A stretch of 64,000 nt of DNA from Dicyema japonicum (GCA_011109175.1 RDEW01000005.1:2025747-2089746); one strand, 5' to 3'. Counted from the first letter of the stretch, positions 1-64,000 are shown. A program made the numbers and translations. The notes: generated by a model from the sequence alone, not told the origin.

Positions 1-300
1 CATACTTTCGACCGTTCTCTTCAGCACAACGATTGGATGTAAGTCCTCGTTGATTTTTCAATAGATAATTTACCCATATGATTCTTGAAGCATCTTGAGA
101 CAACTTCATCCCATGTCAAAACCACTGCAATAATCTTCACTTGGCATTTATAGAGCAGCGAAAGTTCATTTGCAAGCAAAATATAATGTCCAAAAGTGGT
201 AGTTAGATTTCTTTATTACATCGACTTGAAACTTTTATTAATCATGAGAATTCTGTGGTTATCTACATCGATGTCTCTGATCACCAATCAAACAAGAAAT
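1..300 (-). mobile_element. Degenerate C-terminal restriction-like endonuclease (RLE) region of an R4/Dong-like non-LTR retrotransposon
   Basis: Minus-strand translation gives ...HYILLANELSLLYKCQVKIIAVVLTWDEVVSRCFKNHMGKLSIEKSTRTYIQS..., with stops. This matches the KYxLLANELxxxYKCxVxIIPxVxTWDG...YIQ pattern I recall for R4/Dong-type RLE C-termini. The element runs off the window edge. Confidence 0.5.
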
Positions 301-1505
301 ATGGTTCCCTAACCTGCCAGCATTATAATTACCGTAAATGAACTCAACCAGGCATGCCAAACTCAAAAAAATCCAGGAACTACATAAGATAATTTTAATA
401 TAAAAGCGGGCTGCACTAACAAATCTGAAAAATGATTAGCAGTTCCGACCTTGATATGAGATGGCAAGTATTCATCAGTCAGCCTTATTCTCTGAGAGGA
501 TTTGTTGATTTCACCAAGTAAAACAACTATTCACACATAAGTCGCCATTATCCTAGCTAAAAATTTTCTGAAGTTTTAAACTTTTCAGGAAGGTATGATC
601 CGCCCCAATGTCGTCGACTATATTACAATCCTTTATGTGGGCTACACGCCTGGTTGCAAATGGCCACAAGTTTTACCTGCCAATTGTATTGGGGTTTCTT
701 GATCAAACCGCTTTTTAGAACCGAAGACGGATAATTTAATTTGTTACTCCAATCTAGATTAAAAAAACCTTCGAGGTCCAACCGCAATTGTCGAATACTC
801 CCACAATCCCTCAAAGACAGTCGAGGACCCGGATCTCAGAAAATCTATTCAAGAAGTGAATAGATTTTGGTTAGTGTGGATGAATCATATGTCAAAATTA
901 GTTTATACTAAAAATATCCAAAGAATCTGGAAGAGAAATTATGGAAATGATTCCAATATTTAATTTAGAATCACATTAGGCATCATCCTAGTATAGCTTC
1001 TGACAGATGATCCCACAAGTTATCTTTCAATTTTGGCCGGACGGGATTTAAACTTGTATTTTCATGGATCTGAACTTCAGTTTCCAATGTCTCCGAAGTT
1101 TGCCACCTCAAGAACATAAAAAGAAAGACACGGGCTTTTATTTACTGTGAAGATATAGACAATTCGCGTAATAGTCCACCTCAACCATCGGTTAACTTAG
1201 GAATACATCGAAACACTAATGGACTCAAATCCAAGACTGCTTCGAACAAGGAGTTATTAAATAAATAAATGAATGATAGAATAGTTGTACTCGAAAGATT
1301 CCTTTTATGGAAATATCACAAAAATTTACTAAAAGAACCATTTTGGACAAACAGGATGACATGAATAATAAATAATAAAGCACGTGGGTATCTGATATGG
1401 CTGGATGAATTGAAGGAAATAATTGATATTTTTGGTTAAATTTGGAAATAGTTTTTGCGTCCTCGAATTGTCAATAATGTAACTTGGCTAAAATAATAAT
1501 CTAAA

Positions 1506-2834
1506 TTGACGATAAATCAGAAAATCATGTTTTCGAAGCTGTCACTCAAAAGGAAAAACCCCTCGGATGAGCAGGATCAAACTCTCTCTGGTTCCTTGCC
1601 TTTGAAAACCCTAAAACCCGTGGATTTCATGAAAAAGCCAAGTAAAAAAGATTTGCAGAATTTGTTTAAACACGTTCAAATTGCTGGAAACAATGCCAAC
1701 GATGTTGTTGATTACCCAAAAGTCGATAACCTGAGGAAAATGTGGGTAATTGGTTTGAAAGAATACATAAAGAGGGAATCAGACGGGAGACACGATGATT
1801 TGAGGTCAGTGGAAGAAAAATCAGCTGATGTTATTTTTGATTTACTACCAATGTTGGAGAATTTCGGTCAAAATCCAAATTTTAACACATTCATTGTCAG
1901 TCGAATGCCAGGAAAAGTTGGATTCGGCAGTTATGACCCTGCAAAAAGATTCGGGACCGATAGTTATGGGAATATTTTACCAGAAACTCCAATTGATGTT
2001 TTGAAACTCACCTTGGAACCCGAATTTAATCAATCATCAGACGATATTAGAAACTTCAAAAAAAAGTTGTCAAACATAAAAAGAACGAATTCTGAAAACA
2101 AGATCGGCCGAACTCCTCCAATTCCAACTAAAAAAGTATCATCCAAGACTCAGCTACAAACAAGACAGTCAATGACCACCGTAGCACCAGATTTTACGAC
2201 CGTTAGAAATATTACGACTTTAGTCATTACGAATAAAAAACCAGAAATAAAAAAGAATCTGATTCAACCAAAGTTGTCGCCAATAGGCAACAAATTGAGC
2301 CGATGCGGGATTAGAAGTACTATTTTGTCGATATCTCTAATAATTGGTAAAATGTACAAACCAGAAATAAAAAAGAATCTGATTCAACCAAAGTTGTCGC
2401 CAATAGGCAACAAATTGAGCCGATGCGGGATTAGAAGTACTATTTTGTCGATATCTCTAATAATTGGTAAAATGTACATTTTTATATATTTAGGACTCAT
2501 TGGGATTGCCTTGGTCTCATTTTATGGGAAACAGGACCGAAAGATTATATGTAATTCTATGAAGATCCAATCTCATAGTCTCGACTTGATCGACGTCATC
2601 GACATGAAGAACCCGAATGTAAAAGGGTGGATCTCTTACAGTTCAAGAAATAATCCGTCAATCACTTATTTTGTTGGAAAGAATCAAAAGGAGTTGGGAA
2701 TAATGGGAGAGGGAAGATATTTGCTTATCAAAAAATACGATGGGAATACAATCAATGTTGAAATTCACGAATACAAGCAAAATTATAATAAAGTTTATGG
2801 AGATTACGAAGGAATCCTTACCTGCGTTAAATAA
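1506..2834 (+). CDS. Intronless orphan ORF. It may be two adjacent proteins; the C-terminal part begins with a signal-peptide-like MYIFIYLGLIGIALVSF.
   Basis: 442-codon open frame, first ATG near 1527. It contains a 120-bp exact tandem duplication (2238-2477). I recognise no domain. Confidence 0.45.
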   Translation: MTINQKIMFSKLSLKRKNPSDEQDQTLSGSLPLKTLKPVDFMKKPSKKDLQNLFKHVQIAGNNANDVVDYPKVDNLRKMWVIGLKEYIKRESDGRHDDLRSVEEKSADVIFDLLPMLENFGQNPNFNTFIVSRMPGKVGFGSYDPAKRFGTDSYGNILPETPIDVLKLTLEPEFNQSSDDIRNFKKKLSNIKRTNSENKIGRTPPIPTKKVSSKTQLQTRQSMTTVAPDFTTVRNITTLVITNKKPEIKKNLIQPKLSPIGNKLSRCGIRSTILSISLIIGKMYKPEIKKNLIQPKLSPIGNKLSRCGIRSTILSISLIIGKMYIFIYLGLIGIALVSFYGKQDRKIICNSMKIQSHSLDLIDVIDMKNPNVKGWISYSSRNNPSITYFVGKNQKELGIMGEGRYLLIKKYDGNTINVEIHEYKQNYNKVYGDYEGILTCVK

Positions 2835-2889
2835 TTAGTTTAATTTTTCGATTTTTATAGTTTTTTGGATATTTCTAATTTTAAAAGTA

Positions 2890-3138
2890 GTTCACTTGGT
2901 TGGTTAAGTCGGTGTCACCTCTCTAATGATGCATATGTCCTTATCGTATTCTCAGTCTATCTATCCTATTCCGCTTACAGTTGCAATATTCAACGTCAGA
3001 GGACTTGCTTCGAAGACTAAATAAGAGACCTTTTGGATTCCTCGGTGAACTGAGACATGCGAGGAAAAAGGTTACATTGAGAAAACCGCTAGAATGGATA
3101 GTGAAGAGCACGACACAAGCGGAACCCTAAGTATTCAT
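2890..3138 (+). repeat. Dispersed repeat family B, copy 1
   Basis: Colinear with 9345-9586. Shared blocks include gaggact.gcttcgaa..ctaaa, ggatagtgaa.a.cacgacacaagcgga and ctaagtattcat. Confidence 0.75.
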
Positions 3139-4354
3139 ATGGTTATGGGTAACACTGGAGTGCATTTCCTAACATATTAGCTCACTAATTTCTCTGTATG
3201 TCTCCATTATAATTTCTATATTAAGTGATGACTGAGATATTTCCCAATATGGCCGCCATGACTTAAGGTTCCTCATTTAAATAATTGTAATAGGGGACAA
3301 TATGTTTTTTGATCATCGGTNATAGTGAAGAGCTCGACACATGCGGAACCCTAAGTATTCATATGGTTATGGGTAACACTGGAGTGCATTTCCTAACATA
3401 TTAGCTCACTAATTTCTCTGTATGTCTCCATTATAATTTCTATATTAAGTGATGACTGAGATATTTCCCAATATGGCCGCCATGACTTAAGGTTCCTCAT
3501 TTAAATAATTGTAATAGGGGACAATATGTTTTTTGATCATCGGTAAGGCACAGATAATGGAGATACCTAATTTCTTTAATTGGAAGTGTAGCAATCCCAA
3601 AAAAGAATATACAGTAGGACCTCTCGAATTTAAATGCTAAATAATTTATTCTAGTTAATACTTAAAATTCTAAATTTTTGATTAAAACAAGCGGATTCTA
3701 GAAATCGGCAGATTCGAGAAGTTTGACTATATTTTGCGAATTGTAAAGAAATTGACTCTACTCCTACTGCATCATCAATTTGTGTTGAAATTGATAAGTT
3801 ATTAAGATGGAGATTCAACGAGATAATTTTCTTTTTCTGATTACTGATTCGACACAATACACTTGCGGTATATGACAATATAATTTTTAGCCGGAAATTC
3901 GCTAAAATTATTCTATCCAAATCATTCTCTGTTTGAAAGTCTGGGCACTATCGCAGAGAATTATTTGGAGATGATGAAATTGATTATAAAGACTGAACGT
4001 GAAGATTATCATATAGTAAGCATTTTCGGATCTGAACAGATTAAGTTCAAACAAGGTCCTTGTAACGTGAAAAAATATGTATCCAAATCTTCGATATGCT
4101 GGGATTTTAGAAATGATAACTATTCAAATAGAAGAACTCCACCTTTAGTATATGCGAGTCTTAGAAGATGTACTGCCAGTTCAAAAATTCTCTCCAAGGA
4201 TCGCAACTCTAAACCCGATAATTACAATCAATATTTGATTCCATTCGATAATAAAAGATTTTATAGGCATATTTAATTATGTTTAAATTTTATAGGTAAA
4301 AATTTGCTATTTTTCGGTTTCCCTACAAATTATTAAAAGGAAGAATTAAGGGAT

Positions 4355-4502
4355 GCTCTTACTTTTTTCTTTATTTTTGTTACGTGAGTCCTTTATAGAC
4401 GATCCGGTTCCGCAGTGAAGTATTGAGGCATCATTTGTCAATCCAAAACATGTAGATCCGTGGAACCTTCAGCCAGAATGTACAACAGCGAGATCCGAAC
4501 CA
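4355..4502 (-). mobile_element. tRNA-derived SINE, partial copy
   Basis: Core gacgatccggttccgcagtga...tagatccgtggaaccttc...cagcgagatccgaacc matches 51140-51262. B-box GGTTCGGATCTC on the minus strand. Confidence 0.8.
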
Positions 4503-4869
4503 AAGTCCCTTTGACTATCCATTAGGATTTGTTGTATGAATATACGCTTATATTATTATTACCCGGAACACAGAGAAAGAAGTTGACAATTTAAAAAAAA
4601 TATATTTTGTTTTAATTAAAAAAAATTTAAATAACAGTCATTTGACGAAGCTTGTCGGAAATGGAACGAGTCCAGACTCAAAATCTCTGAAAACACAACG
4701 AAGCAAAGTAATTGGGATAATATTGTCTGCTCCAAAAATTTGGAAGACCTTAAAAAAGAAGCAAANACGAGTCCGGACTCAAAATCTCTGAAAACACAAC
4801 GAAGCAAAGTAATTGGAATAATATTGTCTGCTCCAAAAATTTGGAAGACCTTAAAAAAGAAGCAAATCA

Positions 4870-5520
4870 ACATCGTTCGGTTTGTTTGGTTTCAGCTTCA
4901 AGTGGAGGAAGTGGAGAATGGCTTGGTGCAATACCTTGCCTAAACCTAGGTACTTTTTTGGACGACGATTCTTTGAGGATTGGAATCGGACAAAGGATAG
5001 GACTAGATGTTTGCCAGGAGCACCGATGCCGATGCGAGAAAACAATCGATGCGAAGGATTGCACCCGCTGTCCTGCAGAAGAAGCGCCGGAAGAGGACCA
5101 CGTCATGCTGCTCTGAACGATGTAATCGTCAGAGCTCTGAATGCTAAGGCTTCCTATCACAGCTTGAACCAGTGGGTCTCGATCGAGGAGATGGAAAGAG
5201 ACCTGATGGAATGACCCTTTTCCCTTTCATCAGGAAGATCTTTGGTCTGAGACGAAACTTGTGATGACAAATTTTCAAGCACGAATTTTTTCAAATTGGT
5301 TCAGACACCTAGAGCAGCTGCTTCGACCGCGGAAAACCTAAAAATCAAGCGAACTCGAAGGAATGCTTGCCAGAAAAAAAGGGGATCAACAAGAAAGGTT
5401 ATGGCTGAGACAAAAGATTGAAATGGCCATACTCCGAGGGAACTTGTTCGCGATCCACGCAGCCGGCTTCTTCAACTAACATTTGTTTCTTTGTGTAATA
5501 ATTGTCTTTAATAAAAAAAA
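4870..5520 (+). mobile_element. CRE-clade non-LTR retrotransposon, 3' part (zinc knuckle plus RLE), frameshifted
   Basis: Translates to AWCNTLP, GLDVCQEHRCRC, GLHPLSCRRSAGRGPRHAALNDVIVRAL and WLRQKIEMAILRGN, followed by an A-rich end. Confidence 0.8.
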
Positions 5521-5549
5521 TTAAATAGCATATTTTAAAAATAACAATT

Positions 5550-6745
5550 AATTATTTATTGCGGAAAGATTTAACTCCCTCAAAAGTTTTGAAACATGAA
5601 ATTTTTCTTGCATCCCCTACGTTCTCAAGGAGCTCCTTCTTATAAAACATGTCTTGAAAACGCTTTCTGATTATCGTCGCCATCTGGAACATTAAGATCG
5701 ACAGGTCCACAGCTACCCATAATGACATAGATACATGTAGTCTGGAATAATGTTTAAGACCATATCCATCAAATTCTTCGAAGAGTTTTAAGAGGACCAA
5801 CACACACTTCATGCAGAGTTGCCTGAACCCATCCATAACCATCAAAATTTATATTTAAAATCGCTTCAAGGGTTGACTTAATTTCATCATCAAGGAGAGA
5901 TAGGAGATCTTCATCATAAAAAGATAACTTTGGTAGTTGAGAAGCAGAGGACAGTTTTTGAGCATAAAAGTTCAACATGGCTCTACAGAAAAGTAAATCT
6001 GTTGACGAACTTGTCAAGAAGTGTCCTTTGTCACTTGTTGACCTCCTTATTTGATCTTTATTCCACGTCAAAGAAAATCAAGAGAGCAGAAGTCCGCAAT
6101 TTGAATATCTGGGACAATATCTTCTATTCGTTTTCTGAAGAATGCAATATGGACTAAGTTCAAATTAACCACTCCACATTTCTTTGTGTTAACTTAACGT
6201 CCAATTCTTTGAAATTTCTCGGTAATAGTTGTTACTTTAAAATAGCATTTAAAGGACTTCCTTCATGGATGCAATAGTCGAGGTACCATAAATTTCTTGC
6301 ACCATATGGTCAATCGCCAATGAAAAAAAAGGGGACCCTGTGTCATCCTGCTTTACTCCCGTCTCAAAAGGAGTGATTTCATTTATTAAAATGAGGGTAG
6401 AAGGACTCGAATATGATAAGTGAATAATGAAATATATTTTCTGCTTTTCTTTTACGAAAATATATAGAATGATACCTATTCTGACCGAGTTGAAAACGTT
6501 GCGTAGATCTTCGAAGAGGAGGCAATCCTCAGCTTCAGATGATAGCCTGACGAACTTCCTAACCGTATGGACCCTCAATTCGCATTCGCCACTGACTCAC
6601 ACGCTCAGTTTTAATGGACACACGTCGGCCAAAATATTCGCAGTGACCGATCGAACAAGCAATCATTTCAGAAAAGCAGCGGAAAACGTTGCTAACTGTA
6701 ATAGGACAGATAAGAAGAGCTGTTTAGGATTCTCGATCCCGCCGG
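5550..6745 (-). mobile_element. CRE-clade reverse transcriptase remnant
   Basis: Translates to GGIENP, VHTVRKFV, LLFEDLRNVFNSVR, GVKQDDTGSPFFSLAID and LDDEIKSTLEAILN...WVQATL. These match CRE RT motifs (DxxNAFNS, GVQQGDPLGP.LFSLAI, WxQAxLP). Confidence 0.7.
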
Positions 6746-8215
6746 ACTCGTCCTCTCCTTTGTCGGTCTGGGGTCACTTAGTTAGATGAGAACTTTTATC
6801 TCTTTATCTTTGACCCAGTGATCCTGAGGGTAATAATGATAATAATCCATCCAAAGTGGTCCCCGCCGGTATTACCGACGTTGCGTTGCCTCTCACGGTT
6901 GCAACATAGATCAACTGGAGAAGTCACCGGATCTCAGTTAACAAAGCAGAATCATATAACGTCATACAAGTTTATCAAGAACAGCATAAAAGGTAAAAGA
7001 CGTCCATTCCTTGTAGTTGTGGAAACCCCTCGAGTGGAGTGGGGGAGAGAAAATGATCCTTTTTCGCCCAGTGAATCACATGAAGAAACTATATTATAAA
7101 AGGGATGAGGAGGAACAGACAAAATAATCAGAAATCTTCAATCAAGTAACCACATGACACCACGATAGCGTTGGCGTCACGTGGATTATAAATCTTTAAC
7201 AACAATGGAACATAGGTACCAGGAAAAAATTTCCGCTAGAACATCGAGAGGTTTAACACACCGGTAGTTAATTAAGTCAGTAAACGAATCAGCTTGGGGA
7301 TACTTTATTGAGTAATGGACAGAGTGGTCCAGGTAATGTGTGAAAGAACACAGAACGAATTACATATTTTATGTAATGATAATGGATTAGTCATAAAATT
7401 AGCTACAATTTATTATGGGAGGCAAAGGGAGAGGGCGTATTCACCCCTAGATAATTTTGATTTCGAAAGAGATAACATTTAAATTTAAGAATTTCAGAGC
7501 TAATTTAAAGGCAGACGATTACTGTCTTAGTTTTTAGAGCTATAGCCAGATGGGATTCAAATCTATAACGTTTCTTGTAAGTTTGTCTCTACGACGTTTC
7601 TTTGGATCAAAAATTATATGTGATGTCTCCAAGTACTTTATTTTTCCTTGTATACTGAAAGAACGGGTACGAAGGATTACATTTTCAAAGACATGCAACC
7701 CGTCTCAAGATAGTGGTTAATGAGGATGACTCAGCTTTCGTGACTAAGCTTTCGTTAATCCTGTCATTATTTAGTAAAAGATTAACCCCAAGCTTGTATT
7801 CTCCAAAAAGGTCATTCNTTCAGAGACATGTAACCCGTCTCAAGATAGTGGTTAATGAGGATGACTCAGCTTTCGTGACTAAGCTTTCGTTAATCCTGTC
7901 ATTATTTAGTAAAAGATTAACCCCAAGCTTGTATTCTCCAAAAAGGTCATTCTGGATGGCAATCTGGAACACGTGTTATAGATTTAGTGAACTTATTTTG
8001 TTGAATAAAATTTGACGTCTTCATTTACAAATCTTAAATCTATCAACATACAATTGGGAATATGGCAAAATGGGGGATCGGTTCGCATTCCAGCCGAACT
8101 CNTGTATTCTCCAAAAAGGTCATTCTGGATGGCAATCTGGAACACGTGTTATAGATTTAGTGAACTTATTTTGTTGAATAAAATTTGACGTCTTCATTTA
8201 CAAATCTTAAATCTG

Positions 8216-8460
8216 TCAACATACAATTGGGAATATGGCAAAATGGGGGATCGGTTCGCATTCCAGCCGAACTCCGTTGAGATGGCCGGCGTGCCTGGCC
8301 CGAGCGCGTTTGAGTTTATCAGGTTTATCTTGCGGCCTGTAGGACTTCAGAAAAAAGAGTCTAGAATGACACGATGGCTCTTTCGGAACATAGGGATCGC
8401 GATCATGAGGGTTAACCCCCATTGCTTGCTCAGTGACTGCAGGCCATAATGTACACCTTG
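8216..8460 (-). mobile_element. Short APE-RT LINE post-RT fragment
   Basis: GVNPHDRDP...KLKRARA resembles the post-RT region of the LINE at 29340-32147. Highly degenerate. Confidence 0.35.
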
Positions 8461-8899
8461 GCACAATAATTGATTTGTCGATTTTGCTTAATATTAATTT
8501 TAGGCAAAATTTAGATAGAACATTCTAAACGATTTTATATAAAGGACCAGAGTTCTCGAAACTATCAACACGTGTTTTAAACAAACGCATTCAAGGAAAC
8601 CAACCTTGCTCATACATTACCTTAACTTCCTCCTCTAAAGAAAAAAACTCTTCTAGTAAGTTTCATTTTTTTATGAAGGCTTCTCGAACATCCAGAATAC
8701 TATAAAATGTTAAAACCTTGGGATATCCACGTGGAGAGCTACAAGAAAGTGCTTTAATGTATTTTTATAATTTGTTCTGAAAATTTCTAAATCATTCCTA
8801 TCTCTTGAATGCGACATTTTCCAATGTCATGGATTAATCTCCACAACGGGGAAGGCTTCTTCTCTTATCTCGGGCAAACGTCCAGATATAGTTTGATGT

Positions 8900-9170
8900 C
8901 CGGCCCGAAAGTATGATCAGGGAACTTTGTCATCTTGAGGAAGTCCGGGTTCCGTAAGGTATTCCATGATTGGTGGGACGTTTATTTTTCTCTCTACTAA
9001 CGAAGGGGACGTCTTTTTCGACGACCTCAATAATATTCTGAGACATCCGTCTTGTAACACTTCCAGCTTGCTCTGTGCCGATACTGATGGCGGTGCAATC
9101 CATGCAACACAGGAGTACTCGGTGAAACAAATTGTTTGTATCAACATTTCAAAAAATTGATTAAACATTT
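8900..9170 (-). mobile_element. APE-RT LINE 3' fragment
   Basis: EYSCVAWIAPPSVSAQSKLEVLQDGCLRIL matches the post-RT EYA..W......KL...Q...LR motif. Confidence 0.6.
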
Positions 9171-9344
9171 GAAAACTGATTAAATCGATAATATTGATTT
9201 AAGGTTAGTTTTCAAACGAACAGATAAAATAGTGGTAATTAAATTTTAAAGGCCGACAAGTTAATATAAATTGTTTCTAAAAAACCTCAACGCAGTCTTC
9301 AAGTCGACGAAATTAGGACTCAAATATTTTAGCTTTGTTTCCAA

Positions 9345-9586
9345 GCACCATATGTTGGTTGAGTGGTTGATATTTCTCTAATAATGTCAATATCTTTAGC
9401 GTACTCTCAGTCTGTATATTCTACCCCATTATAACTTTCAACTTAAGAGGACTCGCTTCGAACGCTAAACAGGAGACCTTATGGATTACTCGATAAACTA
9501 AAACGTGTGAGGAGGAAAGCTACATTGAGAAACTAGTAGAACGGATAGTGAAAATCACGACACAAGCGGACCTCTAAGTATTCATA
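9345..9586 (+). repeat. Dispersed repeat family B, copy 2
   Basis: Homologous to 2890-3138. It ends exactly where the tail of a SINE copy begins. Confidence 0.75.
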
Positions 9587-9837
9587 ATAACAGCCTTTTT
9601 ATTTGATCCATAATATTTATAGCTCCGCATAGGCAGTACACACACTTTATTTGAGTAAAGAACAGTTAGATTAACTAATCTATGAAAGGGAAGAACTTAT
9701 TTTTTTCTTTTTCTTGCGCGAGTCCTATTCAGACAATCCGGTTCCGCAGTGAAACATTTACTGATGACGGCGTTACTCGTCATAACCAGAGCAACATAGA
9801 TGAGTGGAACTTTCAGGCGGAATGCACAGAATCGAGA
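9586..9837 (-). mobile_element. tRNA-derived SINE, 5'-truncated copy with 3' tail
   Basis: aataacagcctttt...tatagctccgcataggcag.acacacactttattt.agtaaagaacagtta matches 50990-51080. The core gacaatccggttccgcagtga is present. Confidence 0.85.
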
Positions 9838-9839
9838 TT

Positions 9840-10200
9840 TGTCATTACAAGGTTTTGAAACTTCCCTTTTGAAATCGGGAAAGCTCTTGTCTGGGACGTC
9901 ACCTTCACCGACACATTTGCACCTTGCAATATAAAGGACCTACATCAGAGTGCCTCTGGAGCCTGCTTTGCCGCTGAAAAAGTCAAGAGATCAAAACGGG
10001 CAAAATACACTGTCTAAATGAGGAATTTTGTTTGTTCCGCTCGCGGTTGAAACGTCTGGTTCCCTTGCGCCTGCGAAGTTAGAACTTTTGAGTCGTCTAG
10101 GGAGTCGGATTTATACACGGCCAGGAGATCCCCGTGAACCCTGGTGGCTATTGGAGCGGATCTCTCTAGCCATCTTCGGAATATATATTTCTTTTTTTAT
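9840..10200 (+). mobile_element. CRE-clade RLE domain fragment
   Basis: Translates to GKALVWDVTFTDTFA and FVPLAVETSGSLAPAKLELLSRLGSRI...GDPREPWWLLERISLAI. Confidence 0.85.
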
Positions 10201-10587
10201 CAAACTTAAACGGTAATAAAAAATAAAGCAGTATGTGTGCACACAAAGATAAAAAATTCAGAAAATGCAAAATGTATTTTATTGATTGGATTGGTATCAA
10301 TTTTAAAGAACTTTCTTCCATAATGTTGAAAAAGAGTAGTATCGACCAAGAAAAACATCAGTTATTAAAGGAATGACATAGTCTTAACTATTTTCATTTC
10401 TTATTCAATAAATGACGCATTGGCTGATAATCATTAACTAATTTTCCATTGAGCTGCTAAAATCACCTATGTAAAAATTATAAGGTCATTGACATTTTAG
10501 CACTCGAAATGTTCCTTCCTTAAACTATAAAACTCTTAAAGATAGCTAAATTTGGACTAACAAAGATAAAAATCAATAATATAAAAG

Positions 10588-12239
10588 TCAAATATCGCTC
10601 TCAGCTGTACATTTAACGATAAATGAGACAAACTCAGAGTTGTCCCAATAAGAAAAGTGAGACGTGAGTAGACGAAAAATATACAGAGAATTCTCGGTCA
10701 AAGCGTAATCAATCCGATATCCCAAACCTTCTAATAAAGATAAAAACACCTGGAAGAGTTGGGACATTCTCATTAGAATCATTCGAATCTCCAAACACGG
10801 AACTAATCACCTCAAACGAGGATAAAAGATTCCACCGCCTGTACCACGGAGTTTCCTCCTCATCAATGTTCTCAAACACGGTAATATCCTGAGAATCTAC
10901 GCTACCAAACAATTTGTTCATTCTAATCGGGGCCACGTGTCTAAATTCCTTCCAAAACATGGGTTCAATCCGATAGGCCTACTGTAACTCCCAAAAATAC
11001 CATGAAATCGCTGGGAAAGAAGACATTGAAAAGACGAAGTCCATTGTAGTTGGGAAGGATGTCCTTTATGGTAGAGGACTCCTGAACGTTGAATCCACGA
11101 AGCATCAGAAAAACCGCCAGGGGAGACCCAATCATGAACAAATTTGTTATTTCCAGGTCAAAAGAGACAAGGGGGTCGTCTTTATAATCTACACACGTGC
11201 GCTGGCCAGTAATCAAATCATAGAAAATAACAGATCCTACAATATTGAGATCACCAAACCAAGAGAGTGAGCCACAACAGATATTTTGGGTTTCTTGTCC
11301 TGGTGGTACCTCAGAAACAGAGAATATAACCTCCTGAGCTCATCAGCCAGTTTAGAAATTATCTACTACTCCTTAATCACTACTTTGTTCCGAAAGTGAG
11401 GACTCGAGTAGTAGAGGACGTCGAGAAGGGAGTTATGGAGAAAGTCCCGGATCCGCGTATTCGCCTGGGGCATGATGGCCTCCAAAGTCCCTAAAATTTT
11501 CAACTAGTACTTACTTTCCCCCAATTCTATGGAACGCCAATTAATAGGGATCAACTCGATATTCTGACACTCCTTTTTTATCGTGCTTCCAAGTCTGCAA
11601 TCAAAAATAAAAGTACCTCTGACAGCAGAGACTAGCGTTGGTTTTATCGAGCGACTGGGCGATTCCTGGGACGATGAAGACCACGTGGTCTACTCTGTGA
11701 GCAGTTTTGTTGGGATTTGCTCGTTTATAGTAACCTCTCACCACAGTGGAGGAGGGATCAGATAGGCCAATTTTATGCATAAGAGAGTTCACCAAAGTCG
11801 GGGATTTTGTCGAGAGGACGACATTTCCGTTCCATGTCACTAAATATTCCTCCAGTTCAAGAACATCTTCATTAAATCGACTATTTTACAAGGAAGTTCC
11901 AAATTTTGGGAAATTATGGTGTCGTTTTGGACTTCGAGTTCACACGCTAACCATTCTGGGACAGGGATGTTGTTCGGAGAGTAAAACCACGTGCCTCGAA
12001 CGACATTAACTTTGGACTCTTTAAATATTAATAAATAGGTAACCCGGATCGTAAATAGAAAAGCATGTCCGATTATCTATCTCAACAACGAACATTCCAT
12101 TGCGGACTATGACTTTTTCCAAGGAAGATCTGAACGCCTTCTCTATTTGGATAGTGTCATAGCTTCCAAACGGGACAAATGAGCCATTTTCAGAATAAAA
12201 CCATCTGACACGTGTCAGTCCTAAAGACTCTTTCGCCAT
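10588..12239 (-). CDS. DDHD-domain intracellular phospholipase A1 (DDHD1/DDHD2/SEC23IP family), multi-exon
   Basis: Motifs VRWFY, RGTWF, DHVVFIVPGI, lipase AHSLG (split by an intron near 11265), NLFMIGSPLAVFL, RLFNVFFPSD and C-terminal RIDY...SHFSYW. Introns are 23-25 nt, GT-AG. Confidence 0.85.
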
Positions 12240-13229
12240 CAACTAATATTTAGAGAAAATTATGTCAAAGATTTATTATAATTTAAAAATTTAAAATGGA
12301 TTATAAAATAATTTAATATAATAATAATTTTTATGATGCGTAAATATCCATTTAAAGTAAAAAAGTAAAATTTAAAAAGTAGCTATTTTTGGAGGCGAAA
12401 TTTCAACTAAAACTACACTTCTGTTTACTTAATGGTTTCGAATGATCATTAATGAATAATAATTAGATGTTTTGAATAAAATAAAAATTTAAATTATGTC
12501 GTATTATTTTAAAATTATTCAAAAGAATCTTAGCACCAGTTATTGCGATTTACGCTCTGCTCGTCATCAATATACGCATGTACTATGTATCTTTGATGAT
12601 ATTCCCAAGTTGATTTACCAAAAGAAACAAAATTTTTGCTTAAAATTATTTTATGAGATTTAAGGGACTCATGAAATACAACTTAGTATCAAGAATTTCT
12701 TTCGAGAATTCTGAAGTTATTTGGCTAAGGTTCCTGTTTTATCTGATAAACTTTTCTCTTTCGTTAGAAACACAGCATCCTTCGTCGGTGAAAAAATGTT
12801 CGAAATAATAAAGTACAGACGGAACTGGGATGAGGAGAATGCATTTAGTCACATTTAGCAATTAAACACAATATACTATAATCAATAGGCTAAAGAATAT
12901 ATCGGATGATCACAGGTGCAGTAAAGGAAGTTGTTAATTGGGGGTAAATGCAAATGAGGTTCAACCAGATATTAACATTATTTTGATTAGTCATACACCA
13001 CTTAAAAGAGGAAATGAAAGATTGGTTTGGGATGCTCTCGTGAATCCTGTCAGTTTAAGTTCTAGCACAAGCTTTAAATTGTATTTCGGAAGTAAATATA
13101 AATCAAACGTTTAGGAATCTTCAATATCAAAAATTGTGTTAATTGAAGTATGGCCATTAAGTTTCTGTTGTCAGTACGGAGTATCAAAGGGAAAAAAGTA
13201 TTGGCTCATAAATATGGATGAGGAAAAAA

Positions 13230-14240
13230 TATGGGGTATAGGAATCTTTACCAGTTAGTGAAACAGGTTCGCTATGGTAGGGATTATCATGCGGCAGTTC
13301 TTTGTGTGGTTCAAGAAGTGGCAAGGATAGTCTGGTTCCTTGGGTGGTTTCGTTAAAATTCCTTTTGCAGAGGTGATCCATTACTGGTGAATGGTGGCTT
13401 TCCAGCGGAAGTGGTCGGATGATGTGAATCCGTTACATCCTATAATTGTTAGAAAGTCATATTTTTGACTCTGAAGTTTTTGGATGCTGCAGGCTACGAG
13501 GGATGAGGCCCAGGAGCGGTCGCGTGTTCAAAGTGATTCTGATATATTGTTTGTGAATCCGGCCACCGCGCGTAGGGTGTTACGTAGTCCACGTGTGAGG
13601 AGAACGCATTGGCCTTCGATCAATCCATGATTTTAAAAGTTTTTTGAGATATGGATGACTTCTCAGAAGTTTTTTAGTTTTTATAGCTGTCGTCGATCGA
13701 AGGTTAATACTGTTACACTAAACTTGGAGGGGGAAGGGGAGAGGTGGTTGGTAATAACCACGACTCTAGAGAATCCAAATGTGTTTGGAGGCGTTTAGAG
13801 GTGGTAGTAATGTTTTGACAAGACCAGAGATCTTCCATTAGCCATTTTTGAAACGAATTGAGTAATATTCGTCGCGGTTATCTTGCTGGTAACAATGTGC
13901 CCTGGAGGTCCTGTCGAATGCCTTGGAAATGACAAAGAAGGCCAGGACCTTGTAAAGTGGCTGTTTTTCGTAGTTGAATCCATCCGCAATATAGTCAGTT
14001 AATTTGGTTAGGTGGGTTGAGGTTGAATGCTTAACACGGAAGCCATGCAGAGAATTGGAAAGGTTTAGGTGAGAGTATATACAGTTAAGAATGTATCTAT
14101 CGAGGATTTTTGATGCTGTACAGTAAAGGGAAATTAATCGAAGGGATCCTAAGTCATTCAGGTCTTTGTTAGGTTCGAGAGTCGGAAGTATTATGGATTG
14201 TTTACAGAGCATATGCACAAATCCCGAATTCAAGGACCCT
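13230..14240 (-). mobile_element. APE-RT LINE reverse transcriptase remnant (I/Ingi/Jockey-like)
   Basis: SLRLISLYCTASKILDR, HGFRVKHSTSTHL and VISKAFD, then a YKQYIR-like post-RT motif. Frameshifted. Confidence 0.75.
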
Positions 14241-15150
14241 CGGTAGAGGGACGGCAGTCCATTTGGCCCAATATTTTTTAAATTATATATCCATATTTCC
14301 TGTATTAATTATCAAGGCACCACCAAAAATAAAAAATTTCAAAAATCTTCGTTCAAAGTTACTTTTTGAGATGACATGACACGTTCTAATAGATAAGAAC
14401 ATCCTATACATACCTAGGTATTCAATTTTATTTCTGACAATCTTAGACGTTCCACATTGTTACCAAAAACTACCCGATGATGGTTAATTCTGGGTTCGCT
14501 CACTAGACTCATTATACCTACTTAAACCTTCATTTTGTGACTATCGCTTTAGCGAGCACCAATAATGTATAAATTATATTTTTGGATAGGCCTCAATCTC
14601 CTCAGTTCTTCTGAACGTTTTTGGTTTTAATAAATAAGTGGTCCTTAGACCTCTTCATAACAAGTTATTTAAAAATACCAGTCAAAAAATTCCTCAAATC
14701 AATAATCATTTCCAAATGTTCACCCTACAATGATAAATGCAAAACCATCCGACTTGCAGCCAATCGGATTAATCTTATTCAGAGAAAAAATTAAAAAAAA
14801 TCACAAAGAGTATCCGTTGATGTCACAAATGCGAGATGATGGTTATTATGATTATGTGAAAACTAACCTTGGCCTTCTGGGAAACTGAAGACTTCTTAAA
14901 TATATGTATGCCCTCAAAGTGACCTGAGTTAAATCTTAAAAAAGTTTGTGATTTACTTTAGTTAATAAACCTATTTGGACTTTTGAATTAAAATTTTAAC
15001 CCCAGTTTCGCTAATTTATAGGAAACTGGCGAACGACAAAAAAAGAAAAGATTACATTCCCTTAGATTACTTTAAAATGTCTACATTTTCTAGTCGTAAC
15101 TAAAAATAGTAAATTAAACCCAAAAAAGTTAAAGAAACCGTAATTAATAT

Positions 15151-18100
15151 CTAGTTAGCGAAAAGGTATTTCGTAAACCGTTCATAATTATAACAGTCAG
15201 TGACTGAGTATCCCTCATCATCGACATATTCATCCATACGGTTAACACAATATTCAGCCAATTCTTTAGGCAACATCTAAACTCAGCAAGACAGAAACTC
15301 TAAAGAGTTCTTCCCTAGTAATGTACTCCTTCCTATCGCTAGCAATAAAACGGAAAGACTCCTCTGCCTCTTTAGCACAATTTGATATCACCGATTCCTG
15401 ATTAGCCATATAAGTGAGGAAATCCTTCCTCATCACATATCCTTGACTAAAAATCAATCCACGACGAACCCATTGGGGTCCACTTGTCGAATTATTTCCT
15501 GACAAACGGGAGACTTTAGACATTCCTGTTCCGGCAACTGACTTCCAAGAGCACGAAGACATGAGAAGAAGTCTTCGTAATTAAGTCTCTCCGTTCTGTT
15601 AGGATCATAATACCTACAATAGTTAACTACAGACATACATAAACATACTGCAAAATTCCTTGAGCACCTTTTCAGAAACCCTTGAGTAACTATGGGCTTT
15701 AATCTGTTCCTTCAGGTTGGTCTGAACACGTGAGGCAAAAGAAGATAAGTTTTCATATCTCTGAGACAGCGACAGCACACTATGTGATGTATACCTGCGA
15801 AATGCCAAAATCAGAAAACTCGATGTTAAAAGTCGGGCAACAGGCAAAGAAGTCTCCCAATCTTTCAATTTCATTCAGTTTCTCCTTCATCGAGCGAATC
15901 TCGGAGGCCAAACGCTTAAAATAAACAGCATAAATACCTCAGCCTGTTTTAGTTGATCAGTCAGGGACATTGATGAGCACAACATTTTAGTACTGCGATT
16001 ATAAAAAGTCACTAACCGCACACTGATCATCCATCTATGAAAGTCATCCGCGATAACAGCATATTTTTTAAGTGACTCATTGCCCCTGACCTGTTTCTCA
16101 AGCTTGGAGTTAATCTCATCAGTTCTCCGCTAATAGTCAAACCACACAGGAACCTTTAGCTCAACCATAGCTGCAGACCAGGAACTCTGTATTTTTTCCA
16201 ATGAGGGAGCGTTGTAGAGACTCAAATCACCATTTAGTTGAGTCACTCGTTCACCGAGATCAATCAGGGAGGTAAACTCGACTTCTTTTTGCTTGAATGT
16301 TTCTAGATCCTCCTCGTGCGACTGGCTCGAATACTAAAATTCGTAAAACTTAAACCTCAGCTTCTTCCAATGATGTACAGTCGATAGGGGCGTTCAATCC
16401 ATTAATTGCATTCTCACACCAAATAGTAAAGGAGATCGCATTCTTTGAGTACAAAAATAAAAGATCATCAACATCCTGTGATTCTTTTGACTTGTCGTTT
16501 ATCTTAACTCTGAGATTTCTTGAAAATCCAACCAAATAGTCCCACCTAGCTTTAGAAAAAGTTGAACTTTTCCATAATTTTGTCATAATACTGTGAGTAT
16601 TTATCAGGCAAAGGAAAGGTCATCTCGTTCTTCTCGACTTTCAACCTCATTAAAGACAAATTTCTAAAATCTTCCAGTTTTTTCTCGAATCGATCCTGTC
16701 TATGAAAAGAAAACAGACCTGTTTATTAGTGAATAGTTTCCAAACTGAGCTCGAATCTAAGGCATCGGATTCCTCCTTCAAATACTTGTAGTTGGAATCT
16801 GAATATTAATGGAGACAAAACCTATCCAACTTTCGACTTTTAGACAGTTCCACTCGAAAATAAAAACAATCTTGTTATTTTCGATATTTTCAAGATATTC
16901 AACTAAGGCCGTCTTCAATAGTTCAAACTGAGAACTCAGTTGGTCAATTCTAGCCTCAATCTCAGAGTTACGCCCATTTCCCTTCAAATAATGATAAAAC
17001 TAACAAATTCCATCGATTTCCCGTACGAATACAGCTCATCCAACATTAATCCTCGAGTTTCCAACTCTCCCTCAAATTTGTTAATATTCGCAATCAGAAG
17101 CTAAAATCACGACAAGTCAGCAACCTCAACCCTCTCAAGAGTGGTCCCATAGTTCTTATCATTCAGGTAGTTCAAATATTTGGTGATCCAAACTGAATTT
17201 TCTTCCATATCGTTCATAAACTGGTAGAAATTCAAATCTTGATTCATTTTCTCCTCCGTGACGACAAATGAAGAGTTCAAAAGGTCATTCTCAGCATTGT
17301 AGGTATCAACAACAATTTTGAGATCATTTATGTTGTTTTCCGTTATGCTCCCATCCCCCGCAGTGATCATTTCACGGGAAAAATCAAATACGTTAACGGC
17401 TCTGTTGGCCACTGCTTCAAAATCTCTATTTTGTCTGCCCATTTGATCCTTTAGCCTTCTTAGAGAAGAAATAAGCCTTCGAGTTGTCTGCAAATCTCTC
17501 CCACTTCCCAAGGAGGATAAACACCTCTCAGTCTCTCTAAAAATACAGAAATTAAATGACACCTGACAAAGGCAAGAGAACTGTCCACACTACGACGAAC
17601 ACACAAACAATCAAGAAGAAGCCTTTTCTCCTCCCGTTGATAGTGACACTTGTTTTTCACACTATTAATAACACATGAATGACCCACCTGTTATATTTTA
17701 TATTTATCGGATCGATTATTTCATCAAGGTTTGTCTCCAACCGTTCTGCCTTACCACTAACATCCATGTTCAGGTCCTCAACCAGTGGCTAATGTCAAAA
17801 TATCAAAAACCTTAGCATATGATTCAATGGAGGAATAAATCGTATCCACCTTTTCTAAATACTGCCCGATAGAAAGCTGATCTATTACTTGAGGTTCATA
17901 ACTTAATGTGGAGTCGTACTTAAATGAATTAAAAAAATACTTCTGATAAAATTGAGTCCAATAATTTAACTTCTTTAGTATATTTTATTTCGAGAAGAGA
18001 ATATTCAACTCTTCCACGAAACTCGTTCAGTTTTTCCTTAAGCTGCTCAGCTGATGACGTCACTTCTTGGATTTTTTTATTCAGAGCTTCCTCATTGTCC

Positions 18101-21100
18101 GGACACAAATGGGACTCAATCAAATCTTAAATCAAATGTGGAAAATACATTTGGCGTTATTGATCAAAGAATAGAGGCCAAGTTCGTCCTCTTCAATACG
18201 TTTCATAGAATTTTCGATGAATGTAAGTTTGTTCTAAGAATAAATTAAAAATAAACGTTGAGCGAGGTCAAATCTGAGGGAATTGGACGAGATAAAGCCA
18301 TAGAAGTGACATCAATCCACCGTTCAACATTGTTCAAATGGGTTACAAAAACTTCAAATGTAACATCAGTCTGATCCGATTCCTTAACTGAAGAGGTCAT
18401 CACGTCAGACAATTCGTTCCACCTTACTAATAGAAATGTACTACTTTTTATGTAAATCTTCCTTTCTTTGAAAGATTTCGTCTGAGGCACTGTTCTCTAT
18501 GAACATCATATCATCAGCCTGAGCCGACAACTCATTTAGTCTTTTTTCCTATAAAATGAAAATCACTACAAACCCAGAATATTTGAAAACTATCTGCACA
18601 ATCAGAATTGTTTTGACCCATAAAATTCACAAAATTGTTGTCATTAAGCTCTGCCAGTTTTGTATTCACATTTAATATAAACTATGGTTATTATAAAAAA
18701 GCATTACATCATCACATCCCTCGCAAAATTCTTTGTACTCGTAGACCTGAGAAAGAGCATCATTACGATTTTCCCAGAGTCTACATATTTGACAAATATA
18801 AACGTTTCAAGTCCGTTTCTCGACTTGCAGAATTTTTGGAGAATATTCTTCAACTCTTCAACGCGATCGGGGACCTCCAAGAGTATCTTATCCGCTTGCG
18901 TTTCAAAAATGTCCATTAAATGTCCATAGGAATCAATTTCCATCCTCAGTTTCTAAAAATTCAACAAAAATCTAACTTTGTTACTCAGCATAGATTCCTT
19001 CAGATTTTCAAACGAGGGAACATCAGAAACTGTGACCTGTTCAGAGGTCTGGTCGAGCCAATTTTGGAGGTAACTTGAATAAATAGAGAAGAAACCAATA
19101 TAAGTCGTAAAACTTGAACCATTCAACTGAAGCTAACAAATCTCCATGTCGTTTTTCGATCTAAATAATTACTAACAAAATAAACCTTAACAACAAAGGT
19201 ATTCCAGCGATCTACAAGCATTTCTCGAGCTGAATAGATAGAATTTGATTCATCGTGGTACTTTTCAACAAGTTCAGTGTACTTGTCCCTTAGTGACGTC
19301 ATCTAAGATAAAAACAACTTAAACCTGGTCGCCTATAACAATGAAAGCCCTCTGGAGTCTCATCTGATCATATAAAATTGTTTTACTGGTCTCCAGGTCA
19401 TTACCAAAGTCGTCACAGTCCACAGCTTCCTGGTTCTCATCAAACCACTTGTTCACATTCTCAATACCCTCGTAATAGCTGGAATGATAATAACAAATAC
19501 AGCTTGAGTTCTGATTCTTTTGACAATTTTTTCATAATATCTTCGGTTTGATATTCTACCTCATCACAGCGTTTATTCACTTCTCCCAATGTGGACTGAA
19601 TTTTTAAAATGACAGGTTCGTCAACAACATCTGAAATACGAGATAATTCGTCATAAATTTCCTGAATGTCCTGTTTTCTTCCGGCGAGGGATTCTTTAAA
19701 CATTTGAGCATTGTTAAATCGCTGTTTTGTTTGTTGAGCGTTCTCCTTTCCATCCTCTCTGGTAGCAGAATTCGCCTAAAATGAAACTACAATCTAACCT
19801 CTCTGTCAATTTGGTCCATAATCTCCTCAGCCCGTCTTTTGAGTGAATATGAACATTTAACTTTCGACATCTTATCCAGTGAATCGCACAGTTTATTCGA
19901 CACCAATGATAATCTAATAATATAAAGTTCCTTACTTATTTTCTAAGACACTTTGCACGTCAGGAACAGAAACCACAGTCCTTTCCACCTGAGTATCCAC
20001 AACTGGCATCAACAAGGATGAGGGAACGTAGCCCAAGTTTGATGGATTATCTAATAGAGCAACTTTAGTCCATTTCTGAGAGTAATAAACTAACAAAAAC
20101 AGGATTAGAGCGACTCAAAACAACTACAGAGTCACATTTATTGACCGGTAGTTGGTTCACTGTATTAGGAACGAAATCCTTGGTAGCGTACATTGTCTCG
20201 GCCGGCATCGTGATGTCCAATTCTTGTATCTAAAAATCAGTCTTAGTAGTACAGCACAGTTTCTTCCCTTTTCGCCAATTTCGCTAATTTTCGTTTGAAA
20301 ACTTTCCAATTCATCAGAAAACTGTTTAATTCGATCAAAGTGAAGAGTTTGCAGATCTTCGTCGTCGGCCAGTTCAGCTTGCAGAGAATCCTCGACATTG
20401 TCCAACCATTTGGAGGCAGATTTTGCAGAATAGTAATATTCCAACAATTCGCGCGCTTGTTCCAACTTTTCTTTCCTCAGATTGTAATTACTCAGCAGTT
20501 CATCCCACCGGTCTCCGAGATCTGATAAGTTCCCAAAACACAACCTTTAACTTTATTCAGGAAATCTCTTTGTTGTGGAGATGCATCATCAGCTTCAGCA
20601 TCGACCATCAAATTGTTAGAAAGGCTTCTGTAGGAGTTGATATTCTCATCGAGGTTTTCTCTCGCTTTCATCAAACGGGCATTCTCAGTTAACGAAGAAC
20701 CTTTAAAATAAATTAGACAAAAAACCGAAATAAGGTATTTTCATTTGTTCATTCATATTATCAATCCACTGAGCGATGTCTTCGTACCTAAGTTTCATGA
20801 AATATCCCTTTCTAGAGTTCTCGGCATTCTGTTCGTATGTCACACTAGCATTCTAACGGTAAAACCAAGGTCAAACTAAAAGTTCATTTAGTCTATTCCT
20901 CAGCATTGAGTATTGACTGGTTATATTCTCCGCATTTACGTGGTAGGAAGAGAAGTCATCAACCTCAACGCTAAGGTCACCCAATTTGCTCTTAATTTCC
21001 GAAAGTTCCGACGAAATGTATTTATTTCGAGAAATTATGTTAACCATATCATCCACATTCTGCATTTTAATGACAAAGTACCTCAACATCAACTTTTTCG

Positions 21101-23477
21101 GTCATGACCTTTTCCACGTCGTCCATCCAATCGTTTAACCCGTCAACGTCAACATTAAATCTGTACTCAGCCATGGCTTGCTTAAGAACCTCAGCTAAAA
21201 ATTAAGCCAATGCGAACAGCGGATCTCGATCGACTTAGTTATGGACGACCACATATTCTGTAAATCACTAATATCGGCTCTATTTGTAATGAAATCAAGA
21301 TACCTCAAAGATATAAAGTCGTTTACTTCATTAGATGTAAAATATTCCTCAGAAGATTCTTCGAGTCTTTCGAAAAATGGTTTTCTAACATCATAATCCT
21401 CGACCAGACGTTGATGTCTTGTATTTAGCATCATCAGATTCTCAGAAGACTTGACTCAAAACCAACAATTACCAGAACAAACTCGTCATCAAGCAACATT
21501 TGTCTTTCGTGCATCCACGTCCTCATTTCGACCAATTCAACCTCAAAACTCAACGATTCAGTCAGCTTCTCCCGGGAGTTCACAACAGACTCTAACTCTG
21601 TCTTCAACTCGTTATATCTCCCCGTCAACTAAACAAATTTAAAAATATCCACAACCTCATAGTTCATTCTCTCAATTTCACCCATTTCATGATATCCGGC
21701 ATCTATCAGATTAGAGCCCGTTCGACAACATTCCTAAAATAATCAAACTTAAAAAATACAAAAATTTCCTCATATTTTCTCGTTACGAATTTATTCAATT
21801 CGTCCAACTGACGAATTTGGGCCCTGCAGTAATCAATCTCACAGCTCTGAGCAGAAACGATGCTGGCAAGGTACTCTTGTTGTCGAGCAATCCATGTATT
21901 AAGAGAGGAGACGTTTATTTGGTAGTTTAGAAACTCCAATTGCGTCGTTAGTGAGTCAATTAAAGCACGAGATTGCACTTTTAAGCTATCACAGTCTTCT
22001 TGTAAGGCTGAAAACAGTTCCAGGTCGAAATCGGAATCTGTGAATTTTTCGGGTGAGAATGTGGACAGATATTCAGAATTTGTTTGAATTTCGTAGAAAT
22101 AAGCATCTGCTAGATCCAACAGAACCTCAAGCTCGACCTTGTAAGCGACTTCTTTACGTTCTTCAAGCTTTTGAAGTAAAACTCGCATTTCATCAGTCCA
22201 AATTCGTTTTGTTGACAAAATCCGGTTAAATTCGGCACGTTCAGAAGATAACTTAATCTTTTCAGAAAATTCATGGCTCATTTCATCCAGACGTGACAAA
22301 AACGAGTTAAGGTCACTCAAACGAACCATCATGTCGGATTCTTCTTTCTCAAATGGGATTCGTCCTAAGGACTGAGCTTGATTGCTCAGATCTTCAACCT
22401 TCAATCAGTCAAAGGACAACATTATTGTGAAGCTGAGAAAGTTCCTCTTCAAATTCCGCAGACTTCCCTTTTAAGCGGTCGACTTCCTCAGTAAATTCGT
22501 GTTTGTCTGTGTAGAAAGCTTCAATTACCTGAGCACAACAGTTGTATTTGTCGATAAGTCTATCAGTAATAGAAACCACAAACCTGAAAATATTTTGGGT
22601 TATTGACATATTGTTTAATTGAATCCACACAGATTTTTGTAGATCCGTCAGGTATCCCCACTGATTATTTAGTTCCTATCATTAACTCACATTTAGTACC
22701 TTTTCTTTATTCAAAACCTGATCGGCGAAGAACTTATCCTTAAATTGTTCCAACTCTTCCAAAAAATCGGCCACTGAATTTCCGTTAACAGTTAGTTCCT
22801 ATCATTAGGAAGATTGACAACCTCACTCAGCTTTTCCATTTCACTTGACAAAAAAGCGCTGTTTTCAGAGCTGGTCAGTTGCTGAATGGCCATCAAGGCA
22901 GTAATCTAGGGAAATAACCTAATCTTAACCTTAGAATCAATCCATTGAAGAAGGGAGTTCAATCTGTCGCACAGATCACAATATTGAACACAAGAATTTG
23001 TTCTATCCATTAACTCATTAAGGTGGGATTTTAAATAATTCCACCTCTCGTTGTACAGATCGACCATTTTCTGAAATAGGAATACTAAAAACCTGCATTT
23101 CGTTAGATATGGCGTCAAATTCACTCAAAAAGACAGTTAATGAGTTCACTTCAGCCACAATGGACTCGTGATTTTCAATTTGTGATGAGATTTTTATTAG
23201 GATTTCCAGAGATGTCTAAATGTGGCTAAAACAATACTTTGCTGTTAGAAACGGTAATTTCTAGCGATTCAAGGTCCTTTAGGGTAGATGACATGAAGTT
23301 AGATGAGGCGGACATTTGCTGTTGGAAAATGAAGAATTTTTGCGACATTTCCAAATCTTTTTGGCGGTTTCTAATTTGTTCGAATAGTTCATCATGCTGT
23401 TCTAAAACCTCCTTTCTTCGTTGTTGGACTTGCTCTGTATTACGAGGTAGGTCTGACTTAACTACGCGGTCCGACAT
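15151..23477 (-). CDS. SPTAN1: Alpha-spectrin (spectrin repeats, central SH3, C-terminal EF-hands), roughly 45-50 introns of 22-26 nt
   Basis: N-terminus EQVQQRRKEVL...QKDLEMSQKFFIFQ matches alpha-spectrin (EDIQERRQQVL...QKLEDSYRFQFFQ). SH3 at about 20010-20190. C-terminus YTSHSVLSLSQ...VSEKVLKEFCSMF...KEYITREEL...LAEYCVNRM. Most of the frame was traced by hand with GT-AG introns and no internal stop. Confidence 0.92.
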
Positions 23478-23772
23478 GAGCAAAAATATGTGGTCGATAA
23501 AATTGATTTTTTATTTGAAATTTGGTTTGTTTTTTCGAATTAATTTAAAGAAATAATTATTACGAGGTAGGTCTGACTTATCTACGCGGTCCGACATGAG
23601 CAAAAATATGTGGTCGATAAAATTGATTTTTTATTTGAAATTTGGTTTGTTTTTTCGAATTAATTTAAAGAAATAATTATGTATTTTTTAATAAACTTCC
23701 AAATATATTTTATGCTTAGATATTATCCTTAAATTTACTTGGATTGATGAGTGACCACGTCACAAGAGTTAT

Positions 23773-23850
23773 TAATCACTGCGGAATCGGATTATCTCAG
23801 AGACTCACACGCAAAAAAAAAATAGAAAAAGAAGTTAAGCACACCTTTGA
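23773..23850 (+). mobile_element. tRNA-derived SINE, short core fragment
   Basis: tcactgcggaatcggattatc...gactcacac followed by an A-rich run is the reverse complement of the core in the other copies. Confidence 0.65.
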
Positions 23851-24797
23851 TTACGAAAATGATGAAAATATATATATAAGAATTTTAGTATCTATTTAGC
23901 GGATACTTGCTGTATCCGATTTCAACAACAAAAAATATGGTCTATTACAAAATTCTTTTACATATTGCTGCGTAGTCGATAAGTTGATGCGGAATACAAA
24001 GGCGAAATAAGATTAAAAATCCGATTTCAACAACAAAAAATATGGTCTATTACAAAATTCTTTTACATATTGCTGCGTAGTCGATAAGTTGATGCGGAAT
24101 ACAAAGGCGAAATTAGATTAATAGTTTTTTTAGAACTTACCTGCGCCAATGTCTGTTTGTCTGCTGGGATGGAGAGATAACAGTAAAATAATAGAGTCCG
24201 TCTCAATTAATTCATTTCCTTTTAGAACCAAATCGGAATGTAATTTTCCAGGTTCTTCATATGAAATAGTTTCGACCGTCCATGCTGAGAACAATTCCGT
24301 CTTTCTAATCCTCGAGCAGGGAACATCTTTAAATCAAATACCTTCCGTCGGCATTTTCAATGTCGATTTCAGCTTCCCATGAGCCTTCTAGTGTGACTTA
24401 TCTATGTTCTACTCGCATGCTCTCACTTATACAGTCAATAATTTATATAATAATTATCTCCTCTTACCTCCAGTTCAGAGATAAATAGCCAGGGATACGG
24501 CCCCCTAACTCTATTTTTGTTTTAGTTTTTGTAAATACAAAAATAGTTTATTATTAAATTTATTAAATTTAAATAAAATAAGAGTGTTGTATGAATACAC
24601 CTCCAGTTCGGAGATAAATAGCCAGGGATACGGCCCCCTAACTCTATTTTTGTTTTAGTTTTTGTAAATACAAAAATAGTTTATTATTAAATTTATTAAA
24701 TTTAAATAAAATAAGAGTGTTGTATGAATACTGATGTCTCAAGTACTGATATAGAAGTAAATATAATAACATTTAATAGTTATTAAAAAGGGAAGTA

Positions 24798-25545
24798 ATG
24801 GATATGCCGACGGATCAGCTAATTTCAATGTAAATATTCTTGATTACAAAGATGCTACGATCACGTCAAAAAGGCCTGTCTAAATATAAAAAATGAGGAT
24901 GAAGTCTTTAATATTTTCTATAAAATAACGGATAACAACCACCAATTAATAAACAGAGAAAAGGACGATCAGAATTTACGGGTTTGTTGTTCTCAACGTC
25001 AAAAAGGCCTGTCTAAATATAAAAAATGAGGATGAAGTCTTTAATATTTTCTATAAAATAACGGATAACAACCACCAATTAATAAACAGAGAAAAGGACG
25101 ATCAGAATTTACGGGTTTGTTGTTTTCATATGTAGAATTCTCTCAGTGAAGTAATAGAGACTAACCGTTCCCGACTCGACCTTGATGAGGGACTTAGAGT
25201 TGATTTGTCAGTCCTTATTAAAATTCGAAAGTTATTTAACGATTGTGAAAACTTTCACCGACAATATTTATTTATGAGTGGTCGTTCAGCACAAATTGGA
25301 GGGATTGGTGGGGATAATACACGGGAATCCTCACTATTATCTCGTCTTTCTGCTCGATGTAAAAATCTTCAGGAAGAAAATGAAGAGTTAAAGAGAATGG
25401 CATACTCAGTTGTGAAGGAAGGGACTGCAAGGAATGCTGTCGAATTGGCCATTGCTAAAAAGATATCCCTTATTGGAAGAAGGATTACTAAAGGTAAGCT
25501 TCATTTGATTTTTAAGAATGGTTAATGTGGATTAACGAGGAGTGA
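24798..25545 (+). CDS. Small coiled-coil protein, WTAP/FIP37/Fl(2)d-like (m6A writer adaptor candidate)
   Basis: Exons join through 21-23 nt GT-AG introns. LSARCKNLQEENEELKR...VELAIAKK resembles the WTAP/FIP37 core LMAKCRxLxxENxE...LAxQK. One exon is affected by a ~130-bp tandem duplication. Confidence 0.45.
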
Positions 25546-26126
25546 GTTTTTGGTTTATTTTTGTTATATTATAAAACAGTTTTTTGTCTGTTTCTGTTCA
25601 CAGTAATGATTTTTTAGCATAAGGCAATTTTTCGCAATCATAAAATTGGGTTAAAACAATTGCATATGTAAAGTTGAAAGGCATACGAAAAAGAATCATA
25701 CTTCAATTTCATTGGAAGTATTCCCATAGCTGCAGGGACAAGATAATTTTTATCATTTCTGCTGGTTCTGGGTGGGGTCATAATAGACATTAGAAGATGT
25801 CCGCTTCGTGATCATAGGAACAGGATACATTTAATTAGAGCTGACAATAACATCTTTCTCGATGTATTGAGTTAATAAATATGTCGGAGCACGCTTAGAA
25901 AACACTGAATATAATAAAAACTGTAATTTTACTATGACAAGCTGCCTTAAGATTCTCAATTTATACTTTTGAATCAAACCACAGTGAAACGACAGTTCTA
26001 CCACTAAGGAGTAGTAATGTTTTCCTTACTAAACCTCAGCTTAGGCAGAACTCGCACTTTATTAAAGAAGTAAGAACAGTCACACTAACCTATCCGAGGC
26101 AATTATTCCTAGACATCGAAAACATT

Positions 26127-26317
26127 CTTATCTTTCTCTTGTGTGTGAGTCCCAATGACGATCCGGTCCCGCAGCGATGAACACTGATGACGACGTCATT
26201 CATGAACTCAGAAGCTTCGTAGATGCATGGAACCTTCAACCGAACAGGCAGCAGCGAGATTCGAATTTGGGGACTCTTGGCCTATTAGGTGCGGAACTTA
26301 TTCCCTGCGCCAACCAC
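26127..26317 (-). mobile_element. tRNA-derived SINE copy with A- and B-boxes
   Basis: Minus strand TGGCGCAGGG (A-box-like) ... AATTCGAATCTCGCTGCTG (B-box-like), followed by the shared core. Confidence 0.8.
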
Positions 26318-26391
26318 AATAAAAACTCAAATATACTCCAAATAGCAAAATAAGTAGAATACCACGATAAATTGTCATTATAAGAAAAAAG

Positions 26392-27513
26392 TCAATTTAA
26401 TACGACACCTGCAGCATAGCTAACTCCATAGTCGTTAAAACTACTGCATTCTCCACTTTTCGTATACTCCAAAATCCTGACCTCAACATTATCCTTGTCA
26501 CCCAACAACCTCGCAGCCTAAAGTAAATAATTTTTATACAAAGAGCATAATTTTCAAGGGATTTTGACCACAAACGAGCGTTTCGTACTTTTCTAAATAA
26601 GACTGGAATTCACACGGGTTTTTCCTAACCAGGCAGTCAAAAGCCTAAAAAAATAAAAATCCAAACCTTTCTATCGAGAAATTCTACAGAATCAGACGGC
26701 AATGGTCCGTGTGAAAAATCAAAATAGGTAAAATTATAATTCTTCCCTAAAATACGAAACTCGTGAGACCCCAGTGGACAAAATCCGTCGAAAAAACAAA
26801 TAAATTTTCACGGTTTACAATAAATGGTAGTAATATTTTCGCAGTTTCCTCCCAAATGGAAAGATCCCCGTCCCCGACCATTATCGGTACAATTTTTAGT
26901 CTTTCCTTGAGACTTGGAATAAATTCCGAATTAAACCTCGAGTCTTTCTCAGAAAAGTATGCCAAAAAAGGTGCGATCATTTCCATGGAATGCTCATTCT
27001 CTTCGACTTCCAACAAAAGCTCTGTTTTAAAAATATTATGATCCCTTAATTCTTCGACGACTGATAAAGTAATTACTCGTACTTTTGGCATTTACTAACA
27101 AATCACAAATTGGAGTTTTCCATGTGACGGCCGAACTTAGAGAACAGCCTTGATAACAAGAATCGGCGGGCCATATTCTTCTACGAGGACTAACCCTGCT
27201 GTAGAACTCGTGGTGGGAAGGACCAATAATGAATACAGTATTTCTGTCATAATTTTTAAAACTACATATTCTGCCAATCGACTTGTTTGAAGGCCACTGC
27301 GGCGGTAGAGGCGCTGTACATAAAGCCTGCGTGACTAGAAATGATTAAATTTCATTTACGGAACAAAAATTATCCTTGACTTAACACTTATTTCCTTTGC
27401 CATTGATAGTTAAAATTCGATTTCCCCCATTAACTTGTCAGCTAAATTTTCTACAAAAGCAAACCTGAATCGCTATACCAAGAACCCGCATGAACACAAC
27501 CACGAACAGACAT
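26392..27513 (-). CDS. MEMO1: MEMO1 family protein, multi-exon, with one in-frame TAA at 27410-27412
   Basis: Motifs HAGSWYS, PHAGFMYS, IGPSHH, EHSMEM, VPIMVG, STDFVHWG, VCGQNPL and VSYAA, joined by 22-25 nt introns. Confidence 0.88.
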
Positions 27514-27679
27514 CTCCAAATTTAAAATGTTTATTAAAATAATTAAAAATTTAAATTCTTTGATTTTGTTCTAATTAATTGAGTAACACATCACAGTCCC
27601 CCTAGTAAAAGAACACTTTAAAGTTTGCTAGTTAATTAAAAGAACTCTCATTATCCCTCTTCTCCACTACTGCCCTCTA

Positions 27680-29290
27680 GACGTGACTCCCAGAATCTTC
27701 GATGTTTTGTTAATAGGAATAGCTTCGTTCTTCAAAGATTTTTGGTTCGTCACAGTTTTTTGTAAATTGTAAACAGCGTGACAGAGGAGTTTGTTGCTGA
27801 TGTGTCGAGTCTCCGCTTCGAGAGCCATAGTTGCAGCTTGTCTGATTGAATGTGTCTGTCCTTGGAGGCAAGAATGATATAGTCGGCATAGGAAAGGATT
27901 AGACAGTTTTCATTACAGGTTTGTGGCATGTCGTTTATGTAGAGATTGAAGAATTGGGGTGATAGTGGGGACCTTGAGGGACTTCATTTGGAAAGTAGCG
28001 AAATCTTTATTTGATGTTGTTGCAGAGTATATGTGCTCGTCTTCCATTTAAGAAGTTTCCAAGCCAAAGTTTCAAGTTCGGATGGATTTTGGTTTCAAAT
28101 ATTTTCTTTGTAAGGAATTTCCTAGGGACTGAGTCGAACGCTTTTGTGATGTCCACAGATATAAATACTGTCCTCTGATAGGGTTTGGGGGAGTTAAATC
28201 CTTCCGCAATGATTTGTGTGAGGGTTGTGAGGTGTGTTGTGGTCGAATGGTTACCCCGTAATCCGTGCTGAATCGAAGGTCGTGCTGCGGAATCCGTGCT
28301 GGTCGAAGGTATCTTGTACTTTTTCCAGGACAAGCCTTTCAAGGATCCTTGAGACCGGACTCAGAATTGATATTTGGCGNTGTCCACAGATATAAATACT
28401 GTCCTCTGATAGGGTTTGGGGGAGTTAAATCCTTCCGCAATGATTTGTGTGAGGGTTGTGAGGTGTGTTGTGGTCGAATGGTTACCCCGTAATCCGTGCT
28501 GAATCGAAGGTCGTGCTGCGGAATCCGTGCTGGTCGAAGGTATCTTGTACTTTTTCCAGGACAAGCCTTTCAAGGATCCTTGAGACCGGACTCAGAATTG
28601 ATATTTGGCGGTAGGAAGATGGTTCATTTATTGGTTTGTTGGGTTTTCGAATAGGTCTGATTAGAGACTTCTTCCATATTTCAGGGATTATATTCTGTCA
28701 TTGGATAGGTTGAATATATAGGCTAATGGCCTAGGTGCTTCAGTTCACATGTGGTTATGTTGTCTGGTCCTTTTGCCTCTGAGTTGTTGGCTTTGGATAT
28801 GGCTCTGCGGACATCCTGGCTAGTAAATAGGATCCAGTCATCGGAGCGTTTCGGTTCAATCTTTTTTAGGAATACTTGGTGTTCTTTTGAAAACTTCTTC
28901 TAGGAGATAGACGTATAGTATTTTATCAGAGTGTCTAGCTTTATGTAGACTTCGACTATTCTCTCTGGTGTGGATCTTTTGATTTTCTTGATCCACTTCC
29001 AGACTCTCTGCATTGTGGGGTTCTTGCAGAGAAGTTTTCGTATTTTCATGATTTTCTATTCTGATGGCGATTTTACAATCTTTAGATTATTTCGTTCTTT
29101 GATCAGATGTTTTGTCGTTGTTTTGGAACGTTTTGATGACGTAGGTTGCCTCCCCATAGTAATGTACTTTCTTTTGCAGCGTTTTGGTGGAGTTGAACCA
29201 TTTCAGTAGTTGTTCGACGAAGGAATCAGTGGGGAAATGTAATAGTCCCATGCAATTATTGACGTAATCCTTGAATCCTCTCCAATTCAC
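27680..29290 (-). mobile_element. APE-RT LINE remnant (RT domain, frameshifted)
   Basis: RTVFISVDITKAFDSVP, VPQG, FFNLYINDMP, LSYAD and KILGVT. Contains an N-joined duplicate at 28380. Confidence 0.85.
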
Positions 29291-29339
29291 AAGGCTGTAA
29301 TTATGATTTAATTTATTTAAAAGATAATTATTTATTTAT

Positions 29340-32147
29340 TTTACACCCAAAACCTCGGTAAAACCAAACTAACTATCACGTGATCTCGATGCGTTCCACC
29401 AAAATCCTCATCCTTTTTTGGTGCTCCTCCCTCGTGCCCACACAAGCTCGTACTGGGCGGCTGACTATATTTGCAGGGCCACTTTCCCGCATGCCGGAGT
29501 TTAGTTGTATGAGGGCCTCCATAGTAGTCGGTCCGGTTCTGTGTCTCCCACAAGTCCACCACTCCGTGACTCTGAAAGCCTTCTTTTGAACGTCCTCGAT
29601 TTTCTTAGTGTTCGAGCATGAGGTCCCCACGAAGCACACGCGTACGAGAAGCATGGTTCGATATATTGCTTGTAAATGTTCATCAAGATCGGGTGGGTAC
29701 CTGTCTTCCATATTCCAGATAAACATTTTAATACATTGATCCTCTTCTCGCACTTCAGAACAATGTTTGCCACGTGTGGTGACAAACATAAGTGTACATC
29801 CAGTGTCACGCCCAGGATCTTCTGACATTTTGTAAAGGGGATTTCAATGTTGTCCAATTTTAACTTGACAGTCATCTTCCCCAACCTTTTGTCCGAACTA
29901 AACATAGACGTAACCGACTTTCTGGAATTTATCGTGAGTCGGTCCAGGTTAATTTGTAATCATTCTGTAGCATTTTGGATATCCAAATCAAGCGAGGCCA
30001 AAACAATGTCGTCCGCATATGTGAGTAGAACATCGCTATTGGATTCCGGTGTCGGGAGGTCTGCCAGATATAAATTGAATAAGGCGGGGGATAAACGAGA
30101 TCCTTGGGGGACACCGTTTGGGAGAACACGTGAGACTGATTTCAGTCCTCCGAGGGATACACGTCCCCTTAAGAAATTTGTTATTTAAAGTTTAAGCTTC
30201 CCCGGATCTCGGACTGGAAAATTTTCTTTGATAATATTTTTCTCGAAATAGAATCAAAGGCCTTGTTAACATCAATGGAACATAAGACTGTCTTCAAATG
30301 CCTTGGTTTGTTTGAAAAACCATCTCTAATGAAGTTAGTTAATTTCTGTAGGTACGTTGATGTAAAACAATCGTTCTTGAATACGTGTTGAAAATCTTTT
30401 TCTGGTAAGAAAGCCTTGATTCTCACAAGCACAAGCCTTTCCAGGATTTTTGATATGGAACATAACAATGACACAGGTCTAAATGATGCCGGATCTTCCT
30501 TAGGTTTTCCAGGTTTCAGTATAGGTCGGATATTGGCTTGCTTCCATAACAACGGTATTAAATTACAATTAATTGAATAGTTATACACCGACGTTAGAAA
30601 ACCGACTCCATTATCTCCAAGGTTCTTCAATAACACTACTGGAATGTTGTCGGGACCGGCAGAGTACGTTGTTCTTGTAAAACGCAGCGCATTCTTCACG
30701 TCTTCATCCGAGAATTAAACTGGGTTAGAATCCTTCTTCAGTTTTCTCCATGAAGAGAGAATCACTTCCGGCTTCCAGTGTTCCTTGTACGAAATTTTTG
30801 TGTAGAGTTTTATCAAATTGTTAACGTCTCGTTGAGTATAGTCATCCTCGGGGAAGTTTCTTCTCCCTTTGCAACATTTAGGATGGATTTCCACACTTCT
30901 CCGGTACTACGGTTGCGATTTACCTTTGTAAGAATCCGATTCCACTTCAATTTCTGGGCCTTGAACTCTCTGGCCTTTATTTCGTTGTTTAGAGCTCTGA
31001 TCCGGATTTTCGTTTTTAATGTGATCCAATTAGACTTTTTGAGGTGATTTCTTTCTTTGATCAATGCCGACTTCCCTCGACCATTAGAGGAGTTTAGACG
31101 ATGCTTGGGAATAGCCAATGATCTTGCTTCTAGGATTGTGCAAGTAAAGTATTTGATCGCTTTTTCTAGCGATTTGAAGCTGACCAAGTAACAATTCTTC
31201 AGTCTATCATCAGAGATTGCGCGATACAATTCCCAATTAGCAGCTTTGTAGTTATAACTAGCAGGTGTTCTCCTCACTCTGACTTCTTTCATGACCTTCA
31301 TCACAATTGGATTATGGTCGCTTCTTGTTTCGTAGAGGACTGACCAATCAATTTTTGATGAAAGCGACGATGAGCGGAGTGTTACATCCGGTGAAGTAAA
31401 CTGATCCGTCTCTCTGAGTGGGGTCCTTGTATTTTTCGCTGGATCGTTCAGAATCGTTAGGGAGTCCGATTTCAATAACAATAGCTTCCCTCTCGTGTCG
31501 GGCTGTTGGGTTGACAACCATAATGGGTGCTTTGCGTTTAAATCTCCACATATGATGATCTCATCGTAGATAGCCAATGTTGATAAGTTTGGAATAACAT
31601 AGTCCTTTGGGCAGGAGCCGGGAGGAGGCAAGTAGATATTCACGAGGCACATACTTCCTTTCGTTGTCCCAAGCGAGATTCCAATTGCCTCAGTAACCTC
31701 GTCATTTCCAACAAGTTTCCTCACTTCCGAAGTAATGTCTCTGCATTTTAGGTTCTTTTTGAATAGAGTAAGTAGTCCACCCCCTCTTCTCTTTTTACGG
31801 TCTATCCTGATTGCCTCGTATCCAGGGAATGAAGGAGTGGAATCATGCATGTTGAGTTTAGTTTCATGAATCATGGCCACGTCGATCTTCTGATTTGCCA
31901 GGATTGACCGGAGTTCCCTGACCTTTCCTTTAATTCTGTTGATGTTTAATTGGAGAGCAGTAAATTTCTTTTTTCCACAGTGGGCTGAGGGTTTTCGCAG
32001 GGAATGTTTGGACTTTCTTGAAACATATCTCCGGGGGTCGATAATGACCCCGGGGGGAAGTGGTCTAATGGTCCTTTTCGGGAGAGTATTAGAAGCCCTC
32101 TGGGCGTTTCCAAATCCTTTTGAATTTTTTGAATTGGTGAACCACAT
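29340..32147 (-). mobile_element. Near-complete single-ORF LINE (APE endonuclease plus RT; I/Ingi/Jockey-like) with frameshifts and an (AAAT)n tail
   Basis: APE motifs LQLNIN, MIHETKL, GGGLL, NIYLPP, GDLNAKH, PDVT and SDHNP. RT motifs AGPDNIP, FRPVSLLCSISKILE, DVNKAFD, GVPQGSRLSP and TYADD. Post-RT KILGVTLD and YKQYIEPCFSYACASW. Confidence 0.92.
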
Positions 32148-32166
32148 AACGCCACGCTACAATTTA

Positions 32167-32608
32167 TTTATTTATTTAATAACCCCGAAAAGGGAACACC
32201 AAGAAAGAAGGAGTAATCCAACTAATTAAGTGATCCCGGTACGCGTCAACAGGATCGAGAGGTTTTTCCTGTGTTCCTCCAGGGTACCCACGGCTTTCCT
32301 GAATAAAGGATGATCATCTTTCATTAGGGTTTAAAGAGGAGTGGGGTTTTCCCCAAATTTTGTGTATTTGAAGCTTTAGCCTTGAATGGAAGAAACGACT
32401 TGTTTCTTGGCCACACAGACAGATGAAGCCGGAGCCATTATTTTTGATTGCGGCGTGGTCAAGCATTGGAGGGAAAAGATCGGGGTGTAGATTCGTTTGA
32501 CGTGCTAGTTTTCCAATTAGGGTATTGATCTTGAGTGAATTTGATATCGAAGTTCCATAGGCCCATGAGGCACAGGCGTACTCAATCGTCGGTTTTAGGA
32601 GTTGATTG
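32167..32608 (-). mobile_element. 5'-truncated LINE insertion flanked by a 19-bp target-site duplication
   Basis: AACGCCACGCTACAATTTA occurs at 32148-32166 and 32609-32627. The insert encodes LKPTIEYACASW and ends in (AAAT)n. Confidence 0.85.
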
Positions 32609-34689
32609 AACGCCACGCTACAATTTAATAACGCTACAAATACATAAGGAATACGATACTCTAAAAATATAAAATAATGATTATTCAATCAAATTGTTTT
32701 CTATTTAATAACAATTATTAAATTTAAACTTTTAGCGGTAAAGATAATTGATTTTATATGCCCATTTTTGCTGTATATTCTCGTGACGGAATGCCCCTTT
32801 TAATAGACAAGTATGGGATATTCGAAAATGTATAAACTTAATTACTTAGTATAAAGATATTGAATTCTCAAATTAACTTGATTTGTGCCTTTTATATGTT
32901 CTCAAATTTCAACTAGATTGCCGTCGACAAGATCTTTTCCGATAATTTTTTTATAGCCTTTCGCAGATTGCCAAATGAGTACTTCGTTTTGTTATTTTTA
33001 TAGTTGGATTGTGTTTGTCGTTAATGAATACAGTCAAGGCGAGCTCTTTGCTATTAAATTGATGGAATTGTTCATTCAAATACTACTAATTCTCATAGGG
33101 AAAAGACTGCTCTCGAATGCGGACGATGATTTCTCATTTAAAGTAATTTAAGCCATCAATTCAGTTATTAAGGTCTGTGCTGTCTCCGGTCATAAAACAT
33201 TTGTCCTTTCTGAAACGAGATTCGTTGATATCTTCCATTTGTCGGCCTCTTTCCTCTTCTTCCCCCCAGGTTGCTAATAGTATCATAGTTTCTAGTTATT
33301 TGTGAATGAAGTTGCTCGGGAAGTCGACTGTTTGTACACGATGATTGTGTCAGAACCCTATCGCTGTGTTGTCGCCACTGAAAACGTGTGGAATCTTTCC
33401 GAATTGATGATCATTGCTCTGTCTTTCTTGACTGAGTGTTCAATATCCATACAGCCGATCTACCTATCATATAAAGACGAGGAGGTCGTTATGGTGTATT
33501 ATTTATGTATAGAGTCTGTGCTACCTCCATACCTTCGTGATTGACCCTCAGAACACATTAAGTATAATAAGTCACAAGCCTCAATGTACTGGAGCTGCCG
33601 ATAAGGTTTGTGGACCTCCTTTATTTTCTGACGAGGTCACTAATTCGTCGTTTTAATGCCCATGTGATTCACTTCAATTTCTTCCCCACCCACTCAGAAG
33701 ACAAACACCGAAAGAAGTTAATCGACCATCTTTCGGCTGTGAAAGAGTATTTTGTGTTGTTATCCGAGATTTGATGTCCAATTTAATGTTGGAGGGATCT
33801 GGGTGAAGCTCTTCTTCCGCAAAATTCAAAAATTTTCCCAGCAGCTGGCTATTTTCGCTGATTTGTGCAAAGAACGGCAAAATTGTATTTCTCGGTGTGA
33901 ATGATAGTATTTACGACATTAACACAATCGATAAAGTGCGGTCAGTTTTACTATCACTGTTACTGCGACGAAGTCGGTCTTGTGGTCGTCGTTTGTGGTG
34001 TTAAGTGGACTAGTGGACAGATCAGAAAGTACTCTCAAACCCTTTTGAAACTCATTGAGTCGTGAATTTTATATTTGTAAAATTTTAACAAAATTTGTGT
34101 TGATAATCGATTTATTGAAATTCTTTATCAATGATTTGATCTGAGAGATAGCTCGTCCCTGTTTTGTAATGACTACAATACTTCCTCGATTAATGTGCAT
34201 TGATTACTATGCCATCAATCCTAATTCCGAGTCTATAACTCTCGAAACACTTGAACGAAACGAAAATTAGTAAGGGCTATCAAACAGCCCCCTCTACACT
34301 ACCTTTATCAAATAATTCTAAAAACAACCTATATGTAGAGCGGTTCAAGAAGGCCGTCTCCCTTGGTTTCAACCTTCCTCATGCCAGTCTAGGGTTACAT
34401 AGTTAACTGGGATATTCATTCTCTTTTAACCCAGTGATTCCGTGGCAACAATAAATGGAAATAAAGAAACACCTGCTACGATAAGCCGTAACAGAATTAT
34501 CAGTGGTAGCGTGTAGTTTTAAAAATAATGATGGATCAGGAGGCATTGAGTGGATTTAGTGTTACTCTACTTAGTGTTAATTTAATAAGAATCACACGAT
34601 ATTGTAAATAATCGATTTATTGACATCCCTTATCATCACACTCTGCTAGTCTAGTTTTAAATGTTGACGGCCGTTTGATTTTGTCTGCC

Positions 34690-35302
34690 ATGGGATCATG
34701 TTGTTGCTTTCCACTTTTTCTTCACAGTAGTTGAGGGTTTGATTTGGTTTTAGAGAGAAGAACAAGAGTAAACAGTTCTTACAAAAAGATTGTGATTGTT
34801 GGGGATGGCTATTGTGGAAAAACTTCTTTGTTAGTGACGTATACTACAGGTTTCTTCCCAGTGAACTATGAACCCACAGTTTTTGACAACGATGTGGTCG
34901 AGATCTTTTTTGGAGGGATTCTTGTATGTAAATGGTTTATCTAAGGTTCGGGCTTCTCTTTGGGACACTGCGAGCCAGGAAACTTTTAAAAACTTGCGTC
35001 CCTGCTGTTATGCTGATACCAATTGCTTCATAGTCACTTATGCAGTCAACAGTCCAGCCAGTTATCGAAATGTGGAGGCCACGTGGATGCCTGAAATAAT
35101 GGCAAATTCTCCAAAGGCTAGTATTGTACTAGTGGCAACAAAGGTCGACCTAAGAACAGCTAATTTTGGTTTTGTCACAGTTGAGATGGGTCAAGCCTTA
35201 TCCAAGAGGATCAAAGCTACCGAATTTGTGGAGACTTATGCACGACTTAATATTGGAATAATGGAGGCCATCATGGCAGCAGCTAGAGCAACAATCAATT
35301 AA
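34690..35302 (+). CDS. Atypical Rho-family GTPase with N-terminal MGSCCC and no CAAX; exons 34690-34726, 34754-34923, 34946-35302
   Basis: [38 protein letters not shown] and [11 protein letters not shown]. Two GT-AG introns of 27 and 22 nt join the exons in frame. Confidence 0.88.
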
Positions 35303-36189
35303 TGTAACTTGTTAAATACGTCCAAATGAGTAAACAGTTTCATTTTTATTCAGTTTCTTGCAATGAGCCAATTATAACCATAATTTTATAGTCATTAAAC
35401 TGATTATCAGGTTCCTCTAATGAACACAACTCTTTTCGCTTATACTTTTTACCTGTTCATCAAGTCGAGTGATTTTAGAAGAGACCAGGAGAATAGATCT
35501 CCAATAAAGATTATTTATTTCTAAGGGAGTCATCGATGCTACCTGTTCTACCATCCTCTACAGTTTCACTGATAAGTCGGTTATTCAATTTCATATTTCG
35601 CTTATACTTTCAAATTCGACCATATTTCTAGTAATTTTCTAACATTGATCTCCCAAGTCTGATAACTTATTTTGGCGGTGTTACAATTAACATTATGTTC
35701 CAATACTTTAGGATTAAAAGTGCTATGGTAAATGACTGAAGTAATGTAGGGTATCAAAAGTTGCGTGATTAGATGTCGTACAGCTGACCTTGGCAGTTAA
35801 AATGTTTTAAATGAATTTGAGATCAGTAATATGTGACCTATTTATGTCATCAGGTCTGTCGAGAAAAAAGTAACGGTTGACATATATTTAAGTGCATCCA
35901 GTAACCATGGTTACAAATGCAGAGAAAAGTCCTTGTAATCTGCGAACTCTCCTCTCGATCTCTGTTACTTTACATCTAAAAGATCTCCTTCGTTGTTAAT
36001 AACTTTGTATATTGACTTTATCTTATAACACCTTTTACAATGCCGGGACTGACCGATCTATGGGAACGACCAAAATCTGCTGCGTCCTATTTAATAGCTG
36101 CTGGCCTCCTACATGTTTGTGAGGCTTGGGTTACTTAACTAACACTTTTTACAATTGCCTGGATTCTCCTCGTGATGGCCTCTTAAATG

Positions 36190-36520
36190 GACTTAATCAC
36201 TAATGCATACAGACTTATCATCCTTTCTCATCTTTGCCCGGTGTTCCTCCCTCGTTGCCGCGCATGATCGTACAGGACGGCTGACTGAATTTACGGGTCC
36301 GCATTCCTGTATTCTGCAGTCTAGTTTCATAATGTCCTTCAGAGGCTTCGGTTCGCTGTCCTCCACAAATGCAACGCTCCGTTAATCTGAAAACCATCTT
36401 TTGCATTTCCTTGATATTCCTCATATTTTCCCAAGATATTGACGGTCCCCACGAGGCGCATGCACATGAGAAACATGACTCAATGTACTGGATCAGTGTA
36501 ATTTCCGTAGACATTCAACG
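36190..36520 (-). mobile_element. LINE 3' fragment of the 29340-32147 family
   Basis: QYIESCFSCACASWGPS, and a 3' region sharing cctccctcg...ggctgact with 29420-29470. Confidence 0.75.
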
Positions 36521-36949
36521 AGTCGTCATTCAATGAAAACACACAATGGTTTTTAATGTCGACTTTAAACCAAAGAAAATTTACATGTTAGGTTTGAAGG
36601 ATCTCTCGTGTATGATGATATTTTTTGTGGTCTCGTAAATAGAGTTTTTAAAATCGAATTTTTTTTCCCAAGCCGAAACAAATAATATCTCAAAATGCCA
36701 GTAAGGCATAGATAGATAATTTTGCCGAATATGCCATTACTCGATTATTCCAAATATAGAAATTATTTCAATTCTCTTTGACCAACTCCACTGGTGAAGA
36801 TTTCCATTATGAGAACTCTTCCACATACGAATGAAGTGACGCCTGGTACAGTAGTACGTGTGGTGAAAATGGAAGAGGGAGGACCTACTTGAATATTGGA
36901 GGATGGATTTTGTTGGCACAATCAGATGTAATGAGAGGCTCTATTAATT

Positions 36950-37490
36950 TGGGTAAAAAACCCATAACTAAAGTTCTTGAAAATATTCTCCTAACAATTC
37001 AATTGTGAGAACCAACATATTGAAAATTTTGTCGGGCGCAACACCTTCTTACTACAGAAAATTTACAGACAATACATACAGAAAATTTACAGACATGCCA
37101 GTAATCGAATACGCATGTCCTTCCTAGAGCTCGATGATTTCTGAATCGTCGTCTCAAAAATTAGAAGCCGCACAACTTGCTGGCTTAAAAATAATAAATA
37201 AAAAAACTGTGGATAACGTATTGAATGTTAAAGAACACCTAAGGTGGGGAGTGAAGTCAATTCTACAGTGGGCAATGAAAACCGGCTGTCCGCTTTCACT
37301 CTCAATATCTGACTATGTATAAAATGCGGGGAATCTATGGAGAATGAGACCGTCTCCGTTTCTACCAATTCTGTTGGATCTTCGAGGACCCCGAACGAGA
37401 GCCAGAACCCGGAAAACCGGGATCACTTAGTTAGTAGTTAACTTTTAACTTTTTCTAATCCGGTGATCTTGGGGTAAAAAAAATAAAAAA
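36950..37490 (+). mobile_element. LINE 3' fragment(s) ending in the shared GATCAC...GTGATC terminal motif
   Basis: PVIEYACPSW-like and KLEAAQLAGLKII motifs, then gggatcacttagttag...gtgatcttggggt and an A-rich tail. Confidence 0.55.
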
Positions 37491-37919
37491 ATAATATTTT
37501 CATAGATCAACGAGAACGCCGATTTACCTGTCTCTTCGATTCTTATCAATAATGAGAGAGATCAGATACTCGGTCTCCAACATTCTATTTAAAAGACAAT
37601 ATTCTAATATTCATTTGTTGAAACATTGGAGAGCTTTCTCAAGATGTGGAATAAGCGGTTTCCCCAATATGAGTTCTATCGTCTCTAGACTCGATATAAA
37701 ACGAGAAATGCTTCCATCACAAATTTTATAAACTTCGATTATAAAAACTTAAGTCATAGAATCGGGGTTCCGTGGTCTGTGTAAGAAAGTCTTTTCCAAG
37801 CATCACGTTAATTCATGTGTAAACATGTCCAGTGAAAGAGAGGGATCCTTGTTGATTCCGACTAGGCTGTGGGCGTCTCCTGAGACATGACGTCTCTTTG
37901 GATCAAATGTACTCATGAA

Positions 37920-38613
37920 CAATGTTTACAATCGTAATTGAACAGAATCGAACAATCGACTTCCCCATTTCACCTTTTCTTCATTCTAGACAGACCATCA
38001 GAAAATGAGCAACATCTTTTCTTGTCCAGTCCACATTCGAGTTCTGCCCCACATCAAGTAGATCTGACGGATCTCTGAGAACGTATGCTCTTAGTTGTGA
38101 CTTTCATATTAGCCGTCTATTATTTCGGTACCACAAGGATGGAAGTATTTATCTCATCTAAGCAAAACACTTGGGTTTCGGCCACCTTTTCTCTAAATTC
38201 GCATGTACCCTCAAAAATGTTCTCGTCCGATTCCTACACTGTATTTTTTTAGTTTAATTAGCACAGGTCAGCTCCTCAATTTACCTCGAAAATAAGAAAA
38301 TAAAAATCACGGATTTTGACATTTCTAGATTTTTGAGAACGCCAATATCGTCACTGGAATAAGGAGCCATTTTTATTCTATTTATTTACTCTCGATCCCT
38401 TCAAGGAAAAAAACTGTTGGCTAATATGAAAGTCACAACTAAGAGCATACGTTCTCAGAGATCCGTCAAATCTACTTGATGTGGGGCAGAACTCGAATAT
38501 GGACTGGACAAGAGAAGATGTTGCTCATTTTCTGGTGATCCGTCTACAAGGAAGAAAAGGTGAAATGGGGAAGTCGATTGTTCGATCCTGTTCAATTACG
38601 ATTGTAAACATTG
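37920..38613. repeat. Inverted repeat: arms of about 195 bp at 37920-38114 and 38419-38613, spacer about 305 bp
   Basis: acgtatgctcttagttgtgactttcatattagcc is the reverse complement of ggctaatatgaaagtcacaactaagagcatacgt. The match continues through both arms with scattered mismatches. Confidence 0.9.
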
Positions 38614-39631
38614 GTGTAAAAAATTCCTATGAATTTATTTCAAGCGATTGGACTTGACGACCTCGGAGGCCCAGTTCTACTACGATCTGGAGGCGGATAT
38701 TGGGGCTCTTGAAATAATCCTGGTTGTATGGAGGCAGAAAGTATGCTTGTTATTTCCTTAAGTCCCTGCATTCCCAGGTGCTTTAAATGNGGGCAGAACT
38801 CGAATATGGACTGGACGAGAGAAGATGTTGCTCATTTTCTGGTGGTCCGTCTACAAGCAAGAAAAGGTGAAATGGGGAAGTCGATTGTTCGATTCTGTTC
38901 AATTACGATTGTAAACATTGGTGCAAAAAATTCCTATGAATTTATTCCAAGCGATTGGACTTGACGACCTCGGAGGCCCAGTTCTACTACGATATGGAGG
39001 CGGATATTGGGGCTCTTGAAATAATCCTGGTTGTATGGAAGCAGAAAGTATGCTTGTTATTTCCTTAAGTCCCTGCATTCCCAGGTGCTTTAAATGAAGA
39101 TTCCATCAAGCCCTTCGGCAGGAGAGCTTTTAGTGTTTTTGTTAAGTTTTTCGATATCAGTTGTGCTGATTACAATCGGGTTTCTTTGATCCATCTATTT
39201 CTTAGAGAGAACCTTTATAAATTATTCTTAAAAGAATAAAAATCTTTTTGACCCAAATAATTACGAATTTATTATTGCGAATCTATTATTTGAAAATTCT
39301 CCAATAATAATAATAATCCAAAATTTAAAAACAATAAAACTAATTTTAGATAAGTTCTATTTTTGTGATCTTAATTTGGCAAACAAAAAACTTTTTAAAT
39401 TTTAAAATCATTTTAGATATTTTAATTATTTTAATTTTTAAAGATATATCAAAAAAATTAAAAAATGTTTTAATTATTTTATTTCTAGTTATATTTATGT
39501 CGCAGTTTGCTTCATATAAGTTTATCTTCAAATTTGTCGTTGTCATTTTAGATATTTTAATTATTTTAATTTTTAAAGATATATCAAAAAAATTAAAAAA
39601 TGTTTTAATTATTTTATTTCTAGTTATATTT

Positions 39632-40413
<782 letters not shown>

Positions 40414-42189
40414 TAGATTATTTATTATTAAATTACATTCTTTTATTTATTTAGAATTATTTGTGGGGGTTAACCATATTACGAATTAGATGACTTGAGA
40501 TAAACAGACCAGGTACTGATTAGGCTCTCATTGCTTCGATTTCCTTTCTTTTTCTTCTATTAATCGTAGGATCGGCCTGATTTAGAGGCACCCAATTCAT
40601 GGCTGGCATCCAAAAGGTTTCCATAATGGCGGATAATTGGAAAGGACGTGATACTAGAGCATAATACATTTCGATCGATTAAAAAGAAACTGAACTTTAA
40701 TTTGGGAGAAACTTAAGAACTGCCTAAAAATTGAAAGAACTCTATAAATGATAAGTATAAAGCTAAGAAACTGAGAGAACCTTATTCAAGGCACCCAATC
40801 CAGCTGACTGAATTTTTGTAGCGTAAACAAATAAGAAGCTAAAAAGTCTAAATTGAAAGAAGACAAGAATGGACTAAGAAATTGAAAGAAATCTACAACT
40901 GTAGTCAAAATGAGGGAGGTAAAATAAGTGACAAAAATTTTGGAAAATCAAATAATTAAAAAATTAAGGATTAAAGGATTATTCAGAAAAGATATTGAGA
41001 ATTATAGTTAAAATTGAGATATTGCTATTTCCCATATAAAGCTGTACGCTTAGTCAAATTTCTTGACTTGCCTGAGATACACCGAGAAAGAAGTCACAGT
41101 TGGATGCATCCGATTCCCACAGCACCTTCCAATATCACACATCCAGTTGTGGGAACTTTTCAAGTAAGGGAGAGCGAATAATCTTTTCCGTGTCATCTTG
41201 ACTCTGGGCGTCATTTGAGGCAAGTGGATCACAAGACGCCAATCTAGTAGAAAGAAGGAAGAATTTATCATTTAGACCATGCGAGAACGAGAAGTACATT
41301 CGTAATGAAACGATGAGGAACTACAGTACAATTCAACCTTCTGATTAAGGCCCGTGATTTGCATTATTAGAAAAACTGCGGAAAAAATTCGAGAATATCT
41401 CATCATCTTTGATTAGATTACTGTACACCCATAAATTATTGATAAACTCCAACAGATTTTCTGCATTGTCGATTTGAATCGAAAGAAAACTTCGATAATC
41501 CAAAGTTCAATTTGAACGTCATTATTGGAATTTAAATTTACTGTCAAATTTTATGGATATTTTCATTGATCAGAAAACAAAGGGAGATAGAAGATATAGT
41601 AAAACTTCTCGATTCCACCTTGAATGCCTCAAAATGCAAAAATCCCTAAGAAAATGTCAAATCTTATAAATGCCACGAAATAAAATGTCATCGTTCAACA
41701 TAATTACTTATTCCGGTCCATTCAGACTTCTCAAATCCACCTTGAATGCCTCAAAATGCAAAAATCCCTAAGAAAATGTCAAATCTTATAAATGCCACGA
41801 AATAAAATGTCATCGTTCAACATAATTACTTATTCCGGTCCATTCAAGTGAAGGAAATCGGTGACTGACAGGAAAATGACAACCAAAAGCGGACTTTTCC
41901 GGAGATCAACCAGATGTATTTTGTATAGAGGGGCCACATCTGATCAACTAAATCTGGGAAATTAGTTTATTACTCGCCACGTAGTCACTACCAAGAAACT
42001 ATTTGGTAGTTAGCAAGGGAGAGAGGTTGGGGTTGTTGGCTACAAATAAATTCGCTAAGATCCACGTCATTAGTCTTAAGCCAAAAATGGATTAACTTTC
42101 AATTTATTTACTTAAAAAACAAGTAAAGTCTTTTAGTTAAAGGCCAGGATTGCTGAGGCGTTTCCTCTAATCACCACCATTTCGATTCT

Positions 42190-42470
42190 CTGCTTCAATC
42201 AGAATCCTTTACGAATATCGCATCACTTCGAAGCAAGCATTCGTCCGATACCGGAGAGAAACGTGTCAGTTTTCTCTCATGACCCCTGAAGTCTCCGTTG
42301 CAATAGGAACGAAATGGTAGATATCCTTGAGTCATTCATGCTTTCGGATTTTCCCGACCACCTCCTTATCTGCCGCGTCTCCAAATGAGAGTGACGCCGT
42401 CAGCGATCTGACCCCAGGAAAGGTGTCCACACATGTAGCGTCCCAAACAAGTGATTTACCATGGAAGTAT
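42190..42470 (-). mobile_element. CRE-clade RLE 3' fragment
   Basis: GKSLVWDATCVDTFPG...AADKEV..KIRKH, followed by an RGNASAI-like end. Confidence 0.75.
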
Positions 42471-42564
42471 GAAAATAATGGATTAACTATAAGAAAACTA
42501 AAAAATTTGGAATTCACAAAACAAATAAACCACCAAAAATCATTAAATGTTAAATCACCAAGAT

Positions 42565-45500
42565 TTAAGTCCACCATATTAAAATGGGGTCCAGCATGGA
42601 TAATGAAACATCCACACTCAATAACTTCAAATTACGCAGTGAATTACCCGAAGCTTGGAAGTATACGAATATGGCGTCTTCGAGTTATTAACAATAATCT
42701 GAGATTTTGGGTGGGAGACACCATTTACCTCAATTCGTGATAGAGTCATCGGAGAATCATAAAAAACCTCAGCCTTACTGCGTATTACATACAAAAATTA
42801 AAAATATCACTTACATGACCATTTTGGCAAAAAAGAGTGAAATTTAACAAAATATATTTCTTCTTATTATACGAATCTGCAATTTACACTTGAAACTACC
42901 AAAGGTATCACCATCATCCCAATAAAGTTGACCAAAAGCGAGGACCCCATCACAGTTCGTGATATTAGTGTAGAATAACAAGACAAATGGATTTTTCCGG
43001 CTACAATAAGTCCATTTCAAGCCTCTCAGCTGTCCGAAGAGCCGGCTTCTGTGTGGGAATGACTTTCCCGCCTAAAATGTGGATATTGATTTTATCGATG
43101 GGTGTGTAAAATTTCTGATAACCTCCATTTGAATATAACGGTGGGTTTACACGCCAATAATCATACCAGATTCCTCGTGGGAAATATCCAGTCACGTGGT
43201 CGTCCTCCTGAAGGATTTTAACATAAATTGAACGAAGCCAGGAGTAATTAGAATCACAGATCCCCAAGTGAACTGATCGTCAATTAAATGAGCATTCTCG
43301 TCTTGATTCCATCTATAATAGTGATAACCGACTCACCGCATAAAAAGAGGCTGAATAACAGGCTCTCCGTAAACGTTGGAACGGAAAAAAAGCGTGTAAA
43401 GAAACGGAAGCAATTTGTACCTCTCCAGAATGATCCTCTTCACGTCAAAAATCATCTTTTCTCCAAAAGAAAAGGGGGTCGTGTCCTGAAGAGATAACAA
43501 ATCAAATGACCTGATGATCTGCATGATTCCGCATAAAAGGATAAAAGGCACCAACGATGTACCAACGAGTACAGAGGACCTCATTCGACCTTCCACCAAA
43601 TCCACAAATATCAGTCCCAGTTAGCGAAATACCGAACAAATTAGTTCGAATCAAGGCTTAAATCATTAAGTGATAATACAAGAGATTGAATTTCTCAAAT
43701 CAAAGAAGGTTGATACTGTGTCCCCACTCCACGTGCCAGAAAATGATCCCTGGCTTGGGAAACTAGAGCGGGATATAATAAAGGGTCTTTTGTTCGGTCT
43801 AACAGCAAGCAAAGCGCTGAAGTTGAATCCAAATTGCCAACTTGAAAGTGTCCCTCGCTTCTAAGGCAGAGTAGACGTTGTGGATGTCATAATGGATTCC
43901 GTGATGGTGGATTGAGTCCATGCACAATGTATTAGTGAATAAAAACTGATGGTATAACTCTATATGTAGATAACACTTAATACTTGTTGGAATGTACGGG
44001 GGATGGTTATACTTTCCGGCTCCACAGGAATTTGAGAAGGAAGAAGGGTCGTTCATGTCCTAAAATAAATGAAGACTAGACAATCCAGATTCCGTCGAAT
44101 TCTATAAGACCGTGGAACAGTCGCATCTGCTCAGTCCAGTACTGCAAGGAATTTTTGCTGCCAAAGTCAATATAATAACAGTCTCCAGGCCATACCTGTA
44201 AAAAACATCCCAAAATGAACCTCAGCTTTAAAATACGACTTGTTTGTGAAGTCCCTGACGAAGGTCTGCCGTTTCAGACCGTCGGAGTAAGGTAAATAGT
44301 TTGGATTTGCTATTGAAATATGGGGTTCAGAGATAGTGACGTAAATAAGTCCTTCTTTGTGAAGGTGACCCAAAAAGTCTCTCAGTTTCTCAAAACCATT
44401 CCACGAAAACGTGAATTGTCTACGACCATCCATAGAATCGATGTCAATCCACTGCCCGTCCTAGAACTTAAAGAATCTTTAAACCTGCGGAATTCCATAT
44501 TTTTTCATTTTTCCAACAACTTCTTTGACCTCTTCTATGTTTTCATATCCAAACTTGCAAATATGGAACCCGAGACCCCAGTAAGGGGGCATAACACTTT
44601 TCCCAATCAAATCCGCATATTGCGTGCTCACATCGAGCGGCGTTGGCCCCATAAACAAATAAATGTCGAAAATCCCTCCAATACTTCTCCAAGTGATGAC
44701 CTGGGAAAGTTGACTGACGAATTCTAAGAGATTTTATAGTAAAACGTCACCCTGGGGGTTGCTATTGAATAACAGGATTCCGTAATCCGAATTTTGGTCA
44801 GAAACCATGAAGAACGGGTGCGTCCCATATCCGTTTGTGTCGGTCTGCTATCGTTAATTTAGTCAACCTTCGGGGGATGATCGACATTGAACAGTGGATA
44901 TGAATTCCATTCAAAGGGGACATTGGATGGTCCCCACCTTTCCCCAATACCGTAGACATATGATCCGTTTATGGTGGTGGAGATCGATAAAAACTGGTCT
45001 GCGAATATAAGAGGACCCACACGTGTGTCAAATCTAAAAAAATTATGTGTATTATTACACTGTGGACTCTGGGAACTTCCTTTTGATGACTAATGCAAAA
45101 GGAGACAGTTGGAGATTCACCTTATAATTCAGGCTTTTAGGCAAATTCAACTGAATTTCGTTTTTTAGAGTTAAAGGAACTTCATATCTGTCGTTTTGTG
45201 AGTCTGAGATCTTAATTTACTAAAAAACGGGACTTTTATTCGTAGCTGATTATGATTATAATAAAAAAGTTGCACGATCGGTTTTTGTATCAAATTAGAG
45301 AAAAGACTGTTTTCTACTTGAAGAAAGACATCAAATCCAAAATCTGTTTCACGGACACCATCGACTTTGTAAATGCTGTAATTTTTGGGAAAATAGCATG
45401 TTGGTGCCGATTTGTTGGCAGTATTTGGATCCCAGCAACAACGTCTTTGTAAGCAGCGTTTATATGAGACATCTGGTTCGGGGTAGCAGTCAATTCTGGA

Positions 45501-45641
45501 GTTTTCTTCTATTGAAGTACATCCTGGTTTGATGAATTCACATTTTCGTTCGGAGGAATAAAAAAGCCAGGTCGTTGAATATATAAAAACAACGAAGATA
45601 AACAATAATAATAGAAAATGTCTCCTAACAAAAATTTTCAT
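42565..45641 (-). CDS. GH31 alpha-glucosidase (GAA/MGAM-like) with N-terminal membrane anchor and trefoil domain, multi-exon
   Basis: Trefoil RIDCYPE...CLQRRCCW; GTHPFF, MPPYWGLGFH, QWIDIDSM, catalytic WI|DMND, GTWSGD, GTDICGF, GAFYPFMRNH and GQLYWDDGD. Traced without internal stops. Confidence 0.92.
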
Positions 45642-45749
45642 ATAATTATATTCGAAAAAGTATTTTTACAATTTAATATAAAATTTATTTTTTTTTAAAA
45701 TTTGCAATTAAAAATTATTATTAAATAATGAAGGTGATTCCTGAAAGAC

Positions 45750-46020
45750 TGTCTGAATGGTTTTTTACGGCCAACGTGGACAAAATGAAGGTGACAGAAC
45801 AAGGACTTACGAAATCTGGAGCTAGACTAAGAAGCTGTCACTATCTTAGGAGACAAAAAAGACATTGCGAGGAGAAGACGATTGCAAAACTCGAAGAAAA
45901 CCTGTCTTGTATAAAAAGGGCTGGATACAAAAACGAGACTACACTTGTACAAGGCCTTGGTCAAGCCTGCGTTGCCTTACAACGCTAGCACCTGGTCCTA
46001 CTCAGAGACCGAGTCAACAA
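45750..46020 (+). mobile_element. RTE-clade post-RT fragment
   Basis: RLHLYKALVKPALPYNASTW, homologous to 52378-52941. Confidence 0.65.
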
Positions 46021-46739
46021 GTTTGATTTTTTCCAACAAGTTGATTCAACGAGTTTGAGTTGGGCGATTTTTTGACTTTATAAATACAAAATTTTGACCT
46101 TCTTTGAGTTTATGACAAATTTATCTAGAAAATTTTTTTATAAATATGAAAAAAGCTTATCAAAAACTTAAAATATAGAATAATGTAATTAAAAACGTTT
46201 TCAGGTTTAAATTTAAAATTTTTTTATAAATATGAAAAAAGCTTATCAAAAACTTAAAATATAGAATAATGTAATTAAAAACGTTTTCAGGTTAAAAATT
46301 TTGGTCTTTAGATAAAAATTGTAGCAATAATAAAAATCTTTCCTGAATGATGTGAAAGGAAATATGTTGTTTTTCCTTAAACTTTTTTTTCACTTCTATA
46401 ATAAATGCAAGTAAAAAAATATATTTATGAGTTTTAAACAATTTTAAAAAACATGTGAATTTCTGACTATTTACAAAAATCGCCCTAATCATCACTTTTT
46501 CAAGTCAAATCAATAAACGCGTCTCAATCTATATTACTGAAGTATTATTGACTCTCTCCTGGCAACATTTTTATTTAAAAAATTAATTGATTCCGTTGGT
46601 TGAGCTGGTGACGTGGCTCTATTGCACACATGTCTTTTTTGTGCTTTTCTTCGGGATCTTTCACTATTAGCTCGTTCAATGTAAGAGGATTAAAGTCGGA
46701 TACTAAAAGAAGAAATTTATGCGTGGATCTTGGATCGTA

Positions 46740-48430
46740 AAAGGTAACCGTGGCGTGCTTACAGGAAACGAAAGTAAAAGGCGGACTAGATGAAATCAAC
46801 AATGATTTCCGCCTGATTCTGCACCCTTCGAATTGCCCACACTACGGCATGGGATTTGCAATACAAAAAAAACTGAACAATCGAATCCACAAGAAGTGGA
46901 GGGTGAGCGATAGAATATGTGTTTTACAATTAAAATGCGGTGAAATGAACAATTCCATAATCTCCATTATTAATGTATATGCACCAACTTCGGTGAGAGT
47001 ATCAATCAATGGAGACGAACTAGACGACTTCTATTCCTCCCTGTCGCAACTATATGCATCTTTGGAAACATCGTTCATGACATACATCGCAGGAGATTGG
47101 AACGCAAAAACATGACGTGGGAGTAGTCACGAAGAATTCATGGGAAGCCATGGAAGGGGGATCAGGAACCATTCAGGAAAATCGCTTATCGAATTTTGTA
47201 ATACATTCAAACTATTTCTATGCAACACTGCTTTCAGGCACTCAGCAAGACATAAGACGACATGGAGCTGCTACCGAAAGGACAAATCTGGGACTATCAA
47301 GACTATATATAACCAAATAGATTACATTATCTGCAAAGAAGCCTACAAGGCATTGCTAACAGATTCTCGGAGCTACAGTGGGACACTAGTAGATAGTGAT
47401 CACAGATTGGTTGTGGCACGTTTCCTTTTCAAACGATATTTTGAGTTTTCCAAAGCGGCTGGCATGAGGATATCTGAGAGAAGGTTCGCAGTAGAGCAAC
47501 TCTGCATAATGGGACCGACACGGGAAAGCTATCAAAATACATTGAGAGAAAAGATCAGACAGTGGAATAAAGAAAAAATGCCTGGGGAGCTGTGGCAAGA
47601 CACCATCGATGCAATAAAGTGCGCGGCCCATTCAACAGTCGTAGTAAAACCGAATTCAACGGGCACTATGACCACGAGCTTGAAGAACTATCCAAATTGC
47701 AGAGGAACCTACGTTTACAGGTCGAAACCTGCCAGGACCAGGCAAAAGAACACACTCTAAGAGTCATGCAGAACCAAACCCTGTATAAAATAAAGAAAAG
47801 AACGAGGGAAATAAAGGAAAATAAACTTGTTGGAATGGTTAAAGAAGTAGAAAGACTCAAAAACGGAGCGCAGATGTTCAAGGCTGTTCACCTACTACAA
47901 GAGATACGCAGTCATCAAAAATCATAATACATGACCAGTTTGGAAAGACTAAAAATGAAAATGAAATTCTATCGGCAATATCCAGGCATTATCAGCAGGC
48001 CTTCAATCAAAACCACGGGGAAAAAATCAAACAATTCGATGGTGAAGCACGAGAACTAAATATTCCGATAACGATTCTGGAAACAAAAAAAGCCCTGGAC
48101 AAACTGAACAACAATAGAGCTGCTGGCCCTGACAACATAAATGCAGAACTTCTCAAATATGCACCGACCGAGATCTCTGAGCTATTAACTGAGATATACA
48201 ACAAAACATTCAAATACAACTCACCACTGGATGTGGGTAATGGCACACTAATTGCACTACAAAAACCGGGCAAAGCTAAGAGCCCCTTAACGAATTTAAG
48301 ACCCATCGTACTATTGACGACTCTACGCAAGACACTATCACTTATAGTGTTGAATAGGATTGGACCTGACATCGAGAACTTTCTCTCTCACGGTCAAAGC
48401 GGATTCAGGTCAGGGAGATCTACAGCTGAT
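46740..48430 (+). mobile_element. RTE-clade LINE: APE endonuclease plus the N-terminal part of RT, truncated at its 3' side
   Basis: CLQETK, INVYAPT, IAGDWNAK, CNTAFRH..RHKTTW, NQIDYII and SDHRLV, then AAGPDNINAELLK, LRPIVLL and QSGFRSGRSTAD. Frameshifted. Confidence 0.92.
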
Positions 48431-49669
48431 GTGCTCTGGAGACGTTCTCTGACGGGTTCAGTCCGACGATGTCTTTCAGCACCTGTGGCACAATACACAT
48501 TCAAAACACAGCCTTACAAGTTCCATAGACTGGAAACATCCCCCTCAGATGAATGCACTATAACGAGGGATGATGCCTTGAGGATGTTCGAACAAATGGT
48601 AGTTATACGACGAATCGAGTCGGAATCCGCTAGTCTGTACAAGGAAAAACTAATTAAAGGATTTCTACACTTATATTCCGGACAAGTCTAACTATTTTGA
48701 TATTTTAGGAAGCATGTGCAGTTGGCATAGAAAACATCCTTCGACCCGACGACAAAATTACTACAGCATACAGAGTTCACGGATTTGCCTATCTGAGAGG
48801 ACTTATCCCACATTCTATATTTGCCGAGCTCATGGGACGGAAAACTGGGTGCTCTCTTGGAAAAGGGGGGTCAATGCACATGTACACAAAAAATCTTTTA
48901 GGAGGGAACGGAACAGTCGGAGCCCAAGTTTATTGATTTATTAAAGAAAGGTTCCAATCGGAGCTGGTTTGGCTTTCGCTATTAAGTACAATAAGGAAGA
49001 CTTGGTGTGCGTGAATCTATACGGAGACGGAGCAGCAAATCAAGGACAGGTTTTTGAGACCTACAATATGGCCATGCTCTGGAAGCTTCCGTGTATTTTC
49101 GTCTGCGAGAATAACAGATACGGAATGGGGACTTCAGTTGGAAGGGCTTCATACTGTACCGATTATTACACCCGAGGTGACTATGTTCCTGGAATTTGGG
49201 TGTGAACTCTGAAGTTTATTTTAGATTGATGGGATGGACTTGGCCTCAGTTATTGAAGGGATGAGATTTGCTGTTGACCACTGTAGAAGCGGAAAAGGAC
49301 CCATTGTCGTAGAAATGGACACATATCGATATTTTGGCCACAGTATGAGCGATCCTGGAACAAGGTTTAGGATAATGATTATGTTAGTTATCGATCCCGA
49401 GATGAGGTTCAGTCAGTGAGGAAAAATTCTGACCCAATTTTACAATTTCGTGAGAAGCTTGTGAGTTCTTCTATGTCCACTAATGATGAATTGAATGAAT
49501 TGGAATTTTTAACTTCCACTAGGCAATTGAGAAAAGAGTTAAGCGATCTATTGCTGAGGACGTCAAGAAAGCATTGGATGACCCCTTTCCTGACCCAAGT
49601 GAGCTGTATGATCACGTCTATGATTCCCCCGTCCCTAATTCAGGTGAACGCGGTTGTATCCTCAAGTGA
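48431..49669 (+). CDS. PDHA1: Pyruvate dehydrogenase E1 alpha, copy 1. No in-frame ATG; the frame is continuous with the upstream RTE RT.
   Basis: Transit-peptide-like [15 protein letters not shown]; GFLHLYSGQ|[39 protein letters not shown] and [13 protein letters not shown]. Introns are 22-26 nt. Confidence 0.85.
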
Positions 49670-49779
49670 ATTTTGATTACCACTCATTTCGGCTAATTAT
49701 TAATTTTTGCTAATATAGTTAATTTTCGAGTATTCTAAACATTTTTGATCAATTTGATAAGTTGGAGGCTATTTGAACG

Positions 49780-49885
49780 AATCTTGCTCGTTATTCTGAG
49801 AGGGAATAGCCACGCAGTCAGGACGATCACTGCATAACCCTCGGTTGATTGTTTTTAATGAGTTTTTCGAATTAAATAAAATTAT
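49780..49885 (+). mobile_element. CRE-clade extreme 3' fragment
   Basis: WRLFERILLVILRGNSHAV, homologous to the 3' ends of the copies at 10140 and 52000. Confidence 0.6.
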
Positions 49886-50278
49886 TTTAAAGACCAAGGG
49901 TATTTGGAATGCCGGCTATGCTTGGGCGTCTCCGTACTAAGATGTATCCAATGAGGCCATCAGAGGGAAGGAAGTTAAATTTTTAACCAGTTAGCCACAT
50001 AGCACCACGTGGCGCCACCCGGGTTTATATAATCCAATTTATTTTCTGTTTATTGAATTATCTATTTGTGGTTAATTTGACACTGTCTGATATCAGGTGG
50101 AGTCTAGTGGCCTGATGTCATAAGATGAGACCAATAATATTTTTTAGGCTTTCAAAATTTCTTTGTGTACAATATTTTCCAGACTATTTACTTCTTGGAG
50201 GTTCCCACGACTTTTTCCTGTAAGACGTTAACCAGACTATCTACTTCTCGGAGGTTCTTACAACTTTTAACTTTAAGA

Positions 50279-50486
50279 AAGTGGTTCCCAACCTTTTTGT
50301 TGCCGCGGATCGGTCGTTAGACAGTTTACCGCTGCCCGGGGTAGACTTTTTACTTGCAATTTACATGTACCATTTTATCAACAACTGTCCGGACCAATTG
50401 ATCTACGAACCAACACCGGTTGCGGATCACTGTTTTAGGACATTTTCTAGAGTCTACATGGGCAGTAAAAAAGTTGAGAAACACTA
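50279..50486. mobile_element. hAT/Charlie-type MITE (about 208 bp)
   Basis: Imperfect terminal inverted repeats AGTGGTTCCCAACCTTTTT and AAAAAAGTTGAGAAACACT, of the CAGTGGTTCYCAA type. No clear TSD. Confidence 0.7.
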
Positions 50487-51700
50487 GGGTTCAGTTTTTT
50501 TCCGATTTACAGTTAAGAACCATTCGGGTAACTTGGTAGATATTTCATTCAATAAAACAGTGAGTGTTTCTTTGTCGTTTGAAATGAAGTTCACGTCATC
50601 TGCATATGCTATTGTTCTTGTTTCCCGCTTAAAGGAACGGTTCCAAATCCCGAAAGGCTGCCAAGGTAGATGACAAACAAAATAGGGGATCTTCTTGGGG
50701 GTGCTTATTGTTATCTCGAATAGTCTTGAGCAGGTTCCCCAGATCCTCACATTCAGGTACGTGTCCTTTGGGAGTGTCTTAATAAGCCTGACTGTGGAAT
50801 TATCAAGGACTTGTAATAATTTCCGTTAATTTACCGAGTCGAAAACCATTGACATGTTAATCCTACTTTGAACCTTTGGACCATTGCGCATCTCCACTGT
50901 GGCTCCAGAGGTCGATCTGCCCTTACGGAAGCCACTATGGTAAGAGACAGATATAAGTCTAACCGACTCTCCATTCTCTTGTAGGATTAATAATAATAAA
51001 GCCTTTTCACGAGAGCCATAGTATTTTATAGCTCCGTATAGGCAGACACACACTTTATTTAAGTAAAGAACAGTTAATTTTAACTAATCGTAGAACCAAG
51101 GAAATGATCTTCACTTCTTTTTTTTCTTTTTCTGTGTGAGTGTCCTTTCTAGACAATCCAGTTCCGCAGTGAGTAATTCACTGATGAGGCGTCCTCGTCA
51201 AACCATTTCTGCATCGTAGATGCGTGGAACCTTCCACAGGTGAACAGCAGCGAGATTCGAACCCGTAGCCTAAGCCACTTAAGCCGACACCTACCACTAC
51301 GCCACCCGGCTAGGATTATATTTGCCAATATTTTTCTGTAGGATTATATTTGCCAATATTTTCTAAACGTGTTCCATTGGTCTGTAAGCTTTCTGAATTG
51401 GTATCAGAGTCCCCTCTCCCAATGGTAGGGTGGTGTAGGTTCTGTACATTCCGTTTAAGACACGGACGATGCTTTCATGCAGTTTTTGGGTTGGATATTT
51501 GAAGAATTCGCCATTGAGACCGTCCGGGTTAGGGCTCTTGACATTTTTTCAAATTTGAGCTTGCTACCTATACTTCTTGTGGGGTTATTTTCTCTTGAAG
51601 TTTGCCCCCTTCTGGAGCAGTCATTATACCGTGATCGTTCCATTTGAATAAATTTTCGAACTGGTCAGCGATAAGCTCCGCCGCTTCAAATTGATCCACG
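50487..51700 (-). mobile_element. RTE-clade RT remnant, interrupted by a SINE
   Basis: PDGLNGEFFKYP, GFRKGRST, IAYADDVNFIS and EWFLTVN..KTE. Confidence 0.8.
50990..51310 (-). mobile_element. Full-length tRNA-derived SINE (321 bp) with 8-bp TSD TAGGATTA
   Basis: 5' end GCCGGGTGGCGTAGTGG (A-box) ... GGGTTCGAATCTC (B-box), central core, (TTA)n tail. TSD at 50982-50989 and 51311-51318. Empty site at 63845-63852. Confidence 0.93.
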
Positions 51701-51924
51701 ACTTTTCTCTCTTAATCGTCCCGCAAAGTTACTGGCTGATTCAGTACTTTGCCTCTAATTTGTCTAACGACCTCATTAACCTCGTTAAGGCTTTCAATTA
51801 CTTTAATGTGGTCGATTATCTTATTGCTTGTTCTCAGACGTATGGCTATTCTGATTTTTGTTTTAAAATTTGCTCTTTCTTTCCGTAAGTTGTCTTGTAA
51901 ACAATAAACGAAACAATAACCCTT

Positions 51925-52115
51925 GCACCTGCGAAGCTGGAATTCTAGAGTCGTCTAACAATCGGACTTATACACGATCAGGAGATCACCGCGAGCGCTG
52001 CTAGTTATTCGAGAGAATCTCGCTCGCCATCCTGAGAGGGAATAACCACGTAGTCAGGGCGGCCGCTATATGACCATTTGCTCACTTTTTCCGTAATAAA
52101 TTGTTTGAATTTCAA
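51925..52115 (+). mobile_element. CRE-clade extreme 3' fragment
   Basis: cttgcacctgcgaagctggaattctagagtcgtcta...ggagatcaccgcgagcgc...gagagaatctcgctcgccatcctgagagggaat is homologous to 10065-10180. Confidence 0.75.
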
Positions 52116-52289
52116 ATAATAACACCAGAGACCACGATTACACAAACTAACTAATCACGTGATCCCAGCACGCTCTAGAGGGGCCTCATTTTGGCCCGAT
52201 GCTCCTCCCTCGACCCCACACGAGTGATTGGGTCTTCGCAGTCACGACGGCGCGTTCCATGGTTCATTCGTATCAAGGCTTCAAGAGGC

Positions 52290-52950
52290 ATGCCAGATGT
52301 GCTAGAAAAATGGTTTATCAAAATCAATACGGAAAAGACGGAGACAACTACCATACGCCGTGAATTAACCCGAACTGATGAAAAATGGAGATACTGTAAA
52401 AAAATTGGGGTCGTTGCTCGGAGACGCTGAGGATATCATTAACAGGAAGATGTTGGCCGTCGCGGCCTTTAAAAAAATGGGAGTAGTCTGGAATCATCGT
52501 AAACAAATTAGCACACAATTACGTCTAAGATTATACAATGCCTTCGTGAAACCAGTCCTAATGTACAACGCTGCAACCTGGGGTGTCTCACAAGCAGTAA
52601 TGGACAAACTAGATGCCTTCCATCGTAAACAACTCCGACTGTTGCTTGGCATCAACTGGCCAAAAACAATTACAAACAAGAATATATACAAAGTATGTAA
52701 TACAAGACCATTGAGTCTGGATATCCTGGAATCAAAATGGCGTCTGTTTGGTCACACCCTTCGGATGAGCCAGATGACGCCTGCCAAAATAGCAATGGAT
52801 AAGTATTTCTGCCCAGAAGTGAATACCTCGTTCCGTGGAAGACCTCGCATAACTTTGCCAGAGGTTCTACACAAGGACCTGACCAATGTAGGACGAAAGC
52901 TGAAAACTGGAGATGATCTGGATACTCGAAAGTGCTATTAATAATAATAA
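52290..52950 (+). mobile_element. RTE-clade LINE 3' part with (TAA)n tail
   Basis: KLGSLL, RLRLYNAFVKPVLMYNAATW, LDAFHRKQLR, WRLFGHTLRM and RGRPRITL. Confidence 0.88.
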
Positions 52951-53246
52951 TTGATTCCGTCAATATTACTATTTTAACAACAATAAAGTTCCTCGAATGA
53001 AATAAATTAATATTTAAAATTCTTCAAACTCCTACCGCTAACTGTCGAACTGAGAAAGCTGGTCAAATATTCTGCGCTTGAGGACCGTTTCAAATATTTG
53101 GACTTCCAGGTACACTCTTAATATAGGTCCAAAGAGCCTCAATCGAGATTCCGTGATTTCAATCGTGGGTTCTTTATATACTAGGATACAATACACATAT
53201 AGACATAAAAATCATCAAAAAATAAGAATGTCAAATATTAATGTCA

Positions 53247-56021
53247 TTAATACGGCTCTTCACTATTGAAGGGTACCAAAATCATACTAAAATTAGACAA
53301 CAAAACAACTGAATAAATAAATCCGAACAAAAAACACACTCCGGGTCATCCACCGTAGTAGAATGTTCATACCAGCTCATATCAACCCCGCTTTCGTTGA
53401 TCTGACTTATTAACCGGTTATGTTCCTTTTTCAAACAATTCTGATGGAACACATGAGTGCAGGGGAAAACATAAAAAGGAGATTCCACTACCGNGAATGT
53501 TCATACCAGCTCATATCAACCCCGCTTTCGTTGATCTGACTTATTAACCGGTTATGTTCCTTTTTCAAACAATTCTGATGGAACACATGAGTGCAGGGGA
53601 AAACATAAAAGGGAGATTCCACTACCGAGAACGAACATAGGTTACACTTGTCCTCAGGATTTATCACAATTTGCCTTCAAAAAGCCAAAGTCACAACTTT
53701 TTCAGAGTGTCACTGCAACAGTTTTTCAACTTCTCCGCCATTTTATCAATATCCCCGATTTCCTGGTGTAGACTCGAGATTTTATTATCATACGATCTTA
53801 GACAGCTCACAATGGCATCCTAAGCAAATTCGGCACACATAAACCTTAAAAGTGTCGACCAAACAATCGTCTGGGATCAAAGGAAGGACTTGGTCTAACT
53901 CCATCTCTCCGTCGTTTATAAGTTTTATCAAAACCGGAACAATGTCCACGGTTCCGGGAGACTTTATTATCCACTCTATGATTTTTGTAAACAATTTCTT
54001 CTTATTATCAGTACCACTCATCCTGTCAGTAATATAACTAGTTACCGAGCGATTTCCATGGCCTTGTCCAGTCTCTTTGCCTCCAAGGCCATCAGCACTG
54101 CGTTCTGGTGAAGTCCCTGAATATCATAGAGGTAGCAGGCGGCCTCGAAATGTCTAGAATGGGTGCAAAGTGAGAGGGCCTTTCTCACATCATACGGCAA
54201 TTTTCCATTTTCTCCCGTATTCTGAGTGATCAGGTAGTCCATCAGTGATGAAGGATCGTGTTCCAGCAAAAGTGCCACGTAAAAGTCGTGTACAGAACCA
54301 TCTCGGCAGTCAAACTGCTCAATCGCAGTCTTCAGGAATTTAAGAGCGTGGAGTCCCTGAGTTCACAAATCCGACAAACCAGAATTTGACTTCCCATGGC
54401 ATTTGCTGACACAAAAGCGCGGACCAATTCAGGGATCAGCTGGCGGACAAGCTCAGGGTCAGTTTGTAGGTTCAAATACTGAACTACCGCCTCAACAAAC
54501 AACTCAGGGACATTTTGGACCAACATAGGGGCTACTTTAGCTAACAAACAATAGTCCAGTTCCTGTGGATTGCCAAAACATAAAAACTGGCTTGTCGATT
54601 AGTTGCACAGCATTAAAGTAGTCCCTCTGGCGGATGTACAAGTTCATGAGCTCCTCGTAATCTAAAATGAATGATAGATATGCCTTTCATATGGGAGGAC
54701 AGGAAAAGCAGCACAGACATCTCGTCATGGCTGTGGATAAGTTCGAAGAGTACCTCCTTGATTTTTTCCAGGTTTTTCTAAACAATAATAGAGAATAACT
54801 ACCAAATCACAATTTTTAAAGAATTCCTGAAGCTCCTGCATGACCAAGTCCACCTTTTCCTGAAATTCGTATTGGCATTGGGCCAGGAGATTGAGGAAGA
54901 CTTCAACAATCCATGGAATGAGAGCACATACTTTCACAGTGTCCTTTAGTCTCACCATAGAGTATACCTCCGAATCCATACTGAAATAACATCCAATCAG
55001 AAAGGTTTTCAAAGCAAATTGGTCCCCACATTCCACGAATCTGAGTGCCATGGCCTCAAAGTTCCGGCTAAAATGGGAGAATTTGTTCACGTTTTTAACC
55101 AGAGCCACTTTGTTGGTCTTAAAAAGGTATTCAGCGTAAAAGTCGAGGACCATTTCATAGTCGTCAGAGCTCTCCTTCACTTGTAATCATCAAACTTACA
55201 TGAGCGTAGGAGAGAGCCTTTTCGAACTGTTGCTGCTCAACCAAAATGTCCAACACTTTCCTGAAATAATACCGCATGTCACCTGTTCTCATTTACATAA
55301 CGGAAACGAAAAACGTTCCTCTCGCTTGCTAGCCAAAGACTATTGCTATGTATCATGTTCGAGATTCCAATATACGGAGACATCTCATCGTCTAACTCGT
55401 GACTGTAGACCACGTGGCCATTGTAAATGTTGATGATGTGGATGCTAGAAGAACTTTAATATCACAACTTCGTAGCAGTGAGAACGACCACATTGTGTTG
55501 AATGAGAGAAACCTAGAGTTGACTCATCTCTGTGACAACTCCAGCTCGAATATTTTGCCTGAATACAACAATAAAGTCACCATTTGAAGACATCAACAGC
55601 ACCTTTTCTGGGACATCTGATAAGAAGCCAAACCCAAGACATGGCGGTTAATTTAGTACCCTGAAAGATCCACTAGCGATTACCTTTGGGAGAGCGATTT
55701 CACGAATTTTGGTGACGGGGGTTAAACAGAGGAGATTATGGTTTGGAGCGTAGAAGAAGCAAAACTTACGTTGGAGATGAAGGGAGACGATCCAATCGTT
55801 GAAATCCTTCCAAATTTTTATCTCTGCCATTAATTTAAGTAAACCTGAAGGCTCTGAGTTGTCCGATAAATCAGCTCGTAGAATACTCCCTTCTCTAGTC
55901 AGGAGAATGAGGATTGACTGGTTGATTGCCATTTGACAGACATTCCCAGGCGGTCTGAGGGATTATTGTAAGGGTACTCGAAATTGATTAGTCGCCCTTT
56001 CAGATAAGGATCAACCGACAT
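53247..56021 (-). CDS. VPS18: VPS18/PEP3 (HOPS/CORVET subunit), multi-exon
   Basis: N-terminal beta-propeller-like exons, YAEYLFKT..VAL, VPELFVEAV, LPYDVRKAL.LC, H.NAV.MAL, LPLIPDD..VDTFK, and a C-terminal RING-H2 FYVFPCTHVFH.NC...CVFC. An N-joined duplicate is present at 53494. Confidence 0.88.
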
Positions 56022-57899
56022 TGAAAATTAATTTGATTATTTTTATATTACTACTTTTTAAATTTAAGTAAATTTTTATTTTTTATATTATAACTTTTCT
56101 AAATTTAAGAAAGCCGACAGTCTATTCATTCTTCTGGCGTTTTTCCATCCGAAGTTTCCCTCCTAAGTCTTGTTCCTCATTTGATAAAGGAAGATTTTGA
56201 AAAATGCCAAAATTCAAGATGAAGGCTCTTTGTGATTCTTTTGTTTCTCGACGGCATGATTTCCCAGTTGATACGGAATGAACATATGCGCAAGTGGAGT
56301 CGCCTGATTGGACGCTTCTGTAAATAAACATTTATTCAACAGTTTTTGAAAGACTGTAAAAAGGGACAAAATGTTCAGCAGCGATTAAGAAGACTACATT
56401 TCCTACACCTCAGTAAAACCTACACGTAAACGGGTAAATCGACTGTATNAGGATTGACTGATTGATTGCCATTTGACAGACATTCCCAGGCGGTCTGAGG
56501 GATTACTTGTAAGGGTACTCGAAATTGATTAGTCGCCCTTTCAGATAAGGATCAACCGACATTGAAAATTAATTTGATTATTTTTATATTACTACTTTTT
56601 AAATTTAAGTAAATTTTTATTTTTTATATTATAACTTTTCTAAATTTAAGAAAGCCGACAGTCTATTCATTCTTCTGGCGTTTTTCCATCCGAAGTTTCC
56701 CTCCTAAGTCTTGTTCCTCATTTGATAAAGGAAGATTTTGAAAAATGCCAAAATTCAAGATGAAGGCTCTTTGTGATTCTTTTGTTTCTCGACGGCATGA
56801 TTTCCCAGTTGATACGGAATGAACATATGCGCAAGTGGAGTCGCCTGATTGGACGCTTCTGTAATAAACATTTATTCAACAGTTTTTGAAAGACTGTAAA
56901 AAGGGACAAAATGTTCAGCAGCGATTAAGAAGACTACATTTCCTACACCTCAGTAAAACCTACACGCAAACGGGTAAATCGACTGTATAAATATTATTCC
57001 GCAGTCAGCCATAAAGACTTTAATCGATTTTTACGTCTGACAAAACCAAGGGTTACGACTCTTATTATCTTCCTCACTACTGCCTATGTGGATAAATTTA
57101 TTGCCTCTATTCACGTGAATAAAAGTATGTACTTGTGGAATTTATTTTTTGGGGACAATGAACCAAAATACATAAGGTATTAGCACTCTAGATTTAGTGA
57201 TTCCAAGTACCGTCATGGAAGAAATTTTTTTTATTTTTACTTCCCCTGGACCGCCAGATGTGCTGGAACTCTGGGGCGACCTGACTTAGCGGAACTATTC
57301 TTAATGGTTGCCAGCTTCGTACGTATTAGCCAAGTTTGAGTAATTTAATCGTTAAATATTGAGGAAGACGTTTTAATTGCCTAAAATGTCTCACTCCTTT
57401 TTATGGATGGAATGACTGTCTCGGAAACATAGGCTCCGTTCCAAAAATTTTGAATATACCAATGCTTACCATCTTAAGGAGGACCAAAGGATACGAATTA
57501 GCCAGTGAAGATTGTCTTCAAATCAACGAGTGAACTAGCAACTTACTTAGAATCAAAAACAGATAGCATCCATATTTGGCAGAACAAGATATTTATTTTA
57601 ATCCCTCAAGAACACTAAGAAATTTTTAAGATTCTTTAATTAAATGATCCAAAAGAGACGCGAAATTGCCTCCAATGAGGTGGGCTATAGTAAAGACTAA
57701 TTTAGTTAGAAACTTTCTCCTATTCCTTTAACACAGTGATCTTGGGATAATAAAATAAATAAATAAAAAGAGACGCAAAATATCCCTTAAAAGGTTCTCA
57801 CTATTTATCTGCAACCACTGAGAAACCCAAAATATTTAAAATAATCTATTCTAGACTGCGCATATAGGCTCAGGTTGTTGATGCTAACTTTTCATCTCC

Positions 57900-60716
57900 C
57901 AAGTATACATTGTACTTTAAGCTAGCATGTCGCAATTAACCATAAATCATTGATCTGCGGTTAATAACCAAGAATGAAGATAAATTTTATTTATTAATGA
58001 ATTTCTGAAAAATAAATCTGAATTCATAGTTAATAAGCGAAACTAATCCAACACAAAACAGGGACATTCTGTTCGAAATCATATAGTATGTTTCGTCGTT
58101 GTAAAAGGCAAAATGCAGTCTGGGGTTGTTAGCAGAATCGCATTTGTACTTTACAAACTGCAATATCGATGATCCAATCTAAAAGCTTCACTATAATTAA
58201 AACTAATATGTTAGAGAGGATGAAATGAAGACAGGTCAATTTGAAATACTCTTGAAGTTTGTCGAGGACTCGTGATTAACCGTGTAAGGCAAAAATAGAG
58301 ACCCCAGAATGACAAAAGTGGACAATTCGATGAAGTTCAAAAAGACTTGATTAGATAAACATCAAACCTATGATTTTATAGTAATCTCCTCTTAAAAGAA
58401 ATGCCCGAGGCACTTCCAATGAATAGTGGTAAATGAGTGGTCATGTCCAGTCGCGTAGAAAAACGATAGAGTCAGGAAAAACCAAAAACTAACATCAAAG
58501 AACGTGTTATGAAAGTTCAAAAACTCAATATTTTTGTTTTTTACTGCAAATTTCCTAATAAAATTGATGTAAACAAATATGATTAGGAAATATAGCACAA
58601 AATGGTAGTTGATAAGTATATTGTTGACAAAAATGCACAAGAGAGTGGCAATAACAGCAAATGAGTTGTAATATTTCATCAATTTGATCGGTTTCCCAAA
58701 CCAATGAATATATGGCACTCAGTGGGACGGTTATTGAAGCCATAATCAGCGAAAAGTAAAACAAAAATGATAAGTAACGTTGTTGGAAGAAACTGATTTG
58801 TATGTAATCGTCGAAATATCTCAAATAGTGAAAATCAAACAAAATCATGAGATTAAAGCGACTGAGGCAAAAAATTTTATCGCAGGCAATATTTCGAATT
58901 TTATGATGGAATATTGTCCCCCAATCAGTAATATGAAGACCAATATGTAGACGGAAATGAGTTGGCCTGAAGATAGAGTAGATACTTCAGTCGAGTACAG
59001 ATTACCAGAGCACGGCCATTTTTCACAATATCGGAATAAACTCGAGCAGATTATAAGGAAGAGGATCAACGTGCCTGACAAACCGGAGATAATCCATTCA
59101 TTTTTAAGGCGAGGCCTTACATTGCAAACCAAAACCAAAGCGAATGAAGTAAGGACCAGCCACATTGAGCTAAAATTGTTAATTTCCATCCGATATAAAT
59201 AGACATAAATGAACAGTGCATAGAATATTCCCAAAAGTGACCCAATCGTGATGGGACTCAGTTTCCTGTAAAGTGTAATAGCGACGAATACTGCCGTTAA
59301 GCAGAAAGAAATGAGGAATGGAATGAGGGGAAAGAAAAATTGAGCAACTCCAAATGTTCCAACCAACAAACTCATCAATATTGGAGGGATCTTGTTGATA
59401 TACAGAATTAAAATTCCCAAATTAACGTAGAACGTAAAAACCACGTGATATGGTAGTTCTGAACCATCACATAGGCTCCACTTAGTGTAAAGCAGATCCT
59501 TTATTCGTTTCATTATTCGTAAATATATTTCAGTCGCATCATCGAAATCTCCAATGGCAGTCTTGAATTCAGCCTCTTTGATGTCCTTCATAATTTTTTT
59601 TTTTCAAATGGGGACGAAATTAGATTTAACGATTTGTAGAACTTGATAATTTGCTTACTATTTATTCTACTCAAGTTGAACTCCTAAATTTGTTAAAATA
59701 ATGAATACCGAGATGCCGCCATAATCGATATCCTTAATAAAGGTCCCCATGTTCTGGAAGGGAATGTTTACTCCCATCAACATAGCCATGGTGGGAGCGA
59801 ATTGATCTTGTTCAATTTGCTGAATTTCGTTCTAAATTGATAAATAAAGACCACAATGTTCAATGGAGTGGGTGATAGCTGTTTTTTACTATATATAAAC
59901 AGGGCACTGTCCTCCTCCTCGAGGTTATCTCCGTGAGACCCATTTGGAACAGATCCGTGGTCCCCTAGAACGAACAATACGGTTTCTTCGTCAATTAAAG
60001 GCAATAATTTTCTGAACTAGTTAAAATGACCCTTACCCGATAAAACGATAATAAAACTCAAGACGGTGTTGAATTTCTGGATGGTTGAGGCCCAATAGGT
60101 GGTATAGGTGATCCATTCCAAGAAAATGAGCTACATAAACGTCCGAAGTGCTGTGCTTTACAAATTTAATAAAGCTCTCATTAATGAGATCATCAATTCT
60201 GAAGATATCGTCGAGATCGTTGTCATGTATGCTAATATCTACTTCAAAGGGACGTCCGAATATATTAGGACACGATACTCCACCAACGAAGGCCAATTTC
60301 TTGCCATTTAATCGGAACTGATTAAATAGGTTATCTTGGATATATCCAGAATCTCCAAATCCATGCCAAATTCCTTTGAAAATTGAAAGTAACCGATTAA
60401 TGGTCATGGCAGGAAATCTACCGCTGAAGGAATAAACACGTGTATTCTGGGGCTCATTTAATTGAACTTTGTATAGGTTCGTTAGTCGATTGAGGTATGT
60501 CGCATTTCTGGTGCTGTTGGCCAAAACTGAATCAAATCTGAGTCCATCGATAATAATCACGATAGATTTTCGAAATTTGGGATTTTGTGGTTCCTCGTCT
60601 TTACTGATTCCCTTGAGATGTTTTTTCGTATACCGAAGACTAATAACATGACCAGAAAAGCTCCTGTAATTAATTGCATAAAAAATTATTAAAAACGCCC
60701 ATTTAAGCAGTAACAT
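57900..60716 (-). CDS. PIGO: GPI ethanolamine-phosphate transferase (PIG-O/PIG-G family). The 3' end is approximate and there is a 1-nt frameshift in an A run near 59600.
   Basis: N-terminal anchor, IVIIIDGLRFD, TINRLL, HFLGMDH, LFVLGDHG and FAPTMAMLMG.NIPF, followed by many transmembrane segments and an FYATGH motif. Confidence 0.75.
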
Positions 60717-61533
60717 TTGCTAACGATTTATGATTAACACTTTTATTAAGAAAATTTGGCGGCTTTGATTACCGTTTTGCGCTAAATAAAAACCGCATAG
60801 CCGCAAAATATTATAAAGTTTACTCTTCGGATAAGATTTACGCAGCGAAAAAGGCTGTGGATTAGAGGATAACGATCGAGGCTGTGACATGTTTATGAGA
60901 CTGATTAGTTGGAGAAGAACCCCAGTAAAAAGTTCACGGCCTTCGACGCTGGGCCCATGTTATTTCGGACCCATGGAAAAGTTTCTGGCGATTAGTTAGA
61001 AAATTATAATTAATAATCCTATTAAATTTATTTAAAAAATAAAAAATCAGTTCTAGGAGACACGTCCCTCATGGTCTCTGACATTGATATCAAAAGGATC
61101 GTTGCTCAATTTTGGATCACCTGTATCAAAAATTTAATCATAATACAAAATACTACAAGAGATACAAAAATTCACTATTAGATGGTAAGTCCACCTCCAA
61201 AGAACATTTGTTTAAGAGAATCAGAATCGAGGTCTATTAGCAAACTAACATATAATTAACTTTCTGATGACTAAGGGGGGTCATCCGAGCTTCACCAGTA
61301 GATTCAAACCAAAAACCATTCAGTTATCCATTGCCACCATATTTTTTATTCAAAAAAGGGGGATTAGATTTATCAGTAAAGTCATTCTGAAAGAGACCCC
61401 GTCACCACTTCTATCTCTTTAGACCAGTTGACTTGTAAGAAAACGAGATGATTTATTTAACCCCAAAGAACACAGAGAAAATGCTAAATCCAACTAAGTA
61501 GGTGATATATGTATTCATTTTAATAACTGTGAG

Positions 61534-62519
61534 CAAGTCTAACTATTTTGATATTTTAGGAAGCATGTGCAGTTGGCATAGAAAACATCCTTCGACCCGA
61601 CGACAAAATTACTACAGCATACAGAGTTCACGGATTTGCCTATCTGAGAGGACTTACCCCACATTCTATATTTGCCGTGCTCATGGGACGGAAAACTGGG
61701 TGCTCTCTTGGAAAAGGGGGTCAATGCACATGTACACAAAAAATCTTTTAGGAGGGAACGGAATAGTCGGAGCCCAAGTTTATTGATTTATTAAAGAAAG
61801 GTTCCAATCGGAGCTGGTTTGGCTTTCGCTATTAAGTACAATAAGGAAGACTTGGTGTGCGTGAATCTATACGGAGACGGAGCAGCAAATCAAGGACAGG
61901 TTTTTGAGACCTACAATATGGCCATGCTCTGGAAGCTTCCGTGTATTTTCGTCTGCGAGAATAACAGATACGGAATGGGGACTTCAGTTGGAAGGGCTTC
62001 ATACTGTACCGATTATTACACCCGAGGTGACTATGTTCCTGGAATTTGGGTGTGAACTCTGAAGTTTATTTTAGATTGATGGGATGGACTTGGCCTCAGT
62101 TATTGAAGGGATGAGATTTGCTGTTGACCACTGTAGAAGCGGAAAAGGACCCATTGTCGTAGAAATGGACACATATCGATATTTTGGCCACAGTATGAGC
62201 GATCCTGGAACAAGGTTTAGGATAATGATTATGTTAGTTATCGATCCCGAGATGAGGTTCAGTCAGTGAGGAAAAATTCTGACCCAATTTTACAATTTCG
62301 TGAGAAGCTTGTGAGTTCTTCTATGTCCACTAATGATGAATTGAATGAATTGGAATTTTTAACTTCCACTAGGCAATTGAGAAAAGAGTTAAGCGATCTA
62401 TTGCTGAGGACGTCAAGAAAGCATTGGATGACCCCTTTCCTGACCAAAGTGAGCTGTATGATCACGTCTATGATTCCCCCGTCCCTAATTCAGTTGAACG
62501 CGGATGTATCCTCAAGTGA
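61534..62519 (+). pseudogene. PDHA1: PDH E1 alpha, copy 2: lacks exon 1 and is frameshifted
   Basis: Near-identical to 48683-49669 but starts 3 nt before intron 1. GGAAAAGGGGGTCA has 5 G where copy 1 has 6, which breaks the GKGGSMH frame. Confidence 0.85.
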
Positions 62520-63128
62520 ATTTTGATTACCACTCATTTCGGCTAATTATTAATTTTTGCTAATATAGTTAATTTTCGAGTATTCTAAACATTTTTGATC
62601 AATTTGATAAGTTGGAGGCTATTTGAACGAATCTTGCTCGTTATTCTGAGAGGGAATAGCCACGCAGTCAGGACGATCACTGCATAACCCTCGGTTGATT
62701 GTTTTTAATGAGTTTTTCGAATTAAATAAAATTATTTTAAAGACCAAGGGTATTTGGAATGCCGGCTATGCTTGGGCGTCTCCGTATCAAGATGTATCCA
62801 ATGAGGCCATCAGAGGGAAGGAAGTTAAATTTTTAATTAGTTAGCCACATAGCACCACGTGGCGCCACCCGGGTTTATATAATCCAATTTATTTTCTGTT
62901 TATTGAATTATCTATTTGTGGTTAATTTGACACTGTCTGATATCAGGTGGAGTCTAGTGGCCTGATGTCATAAGATGAGACCAATAATATTTTTTAGGCT
63001 TTCAAAATTTCTTTGTGTAAAATATTTTCTAGACTATTTACTTCTTGGAGGTTCCCACGACTTCTTCCTGTAAGACGTTAACCAGACTATCTACTTTTCG
63101 GATGTTCTTACAACTTTTAACTTTAGAA

Positions 63129-63338
63129 AAGTGGTTCCCAACCTTTTTGTTGCCGCGGATTGGTCGTTAGACAACTTACCGCTGCCCGGGGGTAGACTTT
63201 TTACTTGCAACTTACATGTACTATCTTATCAACAACTGTCCGGACCAATTGGTCTACGAACCAACACCGGTTGTGAATTACTGTTTTAGGACATTTTCTA
63301 GAGTCTACATGGGCAATAAAAAAAGTTGAGAAACACTA
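63129..63338. mobile_element. hAT/Charlie-type MITE, duplicate copy
   Basis: Same terminal inverted repeats as 50279-50486. Confidence 0.7.
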
Positions 63339-64000
63339 GGGTTCAGTTTTTTTCCGATTTACAGTTAAGAACCATTCGGGTAACTTGGTAGATATTTCAT
63401 TCAATAAAACAGTGTTTGTTTCTTTGTCGTTTGAAATGAAGTTCACGTCATCTGCATATGCTATTGTTCTCGTTTCCCGCTTAAAGGAACGGTTCCAAAT
63501 CCCGAAAGGCTGCCAAGGTAGATGACAAACAAAATAGGGGATCTTCTTGGGGGTGCTTATTGTTATCTCGAATAGTCTTGAGCAGGTTCCCCAGATCCTC
63601 ACATTCAGGTACGTGTCCTTTGGGAGTGTCTTAATAAGCCTGACTGTGGGATTATCAAGGACTTGTAACAATTTCCGTTAATTTACCGAGTCGAAAACCA
63701 TTGACATGTTAATCCCACTCTGAACCTTTGGACCATTGCGCATCTCCACTGTGGCTCCACATAACATCCAAGAGGTCGATCTGCCCTTACGGAAGCCACT
63801 ATGGTAAGAGACAGATATAAGTCTAACCGACTCTCCATTCTCTGTAGGATTATATTTGCCAATATTTTCTAAACGTGTTCCATTGGTCTGTAAGCTTTCT
63901 GAATTGGTATCAGAGTCCCCTCTCCCAATGGTAGGGTGGTGTAGGTTCTGTACATTCCGTTTAAGACACGGACGATGCTTTCATGCAGTTTTTGGGTTGG

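Follow-up and report, generated by a model that had tools for sequence, protein, structure and literature searches.

A divergent Rho-family gene of Dicyema japonicum with a predicted N-terminal membrane anchor

Introduction

What defines a Rho GTPase in practice is its prenylated C-terminus, together with a RhoGDI-controlled movement between the membrane and the cytosol. Exchange of one membrane anchor for another has precedents among small GTPases, in the form of dually N-acylated Rab5-type paralogues and N-myristoylated Rheb (PMC5869587). ARA6/RabF1 and the alveolate Rab5b-type Rabs have dropped the C-terminal cysteine motif and carry Met-Gly and cysteine at the N-terminus, an arrangement that is shared by the gene described here. 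In euglenozoan Rheb, prenylation has been swapped for N-myristoylation, as confirmed by co-expression with N-myristoyltransferase (NMT) (PMC5869587). Within the Rho family, the animal proteins RhoU/Wrch-1 and RhoV/Chp are extended at the N-terminus and bear palmitate instead of the CAAX prenyl group (PMC5982818), and C. elegans CHW-1 is an animal Rho with neither CAAX nor CXX and with an atypical P-loop residue, as is the case here (PMC5982818). In the Rho1 and Rac1 proteins of microsporidia, a fast-evolving lineage of parasites, CAAX is replaced by predicted S-palmitoylation (PMC13393502). Our searches of the open-access literature brought up no Rho described as acylated at the N-terminus.

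Here we describe a Rho-family gene of Dicyema japonicum in which the anchor may have been moved from one end of the protein to the other. The gene lies in a 64-kb stretch of genomic DNA, referred to as the window, and all positions below are counted from the first letter of the window. An earlier reading of the same DNA, made from the sequence only, had proposed a Rho GTPase with an N-terminal acylation motif in place of the prenylated tail and with several deviating G-motifs, and its claims are taken up below together with the results that bear on them.

Results

The gene occupies positions 34690-35302 on the + strand. As read and assembled from the sequence, it has three exons and, between them, two micro-introns with GT-AG borders (27 and 22 nt), and encodes 187 amino acids. 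Exon 1 is a micro-exon of 37 nt (34690-34726, +), which opens with the ATG at 34690 in the context gccATGG and whose last base is the first base of Lys13. Intron 1 (34727-34753, +, 27 nt) reads GTAGTT...GGTTTTAG, with the end TTTTAG, and contains an in-frame TGA at 34732-34734. Exon 2 (34754-34923, +, 170 nt) encodes the basic patch KRRTR, the P-loop GDGYCGKT (34801-34824), and the switch region. Intron 2 (34924-34945, +, 22 nt) reads GTATGTAAATGGTTTATCTAAG (GTATGT...CTAAG). Exon 3 (34946-35302, +, 357 nt) encodes DTASQE (34964-34981), TKVD (35138-35149), and a short Rho-insert region, and its 3' part contains ETYA (35231-35242) and helix alpha5, which ends AARATIN immediately before the stop codon TAA (35300-35302). 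The spliced coding sequence of 564 nt is in frame throughout. Downstream on the + strand, candidate polyadenylation signals are predicted from the sequence alone at 35394-35399 (ATTAAA) and 35503-35508 (AATAAA).

The upstream micro-exon at 34690-34726 and the 27-nt GT-AG intron that follows it had already been proposed by the sequence-only reading, and both were reproduced when we read and assembled the gene. The second micro-intron of 22 nt is implied by that model, which runs from the N-terminus to the stop, and was not listed there. A 5' start exon is needed, because exon 2 contains no in-frame ATG and its frame is stopped on the 5' side by the TGA at 34732. When intron 2 is left unspliced, the genomic open reading frames at 34744-34944 and 34868-35302 are in different frames; its removal restores the frame and also produces exactly the spacing found in Rac and Cdc42 between the beta2/beta3 hairpin and DTAxQE. 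Use of an alternative intron 1 donor at 34730 (24-nt intron) would add one Ser after His12 and leave the N-terminus otherwise the same. Open reading frames at 33.3-34.1 kb were considered as further upstream exons and rejected, as they have no family matches and no need for them was seen.

To place these introns in their surroundings, the window was scanned for candidate micro-introns, taken to be segments of 17-33 nt with GT...AG ends whose removal would connect two long open frames. Their lengths peak at 22-25 nt, and many of them are T-rich and end in TTTTAG or TTTAAG. Both putative introns of the Rho gene are of this local length and T-rich style. The published D. japonicum genome has 36.7% GC, 49% repeats, and a mean intron length of 38 bp (PMC6736024), and such tiny introns are known among animals only in dicyemids and myxobolid myxozoans (PMC13644364). 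The window itself has a GC content of 37.8% and is rich in LINE fragments.

We searched for public RNA runs at the locus, and only four runs were returned, all from one 2019 study. All four proved to be DNA, since their contigs span exons, introns, and flanks evenly over 33600-36400, with no joints. We therefore infer the splicing and expression of the three-exon model from the sequence, and the absence of RNA runs at the locus may hint at low expression.

The encoded protein belongs to the Rho family by several kinds of comparison. The translations of exon 2 and exon 3 both match Pfam Ras (PF00071), with E values of 1.2e-8 and 2.5e-24, respectively. The best PDB matches of exon 3 are RhoG, Rac2, and Rac1 (E about 1e-20), with RhoU (2q3h) also among the matches, and those of exon 2 are Cdc42, Rho1, and RhoA (E about 1e-11). 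The top PDB matches for both halves are thus Rho-family proteins only, and together with the Pfam match they uphold the earlier assignment to this family. The Rho-type switch I signature F-P-x-x-Y-x-P-T-V-F-D-N can be read in the sequence, and the Ras-type motifs G1-G5 are all present (GDGYCGKT, T35, DTAxQE, TKVD, and E-x-x-A), with Ser for the Gly of G3 and, in the allele of the window, Tyr for the Ser of G5. A Trp before DTA and the motif TKxD favor a Rac/Rho-like state over the Cdc42 state, but both are plesiomorphic characters (PMC13393502).

An exhaustive HMMER search of protein libraries gave 8,525 relatives, the best of which are 40-56% identical to the protein. No orthologue was found in these libraries, where nothing exceeded 56% identity and which evidently do not contain D. 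japonicum proteins. A word-index search of the libraries with exon 3 gave one distant fragment only, and an exact look-up of the 144-residue genomic open reading frame gave no match. Because the proteins of this organism are not in the libraries, absence from them is uninformative with respect to expression. In a quick maximum-likelihood tree, the protein forms a long branch (1.07) without a well-supported sister, the nearest pairing having an SH-aLRT value of 83. Given the lack of close relatives and this long, weakly paired branch, the protein is, on sequence comparison, a divergent Rho-family orphan.

No Rho paralogue was found by tblastn within the 64-kb window. A Ras-family match at 39.4-40.4 kb was considered as one and rejected, as it is a Rab14 orthologue. 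This Rab14 gene lies 4.3 kb downstream of the Rho gene and keeps both WDTAGQE and a C-terminal CFC prenylation motif. The intact state of this neighbor argues that the oddities of the Rho gene are specific to the gene and do not reflect a general decay of small GTPases in the genome.

The predicted N-terminus starts with MGSCCC (Gly2, Cys4, Cys5, and Cys6), which is followed by FPLFL and then by the basic patch HKRRTR. PROSITE pattern PS00008, G-{EDRKHPFYW}-x(2)-[STAGCN]-{P}, was used as the criterion for N-myristoylation, and G-S-C-C-C-F fits it at every position. On both strands of the window there are 2,094 ATGs, six of which open peptides that fit PS00008 at Gly2, and the ATG at 34690 is the only one that combines this fit with a Cys within residues 3-7. 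Among the 150 nearest relatives, no comparable acylation start was seen, save in one obvious fragment, and loss of CAAX together with an N-terminal acylation motif was found in none of the 150 cluster representatives nearest to the protein. The dual N-acylation motif claimed for the start is therefore present, as a PS00008 fit with three cysteines at the sole plausible start codon. The N-terminus has the appearance of a classic dual-acylation and polybasic membrane signal, for which an origin by chance is very unlikely. Gly2 is predicted to be N-myristoylated and Cys4-6 are predicted to be S-palmitoylated. AKAP18-alpha may have a similar start, Met-Gly followed by CCFP, a resemblance to which we give no weight as evidence. 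Neither an NMT nor a DHHC acyltransferase is encoded within the 64-kb window.

At the other end, the protein stops where helix alpha5 ends in RhoG (...RAVLN in RhoG, ...RATIN here), and the hypervariable region and CAAX are absent. A CAAX is found at the C-terminus of 96 of the 150 nearest relatives. We enumerated all splices from every GT donor in 35100-35302 to every AG acceptor up to 1.5 kb downstream. The last GT donor is at 35228, and its use removes G5 and alpha5, so no splice leaves the G domain intact and also ends the protein in a CAAX. The absence of a polybasic-CAAX tail, which the earlier reading had asserted, thus stands, with AARATIN directly followed by TAA and no splice route to a CAAX.

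The codons TGT AAC TTG TTA at 35303-35314 (+) adjoin the stop TAA and read C-N-L-L, just as had been claimed. They are followed by four more sense codons, N-T-S-K, and then by TGA, so that even readthrough would not place CNLL at the end of the protein. A C-x-aliphatic-[LFIM] tetrapeptide directly after the stop occurs at 10 of the 7,336 stop triplets in the window (0.14%), and among the C-termini of relatives, P0050 ends in CNLL and P0014 in CNVL. In light of this rarity and of these endings, the idea that CNLL is a relic of a CAAX is not absurd. As a tail, such a relic would have almost no linker after the G domain. The ciliate code, in which TAA encodes Gln, was considered and dropped: the organism is an animal, and the extended protein would end ...CNLLNTSK, which is not a CAAX.

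Conserved columns were compared in an alignment with 68 single-domain relatives. Gly60 is replaced by Ser (DTASQE, 34964-34981) at a position where 94% of the 68 have Gly, and DTAS occurs in none of the 150 nearest relatives. The deviation noted earlier at this motif is therefore genuine. ATKVD had also been counted as a deviation, and here the normal Rho-type TKxD core is kept. As for ETYA, the deviation holds for the allele of the window, in a column that is Ser in 97% of relatives, and disappears in the second haplotype, which has ETSA. Besides Gly60 and the G5 Ser, there are a few milder changes at conserved columns. The P-loop GDGYCGKT has Tyr at the position of Rac Ala13, and the effector position that matches Rac Tyr40 is Asp. 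The nucleotide pocket retains GxxxxGKT, Thr35, Gln61, and TKxD.

The full Rho insert is a helical insertion of about 13 residues between beta5 and alpha4. In the D. japonicum protein it is about 10 residues shorter, and the single gap relative to RhoG and Rac falls exactly there. A few relatives share the short insert, as does Entamoeba EhRho1, and it is a known minority state in the Rho family.

Through its backbone amide, Gly60 forms a hydrogen bond with the gamma-phosphate, and a Ser in its place could plausibly change the switching behavior. In H-Ras, the G60A mutant is reported to be mostly in the inactive 'state 1', with strongly impaired intrinsic GTPase activity (PMC4867591). The possibly altered GTP hydrolysis proposed in the earlier reading would depend mainly on G60S, as ATKVD is no deviation and ETYA is an allele.

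The contigs of the four DNA runs represent another haplotype, with 38 differences from the window over 1,569 nt (about 2.4%). Over 34677-34972, the X1 contig has five differences, none of them in exon 1: two fall in intron 1 (34743 and 34745), F65V is the single amino-acid change, and the differences at L39 and P53 are synonymous. The second haplotype shares exon 1, the ATG, and all four splice dinucleotides with the window. In exon 3, the listed differences include Y167S, M175K, and E176Q, and a further two to four differences lie within 35004-35414. The first of these is the polymorphic site at 35238 (+), where A in the window gives Tyr167 (ETYA) and C in the contigs of the four DNA runs gives Ser (ETSA). 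In total, at least six substitutions are listed for the coding sequence, two synonymous and four non-synonymous, and none of those listed creates a stop codon. From the listed changes, dN/dS is about 0.6 (4 non-synonymous changes over 434 sites and 2 synonymous changes over 127 sites). Divergence between the haplotypes is about 1.1-1.4% in the coding sequence versus about 2.8% in the 600 nt upstream. This comparison is compatible with mild constraint, for which it is weak evidence and by no means proof. The allele of the window departs from the residues of the relatives at Tyr167 and Met175, whereas the other haplotype does not, and these departures at two of the non-synonymous sites suggest relaxed constraint.

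Discussion

We consider it probable, if only by a modest measure, that the locus encodes an intact, lineage-specific, fast-evolving atypical Rho of three exons, with its membrane anchor shifted to the N-terminus. This reading is supported by the unique start motif, the lack of any route to a CAAX, the intact exons, and the precedents for anchor swaps elsewhere. Tentatively, and with rather less assurance, we put forward that this may be the first Rho in which the whole targeting module has moved from the C- to the N-terminus, giving a protein that would be dually acylated, free of RhoGDI, and altered in its switching.

According to this proposal, the whole C-terminal targeting module, namely the hypervariable polybasic region and the CAAX, would have been lost, and an equivalent N-terminal module would serve instead, made up of co-translational myristoylation at Gly2, S-palmitoylation at Cys4-6, the short hydrophobic segment FPLFL, and the HKRRTR basic patch. 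The acylated N-terminus would anchor the protein to membranes. With no prenyl group, the protein would not be extracted by RhoGDI, and the turnover of palmitate would determine its membrane cycle. Because Ser replaces Gly60, Asp stands at the position of Tyr40, and most of the Rho insert is missing, GTP-dependent switching and interaction partners would probably differ from those of Rac and Cdc42. There are counterpoints to this reading. The changes Gly60 to Ser and Ser158 to Tyr are of the types found in decaying or pseudo-GTPases. There is also no orthologue or close paralogue, and the tree branch is long, with dN/dS at about 0.6.

These counterpoints lead to the best surviving alternative, which we regard as unlikely, that the gene is a decaying or non-functional Rho paralogue whose frame is open by chance and whose N-terminal motif has no function. 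Such a gene could well have altered residues at conserved positions (G60S, and S158Y in the allele of the window), a Rho insert that is 10 residues short, and a missing CAAX, and the CNLL codons adjoining the stop could mark a recent truncation. The listed allelic changes (four non-synonymous against two synonymous), the search of public runs that gave no RNA run at the locus, the long branch, and the failure to find an orthologue in protein libraries also fit decay. However, 187 codons are unbroken over three exons, the GT-AG pairs and the strong start context are intact, and no listed difference of the second haplotype hits the frame, the splice pairs, or the start. Haplotype divergence in the coding sequence is about half of that in the upstream flank, and the dual-acylation motif with its basic patch is too specific to be expected by chance at the very start codon that the gene requires.

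It is also conceivable, though decidedly improbable, that an expressed Rho lacking CAAX has no lipid anchor at all, or is only palmitoylated or only myristoylated, so that a swap of anchors would be an overstatement. CHW-1 functions without any lipid motif (PMC5982818), and acylation of the D. japonicum protein is a match to a pattern only. Nevertheless, Gly2, the fit to PS00008, the three cysteines, and the basic cluster make up the full architecture of a dual anchor. Finally, a gene model with a different 5' end, in which MGSCCC is not the N-terminus, has very little to commend it: enumeration of ATG, GT, and AG combinations does find in-frame alternatives, such as the ATG at 34698 with an intron of 31-34 nt ending at 34757 or 34760, or the ATG at 34528/34531 with an intron of 132-195 nt, but 34690 is the first ATG of its pair and has the better context (gccATGG), the acceptor at 34753 is the first AG past the T-run while those of the alternatives lie in a stretch of purines, the local introns belong to a class of 17-33 nt from which lengths of 130-195 nt are far removed, and the alternative N-termini carry no recognizable signal.

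If the atypical Rho with a relocated anchor is made as predicted, the membrane-anchor module of Rho proteins would be swappable between the two protein ends, and the protein would provide both a natural RhoGDI-independent Rho and a natural G60S switch II variant for study. It would also add to what is known of how signaling proteins become remodeled in an animal that has about 30 cells and about 5,000 genes. Until the gene is shown to be expressed, the practical value of the finding is modest.

Comparison with known systems shows in what respects this Rho differs from each of them. In RhoU and RhoV, the palmitoylated Cys is C-terminal (CFV/CXX) and the N-terminal extension is proline-rich and not acylated, whereas here the tail is gone and the cluster of Cys residues is at the N-terminus; in the quick tree, this Rho did not group with any reference with support. 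CHW-1 lacks both an N-terminal extension and a lipid motif and is presumed to be soluble, in contrast to the strong N-terminal acylation signal predicted here. The palmitoylated Cys of microsporidian Rho1 and Rac1 is still C-terminal, and N-myristoylation is lacking, unlike what is predicted here. The Rhos without an insert, namely Entamoeba EhRho1 (PDB 3REF/3REG/4DVG) and the metazoan library proteins P0016, P0017, and P0051, align with this protein without the insert gap of ~10 residues. However, P0051 and P0014 (likely a shorter form of P0017) have kept CAAX, and the insert-less relatives have no acylatable N-terminus and are only 42-46% identical to this Rho.

Outside the Rho family, euglenozoan Rheb belongs to the Ras family. 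ARA6 and Rab5b are members of the Rab family that are conserved over large clades and whose acylation is proven, whereas the D. japonicum gene is a single orphan Rho whose acylation is predicted. If the prediction is true, this protein would be a convergent Rho-family counterpart of ARA6/Rab5b in one of the most reduced animals.

Sequences flanking the Rho gene

The divergent Rho gene (34690-35302, + strand, three predicted exons) is preceded by a 33-nt direct repeat, the two copies of which (34098-34130 and 34603-34635) are 85% identical and have in common the exact 16-mer ATAATCGATTTATTGA, which contains the palindrome ATCGAT. Three matches are present in the window, against 0.23 expected, and the Rho start codon lies 55-90 nt downstream of the second copy. 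This ATCGAT-containing repeat may be a promoter element.

Upstream of the gene lies an RTE-like LINE fragment (30184-32147, - strand), whose adjacent open reading frames contain domains for endonuclease (Exo_endo_phos_2, E 2e-13) and reverse transcriptase (RVT_1, E 1e-9) activity. Just 3′ of the gene there is a very high-copy repeat (~35950-36330), where the summed contig word depth reaches ~96,000, compared with ~700 in the flanks, and where loose ends are numerous. It probably represents a SINE or some other transposon of high abundance.

Over 33600-36400, the window diverges by ~2.4% from the public DNA contigs, which were assembled from four DNA runs of one 2019 study and which contain at least three haplotype combinations in this interval (for example, 35262 versus 35264). 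Because the D. japonicum assembly has a reported heterozygosity of 1.24%, which this divergence exceeds, the sequenced material may have been pooled from several individuals or drawn from another population.

Neighbouring small GTPase genes

The nearest Rho relatives that align without a gap at the Rho insert are P0016 and P0017, from two unrelated animal genome assemblies. At both of their loci (L002 and L001, respectively) a Ras-family gene adjoins the Rho relative on the same strand, which suggests that Rho genes of this short-insert type tend to be arranged in tandem.

In the Dicyema window, a Rab14 orthologue interrupted by micro-introns (39634-40413, + strand; best PDB match RAB14, 1z0f, E 1e-19) follows the Rho gene at a distance of 4.3 kb. 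Its start codon and first-exon sequence fall within a perfect 135-bp tandem duplication (39408-39678; 100% identity), and the Rab14 gene therefore has two identical consecutive candidate 5′ exons; the duplication is either very recent or an assembly artefact. The orthologue retains the canonical WDTAGQE and ends in GRKCFC, a Rab prenylation motif. It is a conserved small GTPase, in contrast to the atypical Rho predicted in the same window, with its DTASQE switch II, N-terminal acylation motif and no CAAX.
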